Notes under the pieces: model-generated
The model's database searches: none
Told to the model about the DNA's origin: nothing
What the model saw: the letters and a program-made list of their open reading frames with translations, nothing else
In this document: one piece after another, positions 1 through 64,000 of the stretch
Layout of the letters: every line of letters starts with the position of its first letter
Numbering within the stretch: position 1 is the stretch's first letter
Translations under genes and position numbers: made by a program
Assembly: GCA_963760795.1 (NCBI GenBank)
Contig: CAVXEP010000032.1
Coordinates: 32,001-96,000 of the forward strand
Source: an uncultured delta proteobacterium
GTDB lineage: Bacteria; Desulfobacterota; Binatia; UBA9968
DNA: 64,000 nt
Direction of reading: 5' to 3'

Positions 1-1479
1 TGATGGCGGCGCGCACGGCAAATCGCGAGGAGGTGGCCGCTTCACGGAAACAGGTTACACGGCTGGAGCAGTTGTCTAGTTTCCGAGTTGCGGCCGGACG
101 CGGAAGGTCACTGAAGCGCTCAGTGTCGAAACTCATGGCAGCCTCCAGAAAACCGAGATCGTTACGTTGTCTCTGCTATTTCTTGGACTGGCGATCGCGC
201 TGACGATCAGCATGGCGGTGGTGCGCGCGGTGCTTGCGGGCGAGGCCGTGTGCGCGAAAGCAAGGAGCGGTTGACCAGCCTCAATGCGATGTTGGAGCAG
301 ACAGTGGACCAGCGCACGCAGGAGTTGCGCGAGATCAACGAAGATCTCGATCAGCGGGTCGTCCAAAGAACCCGAGCGCTGGGGGATTCGCAAAAGAAGC
401 TCCGTGCTTTTGTCGAGCAATTGACGCGCGCCGAAGAGCAGGAGCGGCACCGGTTGGCGAGCGAGTTGAACGACTACCTGGGGCAATTGCTGGTTGTCAG
501 CCAGATAAATCTCGGCCGCGCCGAAAAGTTTGCCGTGTCGGACAACGCCAAGAATGCGTTCACCGACGCCCGGCAATCGCTGGACGATTCGATCGCCTTC
601 ACACGCACGCTGATAGCGCAGCTGAGCCCGCAGGTGCTCTACGATCTCGGCCTGCCGGCGGCGCTCGCCTGGCTCGGCGAACAGATGGAGCAGCAGCATG
701 AGTTGCGGGTCGAGGTGGTCGGCGATTCCGCCGGCTTTGTGCTTGACGAGGCGCGCGCGATATTGGCCTTTCAGTGCGCCCGTGAACTGTTATGGAACGT
801 GGTCAAGCATGGCGCGACCCAAGAAGCGAGGGTTTGCTATGAGTTGAAAAATGGCGAGCTGAGGGTTGAGGTCGCGGACCGAGGCCGGGGGTTCGACCTG
901 GCCAACGTCGAAAGCCGGGCCGCCGGAAGCGAGAAGTTCGGACTGTTCGGCATGCGCCAACGTTTGGAACTTCATCAAGGTCGGCTGGTGGTCGAATCGG
1001 CGCCGGGGCAAGGAACTTCAGTGAAAGTGATCTTGCCGGTGGCGGTGGTGCCGGCGTTGCCGGCAGCTTCGATTAAGCCCCACGCGCCCGAAGAGTTTAG
1101 GGTCACGACGAACAAGCCTGTGCGCATCGCCTTGGTGGACGATCATGAGATGGTGCGCCAGGGACTGCGCTGGCTACTCGAAGACCACCAAGACATCCGG
1201 GTGGTCGGTGAAGCCAAAGGTGGCCGGGAGGCGATCGACCTGGCCCATGAGCTCAAGCCCGACGTAATCGTCATGGACGTTAACATGCCGGGGATGAATG
1301 GCATCGAGGCGACCCGGCGCATCGTTGAGGACCAGCCCGGGGTGATCGTCATCGGGCTATCGTTCGCCAGCGATCCGTCCATCCAAGCGGCGATGAAGAA
1401 TGCCGGCGCCTATGTTTGCGTGACCAAGGAGCGGGCGGCGGAGGATATCTATCGAGCGATCGTCGATGCCGTGAATTGA
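1..1479 (+). CDS. Hybrid sensor kinase (HisKA_3/HATPase_c + REC), copy 1; 5'-truncated by the window, with indels in the first ~250 nt
   Basis: ORF 250..1479 is nearly identical to the 3' part of 2191..4104. Motifs: ELNDYLGQ H-box, [10 protein letters not shown]-box, DRGRGFD G1, receiver VDDH/VMDV/VTKE. Confidence 0.8.
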
Positions 1480-1584
1480 GAGTCGCCAGGTAAGACATGA
1501 TCGGCGCCCATGATCTAAAGAATTTTCACCGACAAAGGTCCTAGTGCGGCGTAGCCGCGACCGAGGTTGGCTCGGCGGCCAGAG

Positions 1585-2145
1585 CGCCGACGAGCCTGAA
1601 GTTCAGGTCAGCGAAGACGATCCGTTTGCAGTTTTGCTTGCTTCGAGTACGAGGGGGGTTTCCCTGAAGGTTGCCTGGCAACCCAGGCGGACCTTGGTCT
1701 TTCATTCGGCGATGTCGGCGAGATCATCTGCCAAAGTCCGCTGGCGGCTCATGGCTATTACAAAAATCCCGGCGCGACGACGGTTTCATTTGGCGCTGGC
1801 TGGTTTTACACCGGCGATCTCGGCTACTTCGATGAGGAAGGTTTTTTATTTGTTTTGGGGTCGCAAGAAAGATATGGTTAACACTGGCGGCATCAGCGTC
1901 TATCCGCTGGAGATCGAGAGCGTGATTTACAGTCACCCCGATATTCTCGAAGCCGCGTCATAGGCGTGCCCAACCCGCAGTGGGGCGAGGCATTGAAAGC
2001 GGTGATCGTGCTCAAGCCCGGTGGTAAACTGGACAGTGTCGAGTTGTTGAGTTTTTGTAAAGAGCGGTTGGCGGCGTACAAAGTGACGAAGTCGGTGGAG
2101 TTGGTCGAGTCGCTGCCACACACGGAAGTGGCAAGGTGAACAAGA
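1585..2145 (+). pseudogene. Acyl-CoA synthetase (AMP-binding) remnant
   Basis: Pieces across frames read [24 protein letters not shown] / [23 protein letters not shown] / [25 protein letters not shown]; frameshifts and a large internal deletion. Confidence 0.85.
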
Positions 2146-2190
2146 TCCAGTACCTAAGATGTTCTTGCGGCTTTAATCTTGCGTGAAAGA

Positions 2191-4104
2191 ATGGCCATGA
2201 AGCTTATACCGCGGTTGCCCCCTCTCGGCGCAAGATGGCTGCTTTGGCTCGGCTGTGGCGGGCTGACAGCGATCCTGGTGTTGATTGGCATCATCGATTT
2301 TGTCAGGCTTCAAGCGATCGCGACGAGTTTCGAGAAAGATAAAAACGTCGCCAAGCCTCGCGCCTCGGCTGGGCAGGAATTGGAAATCAAAGTCCTTGGG
2401 TATTCGTTGAGCGTATGGCGATACCTGGGCGGTAGCGATGCGGCGCGCCAACGGGCGGCCAAAGAGGCAGCGGACGTGGCGCTGCAGCTCGACGGATATA
2501 CGGCGCTGGCCGAGACCGCGCGGCAACGGGAACTGGCGGCGCGGCTGCGCACCGGCTGGCAGGATGTTCACGCGTTGGGCGAGGCGCTGATGGCGGCGCG
2601 CACGGCGAATCGCGACAAGTCGGACCGCTTTTCGGAACAGGTTACTAGGCTGGAGCAGTTGTTAGATTCCGAGTTGCAGCCGGACGCGGAAATCATTTTT
2701 AGCCCGCTCAGTGCCGAAACTCATGGCAGCCTCCAGAAAACCGAGATCGTTACGTTGTCCCTGCTATTTCTTGGACTGGCGATCGCGCTGACGATCAGCA
2801 TGGCGGTGGTGCGCGCGGTGCTTGCGGGCGAAGCTCAATTGCGCGAAAGCAAGGAGCGGTTAACCAGCCTCAATGCGATGTTGGAGCAGACAGTGGACCA
2901 GCGCACGCAGGAGTTGCGCCAGATCAACGAAGATCTCGATCAGCGGGTCGTCCAAAGAACCCGAGCGCTGGGGGATTCGCAAAAGAAGCTCCGTGCTTTT
3001 GTCGAGCAATTGACGCGCGCCGAAGAGCAGGAACGGCACCGGTTGGCGAGCGAGTTGAACGACTACCTGGGGCAATTGCTGGTTGTCAGCCAGATAAATC
3101 TCGGCCGCGCCGAAAAGTTTGCCGTGTCGGACAACGCCAAGAATGCGTTCACCGACGCCCGGCAATCGCTGGACGATTCGATCGCCTTCACACGCACGCT
3201 CATAGCGCAGCTGAGCCCGCAGGTGCTCTACGATCTCGGCCTGCCGGCGGCGCTCGCCTGGCTCGGCGAACAGATGGAGCAGCAGCATGAGTTGCGGGTC
3301 GAGGTGGTCGGCGATTCCGCCGGCTTTGTGCTTGACGAGGCGCGCGCGATATTGGCCTTTCAGTGCGCCCGTGAACTGTTATGGAACGTGGTCAAGCATA
3401 GCGCGACCCAAGAAGCGAGGGTTTGCTATGAGTTGAAAAATGGCGAGCTGAGGGTTGAGGTCGCGGACCGAGGCCGGGGGTTCGACCTGGCCAACGTCGA
3501 AAGCCGGGCCGCCGGAAGCGAGAAGTTCGGACTGTTCGGCATGCGCCAACGTTTGGAACTTCATCAAGGTCGGCTGGTGGTCGAATCGGCGCCGGGGCAA
3601 GGAACTTCAGTGAAAGTGATCTTGCCGGTGGCGGTGGTGCCGGCGTTGCCGGCAGCTTCGATTAAGCCCCACGCGCCCGAAGAGTTTAGGGTCACGACGA
3701 ACAAGCCTGTGCGCATCGCCTTGGTGGACGATCATGAGATGGTGCGCCAGGGACTGCGCTGGCTACTCGAAGACCACCAAGACATCCGGGTGGTCGGTGA
3801 AGCCAAAGGTGGCCGGGAGGCGATCGACCTGGCCCATGAGCTCAAGCCCGACGTAATCGTCATGGACGTTAACATGCCGGGGATGAATGGCATCGAGGCG
3901 ACCCGGCGCATCGTTGAGGACCAGCCCGGGGTGATCGTCATCGGGCTATCGTTCGCCAGCGATCCGTCCATCCAAGCGGCGATGAAGAATGCCGGCGCCT
4001 ATGTTTGCGTGACCAAGGAGCGGGCGGCGGAGGATATCTATCGAGCGATTGTCGATGCCGTGAATCAACCGCTGCCACCTGGGCGGATCGATGACGCGCG
4101 GTAA
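2191..4104 (+). CDS. Membrane-bound hybrid sensor kinase (2 TM, periplasmic helical domain, HisKA_3, HATPase_c, NarL-type REC), copy 2
   Basis: Two hydrophobic segments, coiled coil, kinase boxes and C-terminal receiver; H-box reads ELND instead of ELHD. Confidence 0.9.
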
Positions 4105-4145
4105 AGATTTTTCGCCCACGACGGTGCGACAGACATTGATCTTAG

Positions 4146-5132
4146 TCAGATTTTATCCATGATATCGCGGGCAAAGCTTTGCAGGGTCGTCTGCTTCGAC
4201 GGGCCGCAGGGGATGATCGTCAGCTCGTCGATGCCGGCGGCGAGGAACTGTTGCACTTTGTCTTTGAGTTGATCTGCCGTGCCGGCTAAAGCAAAGCGAT
4301 CGAGCCATTGATCGCGAACCAGATAGCTGTGCGCGGCGTCCATGTGATGGTAAGTGTTGTATTCTTGGCGCATGCGCGCGATTGCACTTCGGTCTTCCGG
4401 ATCCTCTAATTGGCCGCGGTCGTACAGACGCCCCAATTGCGTCATGGCGGTGCGCGCCACCACGCCTTTAACGGCGTTCCGGGCCTGCGCCGCGTCATCG
4501 TCGATGGCGCAGGGCAAGCGGTAGATGAACTCGACTTCTCCAGGCTTTCTCCCCGCCTCTTGGGCATAGCTTTGGATCTGCTGCACCAATTCGATTAGCG
4601 AATCCGACGCGCCGGCATGGATGAATCCCGCCGTCAGACGGCAAGCCATTTTCATGACCTGCGGCGCGCGGGTGCCAATATAGATGGGAATCTCGCCGCA
4701 GGGAAATAGACATTTGGCTGCCGTGCCATTGAATTCCACCGGCTCGCCGCGCAGGAGTTGTTTTAAGCTCAGTATGTCGGCTTCGAATTCAGTCACCGTC
4801 ACCGGTTGCATGCCGACGTTGGCCGGGCCGCTGGCGCCGACGCCGAAGCCAAGAAAAACGCGCCCACCGGTCAATTCGTGCAAGGTCGCCATGGCGCTGG
4901 CGGTGACGGTCAGATGGCGCACCACTGGGTGGGTGACGCCGGGGCCGATGGCGATTTTGTTGGTCGCCATGGCGATGGCGCCGGCGAGGACGTAGAGCTC
5001 GCGCCAGATCATGTGCGAATCGCCGATCCAGAATCGGTCGTAACCGAGAGCTTCGGCGCTACGCGCCAGCGCGACAGCTTCGCGGGCGTTGTCTGTGCCA
5101 TAGATGCCGACGCCGAATTTTATTCGAGCCAT
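4146..5132 (-). CDS. LLM-class flavin/F420-dependent oxidoreductase (Mer-like)
   Basis: AEALGYDRFWIGDSH, IGPGVTHPVVRH, ATLHELTGGRVFLGFGVG, IPIYIG motifs. Confidence 0.9.
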   Translation of the reverse strand: MARIKFGVGIYGTDNAREAVALARSAEALGYDRFWIGDSHMIWRELYVLAGAIAMATNKIAIGPGVTHPVVRHLTVTASAMATLHELTGGRVFLGFGVGASGPANVGMQPVTVTEFEADILSLKQLLRGEPVEFNGTAAKCLFPCGEIPIYIGTRAPQVMKMACRLTAGFIHAGASDSLIELVQQIQSYAQEAGRKPGEVEFIYRLPCAIDDDAAQARNAVKGVVARTAMTQLGRLYDRGQLEDPEDRSAIARMRQEYNTYHHMDAAHSYLVRDQWLDRFALAGTADQLKDKVQQFLAAGIDELTIIPCGPSKQTTLQSFARDIMDKI

Positions 5133-5352
5133 GGGTGTCCTCGCGCGCAATTGAGATATTAGCAGTGAGACCATCTTGCACCACGAAGGGCGCGAAGGCC
5201 ACGGAGGTAAGGAGAATTTCGCTGCTCGGGTGTTAAATTCGACCTGACCAGTCGATATCCCTTGCTTTGCTCATGACAGCTGCAAGATCGCTGTCATTTC
5301 GAGCGCAGCGAGAAATCTCTCCATCGTTGCTGAGCAGCCGATGCCTCTTTTC

Positions 5353-5484
5353 CGCGCACTGGCGTTCTACGCTTTTCATTGCAACTTCTGCAAGATCCAC
5401 AAAAAGCTCCGCTGCACTCCAGCGATGGAAGCCGAAGTTACTGGGAAAGTTTGGCAGCAAGCCGATATCGTCGATTTGCTGTGA
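5353..5484 (+). mobile_element. C-terminal remnant of an IS1-like transposase
   Basis: Frame from 5353 reads RALAFYAFHCNFCKIHKKLRCTPAMEAEVTGKVWQQADIVDLL*, matching the NF.RIH..LR.TPAM.AG.T...W tail I recall for IS1-like transposases; a possible terminal repeat (TTCAGACTGAACCACCAGC) lies at ~5743-5761. Confidence 0.65.
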
Positions 5485-5515
5485 TAAATGCAATTGATAT
5501 AGATTGACGGCCACT

Positions 5516-5719
5516 ATGGCAGAGCAAATCATTAAATGCGTCTTGTGTAGTCAACTCCTTGCAGTCGTAGCCGACATTTCAACAACGCAAACTTTGAAAA
5601 TTGCCGAAACGATACGGACAAAGGAATTAGACAATGGCGGCGTTATTATTTGCCCGAAGTGTTGGGCGTTGACTCCGATAGACGAAGAGATTCTAAAGAA
5701 GCTACCGTTAGACCTTTAG
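5516..5719 (+). CDS. Small zinc-ribbon-like protein (CxxC...CxxC), probable IS passenger
   Basis: 67 aa, CVLC and CPKC pairs, AT-richer than the flanks. Confidence 0.55.
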   Translation: MAEQIIKCVLCSQLLAVVADISTTQTLKIAETIRTKELDNGGVIICPKCWALTPIDEEILKKLPLDL

Positions 5720-5857
5720 ATGCGAGTCCCCTAATGTGAAAGTTCAGACTGAACCACCAGCCATTTCCAAAGTAGCTTGACGGCAAAACCGTTCCCGATG
5801 TACTCCTGAATAGACTTGGCGGATTAGGGATTTGGCGATGCGCTCGGATCGAGGGAG

Positions 5858-5927
5858 GTGGAGTAGGAAATGGAGTATTGGAGTCATGGGGTGATGGGAT
5901 TCCGATCCCAATACTCCATTACTTCCA
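5858..5927. repeat. Palindromic intergenic repeat (GGAGTATTGGAG / CCAATACTCC family)
   Basis: tggagtattggag...cccaatactcca inverted pair with 8-nt periodicity. Confidence 0.7.
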
Positions 5928-5941
5928 CAGAGATTGGCATT

Positions 5942-6919
5942 ATGCTGAAAAGCTTTTCGATCGCGATTCTGTTGGTGTTTGTTTTACCATCGGTTGGCGC
6001 AGCTCAATCCAAGATCAAGTTTCCCTACAGCATTACCAGCAAGAGTCTGGGTTATGGGCCCATGTTGGCGTCGGCGAAGCTGGGATTCATGGAACGCGAG
6101 GATTTGGAGCCGCAGTTGGTTTATGTGCGCGGCGCTGATAAATCTCTCGCGGCTGTGCTTAGCGGTTCGGTCTTCGTCTCCGCCTCCGGTTCGGATGCGC
6201 ATATCGCCGCGGTGGAGCGTGGCGTCGATCTGTCGATGATCGGCGGCACCATCAATGGCTTGTCGCAGGTCATCATGACGACCAAACAATTCCAAACGCT
6301 CAACGACTTGCGCGGTAAGATCATCGGCGCCACCAGCGCGACTTCCGGCTTGGGCTTTGCCCTGCGCCGTTATATGAAAGGCAAAGGCTTTGAATTTGGC
6401 CGCGACTATCAGATCCTCGCCACCGGCAGCGCCGGGCCGACATTGGCGGCGCTGGCGGCTGGGCAGGTGCAGGCGGCGGCGCTGGGAGTGCCATTAAACT
6501 TTATCGCCGCCGATCAGGGTTTTCACGGTGTCGGCCGGATCGTCGACGTTATCCCGAGCTACCAGTTCGGCGCGTTCACGGTTTCCCGCCCAGTAGCGGA
6601 GAAGAATCGACCGTTGATGGTGCGCTTCATGCGCGCCATGATCTCGGTGCATCGCTGGTTTTATGCTAACAAAGAAGCGGCGGTGGCGTTTATGGCGAAG
6701 GAGTTGGACATGACGTCGGATTACGCACGGCGCGGCTGGGAGTATTACGTCGAGCATAAGATTTGGCCCATGGACGCCAGCGTGAATATCGAGGGCATGA
6801 ATGTGGCGACGCAGATTTATTGGGAGGCGTCGCAGTCAAAGGGAGCGGCGCCGAGCGGGAGCAAGTACGTCGATCAGAGTTTTCAAAAAGATGCGCTAAA
6901 GGAACTGGCCGGGCGTTGA
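5942..6919 (+). CDS. ABC substrate-binding protein, NitT/TauT (SsuA/THI5-like) family
   Basis: Signal peptide; GFMEREDLE, DLRGKIIGAT, AALAAGQVQAA motifs. Confidence 0.9.
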   Translation: MLKSFSIAILLVFVLPSVGAAQSKIKFPYSITSKSLGYGPMLASAKLGFMEREDLEPQLVYVRGADKSLAAVLSGSVFVSASGSDAHIAAVERGVDLSMIGGTINGLSQVIMTTKQFQTLNDLRGKIIGATSATSGLGFALRRYMKGKGFEFGRDYQILATGSAGPTLAALAAGQVQAAALGVPLNFIAADQGFHGVGRIVDVIPSYQFGAFTVSRPVAEKNRPLMVRFMRAMISVHRWFYANKEAAVAFMAKELDMTSDYARRGWEYYVEHKIWPMDASVNIEGMNVATQIYWEASQSKGAAPSGSKYVDQSFQKDALKELAGR

Positions 6920-6937
6920 CCCGAAGGAGGTAGCTAA

Positions 6938-8020
6938 ATGAAACGGATTGCAGATAGTTTTCCCCTGTTCGCGTTGGTCGCGATGCTCGTAACGTCGACA
7001 ACCCAGGCGGCGGAGCGGCCCTATTATCAGGGCAAGACGGTTACCTTCTTTATCAATTTCAGCGCCGGCGGTCCGACGGATATCGAAGGGCGCATTGTCG
7101 CGCGCCATCTGGCGCGCCATGTGCCGGGGAATCCAACCATTGTCGTGCAGAATATGTCCGGCGGCGGCGGCGTCACCGGTATCAACTTTCTCGGCGAGCG
7201 GGCCAAGCAGGATGGGTTAACCTTGGGATATTTCACCGGCCCCTATAACCATCAAATGATGAAGAGCTCGACACTGCGCGTCGATTTGATGAAAGTGCCG
7301 TTTATCGCGGCGGTGGCGGGCGTCACCGTTTGTTACATTCGCTCCGATGTCGCGCCGGGGATCAAGAAACCGACGGACATTGCCAAGGCCGAGCGGTTTC
7401 GCGCCGGCGGTCTGTCATTCGACAGCAACAAGGACCTGCGTTTTCGCTTGGCCTTCGATGTGCTCGGCGTCAAGTACGATTACGTGACGGGCTACAACAG
7501 CAGCAACGACGCGCGGCTGGCGGTGCAGCGCAACGAGATCCAATATCACGACGAAAATATTCCCGGCTACCGCGGCGTGGTCGAGCCGCAGATGGTCAAG
7601 ACCGGCATGGTCACGCCGCTCTATTATCACGATGTCATAAAGCCCGATGGGACGATGGCGAAGAGCCCGGACTATCCCGAGCTCAATTCTTTTACCGAAG
7701 TGTATACGCAGATCAATGGCAAGGCGCCGAGCGGCATGAAGTACGAAGCGCTCAAGGCCGCCAACATGGCGAGCCAAAATTTGAACCGCGTCGCTCTATT
7801 GCCGCCCAACTCTCCCAAAGAGTCGGTGCTGGCGATGCGCCAAGCGTTCAGTCAGCTCGCCAAGGACGAAGATTTCATCGCCGAAGCGAAAAAGGTCATG
7901 CGCTTCCAGCCGCGTTTCGAAGTCGGCGAAGACGGCGAGAAACTGCGCGAGCGGGTGCTGCGGGCGCCCAAGGAGATTATCGAGTTTGTTCAGAAGTATA
8001 TTGAGGACGCGAGAAAATAG
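6938..8020 (+). CDS. TctC/Bug-like tripartite tricarboxylate transporter binding protein
   Basis: YYQGKTVT..FSAGGPTD..RHVPGNPTIVVQNMSGGGG; RBS AAGGAGG. Confidence 0.85.
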   Translation: MKRIADSFPLFALVAMLVTSTTQAAERPYYQGKTVTFFINFSAGGPTDIEGRIVARHLARHVPGNPTIVVQNMSGGGGVTGINFLGERAKQDGLTLGYFTGPYNHQMMKSSTLRVDLMKVPFIAAVAGVTVCYIRSDVAPGIKKPTDIAKAERFRAGGLSFDSNKDLRFRLAFDVLGVKYDYVTGYNSSNDARLAVQRNEIQYHDENIPGYRGVVEPQMVKTGMVTPLYYHDVIKPDGTMAKSPDYPELNSFTEVYTQINGKAPSGMKYEALKAANMASQNLNRVALLPPNSPKESVLAMRQAFSQLAKDEDFIAEAKKVMRFQPRFEVGEDGEKLRERVLRAPKEIIEFVQKYIEDARK

Positions 8021-8021
8021 A

Positions 8022-8056
8022 CCGTTCGATGTCCAAGGGTTCAAGGTTCAAGGTTT
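8022..8056. repeat. GTTCAAG heptamer repeat (second copy at 11545-11580)
   Basis: ggttcaaggttcaagg occurs directly after stop codons at both sites. Confidence 0.7.
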
Positions 8057-8073
8057 TCGCAGGGGGATTCTCA

Positions 8074-9054
8074 ATGACGAAGTTTCTGCCGCACTTTTCA
8101 TTAGTTCTGATCTTGGTTGCGGCAAATGCTTTGGCGCAGGAGAAAGTGAAATTTCCCATCAGCGCCTCGTCGAAGACCCTGGGCTACAGTCCGCTGTGGG
8201 TGGCGAGCAAGCTGGGTTTTTTCGATAAGCAGAACTTGGATGTCCAGCTGGTGCTGGTATCGGGGGCCGACAAGTCGACCATGGCGCTGGTCGGCGGCTC
8301 GGTGAACGTCTCCAGCGGCGGCGCCGATACGGTGATCGCGGCGGTGGAGCAGGGCGCGGACCTGGTGTCCATCGGCGGCGTCATCAATGGTCTGACGCAC
8401 TACATCATGGGTGGCAAGAAATTTAAGTCCTTCGAAGATCTGCGCGGCGCCAATCTCGGCTCGTCGGGGCTGACTTCCGGCACGGCGTTTGTGCTGCGCC
8501 GGGTCTTGCGGGCGAAGGGGCTGGAGTATCCGCGCGATTATAATCTGATCAACGTCGGCGGATCGGCGCAGGCGTTTCTGTCGCTGACCGCCGGGAGAAT
8601 TGATGCGGCGATCATCGCCGTACCGCTCAATTACGAAGCGGCGCAGATGGGCTATCCGGTGATCGCTAAAGTCGTCGACTACATTCCCAACTATCAGTTG
8701 ACCGAAGTCACGGTGAAACGGGCCTGGGCGGAGAAGAACCGTGGCTTGACCGTGCGCTTCATGAAAGGTTTAATTCACGCCATGCGCTGGATGCATGACA
8801 ACAAGGATCCGGCCATCGAGTTCTTATCCAAGGAAATGCAGTTAAAGCCCGAGCAGGCGCGCCGCGGCTGGGACTATTACACCGAAAACAAGATCTGGCC
8901 GCCAAACGCCGAGACCAACATCGAAGGCGTGCGCACGGTGATCCAAATTGCCGCCGAGCGCGGCCAGTTCAAAGGTGGCGCGCTGCCGCAGCCGGCGAAG
9001 TATCTCGATCACAGCTACGTTGAGGAAGCTTTAAAGGAGTTGGGAAAAAGATAG
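8074..9054 (+). CDS. ABC substrate-binding protein, NitT/TauT family
   Basis: Paralog of 5942..6919 and 31365..32351 (KFP..SK.LGY; GLEYPRDY). Confidence 0.9.
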   Translation: MTKFLPHFSLVLILVAANALAQEKVKFPISASSKTLGYSPLWVASKLGFFDKQNLDVQLVLVSGADKSTMALVGGSVNVSSGGADTVIAAVEQGADLVSIGGVINGLTHYIMGGKKFKSFEDLRGANLGSSGLTSGTAFVLRRVLRAKGLEYPRDYNLINVGGSAQAFLSLTAGRIDAAIIAVPLNYEAAQMGYPVIAKVVDYIPNYQLTEVTVKRAWAEKNRGLTVRFMKGLIHAMRWMHDNKDPAIEFLSKEMQLKPEQARRGWDYYTENKIWPPNAETNIEGVRTVIQIAAERGQFKGGALPQPAKYLDHSYVEEALKELGKR

Positions 9055-9055
9055 G

Positions 9056-10033
9056 ATGAAAAAGAAACCGACTAAAAAGACTACGAAAAAGACTAAAAGC
9101 ACCAAAGCTAGCTCCGCGAAAATTAAAACGAGCGCCAAGCCGAAAGTTCGCGCTGCCAAAGCCCGGGCGAGTTGGCAAGCGCAGCGGCGTCACTTCGTTC
9201 ACGACGGTTTGAAAATGCATTATTGGGAATGGGGCGATCCCAAGGAGGAGACCTACGTCTTCGTCCACGGCGTGCGCGATCAAGGGCGCAGTTGGGATCA
9301 TTTTCTCGACGAGCTGATCAGCCGCGGCGTGCCGATCAAGCATGCGGTGGCGCTCGACCTGCGCGGCCATGGCGACAGCGAGTGGCCGAGCACCAGCCGG
9401 GGCTACGCCCATGAAGACTTTCTCACCGATCTCGCCGGATTGCTCAAGCACTTGGACAAAGATCCAGTGACGATCATCGGCCATTCGCTGGGCGGCAGCA
9501 TGTGTTTGCTCTACGCCGGCACGTTTCCGGAAAGGGTCAAGCGCATGGTGCTGCTCGAATCCCTCGGTCCATTCGCGCGCAGCGACGATGAAGTGCCGAG
9601 TATCATGGCCGAGCGGTTGAAGGGCCGAGACTACGTCGAGATTCCCTTCCCCCACAAAACCTTGGAGGCGGCGGCGAAGGCGATCCAGAAAACTTACCCG
9701 CTGATCCCCGATAAGGCGGCGCTGCATATGGCCCAGCATGGCACCAACACCAATGGCGGCCGCTACCGCTGGAAGCATGATCCGATCCTGCGTTACCGGA
9801 CGACCACGGCGATGTCCGAAGGTCAGATCGAAGCTTTCATTCGGCGATTGAAGTGTCCGATCCTGTTTGTCTACGGTACTGAGAGCGATTTCATGAAGTC
9901 CGTGCGCGGCCATCGCGCGCAGCTTTTTCCCAACGCCAAGATCGTCCCGATCGAAGGCGCCGGGCATCATATACCGCATGAAAAACCGGTTGAGTTGGCG
10001 GAGGTGGTAGTTCCGTTCTTGTTGCAGGATTAA
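9056..10033 (+). CDS. Alpha/beta hydrolase with Lys-rich N-terminal extension
   Basis: FVHG, DLRGHGDS, GHSLGG nucleophile elbow, GAGHH catalytic His. Confidence 0.9.
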   Translation: MKKKPTKKTTKKTKSTKASSAKIKTSAKPKVRAAKARASWQAQRRHFVHDGLKMHYWEWGDPKEETYVFVHGVRDQGRSWDHFLDELISRGVPIKHAVALDLRGHGDSEWPSTSRGYAHEDFLTDLAGLLKHLDKDPVTIIGHSLGGSMCLLYAGTFPERVKRMVLLESLGPFARSDDEVPSIMAERLKGRDYVEIPFPHKTLEAAAKAIQKTYPLIPDKAALHMAQHGTNTNGGRYRWKHDPILRYRTTTAMSEGQIEAFIRRLKCPILFVYGTESDFMKSVRGHRAQLFPNAKIVPIEGAGHHIPHEKPVELAEVVVPFLLQD

Positions 10034-10177
10034 ATAACTGGTTCCAAAGGTTTTATCGGTTGCAAGTGTTCCAGTCGTTTTCAGACGGGCGCGGTGCAGC
10101 CACGCAGCCACCATCGGGTTTTGAATTCCTACTATTGTAGCGGCTGGAACTATTGGAACCCTAACAGTGAGGTAATT

Positions 10178-10630
10178 ATGTTCTTATCCGCCGAAAAGAT
10201 CGCCGCCATGGCAGGCGAGCATCGCGTTCACTTCGTCAATCCGGCAGCCAAGCGCATAAACAAGTCGCTGGGCGATGCCGCCGGCCTTAAGAATCTTGGC
10301 ATCCATATGATGACGGTGGCGCCCGGCGATCGCTCGTCGGAGTATCACAGCCATCGTTACGAGGATGAAGCGATCTATGTGATTTCCGGGCGGGGGACGG
10401 CGGTGATCGGCGAAGAATCCTTCAAGATAGGCCCGGGCGATTTCCTCGGTTTCCCCGGTGGCGGCCCGGCTCACGAGACATTCAACGACGGCAATGAACC
10501 GCTGGTCTGCCTCGTCATAGGACTGCGGCTGGCGCAAGATGTCGTCGACTACCCGCGTGCCGGCAAACGGCTGTACCGCAACAGCGGCCAGCGCGATATG
10601 GTGGACTATCCGAATATTACCAAGCGTTGA
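10178..10630 (+). CDS. Cupin domain protein
   Basis: LGDAAGL..G, YHSH..EDEAIYVISG, FPGGGPAH motifs. Confidence 0.9.
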   Translation: MFLSAEKIAAMAGEHRVHFVNPAAKRINKSLGDAAGLKNLGIHMMTVAPGDRSSEYHSHRYEDEAIYVISGRGTAVIGEESFKIGPGDFLGFPGGGPAHETFNDGNEPLVCLVIGLRLAQDVVDYPRAGKRLYRNSGQRDMVDYPNITKR

Positions 10631-10721
10631 GCTATTTCTTTTCGCTGCACTCGCCAGTTAATTTCAAACTGTGCTATGAAAATCTTATGACTCGAAGCAC
10701 TCGTCTGTCTGGAGGTACGCA

Positions 10722-11540
10722 ATGGCTGAACTATCAACAGTTCTACAGAAACTCGATGAAGAAACCGGCGTCGCTTGGCTGACCTTTAACCGGCCGGAGA
10801 AGAAGAACGCCATGAGCCAGAAGTTCATGGCGGAGTTGATCAAGGCGCTCAAAGATATCGCCGAGAACGACAAGATCAAATGCGTCGTGACCATGGGGTC
10901 GGGTGATTCTTATTCGTCGGGGCTCGATCTTTACGATCTGCGCGAGTCGTGGAAGCGCAAGCGTCCCTGGGATCAGGCCGGTTCGACCTACGAGATCGTC
11001 CGGCTCTTGCGCGCCATGCCGCAGATCACGGTGGCGGCGGTGCGCGGCTGGTGTCTGGGCGGCGGTCTGGCGTTGATTAACGGTCATGATCTGTGCATCG
11101 CCGGGCAATCGGCGAAGTTCGGCATGCCGGAAGTGATCCGCGGCAGCTACGGCGCGGTGGCGACGTCGACGTTGTTCCACGGCGGGTTGCCGGTCAAGAA
11201 GGCTTTTTACATTCAGCTCACCGGTCGCAATTTGTCTGCGGCGGAAGCCGAGCGGGTCGGCTTGATTTCTGAAGTGGTGCCCGACGACCAATTGCTGGCT
11301 AACGTCGAGCAGCTGTCCAAGGAGCTCGGCAGCCGCAATGCGGTGACGCTGGAGAGCGCCAAGATCGCCGCGTACATGATGAAGGACATGGACTTTGCGA
11401 CCGCGCTCAGGACCGACGACTTGGTGTCGCACCGGATGCGCTACTACACCAATCCACTCAACGACGTCGAAGGTTATCTGCACTCGCAAAAGGGCGGCGG
11501 CACCGTGAAGTATGTCAAACCGGAGGATCGGAAGAAGTAA
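10722..11540 (+). CDS. Crotonase (enoyl-CoA hydratase/lyase) family protein
   Basis: LTFNRPEKKNAMS, YSSGLDL, GWCLGGG, FGMPEV; RBS GGAGG. Confidence 0.9.
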   Translation: MAELSTVLQKLDEETGVAWLTFNRPEKKNAMSQKFMAELIKALKDIAENDKIKCVVTMGSGDSYSSGLDLYDLRESWKRKRPWDQAGSTYEIVRLLRAMPQITVAAVRGWCLGGGLALINGHDLCIAGQSAKFGMPEVIRGSYGAVATSTLFHGGLPVKKAFYIQLTGRNLSAAEAERVGLISEVVPDDQLLANVEQLSKELGSRNAVTLESAKIAAYMMKDMDFATALRTDDLVSHRMRYYTNPLNDVEGYLHSQKGGGTVKYVKPEDRKK

Positions 11541-11633
11541 AGTTCCGTTCAAGGGTTCAAGGTTCAAAAGTTCAAGGTTGATGCTCGGCATGCAGGAGTT
11601 TCGCGCTGATTGCAAAATTGAGGAGGGGAGCCA

Positions 11634-12764
11634 ATGTCACTACATACGCCATTATGTGATTTGTTGCATATCAAATATCCGATCATCCAGGCCGGCATGG
11701 GCTGGGACAAGGAAGGGCTGACGACGCCGCCGGCGCTGGTCGCCGCGGTATCAAATGCCGGCGGGCTAGGTTGCATCGGCGGCAGTTCGATTCGGCCTGA
11801 GGTCATTCGCGAACGCATCCGCGCGGTGCGGCAACTGACCGACAAGCCCTTCGGCGTCGATATCACCTTGCCGAAGATGGAAGATGTCAGAATTCCCGAC
11901 CCGGACGAAGTGCGCAAAGAGATCCAGGAAAAATTTCCCAAGCATGCCAAGTTCAACGACGAGCTGATTCCGCGACTGGGCTTGACGCCACAACCGCCGG
12001 ACCGCAAGAGCTGGGTGAAGACGCCGGCGGCTACGCGCGAGCAGCTGCGAGTCATTCTCGAAGAGAAGGTGCCGATTCTGATCATCGGCCTCGGTGATAC
12101 GGCCGAAGTCGTGCCGCTGGCCCATGAACGGGGTATTTTGGTCATGGCGCTGGCCGGCGCGGTGAAACATGCGCTCAGCCACGCGCGCAAGGGCGCCGAC
12201 GTGATCATCGCCCAGGGCTACGAAGCGGGCGGACACACCGGCACGATTGGCAACTTTCCTCTGATACCGCAGATCGTCGATGCGGTGCGGCCCAAGCCGG
12301 TGGTTGCCGCCGGCGGTATTTCCGACGGTCGCGGCGTTGCCGCCGCGCTCGCTCTCGGAGCTGTTGGTGTTTGGTGCGGCACGACTTTCTTGGTGACGCA
12401 GGAAGGCGGCATCAATCCGATTTATAAAAAACAAATTCTCAACGGCAGCTCGGAAGACTTCGTGCGCACCGCTTACACCAGCGGCCACTTTGCGCGTCAT
12501 TACCGCAGCGAGACCATCAAGGCCTGGATGGCGTCCGGTCTCGATGCCATGCCGACGCCCTACCAAGGTAATGCGATGGATGAAGTGCGGCGCGCCGCCG
12601 AAGCCGCCAATCGCGTCGATGTCCTGCATGTCCCTGGCGGACAGGTGGCCGGTATGTTGAGTGAAGAGCGCAACAATGTGCCCGCCAAGGAAATCGTCGA
12701 CCGCATGGTTGCCGAGGCGTCGCAGATTTTGAACGACCTGCGGGCAAAGTTTGTCGGTGCTTAA
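11634..12764 (+). CDS. Nitronate monooxygenase / FabK-like flavoprotein
   Basis: YPIIQAGMG, AVSNAGGLG, AQGYEAGGHTG, VAAGGISDGRG. Confidence 0.9.
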   Translation: MSLHTPLCDLLHIKYPIIQAGMGWDKEGLTTPPALVAAVSNAGGLGCIGGSSIRPEVIRERIRAVRQLTDKPFGVDITLPKMEDVRIPDPDEVRKEIQEKFPKHAKFNDELIPRLGLTPQPPDRKSWVKTPAATREQLRVILEEKVPILIIGLGDTAEVVPLAHERGILVMALAGAVKHALSHARKGADVIIAQGYEAGGHTGTIGNFPLIPQIVDAVRPKPVVAAGGISDGRGVAAALALGAVGVWCGTTFLVTQEGGINPIYKKQILNGSSEDFVRTAYTSGHFARHYRSETIKAWMASGLDAMPTPYQGNAMDEVRRAAEAANRVDVLHVPGGQVAGMLSEERNNVPAKEIVDRMVAEASQILNDLRAKFVGA

Positions 12765-12788
12765 ATAAGTGAAGCGACGCAGTAGAAA

Positions 12789-12875
12789 ATCCACCTTAGT
12801 TCCCTTTGTCAAAGGGGAAACGGTGAGCATCTAAAATGTTCCCCTCTTTGTAAAAGCCGGGTTAGGGGAGATTTG
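12789..12875. repeat. REP-like palindrome (CCCTTT..AAAGGGG / GGGGAGATTT family)
   Basis: ttccctttgtcaaaggggaa hairpin and terminal aaatc..gattt. Confidence 0.6.
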
Positions 12876-12913
12876 GAACTTCCGTCAGCAGCAATAACTT
12901 CCTAAAAGGATAA

Positions 12914-15295
12914 ATGATGAGCGGAGAATTTCTCAAAGGTTATAGAGCGTTGGATCTTACCGGTTTGAGCGGCCAACTGTGCGGCCGCATGCTCGCTGAC
13001 TTGGGCATGGAAGTGATCAAGATCGAACCGCCTGGCGGCGACCCAGTGCGCAATCTGGCCCCTTTCATCACCGCAGCCAATGGCGCCAAGCTGAGCACGA
13101 CCTTCGCGCATTTGAACGCCGGCAAGCACAGCAAGGTCATCGATCTCGACAGTGACGCCGGTCGCGCGGCGTTGCGCAAGTTGGTCGAATCGGCCGACGT
13201 TGTCATTGAAAGTTTTCAGCCGGGTGAGTTGGCAGCCAAGGGGTTGGGCTACAAAGATCTAGCCAAGGTGAATCCCGGCATCGTCATGGCTTCGATCACT
13301 TGTTTCGGTCAAACCGGACCGAAGAAAAATCTTGTCTACAACGATCTCGTCGGCTTGGCCGAGAGCGGCATTCTTTACGTCTGCGGCGACCCGACGACGG
13401 CACCGTGCAAAGCGCCCGAGTCGCAGGCCTATTACTTCGCGAGTCTGTTCGCCACCGCCGGCGTATTGGCAGCGCTCTACCGGCGTGAAAAGACCGGCCA
13501 AGGCGACCATATCGACACGTCGATGCAGGAAACCTTGGCGACCCATGAGCACCTCATTCGGCTGTGGGCCAATGATAAACAGATTCTCAAGCGCGCCGGC
13601 AGCCAGCATGGCTCGGTGGCGCCGGCGAAAATCTTCCCGGTCAAAGACGGTTTCGTCTATCTCTACGTGACGCGCCAGCACTGGAAGCTTTTTCTTTCCA
13701 TCTGGAAGGATCATCCGGCGACTTTCGACGCCGCCGATTGGCTGAACAACGTCTACCGGCGCGATCATGCCGATGAACTCAATCCCGCAGTGGAAGCCTA
13801 TCTTGGTAAATTCACCATGGCGGAGATCACCGAATTGTTGCAGGAAAAGGGCATCCCTTGTGTGCCGGTGAATACGCCGATGGGGTTTGCCAACGACGAG
13901 CATGTGCAGGGCCGAGGTTTCATGACAGCGGTGGAGCATGCAGGGTTTGGCAGCGCAAAGCAGCCGGGCATGCCGTTTATGATCGACGGCAGCCGTCCTG
14001 CGGTTGGTAGCGTGCCGCTGCTCGACAGTTGGCGCGACGATGGGGCGAAGAGGTCGGCGCCACAGCAACCAAGGTCGACCGGGACGAGCGGCAACGGCCC
14101 GCTTGACGGTATGCGAATCGTTAGCTTCGATCACGTTCTTGCCGGCCCCTATGGCACGACGATTTTGGCGGAGCTCGGCGCCGATGTGATGAAAATCGAG
14201 TCGAGCAAAGGCGGTATGGACCCGTTTCGCTTTTTCGGCACCGGCGAAGATCCCAATCTGTCGCCGCGGTTTTTAGAATTTAACCGCAACAAGCGGTCCT
14301 TTACAGTCAATTTGAAACATCCCAAAGGCCAGGGCGTTTTGCACGATCTGGTCGCCAAGGCGGACGCGGTGCTCGATAACTACAGCGTCGATGTCGTCGA
14401 TCGCATTGGATTGGGTTATAAACAGCTCTGCGCAGTGAAGCCCGACATAATCAATCTGCGCATGCCCGGCCTCGGCACCACCGGTCCCAAGCGCCATTTC
14501 TCGACAGTCGGTGTGAACATCACCGCCTTCACAGGCTTGACCTATATGTGGAACCACCCCGGCGTCACCAATCCGCCTATCGGTGCGCAGCTGGTTTATC
14601 CAGATTATGTTTCCGGCGTCCTGTGCGCGATCATCATCATTTCCGGCGTGCTTTACCGAGACCGGCAAAAGAGAGGCGCGTTCATCGACTTGGCGCAGTC
14701 AGAGGCGACGGCATTTATGATCGGCGCCAATCTGATGGAAGCTGCGTCGACCGGCAAGAATCCCGAACCCATCGGCAATATGTCGCTCTCCGTGGCTCCC
14801 CATGGCTGCTATCCGTGCAAGGGCGAAGATCGCTGGTGCGTGATCGCTGCGGAAACCGAACAGCAATGGTCGGCCCTCGCCAACATTCTTGGCGGTGACG
14901 TCGCCGACAATTCACGCTTTGCCACCAACGCGGCGCGGCTCCAAGCACGGGAGGCGCTCGATAAAACTATTTCAGCTTGGACGCGGACGCGAGACGCCTT
15001 CGCCGTCCGCGATCAGTTGCAGAAAGCGGGGATTCCCTGCGGCGTGGCGCAAACCGGCGAGGATCTGGTCAACGACCCGCAGCTCAAGGAGCGTGGCTTC
15101 ATCGTCGAGGTGGATAATCCTAGATTGGGCAAGGTCGTATTGCCGAGTTTTCCGCTGCACTTTACCAACGCCAAGCTGACGCGCCGCTGGGAATTTCCCG
15201 TGCTCGGCAAGGATACCGAGGCGGTGCTGCGCGATGTCGTCGGCTACGATGCCGCGACCATCGCCGCGCATCGACAGGACGGGGTGTTGGAATAG
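12914..15295 (+). CDS. Two-domain class III CoA-transferase (CaiB/BaiF fusion)
   Basis: Two CaiB modules: LADLGMEVIKIEPPGGD..NAGKHS and LAELGADVMKIES..NRNKRS. Confidence 0.92.
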   Translation: MMSGEFLKGYRALDLTGLSGQLCGRMLADLGMEVIKIEPPGGDPVRNLAPFITAANGAKLSTTFAHLNAGKHSKVIDLDSDAGRAALRKLVESADVVIESFQPGELAAKGLGYKDLAKVNPGIVMASITCFGQTGPKKNLVYNDLVGLAESGILYVCGDPTTAPCKAPESQAYYFASLFATAGVLAALYRREKTGQGDHIDTSMQETLATHEHLIRLWANDKQILKRAGSQHGSVAPAKIFPVKDGFVYLYVTRQHWKLFLSIWKDHPATFDAADWLNNVYRRDHADELNPAVEAYLGKFTMAEITELLQEKGIPCVPVNTPMGFANDEHVQGRGFMTAVEHAGFGSAKQPGMPFMIDGSRPAVGSVPLLDSWRDDGAKRSAPQQPRSTGTSGNGPLDGMRIVSFDHVLAGPYGTTILAELGADVMKIESSKGGMDPFRFFGTGEDPNLSPRFLEFNRNKRSFTVNLKHPKGQGVLHDLVAKADAVLDNYSVDVVDRIGLGYKQLCAVKPDIINLRMPGLGTTGPKRHFSTVGVNITAFTGLTYMWNHPGVTNPPIGAQLVYPDYVSGVLCAIIIISGVLYRDRQKRGAFIDLAQSEATAFMIGANLMEAASTGKNPEPIGNMSLSVAPHGCYPCKGEDRWCVIAAETEQQWSALANILGGDVADNSRFATNAARLQAREALDKTISAWTRTRDAFAVRDQLQKAGIPCGVAQTGEDLVNDPQLKERGFIVEVDNPRLGKVVLPSFPLHFTNAKLTRRWEFPVLGKDTEAVLRDVVGYDAATIAAHRQDGVLE

Positions 15296-15352
15296 CGCGG
15301 GCCCTGGAGTGATGGCGAAGTCTTGGGTTGAACAAACAGCAGGAATAGTCGA

Positions 15353-16388
15353 ATGAATACCGTGGTTCTGCTGGTCTGCTTGATAGTTTTTCCTTTGAGT
15401 CGAACTTTTCGCTCAAACCAGATCCACCGTCGATCTCGCCAACTATCGCGGCGCGGACCGCGAGGAGATGCTCAAAGCCGGCGCGAAAAAGGAAGGGAAG
15501 CTCACCTGGTACACGAGCCTGACCGCCCATCGCGATATCGCCAACGTGTTTGAAGCGAAATATCCCGGTGTCAAAGTCGAAACCTATCGCGCCGCGCCCA
15601 ACGATCTGAACCGGCGGCTGCTTTCCGAAGCGCAGTCCAAGCGCAGTATCGCCGACCTGCTCGAGACCACACCGACGACGATGATGCTCATGCGCGACAG
15701 CAAGCTGCTGATGCCATATTTCTCGCCCCATCTCGCCAACTTTCCCGATGACTCTAAAGAGGAAGCGGACAAGAGCCGGGTATTTTGGACCACCGACCGG
15801 GAATCCATCGTCGGCCTGGGCTACAACCGCAACATGATTCGCGCCGCCGAGGTGCCGAAAACCTTCGCCGATATGCTCAAGCCGGAAAACAAAGGCAAGA
15901 TCGGTGTCAGCGGCGATACCACCGGCGTGCGCTTTGTCGGCGCCATGATCGCCGCCAAGGGAGAAGAATTCGTCAAGCAGTTGCGCAACCAGGATGTCAA
16001 AATGCACATGATCTCCGGCGGCGCGATGCATGAGTTGATGGCCGCCGGCGAAATGCATATGTCGATCTCGATCTTTCGCAATCATGTCTTAGCCGGGAAA
16101 CTCAAAGGCGCGCCCACCGAATGGGTGCCTCTCGACTTGAGTCCGGCCAACGCCGGTAGCGTTGCTTTGCCGGCCGCGACTCACAGTCCCCATGCCGCCC
16201 TATTGTTCATCGATTTTCTCCTGAGCCCAGAGGGACAAAAGATCTTCGAAGAAAAGTTTCGCTTCGCGACTTCGACCAAGAATTATGGTTTCAAACGTTG
16301 GTACCCTGAAAAGGGACTGACCGTCGAGCAGTACGAGAAAGCCGAGGAGCGTTGGAAGAAACTATTGCACGATCTGGTGCGGCGATAG
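15353..16388 (+). CDS. Extracellular solute-binding protein (Fe3+/thiamine-like), one-base frameshift near 15405
   Basis: Signal peptide (15353 ORF) joins AQTRSTVDLANYRGADREEMLKAGAKKEGKLTWYTS in the other frame; HAALLFIDFLLSPEGQ. Confidence 0.8.
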
Positions 16389-16451
16389 AAGTCAGAAGTC
16401 CGATCTTCGCCTGCTGACCGCCGATCTCCGACTTCGGATCTCTGACCTCCG
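16388..16451. repeat. Heptamer-periodic palindrome (AGTCAGA / TCTGACC family)
   Basis: gaagtcagaagtc..ccgacttcggatctctgacctc. Confidence 0.6.
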
Positions 16452-16535
16452 GTTGCCCCGCGATTGACAGTTTCAATGCTTCTAGAATATGACCTGACAT
16501 AACGACGCAGCATAAAAACAATTGGAGGAAAGACC

Positions 16536-17354
16536 ATGGCAAATTATCAAACTTTATTAGTGGACAATAAGGACGGCGTGACGACGGTCACACTCAATCG
16601 GCCGGAAAAGCGCAACGCGATGAGCCCGCAGCTGCATCGCGACATGTACGATTGCTTGACCGATCTGCGTTACGACAAAGATACCCGGGTGATCATTATC
16701 ACCGGCGCGGGTGAGAGTTTTTGCGCCGGCCAGGACTTGAAGCAATACTTTATCGAAATGGACTCCCAACCTGAGCGCGTGCGCGACGAAGTGCGAGAAA
16801 AATCGCGCCAATGGCGCAACGAGATACTGCGCAAGATGCCGCAGCCGGTGATCGCCAAGATCAACGGCTGGGTGTTTGGCGGCGGCTTCACCGTCGTGAC
16901 CGGCTGCGACATCGCCATTGCGGCGGACGATGTCCAGTTTGGTTTGTCGGAGGTTAATTTCGGCCATTTCCCCGGCGGCGAAGTGACCATCGTTCTGACC
17001 GAACATTTGCAGCCCAAGCATGGACTCTATTACGCGCTCACCGGCAAGACCATGAACGCCAAGGAAGCCGAGCGCATCGGCCTTATCACTAAAGCTGTGC
17101 CGCGCGCCGATTTGGACAAAGAGGTGATGGAGATCGCCAACAACTTGAAAGAGAAAGCTCCTTCCGCCCTCAACGCGGTCAAAGAAGCGTGGTACTACAC
17201 CTTCTACTCCAATCCGGATGTCGCCTACGAGATCTCCGGCTTGATCTCCGATAAAGCCAAGGCAGCGATCGGCGGCCGTCCCGGCTTGCAGCAGTTCGCC
17301 CGTAAGGAATATCGACCCGGGTTGGGGTCGTATAAGGTCGAGGAAAAGAAATAA
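16536..17354 (+). CDS. p-hydroxycinnamoyl/feruloyl-CoA hydratase-lyase (HCHL)-like crotonase
   Basis: LNRPEKRNAMSP, AGQDLKQYF, QWR, NGWVFGGGF, FGLSEVN, YYALTGKT and C-terminal QF...RPGLGSYK all match Pseudomonas HCHL as recalled. Confidence 0.8.
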   Translation: MANYQTLLVDNKDGVTTVTLNRPEKRNAMSPQLHRDMYDCLTDLRYDKDTRVIIITGAGESFCAGQDLKQYFIEMDSQPERVRDEVREKSRQWRNEILRKMPQPVIAKINGWVFGGGFTVVTGCDIAIAADDVQFGLSEVNFGHFPGGEVTIVLTEHLQPKHGLYYALTGKTMNAKEAERIGLITKAVPRADLDKEVMEIANNLKEKAPSALNAVKEAWYYTFYSNPDVAYEISGLISDKAKAAIGGRPGLQQFARKEYRPGLGSYKVEEKK

Positions 17355-17361
17355 GCGCATT

Positions 17362-17493
17362 AATTTTGATTTTGCGATTTTGGATTTTGGATTGCCGGAG
17401 TTAGGGCGTGCCGGTGCAAGCGCAGCAACTTGTGCCGGCATTGTTCCGTTAATCTAAAAACCAAAAGTCGCCCCGCAGACTAAAATCCAAAAT
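17362..17493. repeat. GATTTTG / AATCCAA heptamer palindrome
   Basis: gattttgcgattttggattttggatt ... aatctaaaa..aaaatccaaaat. Confidence 0.75.
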
Positions 17494-17505
17494 GGAGATT
17501 CAAGC

Positions 17506-18660
17506 ATGGATTTTAATTTACCTGAAGAATTGCAGATGCTGAAAGACACGGTGCGCAAGTTCGTCGACAAGGAACTGATTCCGGTCGAGATGCACACCAT
17601 CGAGAACATGGAGCTGAAGCCCGACATCCGCGAAAAGTTGGAAAAAAAGACCAAAGAGATGGGGCTGTGGATGTTCGACGTGCCGGAAGAGTACGGCGGC
17701 GGCGGGCTGGGCAGTTTGGCCCAGGTATTGGTGTGGGAAGAGCTGTCGCGCACGGTGGCGTTGCCGTCGCGCGGCCAGGGTATCTTCGGCCCGGAGGTGC
17801 GGCCGATTCTCTACGCGCTCAATCCGGAACAGAAAAAGCGTTTCATGGACCCGGTGCTGGCTGGAGAGAAAAAGCTTTGCTTCATGCAAACCGAGCCTGA
17901 TGCCGGCTCCGATCCGGCGTCGATGAAAACTCGCGCGGTGCGCCAGGGCGATCACTATGTCATCAACGGCACCAAGCGTTTCATCACTGGAGCGGGAGAA
18001 GCGGATATCGGTCAATTGATGGCGGTTACCGATCCGGCCAAGGGCGCCCATGGGGGTATCTCTTGTTTCATGGTCGACATGAAGACGCCGGGGTTGACGC
18101 TGGGGACCCGTTACAAAACCATGATGGGCGAGGAGCCTTGGCATATCACCTTCGACGATATGAAGATTCCCGCGGAAAATATCGTCGGCAAGGAAGGCGA
18201 AGGGTTCAAGCTAGCGCAAAAATGGCTCGGCATCGGCCGCTTGAAACACGGCGCGCGCGCACTGGGCGTGGCCGAGCGCTGCATCGAAATGGGCGCAAGC
18301 TATTCCAAGCAGCGCATTACGTTTGGTAAGCCGCTGTCGGAGCGCCAGGGCATAACTTTTAAACTAGCCGACTCCTACGTCGAACTGCATGCGGCGCGCT
18401 TGATGGTCTACCAAGCGGCTTGGAAGAATGATCAGAAGCAGGACATTCGCAACGAGGCCTACATGGCGAAGCTATTCGCCGATGAGATGTCGTTCCGGGT
18501 GGTCGACCGCGTGCTGCAAATCCATGGCGGCATCGGTTTGACGTTAGATTTACCGCTGGCGAAATGGTTCGTCGACCAGCGCAGCCGGATGATCACCGAA
18601 GGCGCGTCCGAAGTGATGCGCATGGTAATCGCGCGGGAAGTGTTGAGGAAATATAATTAA
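17506..18660 (+). CDS. Acyl-CoA dehydrogenase
   Basis: QTEPDAGSD, INGTKRFIT, R.TFGKPL, QIHGGIG, ITEGASEV. Confidence 0.95.
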   Translation: MDFNLPEELQMLKDTVRKFVDKELIPVEMHTIENMELKPDIREKLEKKTKEMGLWMFDVPEEYGGGGLGSLAQVLVWEELSRTVALPSRGQGIFGPEVRPILYALNPEQKKRFMDPVLAGEKKLCFMQTEPDAGSDPASMKTRAVRQGDHYVINGTKRFITGAGEADIGQLMAVTDPAKGAHGGISCFMVDMKTPGLTLGTRYKTMMGEEPWHITFDDMKIPAENIVGKEGEGFKLAQKWLGIGRLKHGARALGVAERCIEMGASYSKQRITFGKPLSERQGITFKLADSYVELHAARLMVYQAAWKNDQKQDIRNEAYMAKLFADEMSFRVVDRVLQIHGGIGLTLDLPLAKWFVDQRSRMITEGASEVMRMVIAREVLRKYN

Positions 18661-18664
18661 GAAG

Positions 18665-18856
18665 TTTGGCCGCAAAGAACGCAAAGGGCACAAAAAAGAG
18701 ATCGGAGAGGTAGGGGCGGGTCTCAAGACCCGTTTTTCAATTCGAACGCGATGAATCTATCTCATCACGAAGTTCACTGGGAGAGAGGGCGGGTTTAAAA
18801 CCTCGCCTCTACGAATTCCTATTCTGTTTTTGCGAACTCTGCGTTCTTTGCGGCCA
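18665..18856. repeat. Nested palindromes: outer GCCGCAAAGAACGCA pair enclosing GTAG-type REP-like units
   Basis: tggccgcaaagaacgca (18667) / tgcgttctttgcggcca (18840); inner gtaggggcggg.. and gggcgggtttaaaacc..ctac; sits between convergent genes. Confidence 0.8.
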
Positions 18857-18870
18857 TATTCTCTCTTATC

Positions 18871-19266
18871 TTACGTTTCTTTGGCGAACGATAGTTCCCA
18901 GCGATTACCGTCGGGATCGAAGACATTTATCGAATAGTTGTCGGTGCCGCGGTGGGGGCGGATTTTTTCCACCATGGCGCCGGAGTCTTGGAGCATTTTG
19001 AGCGCCTGGTCTTTTTCCTGCCACGGAATATTCAAAGTATGGTGCGGATCGGCGGCGCGCGGGCCCTTCGACGCGTCGAAGATATGCACTTCGAAGTTGC
19101 CGAGGCGAACGTCGACTTCTTTCACTTGGCCGGCTTTGAGTTGCTCCTCCGTCGGATCGACGGTTTTGACTACTTTGCCGCCGATCGTCTTGGTATAGAA
19201 TTCCACCGCCTTGTCGATATTCTTCGCGCTCATGGCGAACGTGCGGATGCTTTTGATTTCAAACAT
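18871..19266 (-). CDS. VOC/glyoxalase family protein
   Basis: IDKAVEFYTKTIG, DPHH, VFDPDGNRWEL. Confidence 0.9.
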   Translation of the reverse strand: MFEIKSIRTFAMSAKNIDKAVEFYTKTIGGKVVKTVDPTEEQLKAGQVKEVDVRLGNFEVHIFDASKGPRAADPHHTLNIPWQEKDQALKMLQDSGAMVEKIRPHRGTDNYSINVFDPDGNRWELSFAKET

Positions 19267-19401
19267 GGTCAACTCCCTAGAAAAGTTTATTATGCTGTGA
19301 AGTTATGGCGCCAAGCTACGGCTTGTCAAGCATCACTCGACGGTTGTATCGCAGTCTAACTGCCTATGTTGGTTTCCGTTCGTGAAGGAGAAGGTGAAGC
19401 T

Positions 19402-20367
19402 ATGTTCATACGATGGGTTTGGGTTGTTGCGCTATGTTTCTCGATAGCATTTCCAACCAAGGGTGAGTGCAAGGACATCAATCTCGGCTGGTCCGGTATC
19501 GGCAGTTGGACGACGTTACCCTATGTGGTGGCGAACGAGCGAGGTTTCTTCGAGCGCGAGGGGTTGAAGGTTCGCCTCATTACCTTTCGCGGCACCAATC
19601 TGATGCTGACCGCACTCTTGGCGAACGAGTTGGACTACGCGACCATCTTGCCGTTTCTCACCGGCGCGGCGGGGCGCGGCCTGCCGGTGAAAATTCTCGC
19701 CGCAGTAACCAAGAGCAGCTCATATTTCATGGTCGCAAGGCCCGAGATCGAGAGCGTCAAAGCAATGCGCGGCAAAAAACTCGGAATCAATTCCTTTGGC
19801 AGCTCGGCGGACTACGCGGCTTACGCCGCGGTGAGCCGAAGCGGTATGGATCCCAACAAAGACCTCACGATACTCGCTATCGGCGGCGGCACTCCTGAGC
19901 GTCTGGCGGCGGTGGTCAGCGGCAGCGTGGATGCCACTGTCATCACCAGTCCGGCTGAATATGCCGCCGAGAAGCAGGGGTTGCGCGTGATCATGTCGGC
20001 GCGCGAATTGGGTGAGTTGGTGCGTATTCCGATCACCGGCATCGGTGCGACGCAGAAAAAAATGGAAAAAGATCCGGATGAAATCGTTCGCATATTGCGT
20101 GCGCTCCGGCTGTCGACGATGTATTTGCAGCAGAATCCCGAATACAGTCTCGGCCTGTTTCAAAGAATTATGCGCGTGGACGCCGTTGCAGCGAACACAT
20201 TGTTTAAGCTCTACCGCGATGAGTACAACCCTGAATTGACGCTCCCCGATGCTGTGGTCGAGGACTTGCTGGCCGTGGGAACTTTCCGGCTCAAGGAAAG
20301 ACCCAAAACGGGGCTGACGGTGCAAGCCGTTCGCGATTGGAGCTTCGCGGAAAAGGCCAGGCGGTAA
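19402..20367 (+). CDS. ABC substrate-binding protein, NitT/TauT family
   Basis: GFFEREGL, MRGKKLGINSFGS, SGSVDAT. Confidence 0.9.
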   Translation: MFIRWVWVVALCFSIAFPTKGECKDINLGWSGIGSWTTLPYVVANERGFFEREGLKVRLITFRGTNLMLTALLANELDYATILPFLTGAAGRGLPVKILAAVTKSSSYFMVARPEIESVKAMRGKKLGINSFGSSADYAAYAAVSRSGMDPNKDLTILAIGGGTPERLAAVVSGSVDATVITSPAEYAAEKQGLRVIMSARELGELVRIPITGIGATQKKMEKDPDEIVRILRALRLSTMYLQQNPEYSLGLFQRIMRVDAVAANTLFKLYRDEYNPELTLPDAVVEDLLAVGTFRLKERPKTGLTVQAVRDWSFAEKARR

Positions 20368-20442
20368 TCCCGCGCGACTGAACAACCCGCGGCTCTACTC
20401 TGAGAGGTCCCCAATTTGTCGACTCGAAGTCGATTTCCCTTC

Positions 20443-20536
20443 CGTCATTCCGGTGGAAACCGGAATCCAGGTTTCGTCCGCCGTAGAGAGAATATTAGCA
20501 GTCAAAGGCTGGATGCCGGCCTGCGCCGGCATGACG
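20443..20536. repeat. CGTCATTCCG/CTGGAT..ATGACG REP-like doublet (again at 43997-44107, three units)
   Basis: cgtcattccggtggaaaccggaatccag ... ctggatgccggcctgcgccggcatgacg. Confidence 0.85.
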
Positions 20537-20553
20537 TTCCCTGAGAAATTCGT

Positions 20554-21563
20554 TTATGCCGCCAGCGGCACTCCTAGAATCTTCGCCGGATTGTCGCAGC
20601 AGACGGTTTTCAGTTCCGCCTTATTCAATCCGAACGCTTCCATGTAGGCGCGCATCTGGCGCAGGGCTTCCACCGAGTTGGGGAACAGCGGCTCGCCGCA
20701 GTCGCTTGACAAGGTGACGTGCTCGACGCCGATGCTGCGAATCGCTTTGTACATGTCGAAGGGATCGACGCCGAGCAGCGGTGAAATCTCGTCGTAGGTA
20801 AAGTTGATGTTAACGCCGGCCTGGCCCAACTGGGTCATCTGGGCGATGCTCAGGTTGACGAAGGGGCTAAACGGATGATCGACGACGGCGCGGCTGTGGC
20901 CGATGCGCTGGCATTCCTCGGCGAGGGCGAAAATTTCCGGATGGGTCGCGTGACCGAAGAACAGCGGCACTTCGCGTTCCTTCAACAATCCGATGATGTC
21001 TTTGATTTCTGGCTTGAGCCGGCCCTTATCGTCGAGCGGTAGTGGCCGACTTTAAGCGCTTCATCCCAGCTCATCGCCGGCGTTAGCTCGCCGCGGCCGG
21101 CATTCGGGTCCCACCAGGATTTCCGTCCGCCGATCTTGCTTAGCGTGTTGGCGTGCATCGCCACCGGCATCCACATGGCGTTGATGCCGCCATCGAGCTG
21201 CTCGCGCACTTTTGCCACTGACGGCGGCGCGGAGCGGTTGGCGACGTTGGAGCCGGCCCAGCAGAGGATCGGTTCGACCTTTTCCTCGTCGGCCCAGCGC
21301 TGCAATCCCTCACGGACCTTTTGCACCGATTCGGCGCGGTTCTTGCCGGCGATGGATTTGTAGAGCAGGCCGCGCATGCCGTTCGTCGACGCGAGCTTGG
21401 CCACCGAAAGCGCGTCTTGGTGCGCCGCATCGGCGTGGCAGTGAATATCGATGGCGCCCTTCACGCCACTGATCGCCGGCGGATACTCCACGCCGCCTTG
21501 GTAGGCTCGGCGGATCTCGTAGGACTTGACGAATCGGGCCAGGGTCGTGGCGTTTTCGCTCAT
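20554..21563 (-). CDS. Amidohydrolase-fold protein (DUF6282-like), one-base frameshift near 21038
   Basis: GAIDIHCH, WMP, FFGH, VVDHP, LSSDCG, NPAKILG; the two ORFs join at GHY-x-LDDKGRLKPE. Confidence 0.8.
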
Positions 21564-21720
21564 GGGAATCTCGCTTTCACGGCTGTTCAAAAATTTCACT
21601 GTCGAGGCGTAACACCGGCGTCGCAGCGTGTCAAATCGACGGGCGGGTTTCAAACCACGCCCCTTGTACGAGGACAGTCGCGCCCCGTCATGCGGATGTA
21701 GTGATATGGATTCGCCGTCA

Positions 21721-22743
21721 CTACTCCATGAGCGTCTTAACGCGCGCCACAACTTCAGGCGTCTGTACCATGACTTTTTTGGCTAACTCTTGGAGTTCTT
21801 CGCCTGGGGTGGGCGTGATGTCGAGGTTTTTTCGTTTCGCCTCGGCCAGCAGTTCGGAATCGGCCAGAGTCTTGAGGAATGCTTCGCGGAGGATTTTGAC
21901 TCTGGCCGGTGGCACGCCTGGGGGAGCGACCATGGGACGGCCGAAGTCGCTGGCGGCGAGGATCAACGGCAGCAAGCGCCGTTCGGACTCGGCGGTCTTA
22001 TGTTCGTTCATCAACTCGTAGATGGTCGGCGTGTCAGCGATGCGCGGGTCCCGGGTCTGGCCGGTCTGCATCAAGATGCGCGCGAAGCCGGTTTTACGCC
22101 AGGTGTGGTAGGGCTCGCGGGTATGGTACGCCTGAATTGTCAGGGCGCGGCACTGGAGCTCGCCCCGTTCCACCGCCAGATCAATTTCGGCGCCGCCCTT
22201 GTACCCGGAAATGATGATAAATTTCGTGCCGAGCAATTCTTCCATTAGTTTGGGCATATAAGTGCCGGAAGTACCGGGGCCGGTGGAGCCACATTTGGGC
22301 GGCTCCTTGGCCTTGCGCACATCCGCCATAGTTTTGTACGGCAAGTCGGCGCGCATATAGAGTAGACTTTCGGATTGGTCCGAGCTGCCGAGCCAGTTGA
22401 ACTTTGCCCAGTCGTACTTGGCCTCGGGCTGCTTGTACAGCTGGTTGAAATACATCGACGGCTGCAAGCCGCCGATCACCGTGCCGTCGCCTTTGGCCAG
22501 GCCGTAAAGATAGTTGGTGCCGATGAGCGATCCCGCGCCGGCCATGTTCTGGACGATAAAGCTGGGGTTGCCGGGAATATGCCTGCCCATGAACTGGGCC
22601 ACGAGCCGGGCGTAGATATCGTAAGCGCTACCAGTGCTCGACGTGCTGATGACGGTAATAGTTTTGCCTTGAAAGAATGGGCTCTGCGCCCAGAGTTCCG
22701 CGCTCCAAAGAATGATCGTCACCAATAGAAGAGTTCTTTTCAT
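21721..22743 (-). CDS. TctC/Bug-like binding protein
   Basis: FFQGKTIT, HIPGNPSFIVQNMAGAGS, GYKGGAEIDLAVERGE, APPGVP. Confidence 0.9.
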   Translation of the reverse strand: MKRTLLLVTIILWSAELWAQSPFFQGKTITVISTSSTGSAYDIYARLVAQFMGRHIPGNPSFIVQNMAGAGSLIGTNYLYGLAKGDGTVIGGLQPSMYFNQLYKQPEAKYDWAKFNWLGSSDQSESLLYMRADLPYKTMADVRKAKEPPKCGSTGPGTSGTYMPKLMEELLGTKFIIISGYKGGAEIDLAVERGELQCRALTIQAYHTREPYHTWRKTGFARILMQTGQTRDPRIADTPTIYELMNEHKTAESERRLLPLILAASDFGRPMVAPPGVPPARVKILREAFLKTLADSELLAEAKRKNLDITPTPGEELQELAKKVMVQTPEVVARVKTLME

Positions 22744-22832
22744 AAAGCCTCTCTTTCGATCGAATCAATCCGTAGGTTGGCTTTGCGCCGCGGATCGGCT
22801 CGACGATGACTTACCCATGGTCAAATGTCCCG

Positions 22833-23858
22833 TCATTGCTCCATCAACCGCTTTGCTCGGGCGATGAGTTCCGGTGTCTGGGTCATCACCTGCTTGGCTA
22901 AGGTAGCGAGTTCTTCGCCGCTGCTGGGGGTGATGTCGAAGTTCTTGCGTTTGGCTTCGGCCAGCAGTTCGGGATCTTTCATGGTGTTTAGGAATGCGTC
23001 ACGAAGAACTTTAAGCCGGTCGGGTGCTAGGCCGGGAGGCGCGACGATGGGGCGGCCGAAATCATTGGCAGCCAGGACCATGGGGACCAGGCGGCGATCG
23101 TTTTCGGGAGTTTTATATTCGTCCATGAGCTCGCGCAGCGTCGGTGTATCGGCTATCCGCGGATCTCTTGTCTGTCCGGTCTGCATCAGAATGCGGGCAA
23201 AGCTTTTCTTCCTCCAGGTGTGATACGGCTCCCGCGAATGGTAGGCTTGGATGGTAAAGGAGCGGCAGTGCAGTTCGCCGCGTTCGACGGCGAGGTCGAT
23301 TTCACCGCCGCCCTGGTAGCCGGCGACAATGATGAATTTCGTGCCGAGGACTTCTTCCAACAACTTTGGCATGTAACTACCTGAGGTGCCGGCGCCGGTG
23401 GAGCCGCATTTGGGCGGTTCCTTGGCCTTGCGCACATCGGCGAGCGTCTTATAGGGCAGATCGGCGCGCATGTAGAGCAGATAGTCGGATTTATCGGAGC
23501 TGCCGATCCAAGCGAACTTTGCCCAATCGTACCTCACTTCTTTCTGCTGCATCAGTTGATTGAAATAGATCGACGGCTGTATCGCGCCGATGGTCAAGCC
23601 GTCGGGCTTGGAAACGTTGTAGAGGTAGTTCGCGCCGATGATCGAGCCCGCGCCGGTCATATTCTGCACAATGAAATTAGGATTGCCGGGGATATGCTTG
23701 CCCATGAATTGCGCCATCAAGCGGGCGTAGAGATCGTAGGCGCTGCCGGCGCTGGCGGCGGCGACGACGGTGATGGTTTTGCCTTGATAGAACGGGGTCT
23801 GGGCATGGATCTCCGTGCGCGTGCCGAGAAATAGTACGATGAGTAGTATAATGATCAT
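22833..23858 (-). CDS. TctC/Bug-like binding protein, tandem paralog
   Basis: Long identical peptides shared with 21721..22743. Confidence 0.9.
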   Translation of the reverse strand: MIIILLIVLFLGTRTEIHAQTPFYQGKTITVVAAASAGSAYDLYARLMAQFMGKHIPGNPNFIVQNMTGAGSIIGANYLYNVSKPDGLTIGAIQPSIYFNQLMQQKEVRYDWAKFAWIGSSDKSDYLLYMRADLPYKTLADVRKAKEPPKCGSTGAGTSGSYMPKLLEEVLGTKFIIVAGYQGGGEIDLAVERGELHCRSFTIQAYHSREPYHTWRKKSFARILMQTGQTRDPRIADTPTLRELMDEYKTPENDRRLVPMVLAANDFGRPIVAPPGLAPDRLKVLRDAFLNTMKDPELLAEAKRKNFDITPSSGEELATLAKQVMTQTPELIARAKRLMEQ

Positions 23859-23903
23859 TATCGTTCCGTGGTTTCTAGCGGTAGGGTGATATCGTTCTCG
23901 GAG

Positions 23904-23978
23904 TCCTTCGACGAGCTCAGGACGAACGGAGCAAGGTTTGCGTGAATAAAAAATCCGTTCATGCTGAGCTGGTCGAGC
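23904..23978. repeat. CCTTCGAC..GCTCAGG / CTGAGC..GTCGA REP-like pair
   Basis: tccttcgacgagctcaggacgaacgga ... tccgttcatgctgagctggtcga. Confidence 0.8.
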
Positions 23979-24001
23979 ATGCTCTAATTTATTCGCTGGC
24001 T

Positions 24002-25117
24002 CTATGTCAATCCATAGAAGCGCCTTGGATTATCCGAGAAAATCTTCTCAACTAAACCTGGTGACAGATCTTCGCGCGATCTCATCGTCTGCACCAATGC
24101 TTTTTCTTCCGCCGGATCGTTGTGGCCGTAGTCGGAGCCGATTAGCAAATGATCTTCGCCGATAAATTCCGCCAGGTAGGGAATATCCTCGTCGGCTTCG
24201 CAGGCGACGTAGATGCGGTAGTCGCGGAAGAGTTCCTTGCATGATGAAAACTTCCAGCGCGCGTTGGGGAAGCTCGGGCGCGGCCGCGCTGAGCGCTTCA
24301 AGTGGTGATAGAGAAACGGCACCCAGCTCGCCGAGACTTCGAGGAAGCCGAACTTCAGCGCGGGAAACTTCTCGGGGATTGCGCTGGCGACCAAGTCGCG
24401 GAAGCCGATGATGGGCGGCACATGGGAAGTGGCGAAGGTGCCGTTCAATTCGAGATCGAAGAAATCGAGCAAGTGGCGGCTGCTCTGACCAGTGTGAACG
24501 CAGATCGGCAGGCCGAGTTTCTCCGCCTCGGCGTAGATCGGCATGAAGTGGGGATTGTTCAATGTCAGCGAACCGACGATGCCGCTGAAGAAGATGCCGA
24601 CGGCGCCGTTTTGCTTAGCCTCGTGCATCTGCTTGATCGATGCGTCAACCGATTTTAACGGCAGAACCGTGACCCAGCACAGCCGGTTGTTGGATTTGGC
24701 GTAAACCTCGCCAAGGAATTTGTTGTAAGCCCCACAGAGGGCGACTTGGAGCTGGGTGTCGTCGGTTACATCGATAAGAAATAGAGTTGGATAGATGACC
24801 TGGGTCTCGACGCCGGCATGGTCCATGTCGGCCAACCGGGCGGCCACGTCGGTGATCTCGCGGCAGCCGAGCGCGATGTCGGTTCGATTGGCTTCGCGTT
24901 TGGACGCGGTGGGGGTGATGATGCGAAAACCGCCTTTGCCCGAGGCTTTAGGAAAGATATTGCCGTCGATCAACCACAGAACGTTGAAGTCGCGATAGAG
25001 GGTGTCGTCCGGCGCCGATACCATGACTGGGCGGCGATGGTACATGCTCGGATCGAAATGCTTCCACATGCTCTCCGATTCGGCGATATGGGTGTCGGCG
25101 TCGATGATTCCTGGCAT
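24002..25117 (-). CDS. Amidohydrolase_2 family protein
   Basis: IIDADTH, QVIYPT, ICVH, FLEVSASW, GSDYGH. Confidence 0.9.
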   Translation of the reverse strand: MPGIIDADTHIAESESMWKHFDPSMYHRRPVMVSAPDDTLYRDFNVLWLIDGNIFPKASGKGGFRIITPTASKREANRTDIALGCREITDVAARLADMDHAGVETQVIYPTLFLIDVTDDTQLQVALCGAYNKFLGEVYAKSNNRLCWVTVLPLKSVDASIKQMHEAKQNGAVGIFFSGIVGSLTLNNPHFMPIYAEAEKLGLPICVHTGQSSRHLLDFFDLELNGTFATSHVPPIIGFRDLVASAIPEKFPALKFGFLEVSASWVPFLYHHLKRSARPRPSFPNARWKFSSCKELFRDYRIYVACEADEDIPYLAEFIGEDHLLIGSDYGHNDPAEEKALVQTMRSREDLSPGLVEKIFSDNPRRFYGLT

Positions 25118-25194
25118 GTTCAATTACCTCCGGGAAATTGTTTTTCACCATGAAGTTTCTATTACGGCATAGCTGCAACCAAGTGGGAGAGACT

Positions 25195-25279
25195 TTTTCA
25201 CCACGAAGTGCACGAAGATCACGAAGTTCGGAATATTAATTATCGGCAACCTTCGTGTCCTTCGTGCCTTCGTGGTGAA
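25195..25279. repeat. CACGAAG nonamer-periodic palindrome (half copy at 5180-5208)
   Basis: ttcaccacgaagtgcacgaagatcacgaag ... cttcgtgtccttcgtgccttcgtggtgaa. Confidence 0.85.
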
Positions 25280-25293
25280 CGGGTTAGCCCCGG

Positions 25294-26257
25294 TCATTGC
25301 GCTTTCCAGCCGAGTTCGTCGGCGCTAAAACGCGAATATTTTTCGATTTCCTCTTTGACTAGTTTGTTGAGTTCCGCAGTGCCGCTGCGCAGGTCGATGT
25401 TGTAGCCGCGGCTCTTGAGGTTTTCCTGAAGCTTCGGCTCTTGCAGGGTTTTGCGGATGGCATCGGCAAGGGTTTTCACCGTCGCGTCTGGTGTTCCTTG
25501 GGGCGCGAGAAAGGCGAGATGGGCCAGGAGGTTTACCTGCGGATAACCTTGCTTGGCGAAAGTCGCGACCTCGGGCAGCGGCGCCGAGTTGACGTCGACG
25601 GCGACGCCGTGGAGCTTGCCGGATTTGATATGCGGCAGAGCCGCGACATCGGAGGCCATCGCTAAATTGACATGGCCGCCCAAAAGATTGGTGATGATTT
25701 GCGCTGAGCCGGCGAAAGGCAGCGATGTGATATCGATCTTGGCGGCGCGTTTCAAAAGTTCCACTTCCAAGGTGAGGCTGGTGCCGGTGGGACCGACGGC
25801 GACGATGATCTCGCCTGGTTTCTTTCTGTGCCGCGGCGACTACGTCCTTGATGGTTTTCAAATCGGAGTCGGCGCGGCTGAGCATGATGACCGCGGCATA
25901 GCCGTGCAAGATCGCCACCGGTTGGAAATCCCGGACCAGGTGCGCCGCGCCTTTAGCATTCGCCACGCTCATGGTGGCGATTTGGCCGAGCAGAGAGCCC
26001 AGCAGCGTGTAGCCGTCTTTGCTCGACCGGGCGACTTTCTCCGCGGCGATGGCGCCGGCGCCGGCCGGTTGATTGACGACGGTGACTTGCACCTTGGCGG
26101 TCTTGCTCAGTTCTTCGCCGATGAGGCGAAATAACAAATCGACACCGCCGCCGGGGCTCGACGGCACGACGATTTCTATCGGCTTGTTGGGAAAAGGCTG
26201 CGCGCGGGCCGCGGCGATGGGTCCGAGCATCAGTAAGGTGAAGACCAATAACTTCAT
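25294..26257 (-). CDS. tctC: TctC binding protein, +1 frameshift near 25823
   Basis: FPNKPIEIVVPSSPGGGVD, NQPAGAG, DGYTLL, PFAGS..LLGGHV; extra A in CAGAAAGAAACC. Confidence 0.8.
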
Positions 26258-26348
26258 CTTCGTAATTCCTCCAAATGGCATGGCATCGCCTATCTGTGCC
26301 AGACAATCGCGGCGAATACAAAATGCTCAACAGTGATTCCATGGGGTC

Positions 26349-26415
26349 GAGATCCCTCGCTTCGTTCGGGATGGCAACTCGCGTGGCTGTCATTCCGCGC
26401 TGGGCGAGGAATCTT
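26349..26415. repeat. TGTCATT..GAATCT REP-like pair (related pair at 5254-5320)
   Basis: agatccctcgcttcgttcgggatggca and tgtcattccgcgc..gaggaatct. Confidence 0.65.
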
Positions 26416-26470
26416 TCTTGATTCCACAAATATCCTAAATTTTAAATCGAACCGCAGCCAAACAATCGCC

Positions 26471-27976
26471 TTAGTTCTCTTCGAGTTTCTCGATGATCTC
26501 GTGTCCGACTCGGCGGCGCGCCAGTAGCGGTGTCAGCAGCATGACGAGGGAGAGCGCCATGAAGAGCGCGGCGATGGGGCGATTGAAGAAAATCGCCGCG
26601 CTGCCGCGCGCCATGATCAGCGAGCGGCGGATCGCGGCTTCCAGGAGCGGGCCGATCACCAGGCCCAAGATCAGCGGCGCCGGCTCGTAGGCGAACTTTT
26701 TCATCAGAAATCCAACCAGGCCGAAGAGAATCACGATCACCACATCGCCGATATTTGCCGAAACCGTGTAGGCGCCGATGATGCTGAACAGAATGATCAT
26801 CGGGAACAGATAAAAATAGGGCAGGCGCAGCACTCTGATCCATAGGCCGATCAACGGTAGATTCAAGATCAGCAGCATGGCGTTGCCGATGACCATGCTG
26901 CCGAGGATACCCCAGAAAAGCTGCGGCGAATTCTGAATAAACAGCGGTCCCGGCGCCAGCCCGTGGATCATCAGCGCGCCGAAGATCAGCGAAGTTACCG
27001 AGCCAGTGGGCAGCCCCAAGCTGAGCAGTGGTATCCAGCCGCTGCAGCTCGCCGCGTTATTCGCCGTCTCCGGTCCGGCGACGCCGGCGATGGCGCCATG
27101 GCCGAACTTGTCCGGGTGCTTGGACAGCTTTTTCTCAAGAGCGTAGGAAGCGAAGGTGGCGATGACGACATTCAATCCCGGGATAGCGCCGATGAAAAAG
27201 CCCAAGAGCGAGCCGCGGGCGATGGGCGCAGCCGAGTCACGCCAATCCTGCGCGGTGGGTAGCAGACCGCGCACCTTGTTTTGAAAAATCTCGCCGGCCT
27301 TGGCATCGAGGTTGAGCAACACTTCGGATACTCCGAATAGACCGATCACCACTGGCGTCAGGCCAATACCGTCGCGCAGCACCAAGAAATTGAACGTGAA
27401 TCGCGGTGTGCCGGTAACCGGATCGAGGCCGACGCTGGCGAGCAGGGCGCCGAACAGCGCCATTAGCAAAGCCTTATCCATCGGTCCGTGGGCCAAGTAA
27501 ACCAGCGCGCTCAAGCCGAACAACATGAGCGCTGCGTACTCCGGCGGACCGAAGTGCAAGCCAAACTCCGCCAACAGCGGCGCTAGATAGGCCAGACCCA
27601 CGAGCGCGACAATGCCGCCAATGAACGAACCGAAGGCCGCCATACCGAGCGCTGGCCCTGCGCGGCCCTGGCGCGCCATGGCGTAACCGTCGAGACAGGT
27701 GATCACTGACGACGCTTCACCCGGAATGTTGACTAATATCGACGTCGTCGAGCCGCCATATTGAGCGCCGTAGGTAATGCCGAATAGCATGATCATGTAG
27801 GCGAGCGGCGGAGCGTGCAGCGCTAATGGCAGGAGCAAGGCGATGGCGCCGGCCGGACCGAGACCGGGTAGCACGCCGACCAGCGTGCCCAAGAGCACAC
27901 CGGCAAAGCCGTAGAATAGATTGAGCGGCGACGCGGCGGTGAGAACGCCTTGGATGAGCAGGCTGAGCGTATCCAA
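26471..27976 (-). CDS. tctA: Tripartite tricarboxylate transporter large permease
   Basis: GTLVGVLPGLG, YGGSTTSILVNIPGE, GVAGPETANNAA, PGP. Confidence 0.95.
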   Translation of the reverse strand: MDTLSLLIQGVLTAASPLNLFYGFAGVLLGTLVGVLPGLGPAGAIALLLPLALHAPPLAYMIMLFGITYGAQYGGSTTSILVNIPGEASSVITCLDGYAMARQGRAGPALGMAAFGSFIGGIVALVGLAYLAPLLAEFGLHFGPPEYAALMLFGLSALVYLAHGPMDKALLMALFGALLASVGLDPVTGTPRFTFNFLVLRDGIGLTPVVIGLFGVSEVLLNLDAKAGEIFQNKVRGLLPTAQDWRDSAAPIARGSLLGFFIGAIPGLNVVIATFASYALEKKLSKHPDKFGHGAIAGVAGPETANNAASCSGWIPLLSLGLPTGSVTSLIFGALMIHGLAPGPLFIQNSPQLFWGILGSMVIGNAMLLILNLPLIGLWIRVLRLPYFYLFPMIILFSIIGAYTVSANIGDVVIVILFGLVGFLMKKFAYEPAPLILGLVIGPLLEAAIRRSLIMARGSAAIFFNRPIAALFMALSLVMLLTPLLARRRVGHEIIEKLEEN

Positions 27977-27986
27977 ACGATGCCTT

Positions 27987-28439
27987 TCAGATCAGCAGAG
28001 CGAGCAGGCCGCGCGGCAGTTGCGCATGGAGCAAGACGTCGAAGAAAAGATGGGCACCCAGCGCTGCTATGACTGCGAAGCTAACGCTCAAGCGCCAGGC
28101 CTGCGCCGCGACGTATTTCAGGTAGAAAGCGAGCAACAGAAAGGTGCTGATGGCAAAGCCGAGGGAGTCGAGAAGCAAGGCGTAGGCGAGCATGCCGGCG
28201 ACGACATGGATAATTTTGCTCCATTCACTAGTGCTGGTTGTTCGCATGGTTTCTACCGCGTCGCGGTTGACGCCGATCAAACGCAAGAGGGCAATGGCAC
28301 CGATCGCCAGCGCCGCGCCGAAGGGAAAGAAACCCGCGCCCGGTTTGCCGCCACTGCCCAAGCCGAGTTGGTACGACGCATAGGCGACGTAGAAGGAGAG
28401 GAGCAGCCAGAAAAAGGCGATGATGGATTGTCTATTCAT
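27987..28439 (-). CDS. tctB: Tripartite tricarboxylate transporter small permease
   Basis: PGAGFFP, LGF, LPRG; several TM helices; adjacent to tctA. Confidence 0.9.
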   Translation of the reverse strand: MNRQSIIAFFWLLLSFYVAYASYQLGLGSGGKPGAGFFPFGAALAIGAIALLRLIGVNRDAVETMRTTSTSEWSKIIHVVAGMLAYALLLDSLGFAISTFLLLAFYLKYVAAQAWRLSVSFAVIAALGAHLFFDVLLHAQLPRGLLALLI

Positions 28440-28534
28440 GCGCCAAGATGAATGTCGACTTTTATTGATATAAGGCCGGGTAGGATATTCCTGTAGGGGC
28501 GACCGGCGGTCGCCCGTTCGAAGCATCATTCACC

Positions 28535-30052
28535 TTATGACGCGGCCTTGATGAAATCGGCGGCGCGCTCGCCGATCATCATACTGGTCAAGTTCGTATT
28601 GGCGTGGGCGACTGTCGGCATGATCGAGGCATCGCCGACCCAGAGATTTTCCATGCCGTGGACCCGCAGGTGCTGATCGACCACGGCCAATGGATCGCTG
28701 GCGAGACCCATCTTGCAGGTGCCGACACCATGAAAATAGCTGGTGTAGGTCGAGCGGGCGAACTTCTCCCAGTCCTCTGTTGGACTTGGCGAAAACAGCT
28801 CGCCGCAGTATTCACTCAACGGCTCGGTAGCGGCTAACTTTTGAACGAACTTCATCGCCGCGATCATGGCTCGGAGATCTTTCGGATGTTCGAGCATGCG
28901 CGGGTCAATGACCGGCAGTTCGGCGGGATCCTTGCTCGCCAGCGTCAGTTTGCCGCGGTTGGTCTGTTCCAAGAGATGGCAAGAGAAGCCGATCATGTCG
29001 CCGATCCCCGACACTGTGGTGATCTCGCGCAAAATAATATGAAAGTCGATATAGTCGCGCGCCGGATCGCTCTTGTAATACAGCTTCAAGGTCGAGCGGC
29101 CGCGCGCTTGGGGCTTGTCGCGGTCGGTCTTGGCTTTGAGAGTCATCGTGATGACCGGATGGTCTTGATAGTTTTCACCGACGCCCTGCAGCTCGTGAAC
29201 AACTTGAATACCGTGCCGAGTCAATTCCGCCTTTGGACCGATGCCCGAGAGCATTAGGATTTGCGGCGAGTGGTAGACGCCGGAACTTAAAACGATCTTG
29301 CCGCTGGTGACGCTCAATTCGCGTCCGTCTATTCGATAGCGCACGCCCTGGGCGTTCTTGCCATCTAATATCAATGAGCAGACTTGCGCATCGCCGATGA
29401 CGGTGAGATTGCTTCTTGCCCGGGCTGGACCGAGGTAGGCGACTGCAGCGGATTGGCGTTTGCCGTCTTTGATGTTGCGCGCGGTCGGCGCGACGCCATG
29501 GGGATTTTCCACGTTCTGGTCGGCGAAGCGCGGCACGCCGAGTTTCACCAACGCATCGAGAAAAGCCTGTTCCTGGTCTCCCAGCGGCGCGTCGAAGACA
29601 TGCTTGCGCTTAACGTAAATCGGCCCGGAGTTGCCGTGAATAGGGCTGTTGGGAAAATCCTGATCCGACTCCATGCGCTTGAGCACCGGCAAAACTTTGT
29701 CCCACGACCACTCCGGATTGCCCTGTGCCGCCCAGGTATCGAGATCGGCTTTGATCGGCCGCGGGATCGACATCATGTTCACCGACGAGCCGCCGCCGGC
29801 AATTCGCCCGGCGAGTGAATAAAACTCGCTGCCGTCGAAGTTGCGCTGGGTCGGATACATTATGATGTACGGGCTTTCGAGCAAGACGTTGGTCGCCTTG
29901 TCGGCATCGGCGACGGTCTCGGGGATGGGCTGAGGGTCCGGCCCGGCTTCGAGCAGCAAAACTTTTCGCTTGGGATCCTCGGACAATCGCGCCGCGATCA
30001 CGCAGCCCGCCGAGCCGCCGCCGGCAACGATGACATCGTAAACCTCGGACAT
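28535..30052 (-). CDS. GMC oxidoreductase (choline/aryl-alcohol dehydrogenase-like)
   Basis: GGGSAG, GGGSSVN, SPQILMLSGIG, HGVGTCKMG, DASIMP, NTN. Confidence 0.95.
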   Translation of the reverse strand: MSEVYDVIVAGGGSAGCVIAARLSEDPKRKVLLLEAGPDPQPIPETVADADKATNVLLESPYIIMYPTQRNFDGSEFYSLAGRIAGGGSSVNMMSIPRPIKADLDTWAAQGNPEWSWDKVLPVLKRMESDQDFPNSPIHGNSGPIYVKRKHVFDAPLGDQEQAFLDALVKLGVPRFADQNVENPHGVAPTARNIKDGKRQSAAVAYLGPARARSNLTVIGDAQVCSLILDGKNAQGVRYRIDGRELSVTSGKIVLSSGVYHSPQILMLSGIGPKAELTRHGIQVVHELQGVGENYQDHPVITMTLKAKTDRDKPQARGRSTLKLYYKSDPARDYIDFHIILREITTVSGIGDMIGFSCHLLEQTNRGKLTLASKDPAELPVIDPRMLEHPKDLRAMIAAMKFVQKLAATEPLSEYCGELFSPSPTEDWEKFARSTYTSYFHGVGTCKMGLASDPLAVVDQHLRVHGMENLWVGDASIMPTVAHANTNLTSMMIGERAADFIKAAS

Positions 30053-30068
30053 CCCATACTCCTAACTC

Positions 30069-30242
30069 GTTCAAGCCGTTTAAACGCTACGCTCAGATCA
30101 ATCGCTGCGCTCCGTTAAAACCGTCAGATTAAATTCTGTCAAATCATTCAGTCCTTCGCGCCGTGTTCAAACGATTGAAACCTCCGGCGAACAACGGCTT
30201 GAACGGAGCATAGCGGTTGAACGGCTTGAACGATTTGAACGG
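30069..30242. repeat. GTTCAA / TTGAAC nonamer-periodic palindrome
   Basis: cgttcaagccgtttaaacgctacgctc ... ttgaacggcttgaacgatttgaacg. Confidence 0.8.
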
Positions 30243-30253
30243 TGCCGGGCTAT

Positions 30254-31210
30254 TTACTGCCATTCAACTCCCATTTGCTTCAGCCGCCGGCGGTATTCCA
30301 CCGCGGGGGTGTCGGGGCCGCGCAGATGCAACTCTTCGGCGAGGTCGAGGGGCAGTTCCCAGGGACGCTGGGACTCGACGATGGCTTTGTCTTGCGCGAA
30401 AATCTTGCGATGCTGGGCGTTCAATTGCTCGTCCGGTTTGGTATCGCGGTAATTGCGCCCGGCGAGACGGAAAAATCTGGTTTCGTTATTAGCCACCGGC
30501 GTGCACAGATAAATATTGGTATGGCGCTCGTCGCCGCCGGGCTGGCTGCGCTGGATGATGACCATGAACGGCAGGATGACCGTGTAGCGTTGCTTTGACG
30601 GGCTCTGCGCGCGCAGGCGATTGACCGGTGTGTCGATCTCATATTGAAAACCGCCGGTCACTTCCTGGAGTTCAATCACCGGGGACTCGGCTTGCTCGGG
30701 GTCGCCGAGGATGCCGGCGTGGACCCAGGGAAAATGGGAGAAGTCGGCGAGGTTCTCGATCATGCGCGCGGCGTTGGCTTTCCATTGGCCGTCGGAATTG
30801 TACGGCGCCCAGGTGAAAGCAGGATCATCGATCTCCGCCGGAAATGCCGGAATGTCCTGTAACGGTTCGTCGAGACAGACCCAGACCAGACTATGGCGTT
30901 CCTGCACATGGTAGGATTTGGCCCGTGCCTTGGTGGGTATTTCACGGTCGGGGGGCAGCGAGGGGATTTTTACGCAAGCGCCGTCCGCGCCGTAATTCCA
31001 GCCATGGTAGGGACAGACGAGCTTGTCGCCATCGATCCAGCCCAGCGACAGCGCGGCGCCGCGATGGAGGCAGAGATCATAGAACGCCGAGACTGTGCCA
31101 TTGACGCGCCAGAGCACCAACGGCTGGTCGAGGAGCCTTACCGACATGGGTTTGTCGGTCAGATCTTTCGACCACAGGACGGGATACCAAAATTGCCGGA
31201 GAACATTCAT
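30254..31210 (-). CDS. Rieske non-heme iron oxygenase alpha subunit (VanA/Ndm demethylase-like)
   Basis: CLH..CPYH Rieske ligands; ENLADFSHFPWVH and AQD iron ligands. Confidence 0.92.
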   Translation of the reverse strand: MNVLRQFWYPVLWSKDLTDKPMSVRLLDQPLVLWRVNGTVSAFYDLCLHRGAALSLGWIDGDKLVCPYHGWNYGADGACVKIPSLPPDREIPTKARAKSYHVQERHSLVWVCLDEPLQDIPAFPAEIDDPAFTWAPYNSDGQWKANAARMIENLADFSHFPWVHAGILGDPEQAESPVIELQEVTGGFQYEIDTPVNRLRAQSPSKQRYTVILPFMVIIQRSQPGGDERHTNIYLCTPVANNETRFFRLAGRNYRDTKPDEQLNAQHRKIFAQDKAIVESQRPWELPLDLAEELHLRGPDTPAVEYRRRLKQMGVEWQ

Positions 31211-31364
31211 GCGCTAGCTCCTACCGATTCGATCATCAACTGTCTTAGCAGATCATGTGCCGGTTCTGTCAAGCTAGCGGCGCGGCCAAGCTTTTTGCTA
31301 GGCAAGCGCAATCCGCCATGTTACAAGGCGGCCAGCTAACGAGAGACACCTGGAGCTCTCAATA

Positions 31365-32351
31365 ATGAGGAAAGCGATCATGATGCCAATCCTTATCGCA
31401 ATCATCCTAGTCTTTGCATTGTCAACGCCGGCAGGGGGCCAGGAGCGAATTAAATTTCCCGTCGGCGTTTCGTCCAAAGTCTTGGGTTACGGGACTCTAT
31501 GGGCGGCCTGGCGGCGCGGTTATTTCGAGCGCGAAGGGCTCGATGTCGACGTCGTGCTCATGCGCGGCACGGCGCCGGCGGTGCAAGCGTTGATCGGCAA
31601 CTCGATCTCGGCGGCGTTGCTCGCCAACGACGGGCCGATCACCGCTGTCGAGCAGGGCGCCGACCTGGTCATGGTCGCCAGCGGCAGCAAGATTACCCAC
31701 ATGCTGATGGGCGCGAAGAATTACAAAACCTACGAAGACCTGCGCGGCGCGACCATCGGTTCGTCCACGTTAACTTCCGGCACGACCTTCGTGTTGCGCC
31801 GCGCGCTCAAGCTCAAAGGGCTCGAGTATCCGCGCGATTACAAACTCCTGAGCGTCGGCGGTACTACCGAGGCGTTTCTGGCGATGAATGCCGGCCAGAC
31901 CGCCGCGTCGATGATGGCCGTGCCCTATTCATTCCGGGCACAAGAGCTGGGGTTTAATTTAATCGGCCGCATGGTCGATGTCTTTCCCAATTACCTGCTC
32001 TCGGCATTTTCGGTCCGGCGCAGTTGGGCCGAGAAGAACCGGCCGGTGGTCGTGCGGTTCCTCAAGGCGGTGGTGCGCGCGAAGAAATGGTTCGAGCAAG
32101 ATCGCAAGGCGGCGATCGAGTACCTGGCGAAGGAATTTCAACTGACGGCGGCACTGGCGGAAAAAGGTCTGGATTATTATCTTCAAGCTCCAGCCTGGCA
32201 CCCTGAACTGGAGATCGAGATGGATGGCTTGAAAACCGTCGTCGATATCTACGCCGAGCAAAACAACTTGAAGGGGCCGACTCCCAATGCCGAGAAATAT
32301 GTCGATCAGAGTTATCTGCGCCAGGCGTTGAAGGAGATCGGGCTGAGATGA
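31365..32351 (+). CDS. ABC substrate-binding protein, NitT/TauT family
   Basis: Paralog of 8074..9054. Confidence 0.9.
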   Translation: MRKAIMMPILIAIILVFALSTPAGGQERIKFPVGVSSKVLGYGTLWAAWRRGYFEREGLDVDVVLMRGTAPAVQALIGNSISAALLANDGPITAVEQGADLVMVASGSKITHMLMGAKNYKTYEDLRGATIGSSTLTSGTTFVLRRALKLKGLEYPRDYKLLSVGGTTEAFLAMNAGQTAASMMAVPYSFRAQELGFNLIGRMVDVFPNYLLSAFSVRRSWAEKNRPVVVRFLKAVVRAKKWFEQDRKAAIEYLAKEFQLTAALAEKGLDYYLQAPAWHPELEIEMDGLKTVVDIYAEQNNLKGPTPNAEKYVDQSYLRQALKEIGLR

Positions 32352-32610
32352 CGGGCTAATTTCTGGGTCCATGCAGTAGACCCGTAGTCATCATATCGAT
32401 CAGAATTGATCAATCGTGTCTACCAGTATTCACGCCGGTAGATCGGTGACGGACAATTCACGGACAGGATGAAAAGAACATAATAAGATCAGTCCCTTTG
32501 AATGGAATTACCAATCAAGCGTTCCGAACCCGATAACCGGGTTGAGAGCCGGATTGCGAGCGAGTACCATTGTCCTAAAGAAAAACTTAGTTTTGGGATT
32601 CGTGGAGTAC

Positions 32611-33804
32611 ATGACATTTAATCTTCCTCTCTCTCAAATTGATGCGAGGATGCTCGAAAGCCTCATGACGGACAGTGTCCCGGAGGGGCGTCAATTGGAG
32701 TACAAAGAGGCTCTTCCAGGAAACAGCGACGATGACAAGCGTGAATTTTTGAGCGATGTTACTTCTTTCGCAAACTCGGCGGGTGGTGATCTACTATTTG
32801 GTCTCAAAGAACGACGCGAGGCGGGAAGGCCAACCGCTGAGATTGAGACGATTGCCGGACTTCCAGGACTGAACGTCGACGCTGAGCGCCTCCGATTCGA
32901 AGCAATGATCCGCGACGGCATTGCCCCCAGGATGCCGCTGGTCAGTTTTCATAAAATCTCTCGAGATCCTGACCCTCCATGTCTTTTACTCCGGGTGCCG
33001 CGAAGTTGGGCAGGACTCCACATGGTAACCTACAAGAATTCCAGCAGGTTTTATTCCCGGACATCTGCGGGCAAATACCAACTTGATGTCCATGAGATCC
33101 GTGCAGGATTCGTAGCGGCCGAAATCGCAATAGAACGCCTTCGGCGTTTCAGGACGGAGCGAATCGCAAGGGCCCTCGATCTTGAGGCGCCAGTTGCCAT
33201 TGCGACTGGGCCGAAGCTGATCCTACATGCTCTCCCGATTAATATCCTAAATGAAGTGTGGCCTCGCGTCCTCACGATACAAGACCAAGTGAATGCGGGA
33301 GCCGTATCGATCATCGGTGGAACTTTCACATCGTGGAGGTTTAACCTAGACGGGTTTGTCGTACATACTCTTGTGCGCGATCTTAGTAGGCAGTGTTATA
33401 CGCAACTATTCCGAGACGGTGGGATTGAAGCGCTCAGCGGCACTGTGATCGCGAGAGACGAGCAGCGCAACGGTTTTTACGCATGGGGAATGGAAGCGCA
33501 AGTCATCGCGGCGCTCCAGAGGTATCAGAACTTCTGGCAGACGATTGGGGTAACGCCACCTATCCTCATAGGCTTAACCATATCTGGTGTTAATGGATGG
33601 AAGGTGCTGCAAAACCCGTATGGCTTCAGCGATTTGGACGAGGTGATCGACCGGGATGTCATATCGCCTCCCGACGTAGTGTTATCAGATTTCGCCAGTC
33701 CCCCGGATGTTGAACTCCGGCCACTATTCGACGTTGTCTGGAACGGCGGGGGCTGGCGCGGTTCCCCCAATTATAGAGATGGAAGATGGGTTCCGCCTTC
33801 CTGA
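32611..33804 (+). CDS. Schlafen/AlbA_2 domain protein with uncharacterised C-terminal domain
   Basis: VPEGRQLEYKE, DVTSFANSAGGDLLFG, FY.R motifs; TQLFRDGGIE in the C-terminal part. Confidence 0.85.
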   Translation: MTFNLPLSQIDARMLESLMTDSVPEGRQLEYKEALPGNSDDDKREFLSDVTSFANSAGGDLLFGLKERREAGRPTAEIETIAGLPGLNVDAERLRFEAMIRDGIAPRMPLVSFHKISRDPDPPCLLLRVPRSWAGLHMVTYKNSSRFYSRTSAGKYQLDVHEIRAGFVAAEIAIERLRRFRTERIARALDLEAPVAIATGPKLILHALPINILNEVWPRVLTIQDQVNAGAVSIIGGTFTSWRFNLDGFVVHTLVRDLSRQCYTQLFRDGGIEALSGTVIARDEQRNGFYAWGMEAQVIAALQRYQNFWQTIGVTPPILIGLTISGVNGWKVLQNPYGFSDLDEVIDRDVISPPDVVLSDFASPPDVELRPLFDVVWNGGGWRGSPNYRDGRWVPPS

Positions 33805-33989
33805 ACTCATCGGCAACGTGGAGCAATTCGCTCGAGATTCTCAAAAGTTATTCGAAGAATTTTGTTCGTTGGTGACGGGGAGCCTGAGAGTACCCTTGGC
33901 GCCAGAACTAAATGCCGCCGGGTCAGGAATCGGCGCTCAATGCTCGGAATCCATTATGGAATATAGCTTTCTGAATGCCCTGCTTGATG

Positions 33990-34135
33990 CTTGTCCTTCT
34001 TTTGTCCGTGTACATGAAACAACAAGACCCAAGAAATACCGTTGACGGCAGCACTCAGGACTTTGTTTTTGTTGGGCTCTGGTGGCTATTTTAGGCTGTG
34101 GTTACGAACGATATTCGATTGACAATCAGCGGCGA
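33990..34135 (+). repeat. att-like element, copy A
   Basis: Aligns nearly gap-free with 37214-37357: tgtcc..ttttgtccgtgtaca, hairpin, core gatt-GAC-aatc. Confidence 0.7.
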
Positions 34136-34546
34136 CAGAGGGCTCCTCTAGCTTGGTGAAGCCCAATCTCATATGGTGACGCGGTTGCCAGTTTTTAACC
34201 TAAGGAAATAGATATCGGAGTTTATGTATGGGGATATTTCGCATTGACCGTACAAAAGATGCTGTAATCTGAGCCTGCGAAAACTAGCCTTTTCCAGTTC
34301 ATCTATAGCGCGCCCAAATAAACGTCCTTGCGAAGCCGAGCACTATAGCGACTCATTCAAGCTTCTTGCTAGATGCTGGATAACCATCTTCAACATCAAA
34401 ATACTCGGGGGTCGGAGAGAGCACTTCTAAAATCGATTACGACCTCGTGCGGGTAAACTTTTTGATCGCCGAAAGGGGAGGGTTAACGGCGTCCCACCAG
34501 GTTTGTGTGTTTTCTACGCCGCTCGAACGATAGTCATTAGATTCTC

Positions 34547-35192
34547 ATGCCAGCCAAACTTAATTCTTCCTTAATTATGAAGGCCCTTGAACCATCGCCT
34601 TGGGATCGATCTGGGCAACGATGTTCGCTACCGCCTCTGTGCCTCACATCCGCTACACACAGAGCTTCAAGCGGTAATCGCCAAGGTCTGGTTAATTGGT
34701 CGACCGTATGCAGCAGCAATTGAGCGTCGCAAAAATAGGGAAACCAATGAAGCGAACGACGTCTTCTATGTGAAAACTGCGGCGCCGACCATCATGAATT
34801 CCAAAATCGATTGTTGGATTGCAATGGCACGACAGAAAAGTCCCGTTGGACCGAGTTCACTCACAGTGTCACTTAAGGTTCATCGTCGCACGACGGAACT
34901 CTTTAAAAGGATTAGTGAACAGGAAAAACGCGCTCTCGCATCAAAGTATCTCCACTTCCATGTGCCGCGAATGTTCTATATCTACGATAGTCGCGCGGTG
35001 ACGGCGATTAGCGCACTTTCCAACATAGTCGGCCGTGTCGGTAGGAATTCGTTTGAGGGCGATAACGAGTATCGGAAATTTGCCGAAAAGTGCGTCAGGC
35101 TTCAACAGCACGTTCAAGATCATTTCGGAGTGAGCCTGACGCCCCGTGAAATAGACAACTTGCTTCTAGAGATACATACAGCACGGGTTTAG
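34547..35192 (+). pseudogene. Hypothetical protein with HhH-GPD-glycosylase-like motif, disrupted by a GATC duplication
   Basis: Removing one GATC at 34604-34611 gives MPAKL..PWDLGNDV.Y..AKVWLIGR.YAAAIERR..LASKYLHFHVP..IYDSR. Confidence 0.65.
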
Positions 35193-35623
35193 CCTGCACC
35201 TCTACCTCGGTAAAAAGCGCGTTGGCCAGTGGGTGCGAGCTCATGCGGAGGCGGGTTATCGCCGGTGGCGCGGCGCTCGATTCGTCGGAGGGCAAGGCCC
35301 GCTGCGAAATTCTTAACGGCTTCATCGTTGACAGACGCGGCGAGGCGCAGATCAGCACTGCCGATGCGCGATGAACTATGACTCTATCGCCAAGACACTC
35401 GCTTCGGTAAGATTAGGCCTTGCGCCGTTTGCGATGCAAGAGAGATGCAAAGCGATGTAGCGGCCTTGTTTCTACACGCCGGAAATTGGTCTGTATACGG
35501 GTGTAACCGCAGTAACTGCTACATGAAACTGTAGAGTTCAATTCAAACTAAAAGGAACGACAGGGAAGAAATTTCGCAGTAAACGTCTGAGCCGTCAAAA
35601 TGGCGACTTGACCCTAACGTACC

Positions 35624-36001
35624 TTATTCCAACTGCCCCATAGCGGTAACTTGATAAGTCACCCTATGGAGATGCCCGTCTGAATCTCTAATGCATACCC
35701 TACTTTGCAGGAATATAAGTCTGCCACCAATAGTTGTCCAGCGGCAATTATCCACTGCCCACCCCGCGTTGACGGCGTTGTTCTGATTAGAAATACTAGC
35801 CAACGAGACCACAGGGACAACTCCATCGATGCGTCTCCAACCAGGACCTATTATAAGAAAAAGGTCATCGCAACGCCAGGAGCCTCCGGTTCCTATGAAG
35901 TCGAAAACCGGATAGCCGGAGAGAAAGACGAGATCCCGACCGTCTGGGGTTTTTGTCCGCATCTCATGCGGAGTTTCAATGAAGCTAGGAAATATTGGCA
36001 T
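35624..36001 (-). CDS. Hypothetical 125-aa beta-rich protein
   Basis: Strong RBS AAGGAGG before ATG; SLASI..AGWAVD..RDSDG motif-like sequence. Confidence 0.75.
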   Translation of the reverse strand: MPIFPSFIETPHEMRTKTPDGRDLVFLSGYPVFDFIGTGGSWRCDDLFLIIGPGWRRIDGVVPVVSLASISNQNNAVNAGWAVDNCRWTTIGGRLIFLQSRVCIRDSDGHLHRVTYQVTAMGQLE

Positions 36002-36249
36002 AGCACCCCTCCTTGTGGATCATTAAACCGATTTCTATGCGCTTCAAATGCTATCTCGTTTTTCGCATCACTTCCGGAATTTCCCCCAAATGATAACGCC
36101 ACAAATTCGTCAGGCGTGGGAACCTTATTCTCCTTCCATTGTCGGACTGCGCAAGATTCCACAAAGGCCACTACTTAACCGATTGGCGGAGCTTCTATAT
36201 TCGGAAGAGGGGCCTCGGTTCCGGTATTGAACCCCTGATTGTACCCAGG

Positions 36250-36462
36250 TCATCTTCTTCCCGGCGTCGTCCAAGTCTCCACCGTCATCTCTCTTGCCGG
36301 GATTGTCCAAGTCTCCACCACTGCCACAATCTCTCCGCTCATCTCTCTTCCCGGTGTTGTCCAAGTCTCCACCTGGGGAATTTCTTCCATAACAGAAGAA
36401 GATTCCTCTCCCGATACACCGTTCTTTGCCCTGCTAAGAGGGTCGTCTTTTTTTCCTTGCAT
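36250..36462 (-). CDS. Small protein with three VETWT(T/I)P(G/A)RE(M) repeats
   Basis: RBS-like AGGTAGGTGA; ~35-nt repeat three times (36250-36374); third copy lacks one G. Confidence 0.55.
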   Translation of the reverse strand: MQGKKDDPLSRAKNGVSGEESSSVMEEIPQVETWTTPGREMSGEIVAVVETWTIPAREMTVETWTTPGRR

Positions 36463-36653
36463 AATTTATCACCTACCTTTTCAATATCTTCCATCTTTTC
36501 TCATGGTTTTTTAAGATATTCATTAGTTGGTTGTATTCCTACCACAGAGACCGCATTCTGTAAAACACGTTCAAACTTGGCTGCCGCGGTGGCGATGACG
36601 ACCGAAGGGACGGTAATGAGGATTCTCATGAGAACCCCCGCTGGGCGGTCACC

Positions 36654-36899
36654 TTAGTCCCCAAACACAATGAAGATAACGCTTACCGCGACGAAACCAA
36701 TAATGGCTAACGCGCAATATTTTATCGTCCGCAACGCTTCGACTCGGGCTGAAATGAAGGACGCGGACGGCAGGATCAGAGTCGTTCTGAATGCAGCCAG
36801 ACGTTGAAGCAGCAGCGGAACGGTTTCACTCGCTAGCGGAAGAACTGACCACCTGTGAGCAGATTTCGATGTTATCAGTGGTCTAGTCAAGCCACGCAA
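36654..36899 (-). CDS. Small hypothetical membrane protein
   Basis: C-terminal hydrophobic helix; begins at the attC-like GTT; start uncertain. Confidence 0.35.
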   Translation of the reverse strand: MRGLTRPLITSKSAHRWSVLPLASETVPLLLQRLAAFRTTLILPSASFISARVEALRTIKYCALAIIGFVAVSVIFIVFGD

Positions 36900-36957
36900 C
36901 GGTTTGCCGCTGAGCTGCCGCGTTTTTCAGCGGTCGGCTCCATCGGCTGGTCTACGC
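36894..36957 (-). other. Degenerate integron attC-like site
   Basis: Minus strand: cagccgatggagccgaccgc-loop-gcggcagctcagcggcaaaccGTT; bulged palindrome; R'' AAC is degenerate. Confidence 0.55.
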
Positions 36958-37213
36958 TTAAATTGAACTGAATTTTCCGTTAATCTAATTCCTGGTTGTC
37001 CGTCTTCTGTCCGAGAACTGTTCCCGAAGAGACCCAAACAAACCCAACGATGGAAGCATTAAGCTGCAAATTTCATTGGGAATGGATGGGTCCATTCGGT
37101 CGCTGTTACGGCTTCTCTTCGATTCGTAATCAGTAGCTTTCCGGTTTGAATTCAGAGAAAAGACAGACTTGCACATGGCAGCATCGCACTCCTACACCCA
37201 CCCTTGGCGATCA

Positions 37214-37376
37214 TCTGTCCGCCTTTTGTCCGTGTACAAGTAACAATGAGCCCCAAGCACTGCCATCTAAGGCGGCGATTGGGGCTCGTTGTTGTAGGGC
37301 TTTGACGGCGGTCTCAGGGACTAGTCACGATTGATTTTTGAATGGCATTCAAGCGGTCGTCGGTTCGATTTCTGAC
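37214..37376 (+). repeat. att-like element, copy B, ending in a tRNA-Ala(GGC) 3' fragment
   Basis: tgtccgccttttgtccgt; 15-bp stem aacaatgagccccaa/ttggggctcgttgtt; then anticodon arm and T arm. Confidence 0.75.
37337..37376 (+). pseudogene. tRNA-Ala(GGC) fragment (anticodon arm, variable loop, T arm)
   Basis: TTTGA-ATGGCAT-TCAAG-CGGTC-GTCGG-TTCGATT-(T)CTGAC; no D arm, acceptor stem or CCA. Confidence 0.75.
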
Positions 37377-37599
37377 TTCGCGCGGAAATAGGCCCTTGAG
37401 ACGCTTGAGCTCTTTCAGTTGGACCGATGGCGCCAGATAGTCCACCCATTTCAAAACTGAAAATCTTCGTAGCGGCGCAGCCAGTTGGGCGTGCAGGCAG
37501 CCTAACGGAAAAATCAGTGACCTACTGAGTACCAGGTACTGTGAAAATGGTGAATGTGTTATAAGCGTCAATTGAATCTTGGGCCTGAGAGGAAACGGC

Positions 37600-38580
37600 A
37601 TGAACATCGACCTCCATTCGCATTTCTTTCCCGTCGAGGCGTTGCAGAATCCCGGCAAGTTCGAAAACCGCGCGCCGAAGCTTGTATTGAATGACGGCAA
37701 GCTGGCGGTGACATCGCAGATCGGATCTCGCCCTGGGTTGGGCGCGGGAGCTTACGATCCGCTGGCGCGGATCAAGGCGCTCGATCAAATGAAGATCGAC
37801 ATGCAGGCGATCTCGCCGTCGCCGATTTTACTTTTCTACTGGGAAGACGCCGCGGTGGCAGCGCATTTCTCGCGCCGGCAGAACGAAGCTATTCAAGATG
37901 TCGTCAAGAAGCATCCGGATCGGTTTATCGGCTTTGGCAGTGTGCCGCTCCAGAGTGTTCCCGAATCCATCGCCATCGCCAAGGAAGCCAAGAGCATGGG
38001 CCTCAAGGGGCTGGAGATCGGCAACGCGGTGGGGGACAAACCGCTCGACGATCCGAGCTTCGAGCCATTCTTTCAAGTAGCGCAGGAGTTGGAACTGCTC
38101 CTATTCGTCCACCCATTGGAGGGCGGGCTCGACGCCGACGATCCGCTGTCGCCGATTCTTGGCAATGTTTTGCAGTTTACCTTTCGCACCACGCTGATGG
38201 TCGAGCGCATGATTCTCAAAGGTATGTTCGAGAAGTATCCCAACCTGCGCTTATGTCTGTCGCATGGCGGCGGCTTGTTGGCTTTCAACATCTGGCGTTT
38301 GGATCACTCCTATGGTCTGCGCCGAGATTTGCAGAAACAGTTGCCGAAGAAACCATCGCAATATTTGCACCAGATGTACTTCGACACTATCGTTCACTCG
38401 GTAGCGGCTTTAGACTATCTCGTCCGAGTCGTCGGCGCCGACCGGGTAGTGATTGGCACCGACTATCCGATGGGGATGGGCGACTTCGATTCGGTGAATA
38501 AAGTCATGCAGCTCAATCTGACCGATCGCGAACGTGCGGACGTTCTCGGCGCTAACGCAAGAAATGCCTTGCAACTTTAA
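37600..38580 (+). CDS. Amidohydrolase_2, ACMSD-like decarboxylase
   Basis: IDLHSH, LFVHP, LSHGGG, YFDT, GTDYP. Confidence 0.9.
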   Translation: MNIDLHSHFFPVEALQNPGKFENRAPKLVLNDGKLAVTSQIGSRPGLGAGAYDPLARIKALDQMKIDMQAISPSPILLFYWEDAAVAAHFSRRQNEAIQDVVKKHPDRFIGFGSVPLQSVPESIAIAKEAKSMGLKGLEIGNAVGDKPLDDPSFEPFFQVAQELELLLFVHPLEGGLDADDPLSPILGNVLQFTFRTTLMVERMILKGMFEKYPNLRLCLSHGGGLLAFNIWRLDHSYGLRRDLQKQLPKKPSQYLHQMYFDTIVHSVAALDYLVRVVGADRVVIGTDYPMGMGDFDSVNKVMQLNLTDRERADVLGANARNALQL

Positions 38581-38661
38581 TAACTACGCGGTAATTCAAC
38601 CGGGCTTGGAGCCAACTGGGAAGCTATAGATGTTCCGGACGGCAACTCGTAGGGGGAAACC

Positions 38662-39657
38662 ATGCGAACGATCCTGGTTGGGATGTTAGCGATTTCTCTG
38701 AGCGGCTGCGCGGCCATGCGGCTGGGCGAGCCGACGGTGTCGATCTTGGTCGATCTCGATCCGGCGAGCGTCGAGCGCACGGTGATTGTCGAGAGCATCA
38801 CCGCGGATCGCAACGGCGTGCTTTATCTCGCCGATCGGGTGACCGGCAATATCCTCCGGGTCGATCCCAAGTCTCCGAAGGCGGTTGTCGTCGGACGGAT
38901 CGAGGCGCGGGAGATCAAGGGTAAAAACGCCAATGCCGATCCTGCGGGTATCGCGTTCAACTCCCAAGGGGACCTTTTCGTCGCCGTTGGGCCGTTCAGC
39001 GAAGTGGTGCGCATCCCCGCTGCGGAGCTAAACCCGGCGAAGCCGGGATTTTCGCGAACCTTCGCGACTGGGACGGCTGGCGCTAATGGCATCGCCTTTG
39101 ATCGCCAAGGAAATCTTTTCATCTCGGGCGGCGCCAGCGGCATCGTCTATCGTGTCGGTGCGGGTGGCGGCTCAGCTCAAGCGGCGGTGCAGATCGATAA
39201 ATTCACGCGCACGCTGCCGGACGGCAAGACCCAACAGGCGATTGTCGCCAACGGAGTTGAGTTCGATGCCAACGGCGTGCTGCATGTTACGGACACGGCG
39301 CGCGGCGCGGTTTGGCAAGTCGCCATCGGGCCGGACGGCAAAGGGGACAAGCCGGTGCTGTTGGCTCAAAGTCCGCTGCTCGAAGGGGCCGACGGTCTGG
39401 CTTTCGATCGCAGCGGCAAACTCTGGGTCGTGGCCAACGAGCGTAACGCCATCGTCACGGTTATGCCGGATGGGCAAGTCTCGCAGGTCGCCAAGAACGG
39501 CAGCCAGGGACCGTTGGAGTTCCCGTCGGCAATCGTTTTTGTTGGCGGCCGTGGATATATTTCCAACTTCGATACGCCGCGGCGCGATAACATGGACGCC
39601 AACGGCACTACCGCACGAGATGGCATTGGCGCCTCGATCGCTCAGGTCGCACCGTAA
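38662..39657 (+). CDS. SMP-30/gluconolactonase-like beta-propeller lipoprotein
   Basis: Lipobox LSGC; repeated ANGIAFD / ADGLAFD blades. Confidence 0.85.
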   Translation: MRTILVGMLAISLSGCAAMRLGEPTVSILVDLDPASVERTVIVESITADRNGVLYLADRVTGNILRVDPKSPKAVVVGRIEAREIKGKNANADPAGIAFNSQGDLFVAVGPFSEVVRIPAAELNPAKPGFSRTFATGTAGANGIAFDRQGNLFISGGASGIVYRVGAGGGSAQAAVQIDKFTRTLPDGKTQQAIVANGVEFDANGVLHVTDTARGAVWQVAIGPDGKGDKPVLLAQSPLLEGADGLAFDRSGKLWVVANERNAIVTVMPDGQVSQVAKNGSQGPLEFPSAIVFVGGRGYISNFDTPRRDNMDANGTTARDGIGASIAQVAP

Positions 39658-39684
39658 GCATTGGCCAAAGTTATTTGAAATTTT

Positions 39685-39865
39685 CGGATCACAAATTTCG
39701 AAGTACGAAAGAGGTCCCGCCGACCCAAACTCGAAACAAATTCAAATGACCAAAAAACTAAATGTTCCAAACAATCCTGATTCGGATTCCTGGTTTTGGA
39801 TCTTCCGTATTTTGGATTATTTTGGCCGCGTTTGTTTGGTATTTAGATATTCGGATTTCGGATTA
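39685..39865. repeat. CGAAA / TTCGGAT heptamer-periodic palindrome
   Basis: aaatttcgaagtacgaaa..tcgaaacaaattcaaatgacc ... tattcggatttcggatt. Confidence 0.65.
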
Positions 39866-39939
39866 ATTTCGCAGGCGAATTGGCGCGGTAAATTTGTTGA
39901 AGTCGTTCGGTTCAACATTTCAAAGGTAAGAATCCAATC

Positions 39940-40716
39940 GTGTCGTTACTCACCATCGAAGGCGTCGGCAAGGAATACCGCGCGCGGGGCAAACAAGTGG
40001 TCGCCCTGGACGGTATCGATTTGAACATCGCCGAGGGGGAGTTTGTCACCATCGTCGGGCCGTCGGGTTGTGGAAAATCGACACTGCTCAATTTGATCGT
40101 CGGACTCATGCACGCGAGCCGCGGCAGCATCAGCTTTCGCGGCGCGCCCATCGACGGTATCTGCACGAAGATCGGCTACGTCACGCAAAAGGATAATCTA
40201 CTGCCCTGGCGCACTCTGGTGGCGAATGTCGAGATCGCTCTGGAAATCCGGGCGGTGGATGCGATGCAGCGCAGGAAGCTGGCGCGGGATTTCATCGAGC
40301 GCGTCGGCTTGGGCGGCTTCGAAGAGCACTACCCACACGAACTTTCCGGCGGCATGCGCCAGCGCGCCAATATTATCCGCACGCTGATTTACGATCCGGA
40401 ATTAATTCTGATGGATGAGCCGTTCGGCCCGCTCGACGCGCAGACCAGAATTGTTCTGCAAGATCAGCTTTTGCAGCTGTGGTCGGCGGCGAAAAAAACC
40501 ATCATCTTTATCACCCATGATTTGGTCGAAGCGATCACCCTGGCGGATCGCGTCGTGCTGATGTCGTCGCGCCCCGGCCGGATCAAATCCATCGAAGCGG
40601 TTAACATCGCCCGGCCACGCGATGTCTTTCAGATCCACCAGAGCCCAGAATTTCGCGCGGTCTACGAACGGCTCTGGCAGCAACTGCGTCCCGAGGTCAG
40701 TCTGGCGGTAGTCTAG
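39940..40716 (+). CDS. ABC ATP-binding protein, NitT/TauT family
   Basis: GPSGCGKS, LSGGMRQR, LMDEPFG, ITHD. Confidence 0.95.
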   Translation: MSLLTIEGVGKEYRARGKQVVALDGIDLNIAEGEFVTIVGPSGCGKSTLLNLIVGLMHASRGSISFRGAPIDGICTKIGYVTQKDNLLPWRTLVANVEIALEIRAVDAMQRRKLARDFIERVGLGGFEEHYPHELSGGMRQRANIIRTLIYDPELILMDEPFGPLDAQTRIVLQDQLLQLWSAAKKTIIFITHDLVEAITLADRVVLMSSRPGRIKSIEAVNIARPRDVFQIHQSPEFRAVYERLWQQLRPEVSLAVV

Positions 40717-40731
40717 AAAGGAGACATTTTT

Positions 40732-41745
40732 ATGAGACGATTCGCTGTGATATTTCTCGCGGTTTTTGGTTTTGTCGCTTGGCTTTCTCTGCCAGCAAGC
40801 GCTCAGGCGCCGCGCAAGGTTAAAATGACCATTCCCGTGGTAGCGCACTCGATGACGCCCGTCTACGTCGCCCAAACGCGCGGCTTTTTTAGCGATGAGA
40901 AGCTGGAAATCGACATTACCTCCACCGGCGGTGGCGGCCCGGATATCCGCGCACTCATCGCCGGCGATGTCGAATTCAGTTTCACCACGGGAGATAACGT
41001 CATCTTGGCGCACCAGGAGGGCAAGCGACTTATTATGGTCATGAGCGGGCTGAACAAAGTTTTTATCAATTGGGCGATGCACAAAGAAACCGCCAAGGCG
41101 AAGGGCGTGACCGAATCGATGGCGCTGCCAGAAAAACTCAAGGCGCTCAAGGGGCTGACGGTGGGGGTGACCAATCCCGGCGCGCTGACCGCGCACTTGG
41201 CCGCCTTCGTGATTCGCAAGGCCGGCTACAATCCGCAACAGGATGTGCAGATCATCCCAGTCGGCGCCGGCCCGACCTGGCTCGCCGCACTGGAGAACAA
41301 GAAAGTCGATGTCGCCTTGACCGCGCCGCCGACGCCGGAGACCGCGATCAGCCGCGGATACGCGATCATGTTCATCAACAATGCCAAGGGCGAAGATCCG
41401 TCGATTCCGGAGTTTCTCATGGAAAATCTCGTGGCGCGCCCCGAGACAGTACAGAAAGAACCCGACCTGGTCAGACGCATGGTGCGCGCGCTGGTGCGTG
41501 CCAATCAATGGGCGCTCAAGAGCACCCCTGAACAGGTGGCCGACGCCTTGAAACCGTTCATGGCCAAGATCGATGCCGAGCTGCTGTTGTCTGGAGCTAG
41601 ATCGGTAATCCCGTCGCTCAGCCCGGACGGACGCACCAGCGAACGCAGTTTTCAGGTCACGCAAGATATCTTGGAGCAGGCCGGCATTCTGAAAAAGCGC
41701 TCGGCCTACGCCGAACTGGTCACCAACGAGTTCCTCGGCAAATGA
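40732..41745 (+). CDS. ABC substrate-binding protein, NitT/TauT family
   Basis: Signal peptide; in an operon with ATPase and permease. Confidence 0.92.
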   Translation: MRRFAVIFLAVFGFVAWLSLPASAQAPRKVKMTIPVVAHSMTPVYVAQTRGFFSDEKLEIDITSTGGGGPDIRALIAGDVEFSFTTGDNVILAHQEGKRLIMVMSGLNKVFINWAMHKETAKAKGVTESMALPEKLKALKGLTVGVTNPGALTAHLAAFVIRKAGYNPQQDVQIIPVGAGPTWLAALENKKVDVALTAPPTPETAISRGYAIMFINNAKGEDPSIPEFLMENLVARPETVQKEPDLVRRMVRALVRANQWALKSTPEQVADALKPFMAKIDAELLLSGARSVIPSLSPDGRTSERSFQVTQDILEQAGILKKRSAYAELVTNEFLGK

Positions 41746-42527
41746 TCAGCCGCAGCCGCCTTTTGGTTTACCGTCTGATCTTCGGCGCTTTCCTATTAGG
41801 GTTCTGGGAGCTGAGCTCGGGGCGCTTGATCGATCCGTTCTGGGTGTCGAGTCCGTCGGCGGTGTTCAAATATCTCTACGGCGTGTTTGCCGACGGCTCG
41901 ATCTATGGTCACCTCGCGATCACGATGTATGAGACCTTCACGGGCTTTTTCATCGGATCGATTTTCGGTATCGGCATGGGCTTTGTCCTTGGGCGCCGTG
42001 AAATCTTGGCGGAAATTTTGGATCCCTACGTGGTCGCTTTCAATGGTATCCCGCGCATCGCCCTGGCGCCGCTGTTCATCATTTGGTTCGGCATCGGTCC
42101 AACCTCGAAGGTCATCCTGGTTATCAGCGTGGTGTTCTTTCTGACTTTCTTTAACACCTTCGCCGGTGTCAAAGGCGTCGACGCCGAACTCAAAAACATC
42201 TTGCGCATCATGGGCGCCAGCGAACGGCAGATCCTGATGAAAGTCACCCTGCCGGCGATCGTGCCGTGGATCACCACCGGCCTAAAGATCAGTCTACCCT
42301 ATGCCATCGTCGCCGCGGTGGTCGGCGAGTTCATCGCCGCGAGCAAAGGCTTGGGCTACCTGATCAACTACAATACCTCGCTGTTCTCCACCACCGGCGC
42401 GCTCGGCGGCATCTTCGTACTCGCGCTGGTCGTAGTCTTGTGCAATGAGGCGATCAGCCGAACCGAAGCCTATCTCCTGCGCTGGCGTCCGCGGGAAGAG
42501 AAAAGAAGCGAGGGGGAACTCTATTAG
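41742..42527 (+). CDS. ABC permease, NitT/TauT family
   Basis: IPRIALAPLFIIWFG, MGAS, VVGEF..GLGY. Confidence 0.95.
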   Translation: MISRSRLLVYRLIFGAFLLGFWELSSGRLIDPFWVSSPSAVFKYLYGVFADGSIYGHLAITMYETFTGFFIGSIFGIGMGFVLGRREILAEILDPYVVAFNGIPRIALAPLFIIWFGIGPTSKVILVISVVFFLTFFNTFAGVKGVDAELKNILRIMGASERQILMKVTLPAIVPWITTGLKISLPYAIVAAVVGEFIAASKGLGYLINYNTSLFSTTGALGGIFVLALVVVLCNEAISRTEAYLLRWRPREEKRSEGELY

Positions 42528-42531
42528 CGCT

Positions 42532-42772
42532 TGTAGGATCGGTTGAGTTCTGACCAAATCCATCGTCTTTGATTCGCTGCTACACGGGAAGCATACGATG
42601 AGCTTTAAGCGATGGGTATCGCTTTGCTCAACCCATCCTACGTTCTCTGGGCGGTAACGCGGCGCGAGAGTTGCGCCTGTGAATCGGTCGAAAAAGGATT
42701 CACCGCAGAGGCGCTAAGTTCGCGGAGCTACTAAAGACTTTTTCTCTGTATCCTCTGCGCCTCTGCGGTGGG
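42532..42772. repeat. Two REP-like palindromes (GTAGGAT..ATCCTAC; CACCGCAGAG..CTCTGCGGTG)
   Basis: Inverted pairs between convergent genes. Confidence 0.75.
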
Positions 42773-42789
42773 CAATCTTTCCCCATCAA

Positions 42790-43857
42790 CTAAAGCCCGT
42801 AGAGGCGTCTGGGATTATCATCCAAGATTTTTTGCGCGAACGACGCGCCGATCTTGCCGCCGTGCGCCAAGGTTTGGATCGCTTCGATGTCGTTGGAATA
42901 GTCGGCGTGGCCGTAGTCGGTGCCGACGGTGATGTGATCTTCGCCGACGCAGTCGACCACGTAGGCGAGGTCGTCGGTGGTTTGGCAGGCGACGTAGACA
43001 CGGTTGTCGCGTAGCACGGTCGCGGCGTCAATGGTGCGCTCCTTGGGCCGCGCCTGGGTGAGCACATGGCCGGCGTATTTGCGCTGGAACTCGCGTTCGG
43101 CTTGGGTGCGGATGACTAAATCGTTGACCGCATAGGGCAACCATTGCGACGTGCTCTCGACAAACGACCAGCGCAGCTTGGGAAACCTCGCCGGCACGCC
43201 TTGATAGATTAAATTATTAAACGCGCCCACCGATGGCAGCTTGAAGCGCGAGAAGACATCCTGGCCATATTGATCGTAGTAGTTAAAACTGCCAGTGCCG
43301 GCGTGGACGCAGATCGGCAGCTCGAGCCGTTCGGCTTCTTGGTAAATCGGAAATAGCGCGGGATCGGAAAGCAGCCATTCGCCCTCATGGCCGCGCATGA
43401 AGACGCCGCAGGCGCCGTGGGCTTTGGCGAAGTTGATTTCCTCGATCGCTTTGTCCATGGAACGTAGCGGCGGCAAAACAATCCAGCGCAGGCGATTGTT
43501 GCCGAGCTGCCAGATATGCGCGAGCCAGCGGTTGTAACCGCGATAGAGCGCCAGCTCGACCTCGGCGCGCGCCGTCACCGGCCGCAGGAACAGGGTCGGA
43601 TAGAGTACCTGGACATCGATCTTCAATGCGTCCATATGCGCCAGGCGGGCGGAGACATCGGTGAGGTCGCGAGCATCTTCCGGGACGTTCAGGCCGAGAT
43701 TGGAATTGGCAATGACCCGGTCGTCGACGCGCCAGAAGTGGATGCCATTTTTCTTCGAGACCAAGACTTCCGGCGTGAAGCGGCGCTCCTCTTCCAACAT
43801 GAAGTCCCAGGTCTGTTCTGTCTCGATGACATGGGCATCGGCGTCGATGATTGCCAT
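42790..43857 (-). CDS. Amidohydrolase_2 family protein
   Basis: IIDADAH, QVLYPT, ICVH, GTDYGH; paralog of 24002..25117. Confidence 0.9.
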   Translation of the reverse strand: MAIIDADAHVIETEQTWDFMLEEERRFTPEVLVSKKNGIHFWRVDDRVIANSNLGLNVPEDARDLTDVSARLAHMDALKIDVQVLYPTLFLRPVTARAEVELALYRGYNRWLAHIWQLGNNRLRWIVLPPLRSMDKAIEEINFAKAHGACGVFMRGHEGEWLLSDPALFPIYQEAERLELPICVHAGTGSFNYYDQYGQDVFSRFKLPSVGAFNNLIYQGVPARFPKLRWSFVESTSQWLPYAVNDLVIRTQAEREFQRKYAGHVLTQARPKERTIDAATVLRDNRVYVACQTTDDLAYVVDCVGEDHITVGTDYGHADYSNDIEAIQTLAHGGKIGASFAQKILDDNPRRLYGL

Positions 43858-44201
43858 GGCGATTTGCCTCCTCGTTCATTGTCGCTACGCTGAACAACAT
43901 GTAAAACCGCGGCAGCTACGCTGTCAAATGAAAGTTACTTTTGATTACTGGAGTCGTCGCGCGGTAGTTGGCAAAATAAGTCGGAGGTCTGCCCCTCGTC
44001 ATGCCGGTGAAAACCGGCATCCAGACCCATCATCCGCCTGGATACCGTTTTCCAACGGTATGACGGACGCAGTCCGTCACCTGGATTCCGCATGCGCGGG
44101 AATGACGGGGATAAGAGCCAACGCCCAGCGGGTGGCGCTTAGGTGGGAAATTCCCTAAGATTCCCTTTCCCCATGTAGGGGTTTAACGGAGGCATCGATT
44201 A

Positions 44202-46232
44202 ATGGTCAAAAAGATCCCCACCAAGCTCGAAACCCATGGCCAAGTGCGCGTGGACGATTATTACTGGCTGCGCGAACGGGACAATCCCGAAGTCATCCGC
44301 TACTTGAACGATGAGAACGCCATTGCCGCCAAGGCGATGGCGCATACTCGGGAATTTGAAAAAAAGCTTTTCGAAGAAATCAAAGGCCGGATCAAGCAGA
44401 CCGATTTGTCGGTGCCGTACCAACGCGACGACTATTTCTATTACACCCGCTTCGAGGCGGGTAAAGAGTATCCGATCTACTGCCGCAAGTTGGTTGCCCT
44501 CGATGCGCCTGAGCAAGTGATGCTCGATGGCAACGCTCTGGCCCAAGGCCATGAGTTTTTCTCCATCGGCGGCTCGGCGGTGAGTTCGGGTCAGGATCTG
44601 CTCGCTTACGCCACCGATACCCAGGGACGGCGGATTCACACGACCTATATCAAGAGCCTGACCGACGGCGCTGTGCTGCCGGATGTGATTGCCAACGTTA
44701 GTGAAAATCTTGCCTGGGGTAACGACAACCGGACGCTGTTCTATGGCAAACAGGACGAAACCACACTGCGCCAACATCAGATCTGGCGCCATATCGTCGG
44801 CACCGATCCGGCGGCCGACCAGCTAGTCTACCAAGAGGACGACGAGACTTTCGGCGTGTACATTTTCAAGACCAAGTCGAAGCGGTACTTATTGTTGGTG
44901 TCGGCGCAGACGATCACCCACGAATACCGTTATCTCGATGCCGACTATCCTGGCGGCGCATTCAAAATGTTTTTGCCGCGAGCGCGCGGCCATGAGTATC
45001 AGATCGATCATATCGCCGACCGCTTCCTCATCCGCACCAACGATCAGGCGAAGAACTTTCGCTTGATGGCGACGCCGGTGGCGCAGCCGGGACGCGAGTA
45101 TTGGCGCGAAATCATTCCCCACCGCGACGATGTTTACCTGGGCGATTTCGATCTGTTCAAAGACTATCTGGTTTTGGAAGAGCGGGCCGGCGGCCTGACG
45201 CAGATCCGCGTCGTGCCGTGGTCGGGCAGCGGCGCGCATTATTTGGAATTTGCCGAGCCAGCCTACCAGGCGCACCTCGGCGCCAATTTGGAATTCGACA
45301 CCAAGATCGTCCGTTTCGATTACACCTCGATGAAGACGCCGCAGTCGATTTACGACTACGACATGGACACGCGCCAGCGCAGATTATTAAAGCAAGAGGA
45401 AGTCCTGGGCGGTTTCAACGCCGATGACTATGTCACCGAGCGGCTCCATACCCGCGCTGCCGACGGCACCGAGATTCCGCTGTCGCTGCTCTATCGCAAA
45501 GGGCTGAAGAAAGACGGGCAGAATCCAACACTGCTGTACGGCTACGGATCCTACGGTGTGAGCATCGATGCCGCCTTCGCGTCGCCGCGCTTGAGTTTGG
45601 TCGATCGCGGTTTTGTTTTCGCCATCGCCCATATCCGCGGCGGCCAGGAGCTCGGCCGCCAATGGTACGACGATGGCAAGCTGCTGAAGAAGAAAAATAC
45701 CTTTAGCGATTTCGTCGCTTGCGCTGAGTTTTTGATTAGCGATCGCTTCACCAACTCGGAGAAACTGTTCGCCATGGGACGCAGCGCCGGTGGTTTATTG
45801 ATCGGCGCGGTGAGCAACTTACGCCCGGATTTATTCAAAGGTGTCGTCGCCGAGGTGCCGTTCGTCGACGTTGTCACCACCATGCTCGATGCGTCGATTC
45901 CATTGACCGCCGGCGAATATGACGAGTGGGGCGATCCCCACAAGAAAGTGTTTTACGACTACATGTTGTCCTACTCGCCCTACGACAACGTCGCGAGCAA
46001 AAACTATCCCGCCATGCTGATCACCGGTGGTTTGCATGACTCGCAAGTGCAATACTGGGAGCCGGCCAAGTGGGTGGCGAAACTGCGTGAGCTCAAGACC
46101 GATAATAATCCGGTTCTGCTGAAGACCAACATGGACGCCGGCCACGGCGGCGCCTCGGGACGTTTCCGCCGCCATCAGGAAACTGCGTTCAGCTATGTAT
46201 TTCTTTTGGATTTAGCGGGAATTCGCGAATAA
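44202..46232 (+). CDS. ptrB: Oligopeptidase B (S9A)
   Basis: DDYYWLR, YGYGSYG, GRSAGG, DSQVQYWEPAKW, AGHGG. Confidence 0.95.
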   Translation: MVKKIPTKLETHGQVRVDDYYWLRERDNPEVIRYLNDENAIAAKAMAHTREFEKKLFEEIKGRIKQTDLSVPYQRDDYFYYTRFEAGKEYPIYCRKLVALDAPEQVMLDGNALAQGHEFFSIGGSAVSSGQDLLAYATDTQGRRIHTTYIKSLTDGAVLPDVIANVSENLAWGNDNRTLFYGKQDETTLRQHQIWRHIVGTDPAADQLVYQEDDETFGVYIFKTKSKRYLLLVSAQTITHEYRYLDADYPGGAFKMFLPRARGHEYQIDHIADRFLIRTNDQAKNFRLMATPVAQPGREYWREIIPHRDDVYLGDFDLFKDYLVLEERAGGLTQIRVVPWSGSGAHYLEFAEPAYQAHLGANLEFDTKIVRFDYTSMKTPQSIYDYDMDTRQRRLLKQEEVLGGFNADDYVTERLHTRAADGTEIPLSLLYRKGLKKDGQNPTLLYGYGSYGVSIDAAFASPRLSLVDRGFVFAIAHIRGGQELGRQWYDDGKLLKKKNTFSDFVACAEFLISDRFTNSEKLFAMGRSAGGLLIGAVSNLRPDLFKGVVAEVPFVDVVTTMLDASIPLTAGEYDEWGDPHKKVFYDYMLSYSPYDNVASKNYPAMLITGGLHDSQVQYWEPAKWVAKLRELKTDNNPVLLKTNMDAGHGGASGRFRRHQETAFSYVFLLDLAGIRE

Positions 46233-46300
46233 ATCTGTCAATCTGCGGCAGGGCGGTATTAGAGTGGTCATTTCGCCGGAAGTGACTTCGGCTCCGCAGA

Positions 46301-46834
46301 TCACTTGTTCAACCAGTATCGCGAGAATTCTTGTAGGAACGTCAGCGTGGAAAAATCGCCCATGCGGTCAAGATAAACCTTGCCGTTCAAGTGATCGTAC
46401 TCATGTTGGATCACCCGAGCGTGGAAACCCTTGGCGATGAAGTCGAGTTTATGGCCATCGCGATCCAGCGCGGTGACGTGGATATGTTGGTAACGCGGCA
46501 CCTGGCCGCGCAGGTCGGGGATACTGAGGCAACCTTCCCAGTCTGCTTCCATCTCATCCGACATCGGCGTGATTTTCGGATTCACCAGGACAGTGAGCGG
46601 CACTTTGCCTTTATCGGGGTAGCGCGGGTTGTCGGCGACTTCGAGTACTGCGAGCTGTTTCGAGGTAAACACCTGATCCGCCGCCAAGCCGACGCCATCG
46701 TACTCTTTCATGGTCTCGATCATGTCGTCGATAAATCGCTGCATCGCCGCGCTCTTGAGTTCTTTGACGGAGATATTTTCCGTAACCTTGCGCAGCACCG
46801 GATGTCCCAAGCGCGTGACTTTGAGAATGGCCAT
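46301..46834 (-). CDS. def: Peptide deformylase
   Basis: GVGLAA.Q, EGCLS, QHEYDHL. Confidence 0.95.
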   Translation of the reverse strand: MAILKVTRLGHPVLRKVTENISVKELKSAAMQRFIDDMIETMKEYDGVGLAADQVFTSKQLAVLEVADNPRYPDKGKVPLTVLVNPKITPMSDEMEADWEGCLSIPDLRGQVPRYQHIHVTALDRDGHKLDFIAKGFHARVIQHEYDHLNGKVYLDRMGDFSTLTFLQEFSRYWLNK

Positions 46835-46960
46835 GGGGAGTGTTCTTAGCATAGCCGCGGAGCGGGAAAAAGAGCGGGAGCGGGGCGGTGCCGGGAAACC
46901 CAGTCGTAAGCGCGTGCGGCTCATCGGCGTAGTATCCAGTCAGGTGTTTTCGTCGTTATC

Positions 46961-46990
46961 TTGACATCGTAGACCTAACGAGTCTATATT
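46961..46990 (+). promoter_or_regulatory. Sigma70 promoter with overlapping putative Rrf2 operator
   Basis: TTGACA-18-TATATT; TAGAC-N7-GTCTA palindrome at 46970-46986. Confidence 0.65.
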
Positions 46991-47035
46991 TAAAACGTGA
47001 AACGCGGCAGGGCCAAAAGCGAACGCAGTTCGTTG

Positions 47036-47488
47036 ATGAACGTCGGACGGCGGGTCGATTACGCGGTGCGGGCGTTGTCATTTCTGGCTGGGCAGCCGGC
47101 CGGGGCGATCGTCAGCCGAACCGAGATCGAGAAAAGCCAGGATATCCCATCCTTTTATCTATCCAAGATCATGAAGGATCTGGTCGCCGGCGGTTTGGTG
47201 CATTCGCACATTGGCTCCAAAGGTGGCTTCACTCTGGCCAAGATCGCCGGGGCGATTACTATTAAAGACATTTACGAGACCGTGGAGCGGCCGTTGGTGT
47301 TGATGGAGTGTCTCGAGCAGGGTGCGAACTATTGTTCCTACTGTGCCGTCTGCACGCAAAAATCGATCTGGGAAGAGGCGCAATCGGTACTCGCCAACTT
47401 TCTCGCCGGCGTGACCATCGCCGATATCGCCGACCGCCAAGGCTTGAAAGGGCGCATGCTCAAAGCAGCCATGCAAAAAGCTGTTTAG
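47036..47488 (+). CDS. Rrf2 family regulator (IscR-like)
   Basis: DYAVRAL, G.KGGFTLA, Cys cluster C-x7-C-x2-C-x2-C. Confidence 0.9.
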   Translation: MNVGRRVDYAVRALSFLAGQPAGAIVSRTEIEKSQDIPSFYLSKIMKDLVAGGLVHSHIGSKGGFTLAKIAGAITIKDIYETVERPLVLMECLEQGANYCSYCAVCTQKSIWEEAQSVLANFLAGVTIADIADRQGLKGRMLKAAMQKAV

Positions 47489-47512
47489 CTATTAGATGAT
47501 TAAGGATAGTGA

Positions 47513-48271
47513 ATGTTAGATATCAAAAATCTCCGGGCCAAAGTCGGCGATAAGGAAATCTTGCGTGGCATCGATCTTCATGTCGGCGCCGGCGAAGTGC
47601 ACGCGATCATGGGACCCAATGGTTCGGGCAAAAGTACATTGGCTCATGTGCTCTCAGGGCGGGAAGCCTATGAAGTCACTGCCGGCACCGTGACCTATCA
47701 GGGGAAAGATTTATTGGCCATGGCGCCGGAGATCCGGGCGCGCGAAGGTATTTTCCTGGCGTTTCAATATCCCGTCGAAATTCCCGGCGTCTCGACGACC
47801 TATTTTCTCAAGGCGGCGCTCAACGCCGTGCGCAAGCATCGTGGCCTGGACGAACTCGACGCCATGGAGTTTCTCAGCTTGATCAAGGACAAGATGAATC
47901 TGGTGGAGATGAGTCAAACCCTGCTCAACCGGCCGCTCAACGAGGGTTTTTCCGGCGGCGAAAAGAAGCGCAATGAAATTTTACAAATGGCGGTACTCGA
48001 TCCGACGCTCGCGCTGCTCGATGAAACCGATTCGGGGTTGGATATCGATGCCCTGCGGGTCATCGCCGGCGGCGTCAATGCGCTGCGCAGCCCCAACCGC
48101 GCCATGATCGTGATCACCCACTATCAACGGCTGCTCGATTACATCGTGCCCGACTTCATTCATGTTCTGTACAACGGCCGGATCGTCAAGTCGGGCACCA
48201 AAGAACTCGCGCTAGAGTTGGAAAGCAAAGGTTACGATTGGCTCAAGGGTGAAGGTGCCGCGGCTCACTAG
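47513..48271 (+). CDS. sufC: Fe-S assembly ATPase SufC
   Basis: GPNGSGKS, FQYPVEIPGV, FSGGEKKRNE, LDETDSGLD. Confidence 0.97.
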   Translation: MLDIKNLRAKVGDKEILRGIDLHVGAGEVHAIMGPNGSGKSTLAHVLSGREAYEVTAGTVTYQGKDLLAMAPEIRAREGIFLAFQYPVEIPGVSTTYFLKAALNAVRKHRGLDELDAMEFLSLIKDKMNLVEMSQTLLNRPLNEGFSGGEKKRNEILQMAVLDPTLALLDETDSGLDIDALRVIAGGVNALRSPNRAMIVITHYQRLLDYIVPDFIHVLYNGRIVKSGTKELALELESKGYDWLKGEGAAAH

Positions 48272-48293
48272 AACCCGCGAAAGAGACTTGATA

Positions 48294-49613
48294 ATGCTCA
48301 GTGCTGAAAGCAAAGAACCTTATATCGCCGCCTTCAAGCAGCTGCGCGCGGGCGGAGCGCTGCGCGGACCGGCGTGGCTTGAACAGCTGCGCCAAGCTGG
48401 CATCGCAAGCTTTGAAGCGATGGGCTTTCCGACGCTCAAAAACGAAGACTGGAAGTATACCAACGTCGAGCCGATCGCCGCGCAGTCCTTCGCCCAGACC
48501 AACGGTGAAGCGAAATCGATTGTCGGCGCCGAAGTGTTTTCCCGGGCACTGATCGAAACCGACGCGCCGAGGCTAACGTTCGTCAATGGCGTTTACTCGG
48601 CGGCGCTGTCCAACACTTCAAGCCTGCCGCAGGGTTTGCGGCTTGGGCGGCTGGCAGAATTCATCGATCAGGGAGACACTGCCGTGGCCGCGCAGCTCGG
48701 ACAACTGGCGCGCGCAGAGCAGCAACATTTCGTTGCGCTTAACAGCGCTTTTCTCGGCGATGGCGCGGTGATTTCGTTGGCGCCGGGGTGTCGGCTTGAG
48801 CAGCCGATCTATTTGTTATTCGTTTGTACCGCTGGGACGCAGCCGGTGATTTCGCAGCCGCGGATTTTGCTTTTGCTCGGCGCCGGCAGCGAGGCGAAGA
48901 TCGTCGAGAGTTATTTAGGCGAAAGCGGAAAGGCTTATTTCTGCAACGCCGTCACCGAATTGGTCGGCGCTGAGGACGCCAGCGTCGAGCACTACCGTTT
49001 GCAGCAGGATAGCGACAAGGGTTTTCATGTCGGCACGCTGGCGGCGAGCTTGGCGCGGGGATGTCATCTGACCGCCCACGCGGTGACCTTGAGCGGCGCG
49101 CTGGTGCGCAACAATGTCCGCGTGCTGTTGAACGGCGCGGGGGCGGCGTGCGTGCTCAATGGACTTTATCTCGCCGATGGCAAGCAGCATGTCGACAACT
49201 ACACATTAATCGAGCATGTCAGCCCACGGGCGTCGAGCCTGGAATTGTACAAAGGGGTGCTCGGCGGCGCAGCCCACGGCGTCTTCAACGGCAAAATCAT
49301 CGTCCACAAAGATGCCCAGAAGTCCGACGCGCGCCAGACCAACAAGAATTTATTATTGTCGGACAGCGCGGTCATCGACACCAAACCGCAACTAGAAATT
49401 CATGCCGACGATGTCAAATGCAGCCATGGATCGACCATCGGCCAGCTCGATGCCGACGCGATATTTTATCTGCGCTCGCGCGGCTTGGATGTGGCGGCGG
49501 CGCGCAGCTTGTTGAGCTTTGCCTTTGCCAGCGACGTGGTGCGGCGGTTGGGCATCGACCACTTGCGCCAGCGTTTGGATGCGTACTTGGTCGGGCGATT
49601 CGGAGCGTGGTGA
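48294..49613 (+). CDS. sufD: Fe-S assembly protein SufD
   Basis: EDWKYT, KPQLEIHADDVKCSHGSTIG, FYLRSRG. Confidence 0.95.
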   Translation: MLSAESKEPYIAAFKQLRAGGALRGPAWLEQLRQAGIASFEAMGFPTLKNEDWKYTNVEPIAAQSFAQTNGEAKSIVGAEVFSRALIETDAPRLTFVNGVYSAALSNTSSLPQGLRLGRLAEFIDQGDTAVAAQLGQLARAEQQHFVALNSAFLGDGAVISLAPGCRLEQPIYLLFVCTAGTQPVISQPRILLLLGAGSEAKIVESYLGESGKAYFCNAVTELVGAEDASVEHYRLQQDSDKGFHVGTLAASLARGCHLTAHAVTLSGALVRNNVRVLLNGAGAACVLNGLYLADGKQHVDNYTLIEHVSPRASSLELYKGVLGGAAHGVFNGKIIVHKDAQKSDARQTNKNLLLSDSAVIDTKPQLEIHADDVKCSHGSTIGQLDADAIFYLRSRGLDVAAARSLLSFAFASDVVRRLGIDHLRQRLDAYLVGRFGAW

Positions 49614-49620
49614 AGTTCCT

Positions 49621-50882
<1,262 letters not shown>

Positions 50883-50883
<1 letters not shown>

Positions 50884-51335
50884 TGTCGGAACTCGACGAT
50901 CTCTATCAAGAAGTCATCCTCGACCATAACAAGAGTCCGCGGAACTTTCGCGTCATGGCCGCGGCCAATCGCCAAGCAGAGGGTTACAATCCGCTGTGCG
51001 GCGATCAAGTCACGGTGTTTCTTCAGGTCGAAGACGGTGTGATCAAAGATATCAGCTTTCAAGGTTCGGGCTGCGCGATCTCCAAGGCTTCGGCGTCGAT
51101 GATGACCACTGAGCTGAAGGGTAAACCCGAAAGCGCGGCCTACGAACTGTTTGACAATGTCCATCACATGCTGACCGGCGAGCCGGATGGTGCAAGCGGC
51201 GCCGAGCGGTTGGGCAAGCTCGCGGTGCTCTCCGGTGTGTGCAAATTTCCCGCGCGGGTGAAATGCGCCAGTCTGGCCTGGCACACCGCAAACGCGGCGC
51301 TCAAAGGCGAAAATCAGCCGGCCAAGACCGAATGA
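50883..51335 (+). CDS. sufU: SufU sulfur-transfer protein
   Basis: LYQEVILDH, NPLCGD, GCAIS.ASAS, RVKCA. Confidence 0.95.
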
Positions 51336-51366
51336 ATTGAACGCATAACGAAATGAGGCCGCGATT

Positions 51367-51915
51367 ATGACAACTGACCAACCGATTATTCTTAAACGGG
51401 ATTGTCCGGCTGTGATGGTGCCAAGCGGCGAACCGCTGGCGCTTCACGCTGGTGGCAAGGTCTGGCTCACCCAAGCACTGGGCGGCGGCTACACAGTGAT
51501 GACCGATCACGGTTACACGGTGCGCGTCGACGGCCGCGATGGCGATGCTCTCGGCTTGTCAGAGGTGCAGTCGCCCAGGGTTGAAACGCCGGCAGCGTCG
51601 GGTTCAGTGCAGGATCGCGTCTGGGAACAATTGCGCTCCTGTTTCGATCCGGAAATCCCGGTCAATATCGTCGACTTGGGATTGATTTATGACTGCCAGG
51701 TCGAGGCGCTGCCCGGCGGCGGTCACAAAGCCACGATCCATTTTACTTTGACCGCCCAGGGCTGTGGCATGGGCGAGTTTCTCAAAGCCGATATCAAGCG
51801 CAAGTTGCTCGAAGTGAAGGATGTGCGCGAGGCGGCAGTCGAACTGGTCTGGGAGCCACAGTGGAACCAGAGCCGCATGTCGGTGCAAGCCAAACATCAA
51901 CTCGGTATTGAATAG
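51367..51915 (+). CDS. sufT: SufT (DUF59 with N-terminal extension)
   Basis: TQALGG.YTV, DPEIPVNIVDLGL, LTA.GCGMG. Confidence 0.9.
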   Translation: MTTDQPIILKRDCPAVMVPSGEPLALHAGGKVWLTQALGGGYTVMTDHGYTVRVDGRDGDALGLSEVQSPRVETPAASGSVQDRVWEQLRSCFDPEIPVNIVDLGLIYDCQVEALPGGGHKATIHFTLTAQGCGMGEFLKADIKRKLLEVKDVREAAVELVWEPQWNQSRMSVQAKHQLGIE

Positions 51916-51927
51916 CTAAGTGAAAAA

Positions 51928-52248
51928 ATGGAAAGCATCAATCAAACGATTATCGAAGCTGAAGTCATCGAGGCGCTGCGCACCATCTTTGACCCGGAGA
52001 TCCCGGTGAATGTTTACGAGCTTGGTTTGATCTACCTGGTCGAGGTCAGCGGCGAAGGGGCGGTGGCGATTCGCATGACGCTGACCTCGCCGCATTGTCC
52101 GGCAGTGCAGTCGATGCCGGCGGAAATCGAAGCTAAGGTGCGGACGATTTCGGGCGTCAGCGATGTCTCCATCGATTTGGTCTGGGATCCGCCTTGGGAT
52201 CAAAGTAAAATGTCCGAAGCCGCCCGGCTGCAGTTGGGAATGATGTAA
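51928..52248 (+). CDS. DUF59 / PaaD-like Fe-S assembly protein
   Basis: DPEIPVNVYELGL, TLTSPHCP, WDPPW. Confidence 0.92.
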   Translation: MESINQTIIEAEVIEALRTIFDPEIPVNVYELGLIYLVEVSGEGAVAIRMTLTSPHCPAVQSMPAEIEAKVRTISGVSDVSIDLVWDPPWDQSKMSEAARLQLGMM

Positions 52249-52313
52249 CGTCTTGGTGCGGTTTGGGACGGCCTGAGGAATAGACTTCTGACCCATTCAA
52301 GATTTCCACGACC

Positions 52314-52718
52314 ATGACGCCATTTGAGCAATTAGGCGGCGAAGTAAAACTTCGCGCCGTCATCGATACCTTCATCGACCGCGTGTTCGCCGATCGCATG
52401 ATCGGCTTTTTTTTCCGCAACGCCGACAAAGCGCGTATCAAAGAAATGGAATACCAACTCGCCGCTGGTTTTTTCGGTGCCCCGGTGGAATATCACGGCC
52501 GTCCTCTTGACCAGGTCCATGCCAAGCACCCGATCATGGGCGGGCACTTCGCCAGAAGGCGGCAGATTTTGCAAGAGACCATCGAGGCCCATGGCGTGCC
52601 AGAAGACATAAAAAAACTTTGGCTCGATCATACCGAGGCACTGCGTCGGCTAATCACTCCGGAAAGTGATTCGGGGTGCGACCCAATCGCTGCCCGGGAA
52701 CGTGTCAAAAGTGTCTAA
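52314..52718 (+). CDS. Group 1 truncated hemoglobin
   Basis: FEQLGG, IGFFF, YHGRPL..VH..HF. Confidence 0.85.
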   Translation: MTPFEQLGGEVKLRAVIDTFIDRVFADRMIGFFFRNADKARIKEMEYQLAAGFFGAPVEYHGRPLDQVHAKHPIMGGHFARRRQILQETIEAHGVPEDIKKLWLDHTEALRRLITPESDSGCDPIAARERVKSV

Positions 52719-52818
52719 CCCTGGAAGATTTTTGCATTTTCTCGCGCTGAACATTTGTCGACGCTAGAACCTTGTGCTACTAATAGTAGCGAGCGTCAGG
52801 TAGTCATCTAGGACTTGT

Positions 52819-53682
52819 GTGCGATTAGCCGAGCTTTACAACCAACCTAGCTTGACCCTATCGGTTGAGTTCTTTCCTCCAAAGACAGAAAAAGGCGAGG
52901 AAAACCTCTTCAGCGAAATCGAGCTGATCAAGAGGATAAACCCCGCCTTCTGTTCTGTTACGTACGGGGCGGGCGGAAGCACGCGCGAAAAAACCGTCGA
53001 TATCGTGGATACGATCCATTCCGGTTGCGGTTTCGATGTCATGTGCCACTTAACCGTGGTCGGCCAGTCGAAGGACGATGCTCGCGCTGTGCTCAGAAAA
53101 CTCAAAGAACATGGTATTGAAAATATCCTCGCTCTGGGCGGCGATCCACCCCAGGGCATGAACGACTGGCAGCCGCATCGGGACGGATTCCACCACGCCA
53201 TCGAATTGGTTCGCGAGGCGGTAGCGATGCGGTTTTTTGCCGTGGCGGTGGCGGGCTTTCCGGAAGTCCATCCCCGGGCGGTGAGCCGGGACGCTGATTT
53301 GCGCTTCCTCAAGGAGAAAGTCGACGCCGGTGCCGATGCCATCATCACCCAACTGTTTTTCGACAATCAGTATTTTTATCGCTTCAGCGACGATCTGCGA
53401 AAGCTTGGCGTTACCGTGCCGATCATTCCAGGAGTTTTACCGCTGCAATCGGCGCCGCAGGTGCGCCGTTTCACCGCGCTTTGCGGTTCGAAGATCCCAG
53501 CGAATCTGGAGACAGAACTGGGGAAAGTCGAGAACGATGACGACGCCGCGGTTGAACTGGGCATTGAATACGCCAGCCGGCAGTGCGAGGAATTGATTAA
53601 GTTTGGCGTGCCCGGGCTGCATTTTTACACGTTAAATAAGTCCTATTCGGTGTTGGCGATTCATCGCAATCTCGGTCTCTAA
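52819..53682 (+). CDS. metF: 5,10-methylenetetrahydrofolate reductase
   Basis: EFFPPK, SVTYGAGGS, ITQLFFD, HFYTLN. Confidence 0.95.
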   Translation: MRLAELYNQPSLTLSVEFFPPKTEKGEENLFSEIELIKRINPAFCSVTYGAGGSTREKTVDIVDTIHSGCGFDVMCHLTVVGQSKDDARAVLRKLKEHGIENILALGGDPPQGMNDWQPHRDGFHHAIELVREAVAMRFFAVAVAGFPEVHPRAVSRDADLRFLKEKVDAGADAIITQLFFDNQYFYRFSDDLRKLGVTVPIIPGVLPLQSAPQVRRFTALCGSKIPANLETELGKVENDDDAAVELGIEYASRQCEELIKFGVPGLHFYTLNKSYSVLAIHRNLGL

Positions 53683-53746
53683 TTTTTTCCACTGCGGTCA
53701 GTTTTCAGTTATTCTTCCGCCGGCTCCGCCGGTCAACGAAAGCGTC

Positions 53747-55252
53747 ATGTCTGATAACCAACCCATTGTCGCCGCCGAAGAAAACGAGCAGGTCGAAGTC
53801 CGCAAGCAAAAGCTCGCCAAACTCCGCGAGGGCGGGCAGATCGTCTATCCCAACGATTTCAAACCGTCTCATTCCGTGGCGAACGTGTTTGCCGCAGCCG
53901 GTAGTTCGAGCGACGAAGAGCTGCATGGCAATCCGACGCAGGTCGCGGTGGCCGGCCGGATTATGGCGATCCGGCGCATGGGCAAAGCCTCATTCTTTCA
54001 CATTCAAGACCGGCGCGGCCGTCTGCAAGTTTACGCGCGTAAAGATAAGATCGGCGATGATGCCTACGGCTTGTTTCAGAGCTTCGACATCGGCGATCTG
54101 GTCGGTGTGTCGGGCCATCTGTTTCGCACCAAGACCAAGGAGCTGACTGTCGAGGCCGCTGGGTTGCGGTTGCTCACCAAGTGTCTGCGGCCGCTGCCTG
54201 AGAAATGGCATGGCCTCGCCGATGTCGAAGCGCGTTACCGCCAGCGTTACGTCGATCTGATGGTTAACCCCGAGGTCCGTGACGTGTTCGAAAAGCGCTC
54301 GCGCATCGTGCGCTTGATTCGGCGCTTTTTCGAAGAGCGCGACTTTCTCGAGGTCGAGACGCCGATGATGCAATCGATTCCCGGCGGCGCCGCGGCGAAA
54401 CCGTTTACGACTCATCACAACGCCCTCGATATGGAGTTGCATCTGCGGGTCGCGCCGGAACTTTTTCTCAAGCGGCTGCTGGTCGGCGGCTTCGAGCGGG
54501 TCTTCGAGCTTAACCGGAATTTTCGCAACGAAGGAATTTCGGTGCGCCATAATCCGGAATTCACCATGGTTGAGTTCTATCAAGCCTATGCGACCTTCGA
54601 GGATCTTATCCAATTGACCGAGGAGTTGTTTGGCGCCATTGCTCAAGATCTCGCCGGCGGTCTGCAGCTGGCGTATAACGGCGCCACCATCGACTTGACC
54701 CGGCCTTGGCGGCGTTTAACCATCCGCGACGCGGTGCTGGTTCATGGCGGCGCCGAGGAGAAAGACGTGGTGAGCTTGGCGTGCCTGCGAGCCTTCGCCA
54801 GAGAGCGCGGTTTGAAAATCGATCTCGATGTGTCTTACGGCAAGCTGTTGGTGGCGGTATTTGAAGAGGTCGCCGAAACGAAAATGATTCAGCCGACGTT
54901 TTTGACCGGCTTCCCCGTCGAAGTCTCGCCGCTGGCGCGCAAAAACGATTACGACCCGGCCATGGTCGATCGTTTCGAGCTTTACATTGGTGGCCGGGAA
55001 CTCGCTAACGCATTCTCGGAACTTAACGACCCGGCCGATCAGCGGCAACGCTTCCTCGAACAGATGCAGGCCCGCGCCGCAGGCGACGAGGAAGCCAATC
55101 CCATCGACGACGATTACGTTCGCGCCCTTGAATACGGTATGCCGCCGGCCGCCGGCGAAGGTATCGGCATCGACCGCTTAGTGATGTTGTTCACCGACTC
55201 TCCGTCCATCCGAGATGTTATTCTTTTCCCGCTATTGCGCCCGCACCGTTAA
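53747..55252 (+). CDS. lysS: Lysyl-tRNA synthetase, class II
   Basis: LPEKWHGL, YRQRYVDL, FRNEG..HNPEFT, GIGIDRL. Confidence 0.98.
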   Translation: MSDNQPIVAAEENEQVEVRKQKLAKLREGGQIVYPNDFKPSHSVANVFAAAGSSSDEELHGNPTQVAVAGRIMAIRRMGKASFFHIQDRRGRLQVYARKDKIGDDAYGLFQSFDIGDLVGVSGHLFRTKTKELTVEAAGLRLLTKCLRPLPEKWHGLADVEARYRQRYVDLMVNPEVRDVFEKRSRIVRLIRRFFEERDFLEVETPMMQSIPGGAAAKPFTTHHNALDMELHLRVAPELFLKRLLVGGFERVFELNRNFRNEGISVRHNPEFTMVEFYQAYATFEDLIQLTEELFGAIAQDLAGGLQLAYNGATIDLTRPWRRLTIRDAVLVHGGAEEKDVVSLACLRAFARERGLKIDLDVSYGKLLVAVFEEVAETKMIQPTFLTGFPVEVSPLARKNDYDPAMVDRFELYIGGRELANAFSELNDPADQRQRFLEQMQARAAGDEEANPIDDDYVRALEYGMPPAAGEGIGIDRLVMLFTDSPSIRDVILFPLLRPHR

Positions 55253-55272
55253 GCTTCACGTCGATCCACCCG

Positions 55273-56520
55273 ATGCGCTACGAATTATTTATTGGCCTGC
55301 GTTATTTGCAGGCGCGCCGGCGCGAAACGTTTATCTCACTGATCACCCTGATCTCGATCTGCGGCGTCATGATCGGCGTCATGACGTTGAACGTCGTCAT
55401 GTCGGTGATGACCGGCTTCGAGGAAACCCTGCGCGACCGCTTGCTCGGCATCAACGCGCATATCGCCTTGGTTCGTTCCGGCGAGCCGATGAGGGATTAT
55501 GATAAACTAGCGCAGCTAATGAGTAAGGTGCCGGGTGTCGTGGCGGCGTCACCGACGATTTACGGCCAAGTGATGCTGACCGCGGGGCCGCGCGTTACCG
55601 GCGTGGTGGTTCGCGGCGTCGATCCCGATCGCGTCAATGGCGTGGTGAATCTCCAAAGTTTCATGCGCGAGGGCAGCCTTGACGGTCTCAAGCGCCAGCA
55701 CCCGATCCAGGTCGATGAGCGCACCGTAAGTTTGCCGGGGATCATTCTCGGCGAACGGCTCGCCAATCAGCTGGGTGTCTTTCGCGGCAGCGCGGTGCAG
55801 GTGGTGTCGCCGTTGGGCAGTCCCACCGCCATCGGGGTTATTCCCAAAGTGCGCCGTTTTGTCGTCAGCGGCATTCTCAAAAGCGGCATGAGCGAGATCG
55901 ATTCGACCTTGATTTTTATGAGCCTCACCGATGCCCAGAAGTTTTTTGAACTTGGCGATGGCGTGACGAATATTGAGATGCGCGTTCAAGATGTAAGCCG
56001 CTCGCGAGAAATTGCTGACCGGATACAGCTGCAGCTGGGATTCCCCTATTTCGCCGAGGATTGGACCCGCTTGTGGCCCAATCTGTTTTCCGCGCTGAAA
56101 TTGGAGAAGACGGTTTATTTTCTGGTCTTGCTGCTGATGGTCTTGATCGGCGCTTTCAATATCGTCTCAACCCTGGTCATGGTGGTCATGGAGAAGCGCA
56201 AGGATATTGCCATCCTCCGTTCCATGGGTGCCACCCAAAAGAGCATCCGTAAGATATTTTTACTGAAGGGCTGTTTGATCGGTGTGGTGGGAACGATTCT
56301 TGGCGTGGTCTTGGGTTATTTGGTCTGTATTCTGATTTCCAAGTATGAATTTCAATTGCCGGACGGCGTCTTCCTGATTCAAACGGTGCCGGTACGAATT
56401 TATTGGAGCAACTTTCTCCTGGTGGCTTTGGCGTCGTTTGTCGTTTGTTTGTTGGCGAGCCTCTATCCAGCGCGCCAGGCGGCCAAGCTCGACCCCGTGG
56501 AAATCATTCGTTATGAGTGA
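55273..56520 (+). CDS. lolE: Lipoprotein-releasing permease LolC/E
   Basis: VMSVMTGF, AFNIVSTL, IAILRSMGA, YPARQAA. Confidence 0.9.
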   Translation: MRYELFIGLRYLQARRRETFISLITLISICGVMIGVMTLNVVMSVMTGFEETLRDRLLGINAHIALVRSGEPMRDYDKLAQLMSKVPGVVAASPTIYGQVMLTAGPRVTGVVVRGVDPDRVNGVVNLQSFMREGSLDGLKRQHPIQVDERTVSLPGIILGERLANQLGVFRGSAVQVVSPLGSPTAIGVIPKVRRFVVSGILKSGMSEIDSTLIFMSLTDAQKFFELGDGVTNIEMRVQDVSRSREIADRIQLQLGFPYFAEDWTRLWPNLFSALKLEKTVYFLVLLLMVLIGAFNIVSTLVMVVMEKRKDIAILRSMGATQKSIRKIFLLKGCLIGVVGTILGVVLGYLVCILISKYEFQLPDGVFLIQTVPVRIYWSNFLLVALASFVVCLLASLYPARQAAKLDPVEIIRYE

Positions 56521-57190
56521 ACTGCTGGCCGTGCGCGATTTGCGCAAGTCGTTCACCGAGGGCGCCACCGAGATTCATGTCTTACGCGGCGCCAATTTCG
56601 ATTTGGCCGAAGGCGAGCGCGTCGCGGTTGTCGGACAGTCGGGGGTCGGTAAGAGCACGCTGCTGCATATTCTCGGTACTCTCGACCGGCCGACCTCAGG
56701 GCAGATTCTTTTCCGTGGCAAAGAGCTGCCATTGAACGATGAGACTTCGCTGTGCCAGTTTCGCAATCGCCAGATCGGTTTCGTTTTTCAATTTCACTAT
56801 TTGTTGCCGGATTTCTCGGCGATTGAAAACGTCATGTTTCCGGCCCTGATACAAGGGATGGATGCGCCACAGGCGCGCAGCGAAGGCGAACGCTTGCTGG
56901 AAAGGGTCGGACTAAAAGACCGCATGAGCCATCGGCCGGGCAAGCTCTCCGGCGGTGAGCAGCAACGGGTCGCGGTCGCCAGGGCGGTGATTCTGCAGCC
57001 GAGTTTGGTGCTCGCCGACGAACCCACGGGGTCGTTGGATCTGCACATTGGCGAAGAAGTGCAAGAGCTGTTATTTCAGCTCAATCAGGAAAAGAATATC
57101 GCCCTGATCGTCGCCACCCATAACCGTGAGTTCGCCGCTAAGATCGGCCGGCGGGTCGAACTGCGCGACGGGCATTTGTTCGCAGGTTAG
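56513..57190 (+). CDS. lolD: Lipoprotein-releasing ATPase
   Basis: [26 protein letters not shown]. Confidence 0.93.
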
Positions 57191-57282
57191 TTTTCCGCCC
57201 AGAATCCTTTACAAAAATGGTTCGTTTTGCTAATAAATTGGAATCTTTGGCAACTTTGGAGAGCGAATTACCGAAGCCATCC

Positions 57283-59682
57283 ATGCCGCCGACCAAATTT
57301 CTCAGCAGCCTTTTAGTCTTCCTAACCGTCGCCGTCGCTATTTTGGGCGTCAGCGCCGGATTCGCTCAAGAGGGGACTCGGCTCAAAGACGTGCGCATCG
57401 GCGGCAATGTCCGGGTCGAGGAGGACGGCATCCGTTTGCACGTCAAGAGCCGGGCAGGCGATGCATTCAACGCTGCCGCGATCGAACAAGATGTCAAAGC
57501 GATTTTTCGCATGGGTTTCTTCGATGATGTGCAGGCCGAGTTGTCGCCTGACAATGTCCTGACGTACGCGGTTAAGGAAAAACCCTATGTCCGGGAAGTC
57601 CGCATCCAAGGCCAAGCGCAGGTGTCGCGAGACAAAATTGAGACCGCTCTCGGGGTGGCCCCGAGAACGATCTTGGACCGCAGTAAAGTATCGGAAGGTG
57701 TCGAAAAAGTTCGTAAGCTCTACACTGAGCAGGGCTATGTGAATGCCGCGGTGGACTTCGCGGTGTCCGCGGAGGCGAACAACCAAGTGGTCGTGGCGCT
57801 CGACATTATCGAAGGTAATCGGTTGCTCATCAAACGAATATCGTTTGAGGGCAATAAGGCGTTTTCCGAAAGCGAACTCAAGGGCTTGCTAGGGACGAAG
57901 GAGGAATGGATTTTTTCCTATTTCACCAATCGAGGTGTTCTCGATCGCGATATGTTGACCAACGACGTGGCGATTCTGTCGAATCATTTCAACGATAATG
58001 GCTACGTCGATAATAAGATCGACGAACCGATCATTGTCAGAGCGCGGGATGGTCTCGAAGTGATCTTCCGTGTCAATGAAGGCGCGCAATATCGCGTCGG
58101 CAAAGTGGAGATCGGTGGGGAATTAATCGACGACGGTCAGAAAATGCTCAAGTCGGTTAAGCTTACCACCGGACAAATCTTTCGCGGCAGTCGCTTGCGT
58201 GAAGATATCACGGCTCTAAACGAGACCTATGCTAACAAGGGATTCGCGTTCGTGCAGGTCGATCCGATTACCCAGGTCGACCCAGCGAAGAAGGTCGTCG
58301 ATGTCGCCCTGGTGATCGCCAAGGGGCCGCCAGTCTATTTCAACCGGGTGCTGGTCGCGGGAAACACCAAGACGCGCGACAAAGTTGTGCGCCGCGAATT
58401 GCTAGTCAATGAACAAGAGCTTTATTCCGGCGTTAAGATTACCCAAAGCCGCAATGCACTTCAGCGCACCGGCTATTTTGAAGATGTACAGCTAAACACG
58501 AAAAAGACCGACCAGTCGGATGCACTGGATCTCGTGGTCGATGTGAAGGAAGGGCCCACTGGAACCTTCCAGGTCGGCGCCGGGTATAGCAGCGGTGATG
58601 GTTTACTTTTCAACGCCAATGTTTCGGAAAAGAACTTCATGGGGCGGGGCCAGTCGCTGAGCGGTAATTTCAGCATCGGCTCGACCCGGCAAGATTTCAT
58701 CGTCAACGTGACGGACCCCTATTTCCTGGATTCTAAAGTATCGCTGGGGCTGGACGCGTTTAACACGACTCGCGAGTATGACGATTTCGATGAAAAGAAG
58801 TTGGGCTTCGGCGTCAATAGCAGCTACCCGCTCAAGAATTTTTCCTGGCCATTTTTTAATAAGTCAGCTAGTGCCAAGGGGTTAGGGTCCGACGCTAGCG
58901 CAAGCCAGCAAATTACCTTTTGGGATTTCATGCGCGGTGGCTTGTCTTATGCCTTCACCCGAGATGATATTACGCACGTAGAGGCGACCGCGTCTCCATC
59001 CATTAAGGAGGAACAGGGAGTCACTCTGACCAGTGCCGTCACCCCGAGCCTAATCTATGATAGCCGCGATCATTTCTTTGCACCGACAGCGGGCGCTAAA
59101 GTAGCTTTATCGCAGACGATGGCGGGCCTAGGTGGGGATAGTCGCTTTCTGAAAACCGATTTGACTGCCCGTTGGTATTACCAGTTATTTAAGGACCCGA
59201 ACTGGGGCGGCGCCTACGTCTTAGGACTTGGCGGGCAACTCGGATACGGTCTCGGCTATGCTGGGAACAGCAGCGGCAATGATTTGCCTTTGTTTGAGCG
59301 TTATTTCCTCGGCGGCATCAATTCGGTGCGTGGGTTCGAGGATAGAAGTTTGGGGCCGCGTGAGCCGTCCAGTTGCACTACCACGAATGGCGTAACGAAA
59401 TGTACCGGTACTGAGGTTGTCGGCGGCGACAGAGCAGCGGTGTTCAACGCCGAGATCGCATTCCCCGTCATGGAGCAATACGGGTTGCGGGGTGTGGCAT
59501 TTTTTGATGCGGGTAATTCTTTCAACTCGTTCAACTTCAGTGACCTGCGGAGCTCCGTTGGCGTCGGTGCCCGTTGGATGTCTCCTTTTGGTCCTTTGCG
59601 CGTCGATCTCGGTTTTGCCATCATCAAAAAATCTGTTGACGAGACCGCAGTGCTCGGCTTCTCCGTCGGCGCACAGCCGTAA
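57283..59682 (+). CDS. bamA: Outer membrane assembly factor BamA
   Basis: POTRA repeats, GNTKTRD.V.RRE, VRGF, W.SPFGP. Confidence 0.95.
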   Translation: MPPTKFLSSLLVFLTVAVAILGVSAGFAQEGTRLKDVRIGGNVRVEEDGIRLHVKSRAGDAFNAAAIEQDVKAIFRMGFFDDVQAELSPDNVLTYAVKEKPYVREVRIQGQAQVSRDKIETALGVAPRTILDRSKVSEGVEKVRKLYTEQGYVNAAVDFAVSAEANNQVVVALDIIEGNRLLIKRISFEGNKAFSESELKGLLGTKEEWIFSYFTNRGVLDRDMLTNDVAILSNHFNDNGYVDNKIDEPIIVRARDGLEVIFRVNEGAQYRVGKVEIGGELIDDGQKMLKSVKLTTGQIFRGSRLREDITALNETYANKGFAFVQVDPITQVDPAKKVVDVALVIAKGPPVYFNRVLVAGNTKTRDKVVRRELLVNEQELYSGVKITQSRNALQRTGYFEDVQLNTKKTDQSDALDLVVDVKEGPTGTFQVGAGYSSGDGLLFNANVSEKNFMGRGQSLSGNFSIGSTRQDFIVNVTDPYFLDSKVSLGLDAFNTTREYDDFDEKKLGFGVNSSYPLKNFSWPFFNKSASAKGLGSDASASQQITFWDFMRGGLSYAFTRDDITHVEATASPSIKEEQGVTLTSAVTPSLIYDSRDHFFAPTAGAKVALSQTMAGLGGDSRFLKTDLTARWYYQLFKDPNWGGAYVLGLGGQLGYGLGYAGNSSGNDLPLFERYFLGGINSVRGFEDRSLGPREPSSCTTTNGVTKCTGTEVVGGDRAAVFNAEIAFPVMEQYGLRGVAFFDAGNSFNSFNFSDLRSSVGVGARWMSPFGPLRVDLGFAIIKKSVDETAVLGFSVGAQP

Positions 59683-59725
59683 CCGTTTGCTTCTTTGCAA
59701 TCACAAAATTGACTGGAGGTTTTGA

Positions 59726-60235
59726 GTGAAATATTGGCTCGTGCTGGTACTAGTAGCGCTATCTTGGGTGCCGGGCTGGGCGCAGGATCGGATGAAAATA
59801 GGTTATATCGACGTACGACGCGTGGTCTCGGAGTCCGCCGCCGGAAAACGGGCGGGCGATCGTTTGCAGGTGCAGGTCAAAAAAGCCGAAGCGGATACGC
59901 TTAGAGAGCGGCAGGAGCTTGAGCGCATGCGCAACGATCTCGATAAGAAAGGGCCGTTGCTCAAAGAGGAGGAGCGGCGCAACCTCGAAAGCGATTTCCA
60001 AAAACGATCGGTCACGCTACAGCGCACCATGACCGATCTACAGCAGGAACTGCAGTTGAAAGAACGCGAAATGATGCAGGATATTCTCAAAGAGCTTGAA
60101 GGGGTGGTCACGGAGGTTGGTAAAGCCGAAAAGTTCACCCTGATTCTCGATCGTTCGCAGATTCTTTTCGCCGATCAAGCCGTCGATATCACCAGCAGAG
60201 TGATCGAGGCGTTCAATAGCCGGGCAAAAAAATAA
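59726..60235 (+). CDS. skp: Skp/OmpH chaperone
   Basis: KIGYID, coiled coil, DIT..VI; synteny. Confidence 0.92.
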   Translation: MKYWLVLVLVALSWVPGWAQDRMKIGYIDVRRVVSESAAGKRAGDRLQVQVKKAEADTLRERQELERMRNDLDKKGPLLKEEERRNLESDFQKRSVTLQRTMTDLQQELQLKEREMMQDILKELEGVVTEVGKAEKFTLILDRSQILFADQAVDITSRVIEAFNSRAKK

Positions 60236-61282
60236 GTGTCCCTGGAGCGAACTTTAACGGCATTGGCGGCCATGGTCGGGGGCAATGTGGTCGGCGATGG
60301 TGACGTGGTCATTCGCCGAGTGGCACCGATCGATGAGGCGACGGCCGGTGAAATCACGTTTCTAACTAACCCCCGTTACGGTAAATACTTGGATCGCTGC
60401 CGCGCCAGCGCCGTGATCGTCGGCAACGGTACCGCAGCGGCGCTCGCCGGACGGTCGCCGGTGTCATTTCTCGAAGCCGCGGATCCCTACATCGCCTTCG
60501 CCAAGATTCTCCAGCTGTTTGCGCCGGCGCTTGCGCTGGCGCAAACTTGTAGTCCGCAGTCGAGTATCGATCCATCGTCGGTCATCGGCGCCGGAGTCAC
60601 GGTTTTCCCCCATGCGTTTGTCGGCGCACACGCCAAAGTCGGTGACAATTCCGTGCTCTATCCGGGTGTTTTTGTCGGTGCCGATGTCGAGATCGGCAGG
60701 GACTGCGTGCTTCATCCCAATGTCGCGGTCAGAGACGGTTGCCGCATCGGCGACCGTGTGATACTTCACGCCGGGGTGGTGATTGGCAGCGACGGCTTTG
60801 GCTATGCCGGCCGGGGCGAAAGTCGGGTGAAGATTCCACAAGTGGGCATTGTCGTGATCGAGGACGATGTCGAGATTGGCGCCAACACCACGGTCGATCG
60901 CGCAACTTTGGGTCAGACCGTGATTCAGCGCGGTGCCAAGATCGATAATCTCGTGCAGATCGCCCACAACGTAATTATCGGCGAACATTCGGTGGTGGCG
61001 GCGCAGGCCGGTATCGCCGGCAGCACTAAGGTCGGTAAGCATGTGACGATCGCCGGCCAGGTGGGCATCGTCAATCATGTGGAAATCGGCGACGGTGCGA
61101 TGATCGGTCCGCAGTCAGGCATTCCAAAGTCGGTGCCGCCTGGGGTGATTTTGTCCGGCGGTATCGCCGCGGCGCCGCACCATGAGTGGCTCAAAGTCAT
61201 GACCCTGTTGCCGCAACTGCCCAAGCTCTGGGCTTCGGTTCGCGCCATGGAACGGCAAATTTCCCAACTGCTACAAAGGTAG
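60236..61282 (+). CDS. lpxD: UDP-3-O-acylglucosamine N-acyltransferase
   Basis: [24 protein letters not shown]. Confidence 0.97.
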
Positions 61283-61291
61283 GGAACGCCA

Positions 61292-61735
61292 TTGCTTACA
61301 TTGGACGCTAAGGAAATCCTCAACTATTTGCCGCATCGATATCCGTTTCTCTTGGTCGACCGGATTGTTGAAATAGAGGGCGCGGAGCGCATCGTCGGCA
61401 TCAAAAACGTTTCATTCAACGAACCTTTTTTTCAGGGCCATTTCCCGGATCATCCGGTCATGCCGGGAGTGTTGATTTGTGAGGCGATGGCGCAGGTCGG
61501 CGCCATCTTCGCTCATAATACCCGCGGCGGCATGAATGATAAGCGGATTTTTATGCTGACCGGCCTCGATCAAGTCAAGTTCAAGCGTCCGGTGGTACCC
61601 GGCGATCAGTTGCGGATCGAGCTAACCTGCGAAAAGCGCCGTGGCGCCTATTGGAAAATGCAAGGTGTAGCCAGCGTGGATGGCAAGGTGGCGGCGCAAG
61701 CGCTGATCTCAGCCATGGAAGTTGCAATGGCGTAG
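61292..61735 (+). CDS. fabZ: 3-hydroxyacyl-ACP dehydratase
   Basis: LPHRYPFLLVD, GHFP..PVMPGV..EAMAQ. Confidence 0.97.
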   Translation: MLTLDAKEILNYLPHRYPFLLVDRIVEIEGAERIVGIKNVSFNEPFFQGHFPDHPVMPGVLICEAMAQVGAIFAHNTRGGMNDKRIFMLTGLDQVKFKRPVVPGDQLRIELTCEKRRGAYWKMQGVASVDGKVAAQALISAMEVAMA

Positions 61736-61749
61736 GGCGGTCGGCGCAA

Positions 61750-62526
61750 TTGGCTAAGATTCATTCCACCGCGGTTGTCGATCCGCATGCCGAGCTGGCG
61801 AGTGACGTTGAGATCGGTCCCTATGTCGTGGTTGGCGCTCATGTCAAAATCGGCGCAGCAACCCGGATTCAATCCCACGCAGTGATCGACGGGCTGACGA
61901 CGATTGGACGGGGTAACGTTATTTTCCCATTCGCCACCGTCGGGACGATTCCCCAGGATTTAAAGTACCGAGGCGAACCGAGCGAACTGGTTATCGGCAA
62001 CGACAACCAGATTCGCGAGTTCGCGTCGCTCAATCCCGGCACGGTCGGCGGCGGCATGATTACCCGGGTGGGGAACCATAACCTGCTCATGATGTACTGC
62101 CATATCGCCCATGATTGCATTGTCGGCAATCGTAATGTCATCGCCAATGGCGCCACCCTCGGCGGCCATGTGACGATCGAGGATAATGTCATTGTTGGCG
62201 GTTTGGTTGGAATCCATCAGTTTGTTCGCATCGGCAGCGGGGCGATTCTCGGCGCGGGCTCGATGGTTGCCAAAGATGTGCCGCCATTTTGCAATGCCAC
62301 CGGCGACCGCGCCAGATTGCATGGCCTCAACATCGAAGGGATGAAACGGCGCGGTTTTGACAAAGCGAAGATCGACGCGATCCACAAAGCCTACCGCATT
62401 GTCTTTCGTTCCAAACTCAAGATTCCCCCGGCCTTGGAGAAAATCCGCAGTGAGCTGCCGGCGCTACCGGAGATCGAGCAGTTCGCATCTTTTATTGCCG
62501 CTTCCGATCGCGGCGTGTGCCGTTAG
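61750..62526 (+). CDS. lpxA: UDP-GlcNAc(3N) acyltransferase
   Basis: PQDLKY, HIAHDC, LGGHV, HQF; TTG start inferred. Confidence 0.96.
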   Translation: MAKIHSTAVVDPHAELASDVEIGPYVVVGAHVKIGAATRIQSHAVIDGLTTIGRGNVIFPFATVGTIPQDLKYRGEPSELVIGNDNQIREFASLNPGTVGGGMITRVGNHNLLMMYCHIAHDCIVGNRNVIANGATLGGHVTIEDNVIVGGLVGIHQFVRIGSGAILGAGSMVAKDVPPFCNATGDRARLHGLNIEGMKRRGFDKAKIDAIHKAYRIVFRSKLKIPPALEKIRSELPALPEIEQFASFIAASDRGVCR

Positions 62527-62531
62527 ACGCC

Positions 62532-62770
62532 GCCAGGAATATTCGTGGTGAAGCAGCGATCGAGGAGAAACCCTTCCGGAGCGAAGGCAAAGCAGCTCTG
62601 CCTTGATGAGGCAAGCGAAGCGATCTGCTGTGATACCACCTGTGAAATGGTCAAATCTCTTGCCAAGCGCCGACCATGACGGTGAAGCATTTGGCGCCTA
62701 TGCCTTGGCTCGACTTTTCAGCTGGGGTTCCAGCTCGATAGACACTCTGTCGATCGCTTGCCTGGGAGCA
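62532..62770. other. Highly self-complementary intergenic region, candidate structured RNA
   Basis: Multiple hairpins plus long-range 9-10 bp inverted pairs; no convincing ORF. Confidence 0.35.
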
Positions 62771-62828
62771 TGAACAATCCAAACCGGCTTTTTCAACCGT
62801 GCCGCAGCTTCTTACCAATCCACAGCGA

Positions 62829-63644
62829 ATGAACAAGATCGGCAAGATCGGTTTAATTGCCGGTAACGGCAAGTTTCCAATGATCTTTGCCGAGGAAGCG
62901 AAGCGTCAGGGTTACTCGGTGGTGGCATTGGCGCACCGGGAGGAGACCGACGCGGCGCTGGAAAAACGCGTCGACGAGTTTACTTGGATCTATGTCGGCC
63001 AACTAGGGAAGATTATCAGGACTTTTCAGAAAGCCGGCGTGACCGAGGCGGTGATGGCCGGCGGCATTCGCAAGGTCAGACTGCTTGGCAACTTTCGCCC
63101 GGATCTGCGCGGCGCGCGGTTTCTCGCCAGGATTAAAAGCCGTGACGACGACGCGCTGTTGCGCGGTATCGCCGACGAACTGGCCAGCGACGGCATAAGG
63201 ATTATCGACTCGACTTTCTGTTTGTCGAGCATCATCCCACAAGAAGGAGTCCTGACCCGCCGGGCGCCCAATGCCGCGCAATGGCAAGACATTGCCATGG
63301 GCGTTCGTTTGGCGAAGGAAATTGGCCGTTTGGGAGTCGGCCAAACGGTCGTGATCAAGAATCAGGTGATCGTCGCGGTGGAAGCTGTGGAAGGCACCGA
63401 CGCGGCGATTCAACGGGGCGGCCTATTGGCCAAGTCCGGCTGTGTCGTGGTCAAGGTCAGCAAGCCGCAACAGGATTTGCGCTTCGACGTTCCGGCCGTC
63501 GGTGTCGAAACGATCAATGCGCTCAGCCAGGTCGGCGGCGCCGTGCTTGCCATTGAGGCGGGTAAGGCGATATTGATCGAGAAGGATGAATTGCTGCGTG
63601 TCGCAGACGCCTCCGGCGTCGCCGTCGTCGCCGTCGCCGCTTGA
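62829..63644 (+). CDS. lpxI: UDP-2,3-diacylglucosamine diphosphatase LpxI
   Basis: GLIAGNG.FP, GQTV, AVEAVEGTD, KPQQDLRFDVP. Confidence 0.93.
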   Translation: MNKIGKIGLIAGNGKFPMIFAEEAKRQGYSVVALAHREETDAALEKRVDEFTWIYVGQLGKIIRTFQKAGVTEAVMAGGIRKVRLLGNFRPDLRGARFLARIKSRDDDALLRGIADELASDGIRIIDSTFCLSSIIPQEGVLTRRAPNAAQWQDIAMGVRLAKEIGRLGVGQTVVIKNQVIVAVEAVEGTDAAIQRGGLLAKSGCVVVKVSKPQQDLRFDVPAVGVETINALSQVGGAVLAIEAGKAILIEKDELLRVADASGVAVVAVAA

Positions 63645-63656
63645 GTAACCCTGAAA

Positions 63657-64000
63657 ATGTCGTTGGAAGTTTTACCAGTAGCGGTGGTCGGCGTCGGTTA
63701 TCTCGGCAAGTTCCACGCCGAAAAGTATGCGTCGTCGGAAAAGGCTGACCTCATCGGCGTGGTCGACATCGACGGCGACCGCGCCCGGGAGATCGGCCAG
63801 TCGGTGGGCGCACCGGCGTTTACCGACTATCATGAGCTGTTCGGCCGGATTCGCTGTGCCAGTATCGCCGTGCCGACGCGCTATCATCATCAAGTCGCCC
63901 GCGATTTTCTCGACGCCGGCATCGATGTGCTGGTGGAAAAACCTTTGACCGCGGATTTGACCGAGGCTCACGAGCTAGTTGCGCTGGCGGCGGCCAAGGG
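63657..64000 (+). CDS. Gfo/Idh/MocA oxidoreductase, GnnA-like (3'-truncated by the window)
   Basis: Translated by hand: VAVVGVGYLGKFHAEKY..IAVPT..H..VLVEKP. Confidence 0.85.
   Translation, partial: MSLEVLPVAVVGVGYLGKFHAEKYASSEKADLIGVVDIDGDRAREIGQSVGAPAFTDYHELFGRIRCASIAVPTRYHHQVARDFLDAGIDVLVEKPLTADLTEAHELVALAAAK

Follow-up and report, generated by a model that had tools for sequence, protein, structure and literature searches.

A module that recurs in the window, by which we mean the whole 64,000-nucleotide stretch of DNA analyzed here, is probably the P arm together with the core, as in attP or attR, of a tyrosine integrase that would bind arm-type sites and target tRNA genes. In the module, tandem TGTCCG repeats come first, then a long hairpin, and finally a segment of tRNA-Ala(GGC) that runs from the anticodon stem onward. 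Its copies in the window are relics and not a working capture system. An earlier note on this DNA had described two of them, called A and B here, as att-like sites that punctuate an integrase-free island and might be mobilized in trans.

Local alignment of copy A (33990-34135) with copy B (37214-37357) gives 98 identical positions in 140 columns and a score of 60, compared with 15.6 +/- 2.3 for dinucleotide shuffles, none of 1000 of which scored as high; in whole-genome BLAST the pair has an E value of 2.5e-07. The similarity on which the earlier note was built is thus well above the shuffled controls, and so are the tandem TGTCC repeats it had pointed out. The pattern TGTCC-N6-TGTCC occurs four times in the window against 0.05 expected, a count reached in 0 of 100 shuffles; the sites begin at 33992, 36997, and 37216 on the plus strand and occupy 32451-32466 on the minus strand. 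The genome that contains the window (G000) holds only 10 TGTCCG pairs in all, at least six of them in modules or att relics. A third module, C, and the inverted arm pair near the left end of the island had been overlooked in the earlier note (Table 1). Copy C is weakly similar to A and to B, with scores reached by 2 and 6 of 1000 shuffles, respectively.

Table 1. Features of the island and its flanks, in window coordinates.
Feature	Position	Strand	Remarks
NMT1-type solute-binding gene	31365-32351		flank
Insertion, at most 5.18 kb	32353..37531	.	holds all module copies of the window
P'-type arm pair TGTCCGTGAATTGTCCG	32450..32466	-	read as attL-like relic; the integrase gene expected after the pair is missing
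420-aa ORF, Schlafen AlbA_2 domain	32542..33804	+	island cargo; Pfam PF04326, E 3.4e-11
Module copy A, read as decayed Ala-type P arm	33990..34135	+	79% identity to the copy on contig C12, 147 nt, E 2e-27
Copy A arms	33992-34007	+	first arm is TGTCCT
Copy A hairpin remnant	~34018-34068	+
Copy A palindromic core GATTGACAATC	34117-34127	+
Module copy C, Thr(CGT)-type	36997..37165	+
Copy C arms TGTCCGTCTTCTGTCC	36997-37012	+
Copy C core GATTCGTAATC	37121-37131	+	followed by degenerate T-arm remnant
Module copy B, Ala(GGC)-type	37214..37376	+	best preserved
Copy B arms	37216-37231	+
Copy B hairpin	37241-37294	+
Copy B core GAATGGCATTC	37340-37350	+
Copy B tRNA-Ala-like segment	37338-37370	+	runs into degenerate T arm
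Amidohydrolase gene	37579-38580		flank

The cores connect the module to tRNA genes. For copy B, 30 of the 33 bases in the core and its tail are those of the host tRNA-Ala(GGC), a stretch that begins in the anticodon stem and reaches the T arm. That of copy C is identical to positions 30-45 of the host tRNA-Thr(CGT) (16 of 16 bases; E 1.2e-4 in a comparison with the 43 host tRNAs); with the T arm counted in, 26 of 33 bases agree. The proposal that the cores are anticodon arms is therefore right for B, which carries a real tRNA-Ala(GGC) arm, but not for A, whose supposed Val core has no tRNA match. Cores identical to the target tRNA were likewise found in copies from the relatives G029, G039, and G041, and the G029 copy shares 50 identical nucleotides with its own tRNA-Ala(GGC), through the CCA end. 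Displaced tRNA fragments that start at positions 27-31 and reach the 3' end are present in G029, in G039 (two copies), and, derived from tRNA-Val, in G003 and G035; the Val-type comparison rests in part on G035, an unpublished genome. A second tRNA-Val-like site in G053 was rejected as an att fragment, being a complete second tRNA gene. The expectation that the same architecture would be met with other tRNA cores is borne out by Thr(CGT) in the window and by Val(CAC) in one relative.

Copies A, B, and C lie in the same orientation within 5.2 kb, small cargo segments part them, and the Ala(GGC) and Thr(CGT) cores of B and C are only 219 nt apart. Such an arrangement could be expected if the modules were working, cargo-bounding sites of an integrase-free capture array, mobilized in trans, in which copy A had been retargeted to Val(GAC). 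The core of A, GATTGACAATC, is indeed present and has kept its dyad symmetry, but it has no match among the 43 host tRNAs (the best covers 9 nt, E 0.64), a tRNA-Val(GAC) gene is absent from the host assembly, which is 89% complete, and the 17-mer around the core has no exact copy in 60 other genomes, where the near matches differ from one another, nor was a conserved match seen in 61 relatives. These results do not support the retargeting claim. Copy A has also lost its hairpin and one arm base; it is diverged by about 21-30% throughout, and the roughly 4-5 changes in 17 core positions relative to the copy on contig C12 are in line with the overall divergence of about 21%. We read A as a decayed Ala-type site, the core of which has probably drifted.

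All of these copies sit within one insertion. Its flanking genes are 25-135 bp apart in five relatives (G021, G009, G013, G022, and G002), homology to relatives ends at 32349-32352 and begins again at 37532 (in G003) or 37599, and the G+C content of the insertion is 0.45-0.52 versus about 0.58-0.62 outside it. The empty site in the five relatives holds no tRNA gene, and the relics in the island do not include a matched, directly oriented attL/attR pair. At the left end, a sequence resembling a tRNA 3' remnant, GGGTTCGGAAC, is followed after about 55 nt by the minus-strand arm pair, a layout that matches the one beside Int-2 integrase genes (see below) in relatives and on contigs C3 and C9 of G000. 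The earlier note was correct in finding neither an integrase nor an intact tRNA in the window: ARAGORN detected no tRNA gene and Rfam gave no match in the window, and tblastn with both integrase types considered here returned nothing in the window's part of contig C32. The island ORFs had no hits in PADLOC or NCBIfam. Two of these ORFs had been candidates for an integrase and were rejected, the one at 32542-33804 as a Schlafen AlbA_2 protein and the one at 37314-37700 because its best BLASTP match to the P4-type integrase had an E value of 0.42. Among public sequencing runs, 20 from soil or rhizosphere contain parts of the stretch (best word share 0.27), and the contigs from four soil runs, all short and of low depth, include none that skips the island and no circle junction.

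The insertion is an integrase-less mosaic of att relics at an intergenic hot spot without a tRNA gene. Active serial capture or mobilization in trans, as earlier envisaged, is not supported by an insertion away from any tRNA gene and by relics that are not an attL/attR pair; considering also that the window lacks an intact gene for either integrase, we regard a capture array as very improbable.

In the genus of the window's organism, 29 copies of the module occur in 16 of 31 genomes, with 1-4 copies per genome, so that the prediction of further copies was correct. The left edge of homology is sharp and lies at TGTCCG. tRNA positions 27-43 are always included, the anticodon arm is kept in every copy extending that far, and the tRNA homology stops at position 43, 46, 49, 54/55, or 76. 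Since a break within the anticodon loop is seen in none of the 29 copies, all of which keep the whole anticodon arm, the dispersed copies are not simple products of loop crossover at secondary sites, and the suggestion that recombination in the anticodon loop gave rise to them is not supported.

About 16 of the 29 copies are intergenic and lie beside ordinary metabolic genes, often near gene ends. When 50 ORFs from 22 loci were compared with Pfam, a single DDE transposase was identified and, within 1.5 kb, neither a tyrosine nor a serine recombinase. Moreover, a 224-nt unit comprising the module and a right extension is found at unrelated loci in G025 and G027, with part of it in G018. Together with the sharp left boundary, the retained anticodon arm, and a stable hairpin of about 22 bp that has T-runs on both strands, these observations would be in keeping with an autonomous, dispersed miniature terminator element that was once an att site and has been kept for termination between genes. 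The copies, however, begin with TGTCCG and end in TTCAAG with no terminal inverted repeats, their right ends vary in length, a handful per genome at most is present, and a simple terminator scan does not call the hairpins. Nor was a target-site duplication found for any solo copy, or a clean empty site, the flanks in G029 and G025 not being syntenic in other genomes; the inverted ends, duplication, and presence or absence of the unit alone that characterize MITE- or REP-type repeats were thus not observed. We consider an autonomous element unlikely, and an att-site origin as P arm and core remains the preferred reading.

The linkage to an integrase in relatives provides an argument for that reading. 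In G039 and G041, a tRNA-Ala(GGC) gene is followed by 47 nt, the sequence TGTCCGTGTTTTGTCCG, and a convergent gene for a 352-aa tyrosine integrase, which we call Int-2 (Pfam Phage_integrase, E 1.4e-23). Both genomes also carry the arms, the hairpin, and tRNA positions 28-76 elsewhere; in G041 this module is inverted with respect to the tRNA and Int-2 genes and 180 kb away from them, and in G039 the two are on different contigs. An intact attL/attR pair with the module on one contig was not found. Homologues of Int-2 are present in 21 of 61 relatives. All 16 Int-2 loci that were fetched contain a tRNA gene, in 14 cases convergent with the integrase as judged from coordinates read by hand, and at six of the 16 the interval from the tRNA to the Int-2 stop codon contains a strict TGTCCG-N5-TGTCCG, with variants at two more. 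Several other loci show, by eye, different tandem hexamers in the same phase (TGTGCC, TGTAGC, GCGTCCG, and TGGCCG). Because the same tandem repeats lie between tRNA and Int-2 stop codon in these relatives, we read the module as P arm plus core: the repeats are tandem, lie off the core, and recur on the integrase-proximal arm, so that the TGTCCG pair has the behavior expected of an arm-type site for a tyrosine integrase family, and the att-like nature of the module proposed earlier is upheld.

In G000 itself, C-terminal fragments of Int-2 lie beside P'-type arms (C3:231503-231703 and C9:646-867). A search of the window's genus for an intact Ala(GGC)-specific Int-2 found none; the closest full-length Int-2 shows 55% identity and is located at tRNA-Ala(CGC), and no attR was found within 17.7 kb for the G018 Int-2 at tRNA-Ala(CGC). 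The N-terminal residues of Int-2, about 65 in number, have no Pfam match. Int-2 relatives that share the arm motif sit at different tRNAs, which would also suit the capture array discussed above, but Int-2 reaches only 22.9 bits with the NCBIfam integron-integrase model, the cut-off of which is 265. Among the findings that count against the preferred reading is the presence of TGTCCGGCATGGTCCG also in the spacer between tRNA and integrase of the P4-type integrase, so that Int-2 is no more than a candidate for binding the arms.

These elements can be combined into a plausible att-site anatomy. The two TGTCCG repeats in 11-bp phase would be putative arm-type sites, likely bound by an integrase of the Int-2 family, whose members have about 350 residues; the hairpin would come next, followed by a spacer of about 45 nt and the core. 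A tRNA copy starting at the 5' strand of the anticodon stem would rebuild the target tRNA after integration, and the extent of the tRNA segment suggests a crossover centered on the anticodon. The window holds a site of Ala(GGC) type (B), one of Thr(CGT) type (C), a decayed one of Ala type (A), and, at the left end of the island, an inverted P' arm pair.

In phage lambda, transcription of the integrase gene runs toward the att site, both arms of attP bear arm-type repeats, and the sib/tI hairpin, located beyond the core in the P arm, affects integrase mRNA only as long as attP remains unbroken. The Int-2 systems resemble lambda in having an integrase directed toward the att site, arm repeats on both sides, and a P-arm hairpin for which a sib-like role may be supposed, but they differ in their target, a tRNA gene, and in an arm motif and integrase unrelated in sequence. 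The T-runs on either side suggest that the hairpin would serve as a bidirectional terminator, and by analogy with sib/tI it may end or destabilize integrase mRNA that continues through the att site.

Of the hairpins that the earlier note had seen in both copies, that of B is strong (-36.3 kcal/mol, z -6.1), whereas that of A has decayed and is lost on the plus strand (-9.7 kcal/mol, z +0.45). Three of four different copies folded have hairpin z values of -5 to -7, as might be expected if the module encoded a structured small RNA that resembled a tRNA or regulated the integrase mRNA; in addition, at five loci described below, the integrase 3' UTR would hold about 28 nt antisense to positions 27-54 of tRNA-Ala. 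Yet compensatory changes are seen at only 2 of 27 predicted pairs, a search for promoters inside the module found none, and no Rfam family reaches threshold, a permissive scan of three module loci yielding only one real tRNA and a sub-threshold tmRNA- or tRNA-like match to the tRNA part. A structured RNA thus appears extremely unlikely, and we take the hairpin as a possible sib-like element of a P arm.

A second type of integrase is associated with some module copies. G000 contains P4-type islands at tRNA-Ala(CGC) and tRNA-Ala(GGC) that are bounded by direct repeats of 17 and 14 nt, corresponding to tRNA positions 53-69, and that carry repeated GGGGCAAC motifs on both arms. The module was considered as the attR of these islands and rejected, as their attR is the 14-17-nt repeat of tRNA 53-69, preceded by TTTATCAATAYGTTAT and GGGGCAAC repeats. 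At five loci, on contigs C12 and C3 of G000, C8 and C12 of G014, and C11 of G019, the module lies within such islands and abuts the stop codon of a P4-type integrase; the island on C12 is 20.5 kb long. In four of the five the order is tRNA-Ala, P4-type integrase, inverted module with tRNA 27-54, in accordance with the prediction that some copies would adjoin integrases and intact tRNA-Ala genes; for the P4-type integrase on C12 of G014, no neighboring tRNA gene was found. Through the fusion, the 3' UTR of the integrase contains 28 nt that repeat, in inverted orientation, the anticodon arm, variable loop, and T-stem of the tRNA, together with a strong hairpin.

We think it improbable that this fused arrangement is functional and not a fossil. 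Conceivably, it could act as a retroregulator like sib, pairing with transcripts that run on from the tRNA gene, as a landing pad through which Int-2-type elements enter P4-type islands, or as one end of an invertible integrase cassette. Inversion of the cassette was rejected: the predicted junction between the 5' half of the tRNA and the reverse complement of the integrase end was not found, with 0 matches in metagenome contigs, and a scan of genome contigs returned only the three known, uninverted loci.

Anticodon-centered att sites of tRNA-targeting tyrosine integrases were reportedly described by Williams in 2002. The Islander paper lists an anticodon-centered class of tRNA att sites (PMC4383910). 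The module resembles this class in the tRNA segment borne by the element, which extends from the anticodon stem to the 3' end, so that the gene is restored on integration and a displaced 3' fragment remains at the far end; further shared features are a symmetric core derived from the anticodon arm and an integrase gene next to the tRNA. In contrast to it, the sites in the window are orphaned and located off a tRNA gene, the likely cognate integrase being adjacent in G039 and G041, and a complete attL/attR pair was not recovered. P4-type islands, which use the T-stem and acceptor part at the 3' end of tRNA genes, are likewise present in G000, at tRNA-Ala genes, and have repeated motifs on both arms, but the module is not their attR and, where fused to the integrase stop codon, it is inverted relative to the tRNA.

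CIME-like elements are flanked by att sites, lack recombination genes, and can in principle be mobilized in trans. The island resembles them in combining att-type sites and cargo with no integrase, but no matched att pair in direct orientation can be made up from its relics. To our knowledge, attC sites carry no tRNA sequence; unlike an integron cassette array, the window has no integrase and its module does carry tRNA sequence.

The module is a fairly ordinary footprint of mobile elements, and the supposed island of retargetable sites without an integrase is a patchwork of att relics that involves no new capture mechanism. Its interest lies in providing a worked example of att-site anatomy for an uncharacterized integrase family in soil MAGs, in which the arm hexamers vary with the integrase subfamily while the layout is constant, and in which cores are drawn from Ala, Thr, Val, Ser, and other tRNAs. 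The P-arm hairpin prompts the question of a role like that of lambda sib, and the anatomy could be of use in setting island boundaries in fragmented MAGs and in selecting integrase/att pairs as tools.

Copies A and B of the module share 98 identities over the 140 columns of their local alignment, whose score of 60 (15.6 ± 2.3 in dinucleotide-preserving shuffles) was reached by none of 1000 shuffles, and the 64-kb window has four instances of the pattern TGTCC-N6-TGTCC where 0.05 would be expected. The anatomy described in the earlier note, with arm repeats, a hairpin, and a tRNA anticodon core, was correctly read. ARAGORN detects no tRNA gene in the window, as that note had said, and Rfam no RNA family. 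Copy B has a highly stable hairpin (−36.3 kcal/mol, z −6.1); that of copy A, read on the + strand, does not outdo shuffled sequence (−9.7 kcal/mol, z +0.45). Within the assembly that contains the window (G000; 6.58 Mb, 35 contigs, 89% complete), copy A has its nearest relative on contig C12 (79% over 147 nt, E 2e-27) and copy B on C3 (79% over 146 nt). Further copies, anticipated in the earlier note, exist in the genus, with 29 found in 16 of 31 genomes at E <= 1e-8. In an alignment of 15 copies, mean column identity is 82% and the left boundary is sharp, at TGTCCGCCTTTTGTCCG; the right end is GAATGGCATTCAAG, with an extra AGGTCG in some copies. Compensatory change is seen in only 2 of 27 predicted hairpin pairs, and the hairpin is conserved mostly at the sequence level.

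Coordinates of the module copies and associated features (positions without a contig name refer to the window)
Feature	Position	Strand	Remark
Module copy A	33990-34135	+	sequence agrees with the earlier description
Module copy B	37214-37357	+	sequence agrees with the earlier description
Module copy C	36997-37165	+	weak third copy, overlooked earlier; Thr-type core
TGTCC-N6-TGTCC sites	33992, 36997, 37216	+	motif count in window
TGTCC-N6-TGTCC site	32451-32466	-	motif count in window
P'-type arm pair, inverted	32450-32466	-	layout as beside Int-2 genes; integrase missing
Solute-binding gene	31365-32351		left flank of island
Amidohydrolase gene	37579-38580		right flank of island
Further module copies, G000	C3:234391-234533; C12:229666-229822		similarity search of own assembly
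Fused module and P4-type integrase, L002	C12:229666-231301
Fused module and P4-type integrase, L001	C3:234391-237814
P4-type integrase gene	C12		downstream of tRNA-Ala(CGC)
P4-type integrase, broken copy	C3		downstream of tRNA-Ala(GGC)
P4-type island, 20.5 kb	C12:210745-231226		17-nt repeat at C12:210745-210761
P4-type island, 5.9 kb	C3:231845-237741		14-nt repeat at C3:231845-231858

Most of the cores examined can be traced to tRNAs. Copy B matches host tRNA-Ala(GGC) at 30 of 33 bases (37338-37370), a stretch that begins in the anticodon stem and continues into the T arm; a copy in the relative G029 shares 50 identical nt with its own genome's tRNA-Ala(GGC), through CCA, and one in G005 likewise extends to the acceptor end. 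The core of copy C, GATTCGTAATCAGTAG, equals positions 30-45 of host tRNA-Thr(CGT) (16/16), with a degenerate T arm behind it. These four cores are genuine tRNA pieces, and the architecture does come with more than one tRNA specificity, Ala(GGC) in B and Thr(CGT) in C. The proposed retargeting of copy A to Val(GAC) is not supported: its core, GATTGACAATC, matches none of the assembly's 43 tRNAs (best 9 nt, E 0.64), and the 89%-complete assembly has tRNA-Val genes for CAC and TAC and none for GAC. No exact copy of the 17-mer around this core exists in 60 other genomes, and the near matches there vary among themselves, as those of a conserved tRNA gene would not.

The candidate enzyme is Int-2, a tyrosine integrase family of which 21 of 61 relatives have homologues. 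The near-complete genome G039, from another family of the same order, has tRNA-Ala(GGC), then 47 nt, TGTCCGTGTTTTGTCCG, and a convergent 352-aa integrase (Pfam Phage_integrase, E 1.4e-23) that is 99% identical to the Int-2 of G041; both genomes also carry arms TGTCCGTCTTTTGTCCGTGTAC, a hairpin, ~55 nt, and tRNA-Ala positions 28-76. A tRNA gene is present at all 16 Int-2 loci examined (Ala-GGC, Ala-CGC, Val-CAC, Leu-CAA, Leu-TAA, Ser-CGA, Thr-CGT, Lys-CTT, and Lys-TTT) and, by our reading of the coordinates, is convergent with the integrase in 14. Strict TGTCCG-N5-TGTCCG lies between tRNA and integrase stop at six loci and a variant at two more; by eye, several of the remainder have other tandem hexamers in the same 11-nt phase (TGTGCC, TGTAGC, GCGTCCG, TGGCCG). 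Arm-type sites should look like this, the repeats varying by integrase subfamily with place and phase constant. The module shares the 11-nt phase of the Int-2 arms; TGTCCGGCATGGTCCG in the P4-type spacer has a 10-nt phase. Displaced tRNA fragments in G029, G039 (two copies), G003, and G035 (the last an unpublished genome) start at positions 27-31 and reach the 3' end, which places these sites in the anticodon-centred class, to which 2083 of 3919 islands belong by a count given in the Islander paper (PMC4383910). Elsewhere in G000, Int-2 fragments lie beside P'-type arms at C3:231503-231703 and at C9:646-867, the latter adjoining a tRNA-Thr 3' remnant.

Five of the 29 module copies directly adjoin the stop codon of a gene of the second integrase family, the P4 type (G000 C12 and C3, G014 C8 and C12, G019 C11), a 415-aa protein with Arm-DNA-bind_3, Phage_int_M, and Phage_integrase domains. 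All five are oriented opposite to the integrase gene and, save at G014 C12, where no tRNA gene turned up next to the integrase, to the neighbouring tRNA. Their identity with tRNA-Ala(GGC) runs from position 27 to 54/55, after which, within 0-3 nt, comes the integrase stop in reverse complement. The order after the stop is inverted tRNA-Ala(GGC) 27-54, hairpin, and TGTCCG arms, and the fusion forms, together with the tRNA gene upstream of the integrase, an inverted repeat of 28 nt, again excepting G014 C12. At G007:C35 the core alone is retained after the stop, and the module is absent from integrase homologues at tmRNA, tRNA-Thr, and one tRNA-Ala(GGC) locus. Our reading of the fused arrangement is that a P4-type element captured an Int-2-type P arm on a single occasion and has kept it since, perhaps as integrase terminator. 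A pattern scan of metagenome and genome contigs did not find the predicted inverted-cassette product.

The module was also considered as attR of the P4-type islands and rejected, because short directly repeated pieces of tRNA-Ala positions 53-69, preceded by TTTATCAATAYGTTAT in the attR arms of both the C12 and C3 islands, mark the ends of these islands, and the DNA past the C12 end repeat resembles the native tRNA-Ala flank of G029 and G013. Repeats of GGGGCAAC also precede the end repeat on C3 and at G006:C24, which is a third example, and stand directly before the P4-type integrase start; they occur on both island arms. Close homologues of this integrase (81-84% identity) at a tmRNA 3' end and tRNA-Thr(CGT) in G006:C47 and G007:C4 have conserved spacers with TGTCCGG.ATG.TCC. 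At G029:C14 (L027 7759-11600), gene fragments of a large serine recombinase (Resolvase, Recombinase, Zn_ribbon_recom) abut the tRNA-Ala(GGC) 3' end.

Besides the five fused copies, one lies 1.3 kb from a P4-type integrase fragment, four continue into a tRNA 3' half reaching or nearly reaching the acceptor end, three are truncated before the core, and about 16 have other right flanks. None of the 29 breaks inside the anticodon loop, so plain integration at secondary sites does not account for the dispersed copies, and loop crossover as their origin, suggested earlier, is not supported. Among 50 ORFs at 22 module loci, Pfam searches found no tyrosine or serine recombinase and only one DDE transposase. 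That the module is instead a miniature repeat maintaining itself seems to us improbable. A palindromic, REP-like or conserved-leader motif, GGATTGAACTGA(A/T)TTCTCC...TCAATCC, recurs in intergenic DNA (11 sites in G000, e.g. C12:228936 and C9:104183) and often adjoins modules, left or right, in G005, G017, G013, G025, and G027.

The window also holds a duplicated ~1.1-kb segment (1-1135 and 2588-3724, the copies 2.59 kb apart and 98-100% identical; repeat families D1, D4, D9, D14, D17, and D20) and three paralogous NMT1-type solute-binding genes (6202-6903, 8334-9038, 31637-32335; blocks at 60-81% identity). Within the island, at 36240-36373, a ~44-nt unit ending in GTCCAAGTCTCCACC (family D10) is repeated three times in tandem, with strong negative GC skew.

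The solute-binding and amidohydrolase genes that flank the island are 25-135 bp apart in G021, G009, G013, G022, and G002, so that an insertion is present here, spanning 32353-37531 at the widest. Unrelated inserts of ~0.55-1.6 kb occupy the same spot (junction 32352/37532) in five other genomes (G019:C30, G003:C7, G007:C45, G016:C696, G011:C99), which makes it an insertion hot spot. From left to right, the island comprises the inverted P'-type arm pair, a Schlafen AlbA_2 ORF, copy A, unannotated ORFs, copy C, and, 219 nt beyond this Thr-type copy, the Ala-type copy B. Because no tRNA or tRNA-like sequence was found at the empty sites of relatives, host DNA is excluded as the source of B's tRNA-like tail, and B is an internal relic, attP-like or of a tandem junction, rather than the recombination joint of this insertion. 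The island's att relics form no directly oriented pair, and the active, integrase-free capture array envisaged in the earlier note is not supported; the modules are best read as att sites of tRNA-targeting tyrosine integrases, present here as relics.
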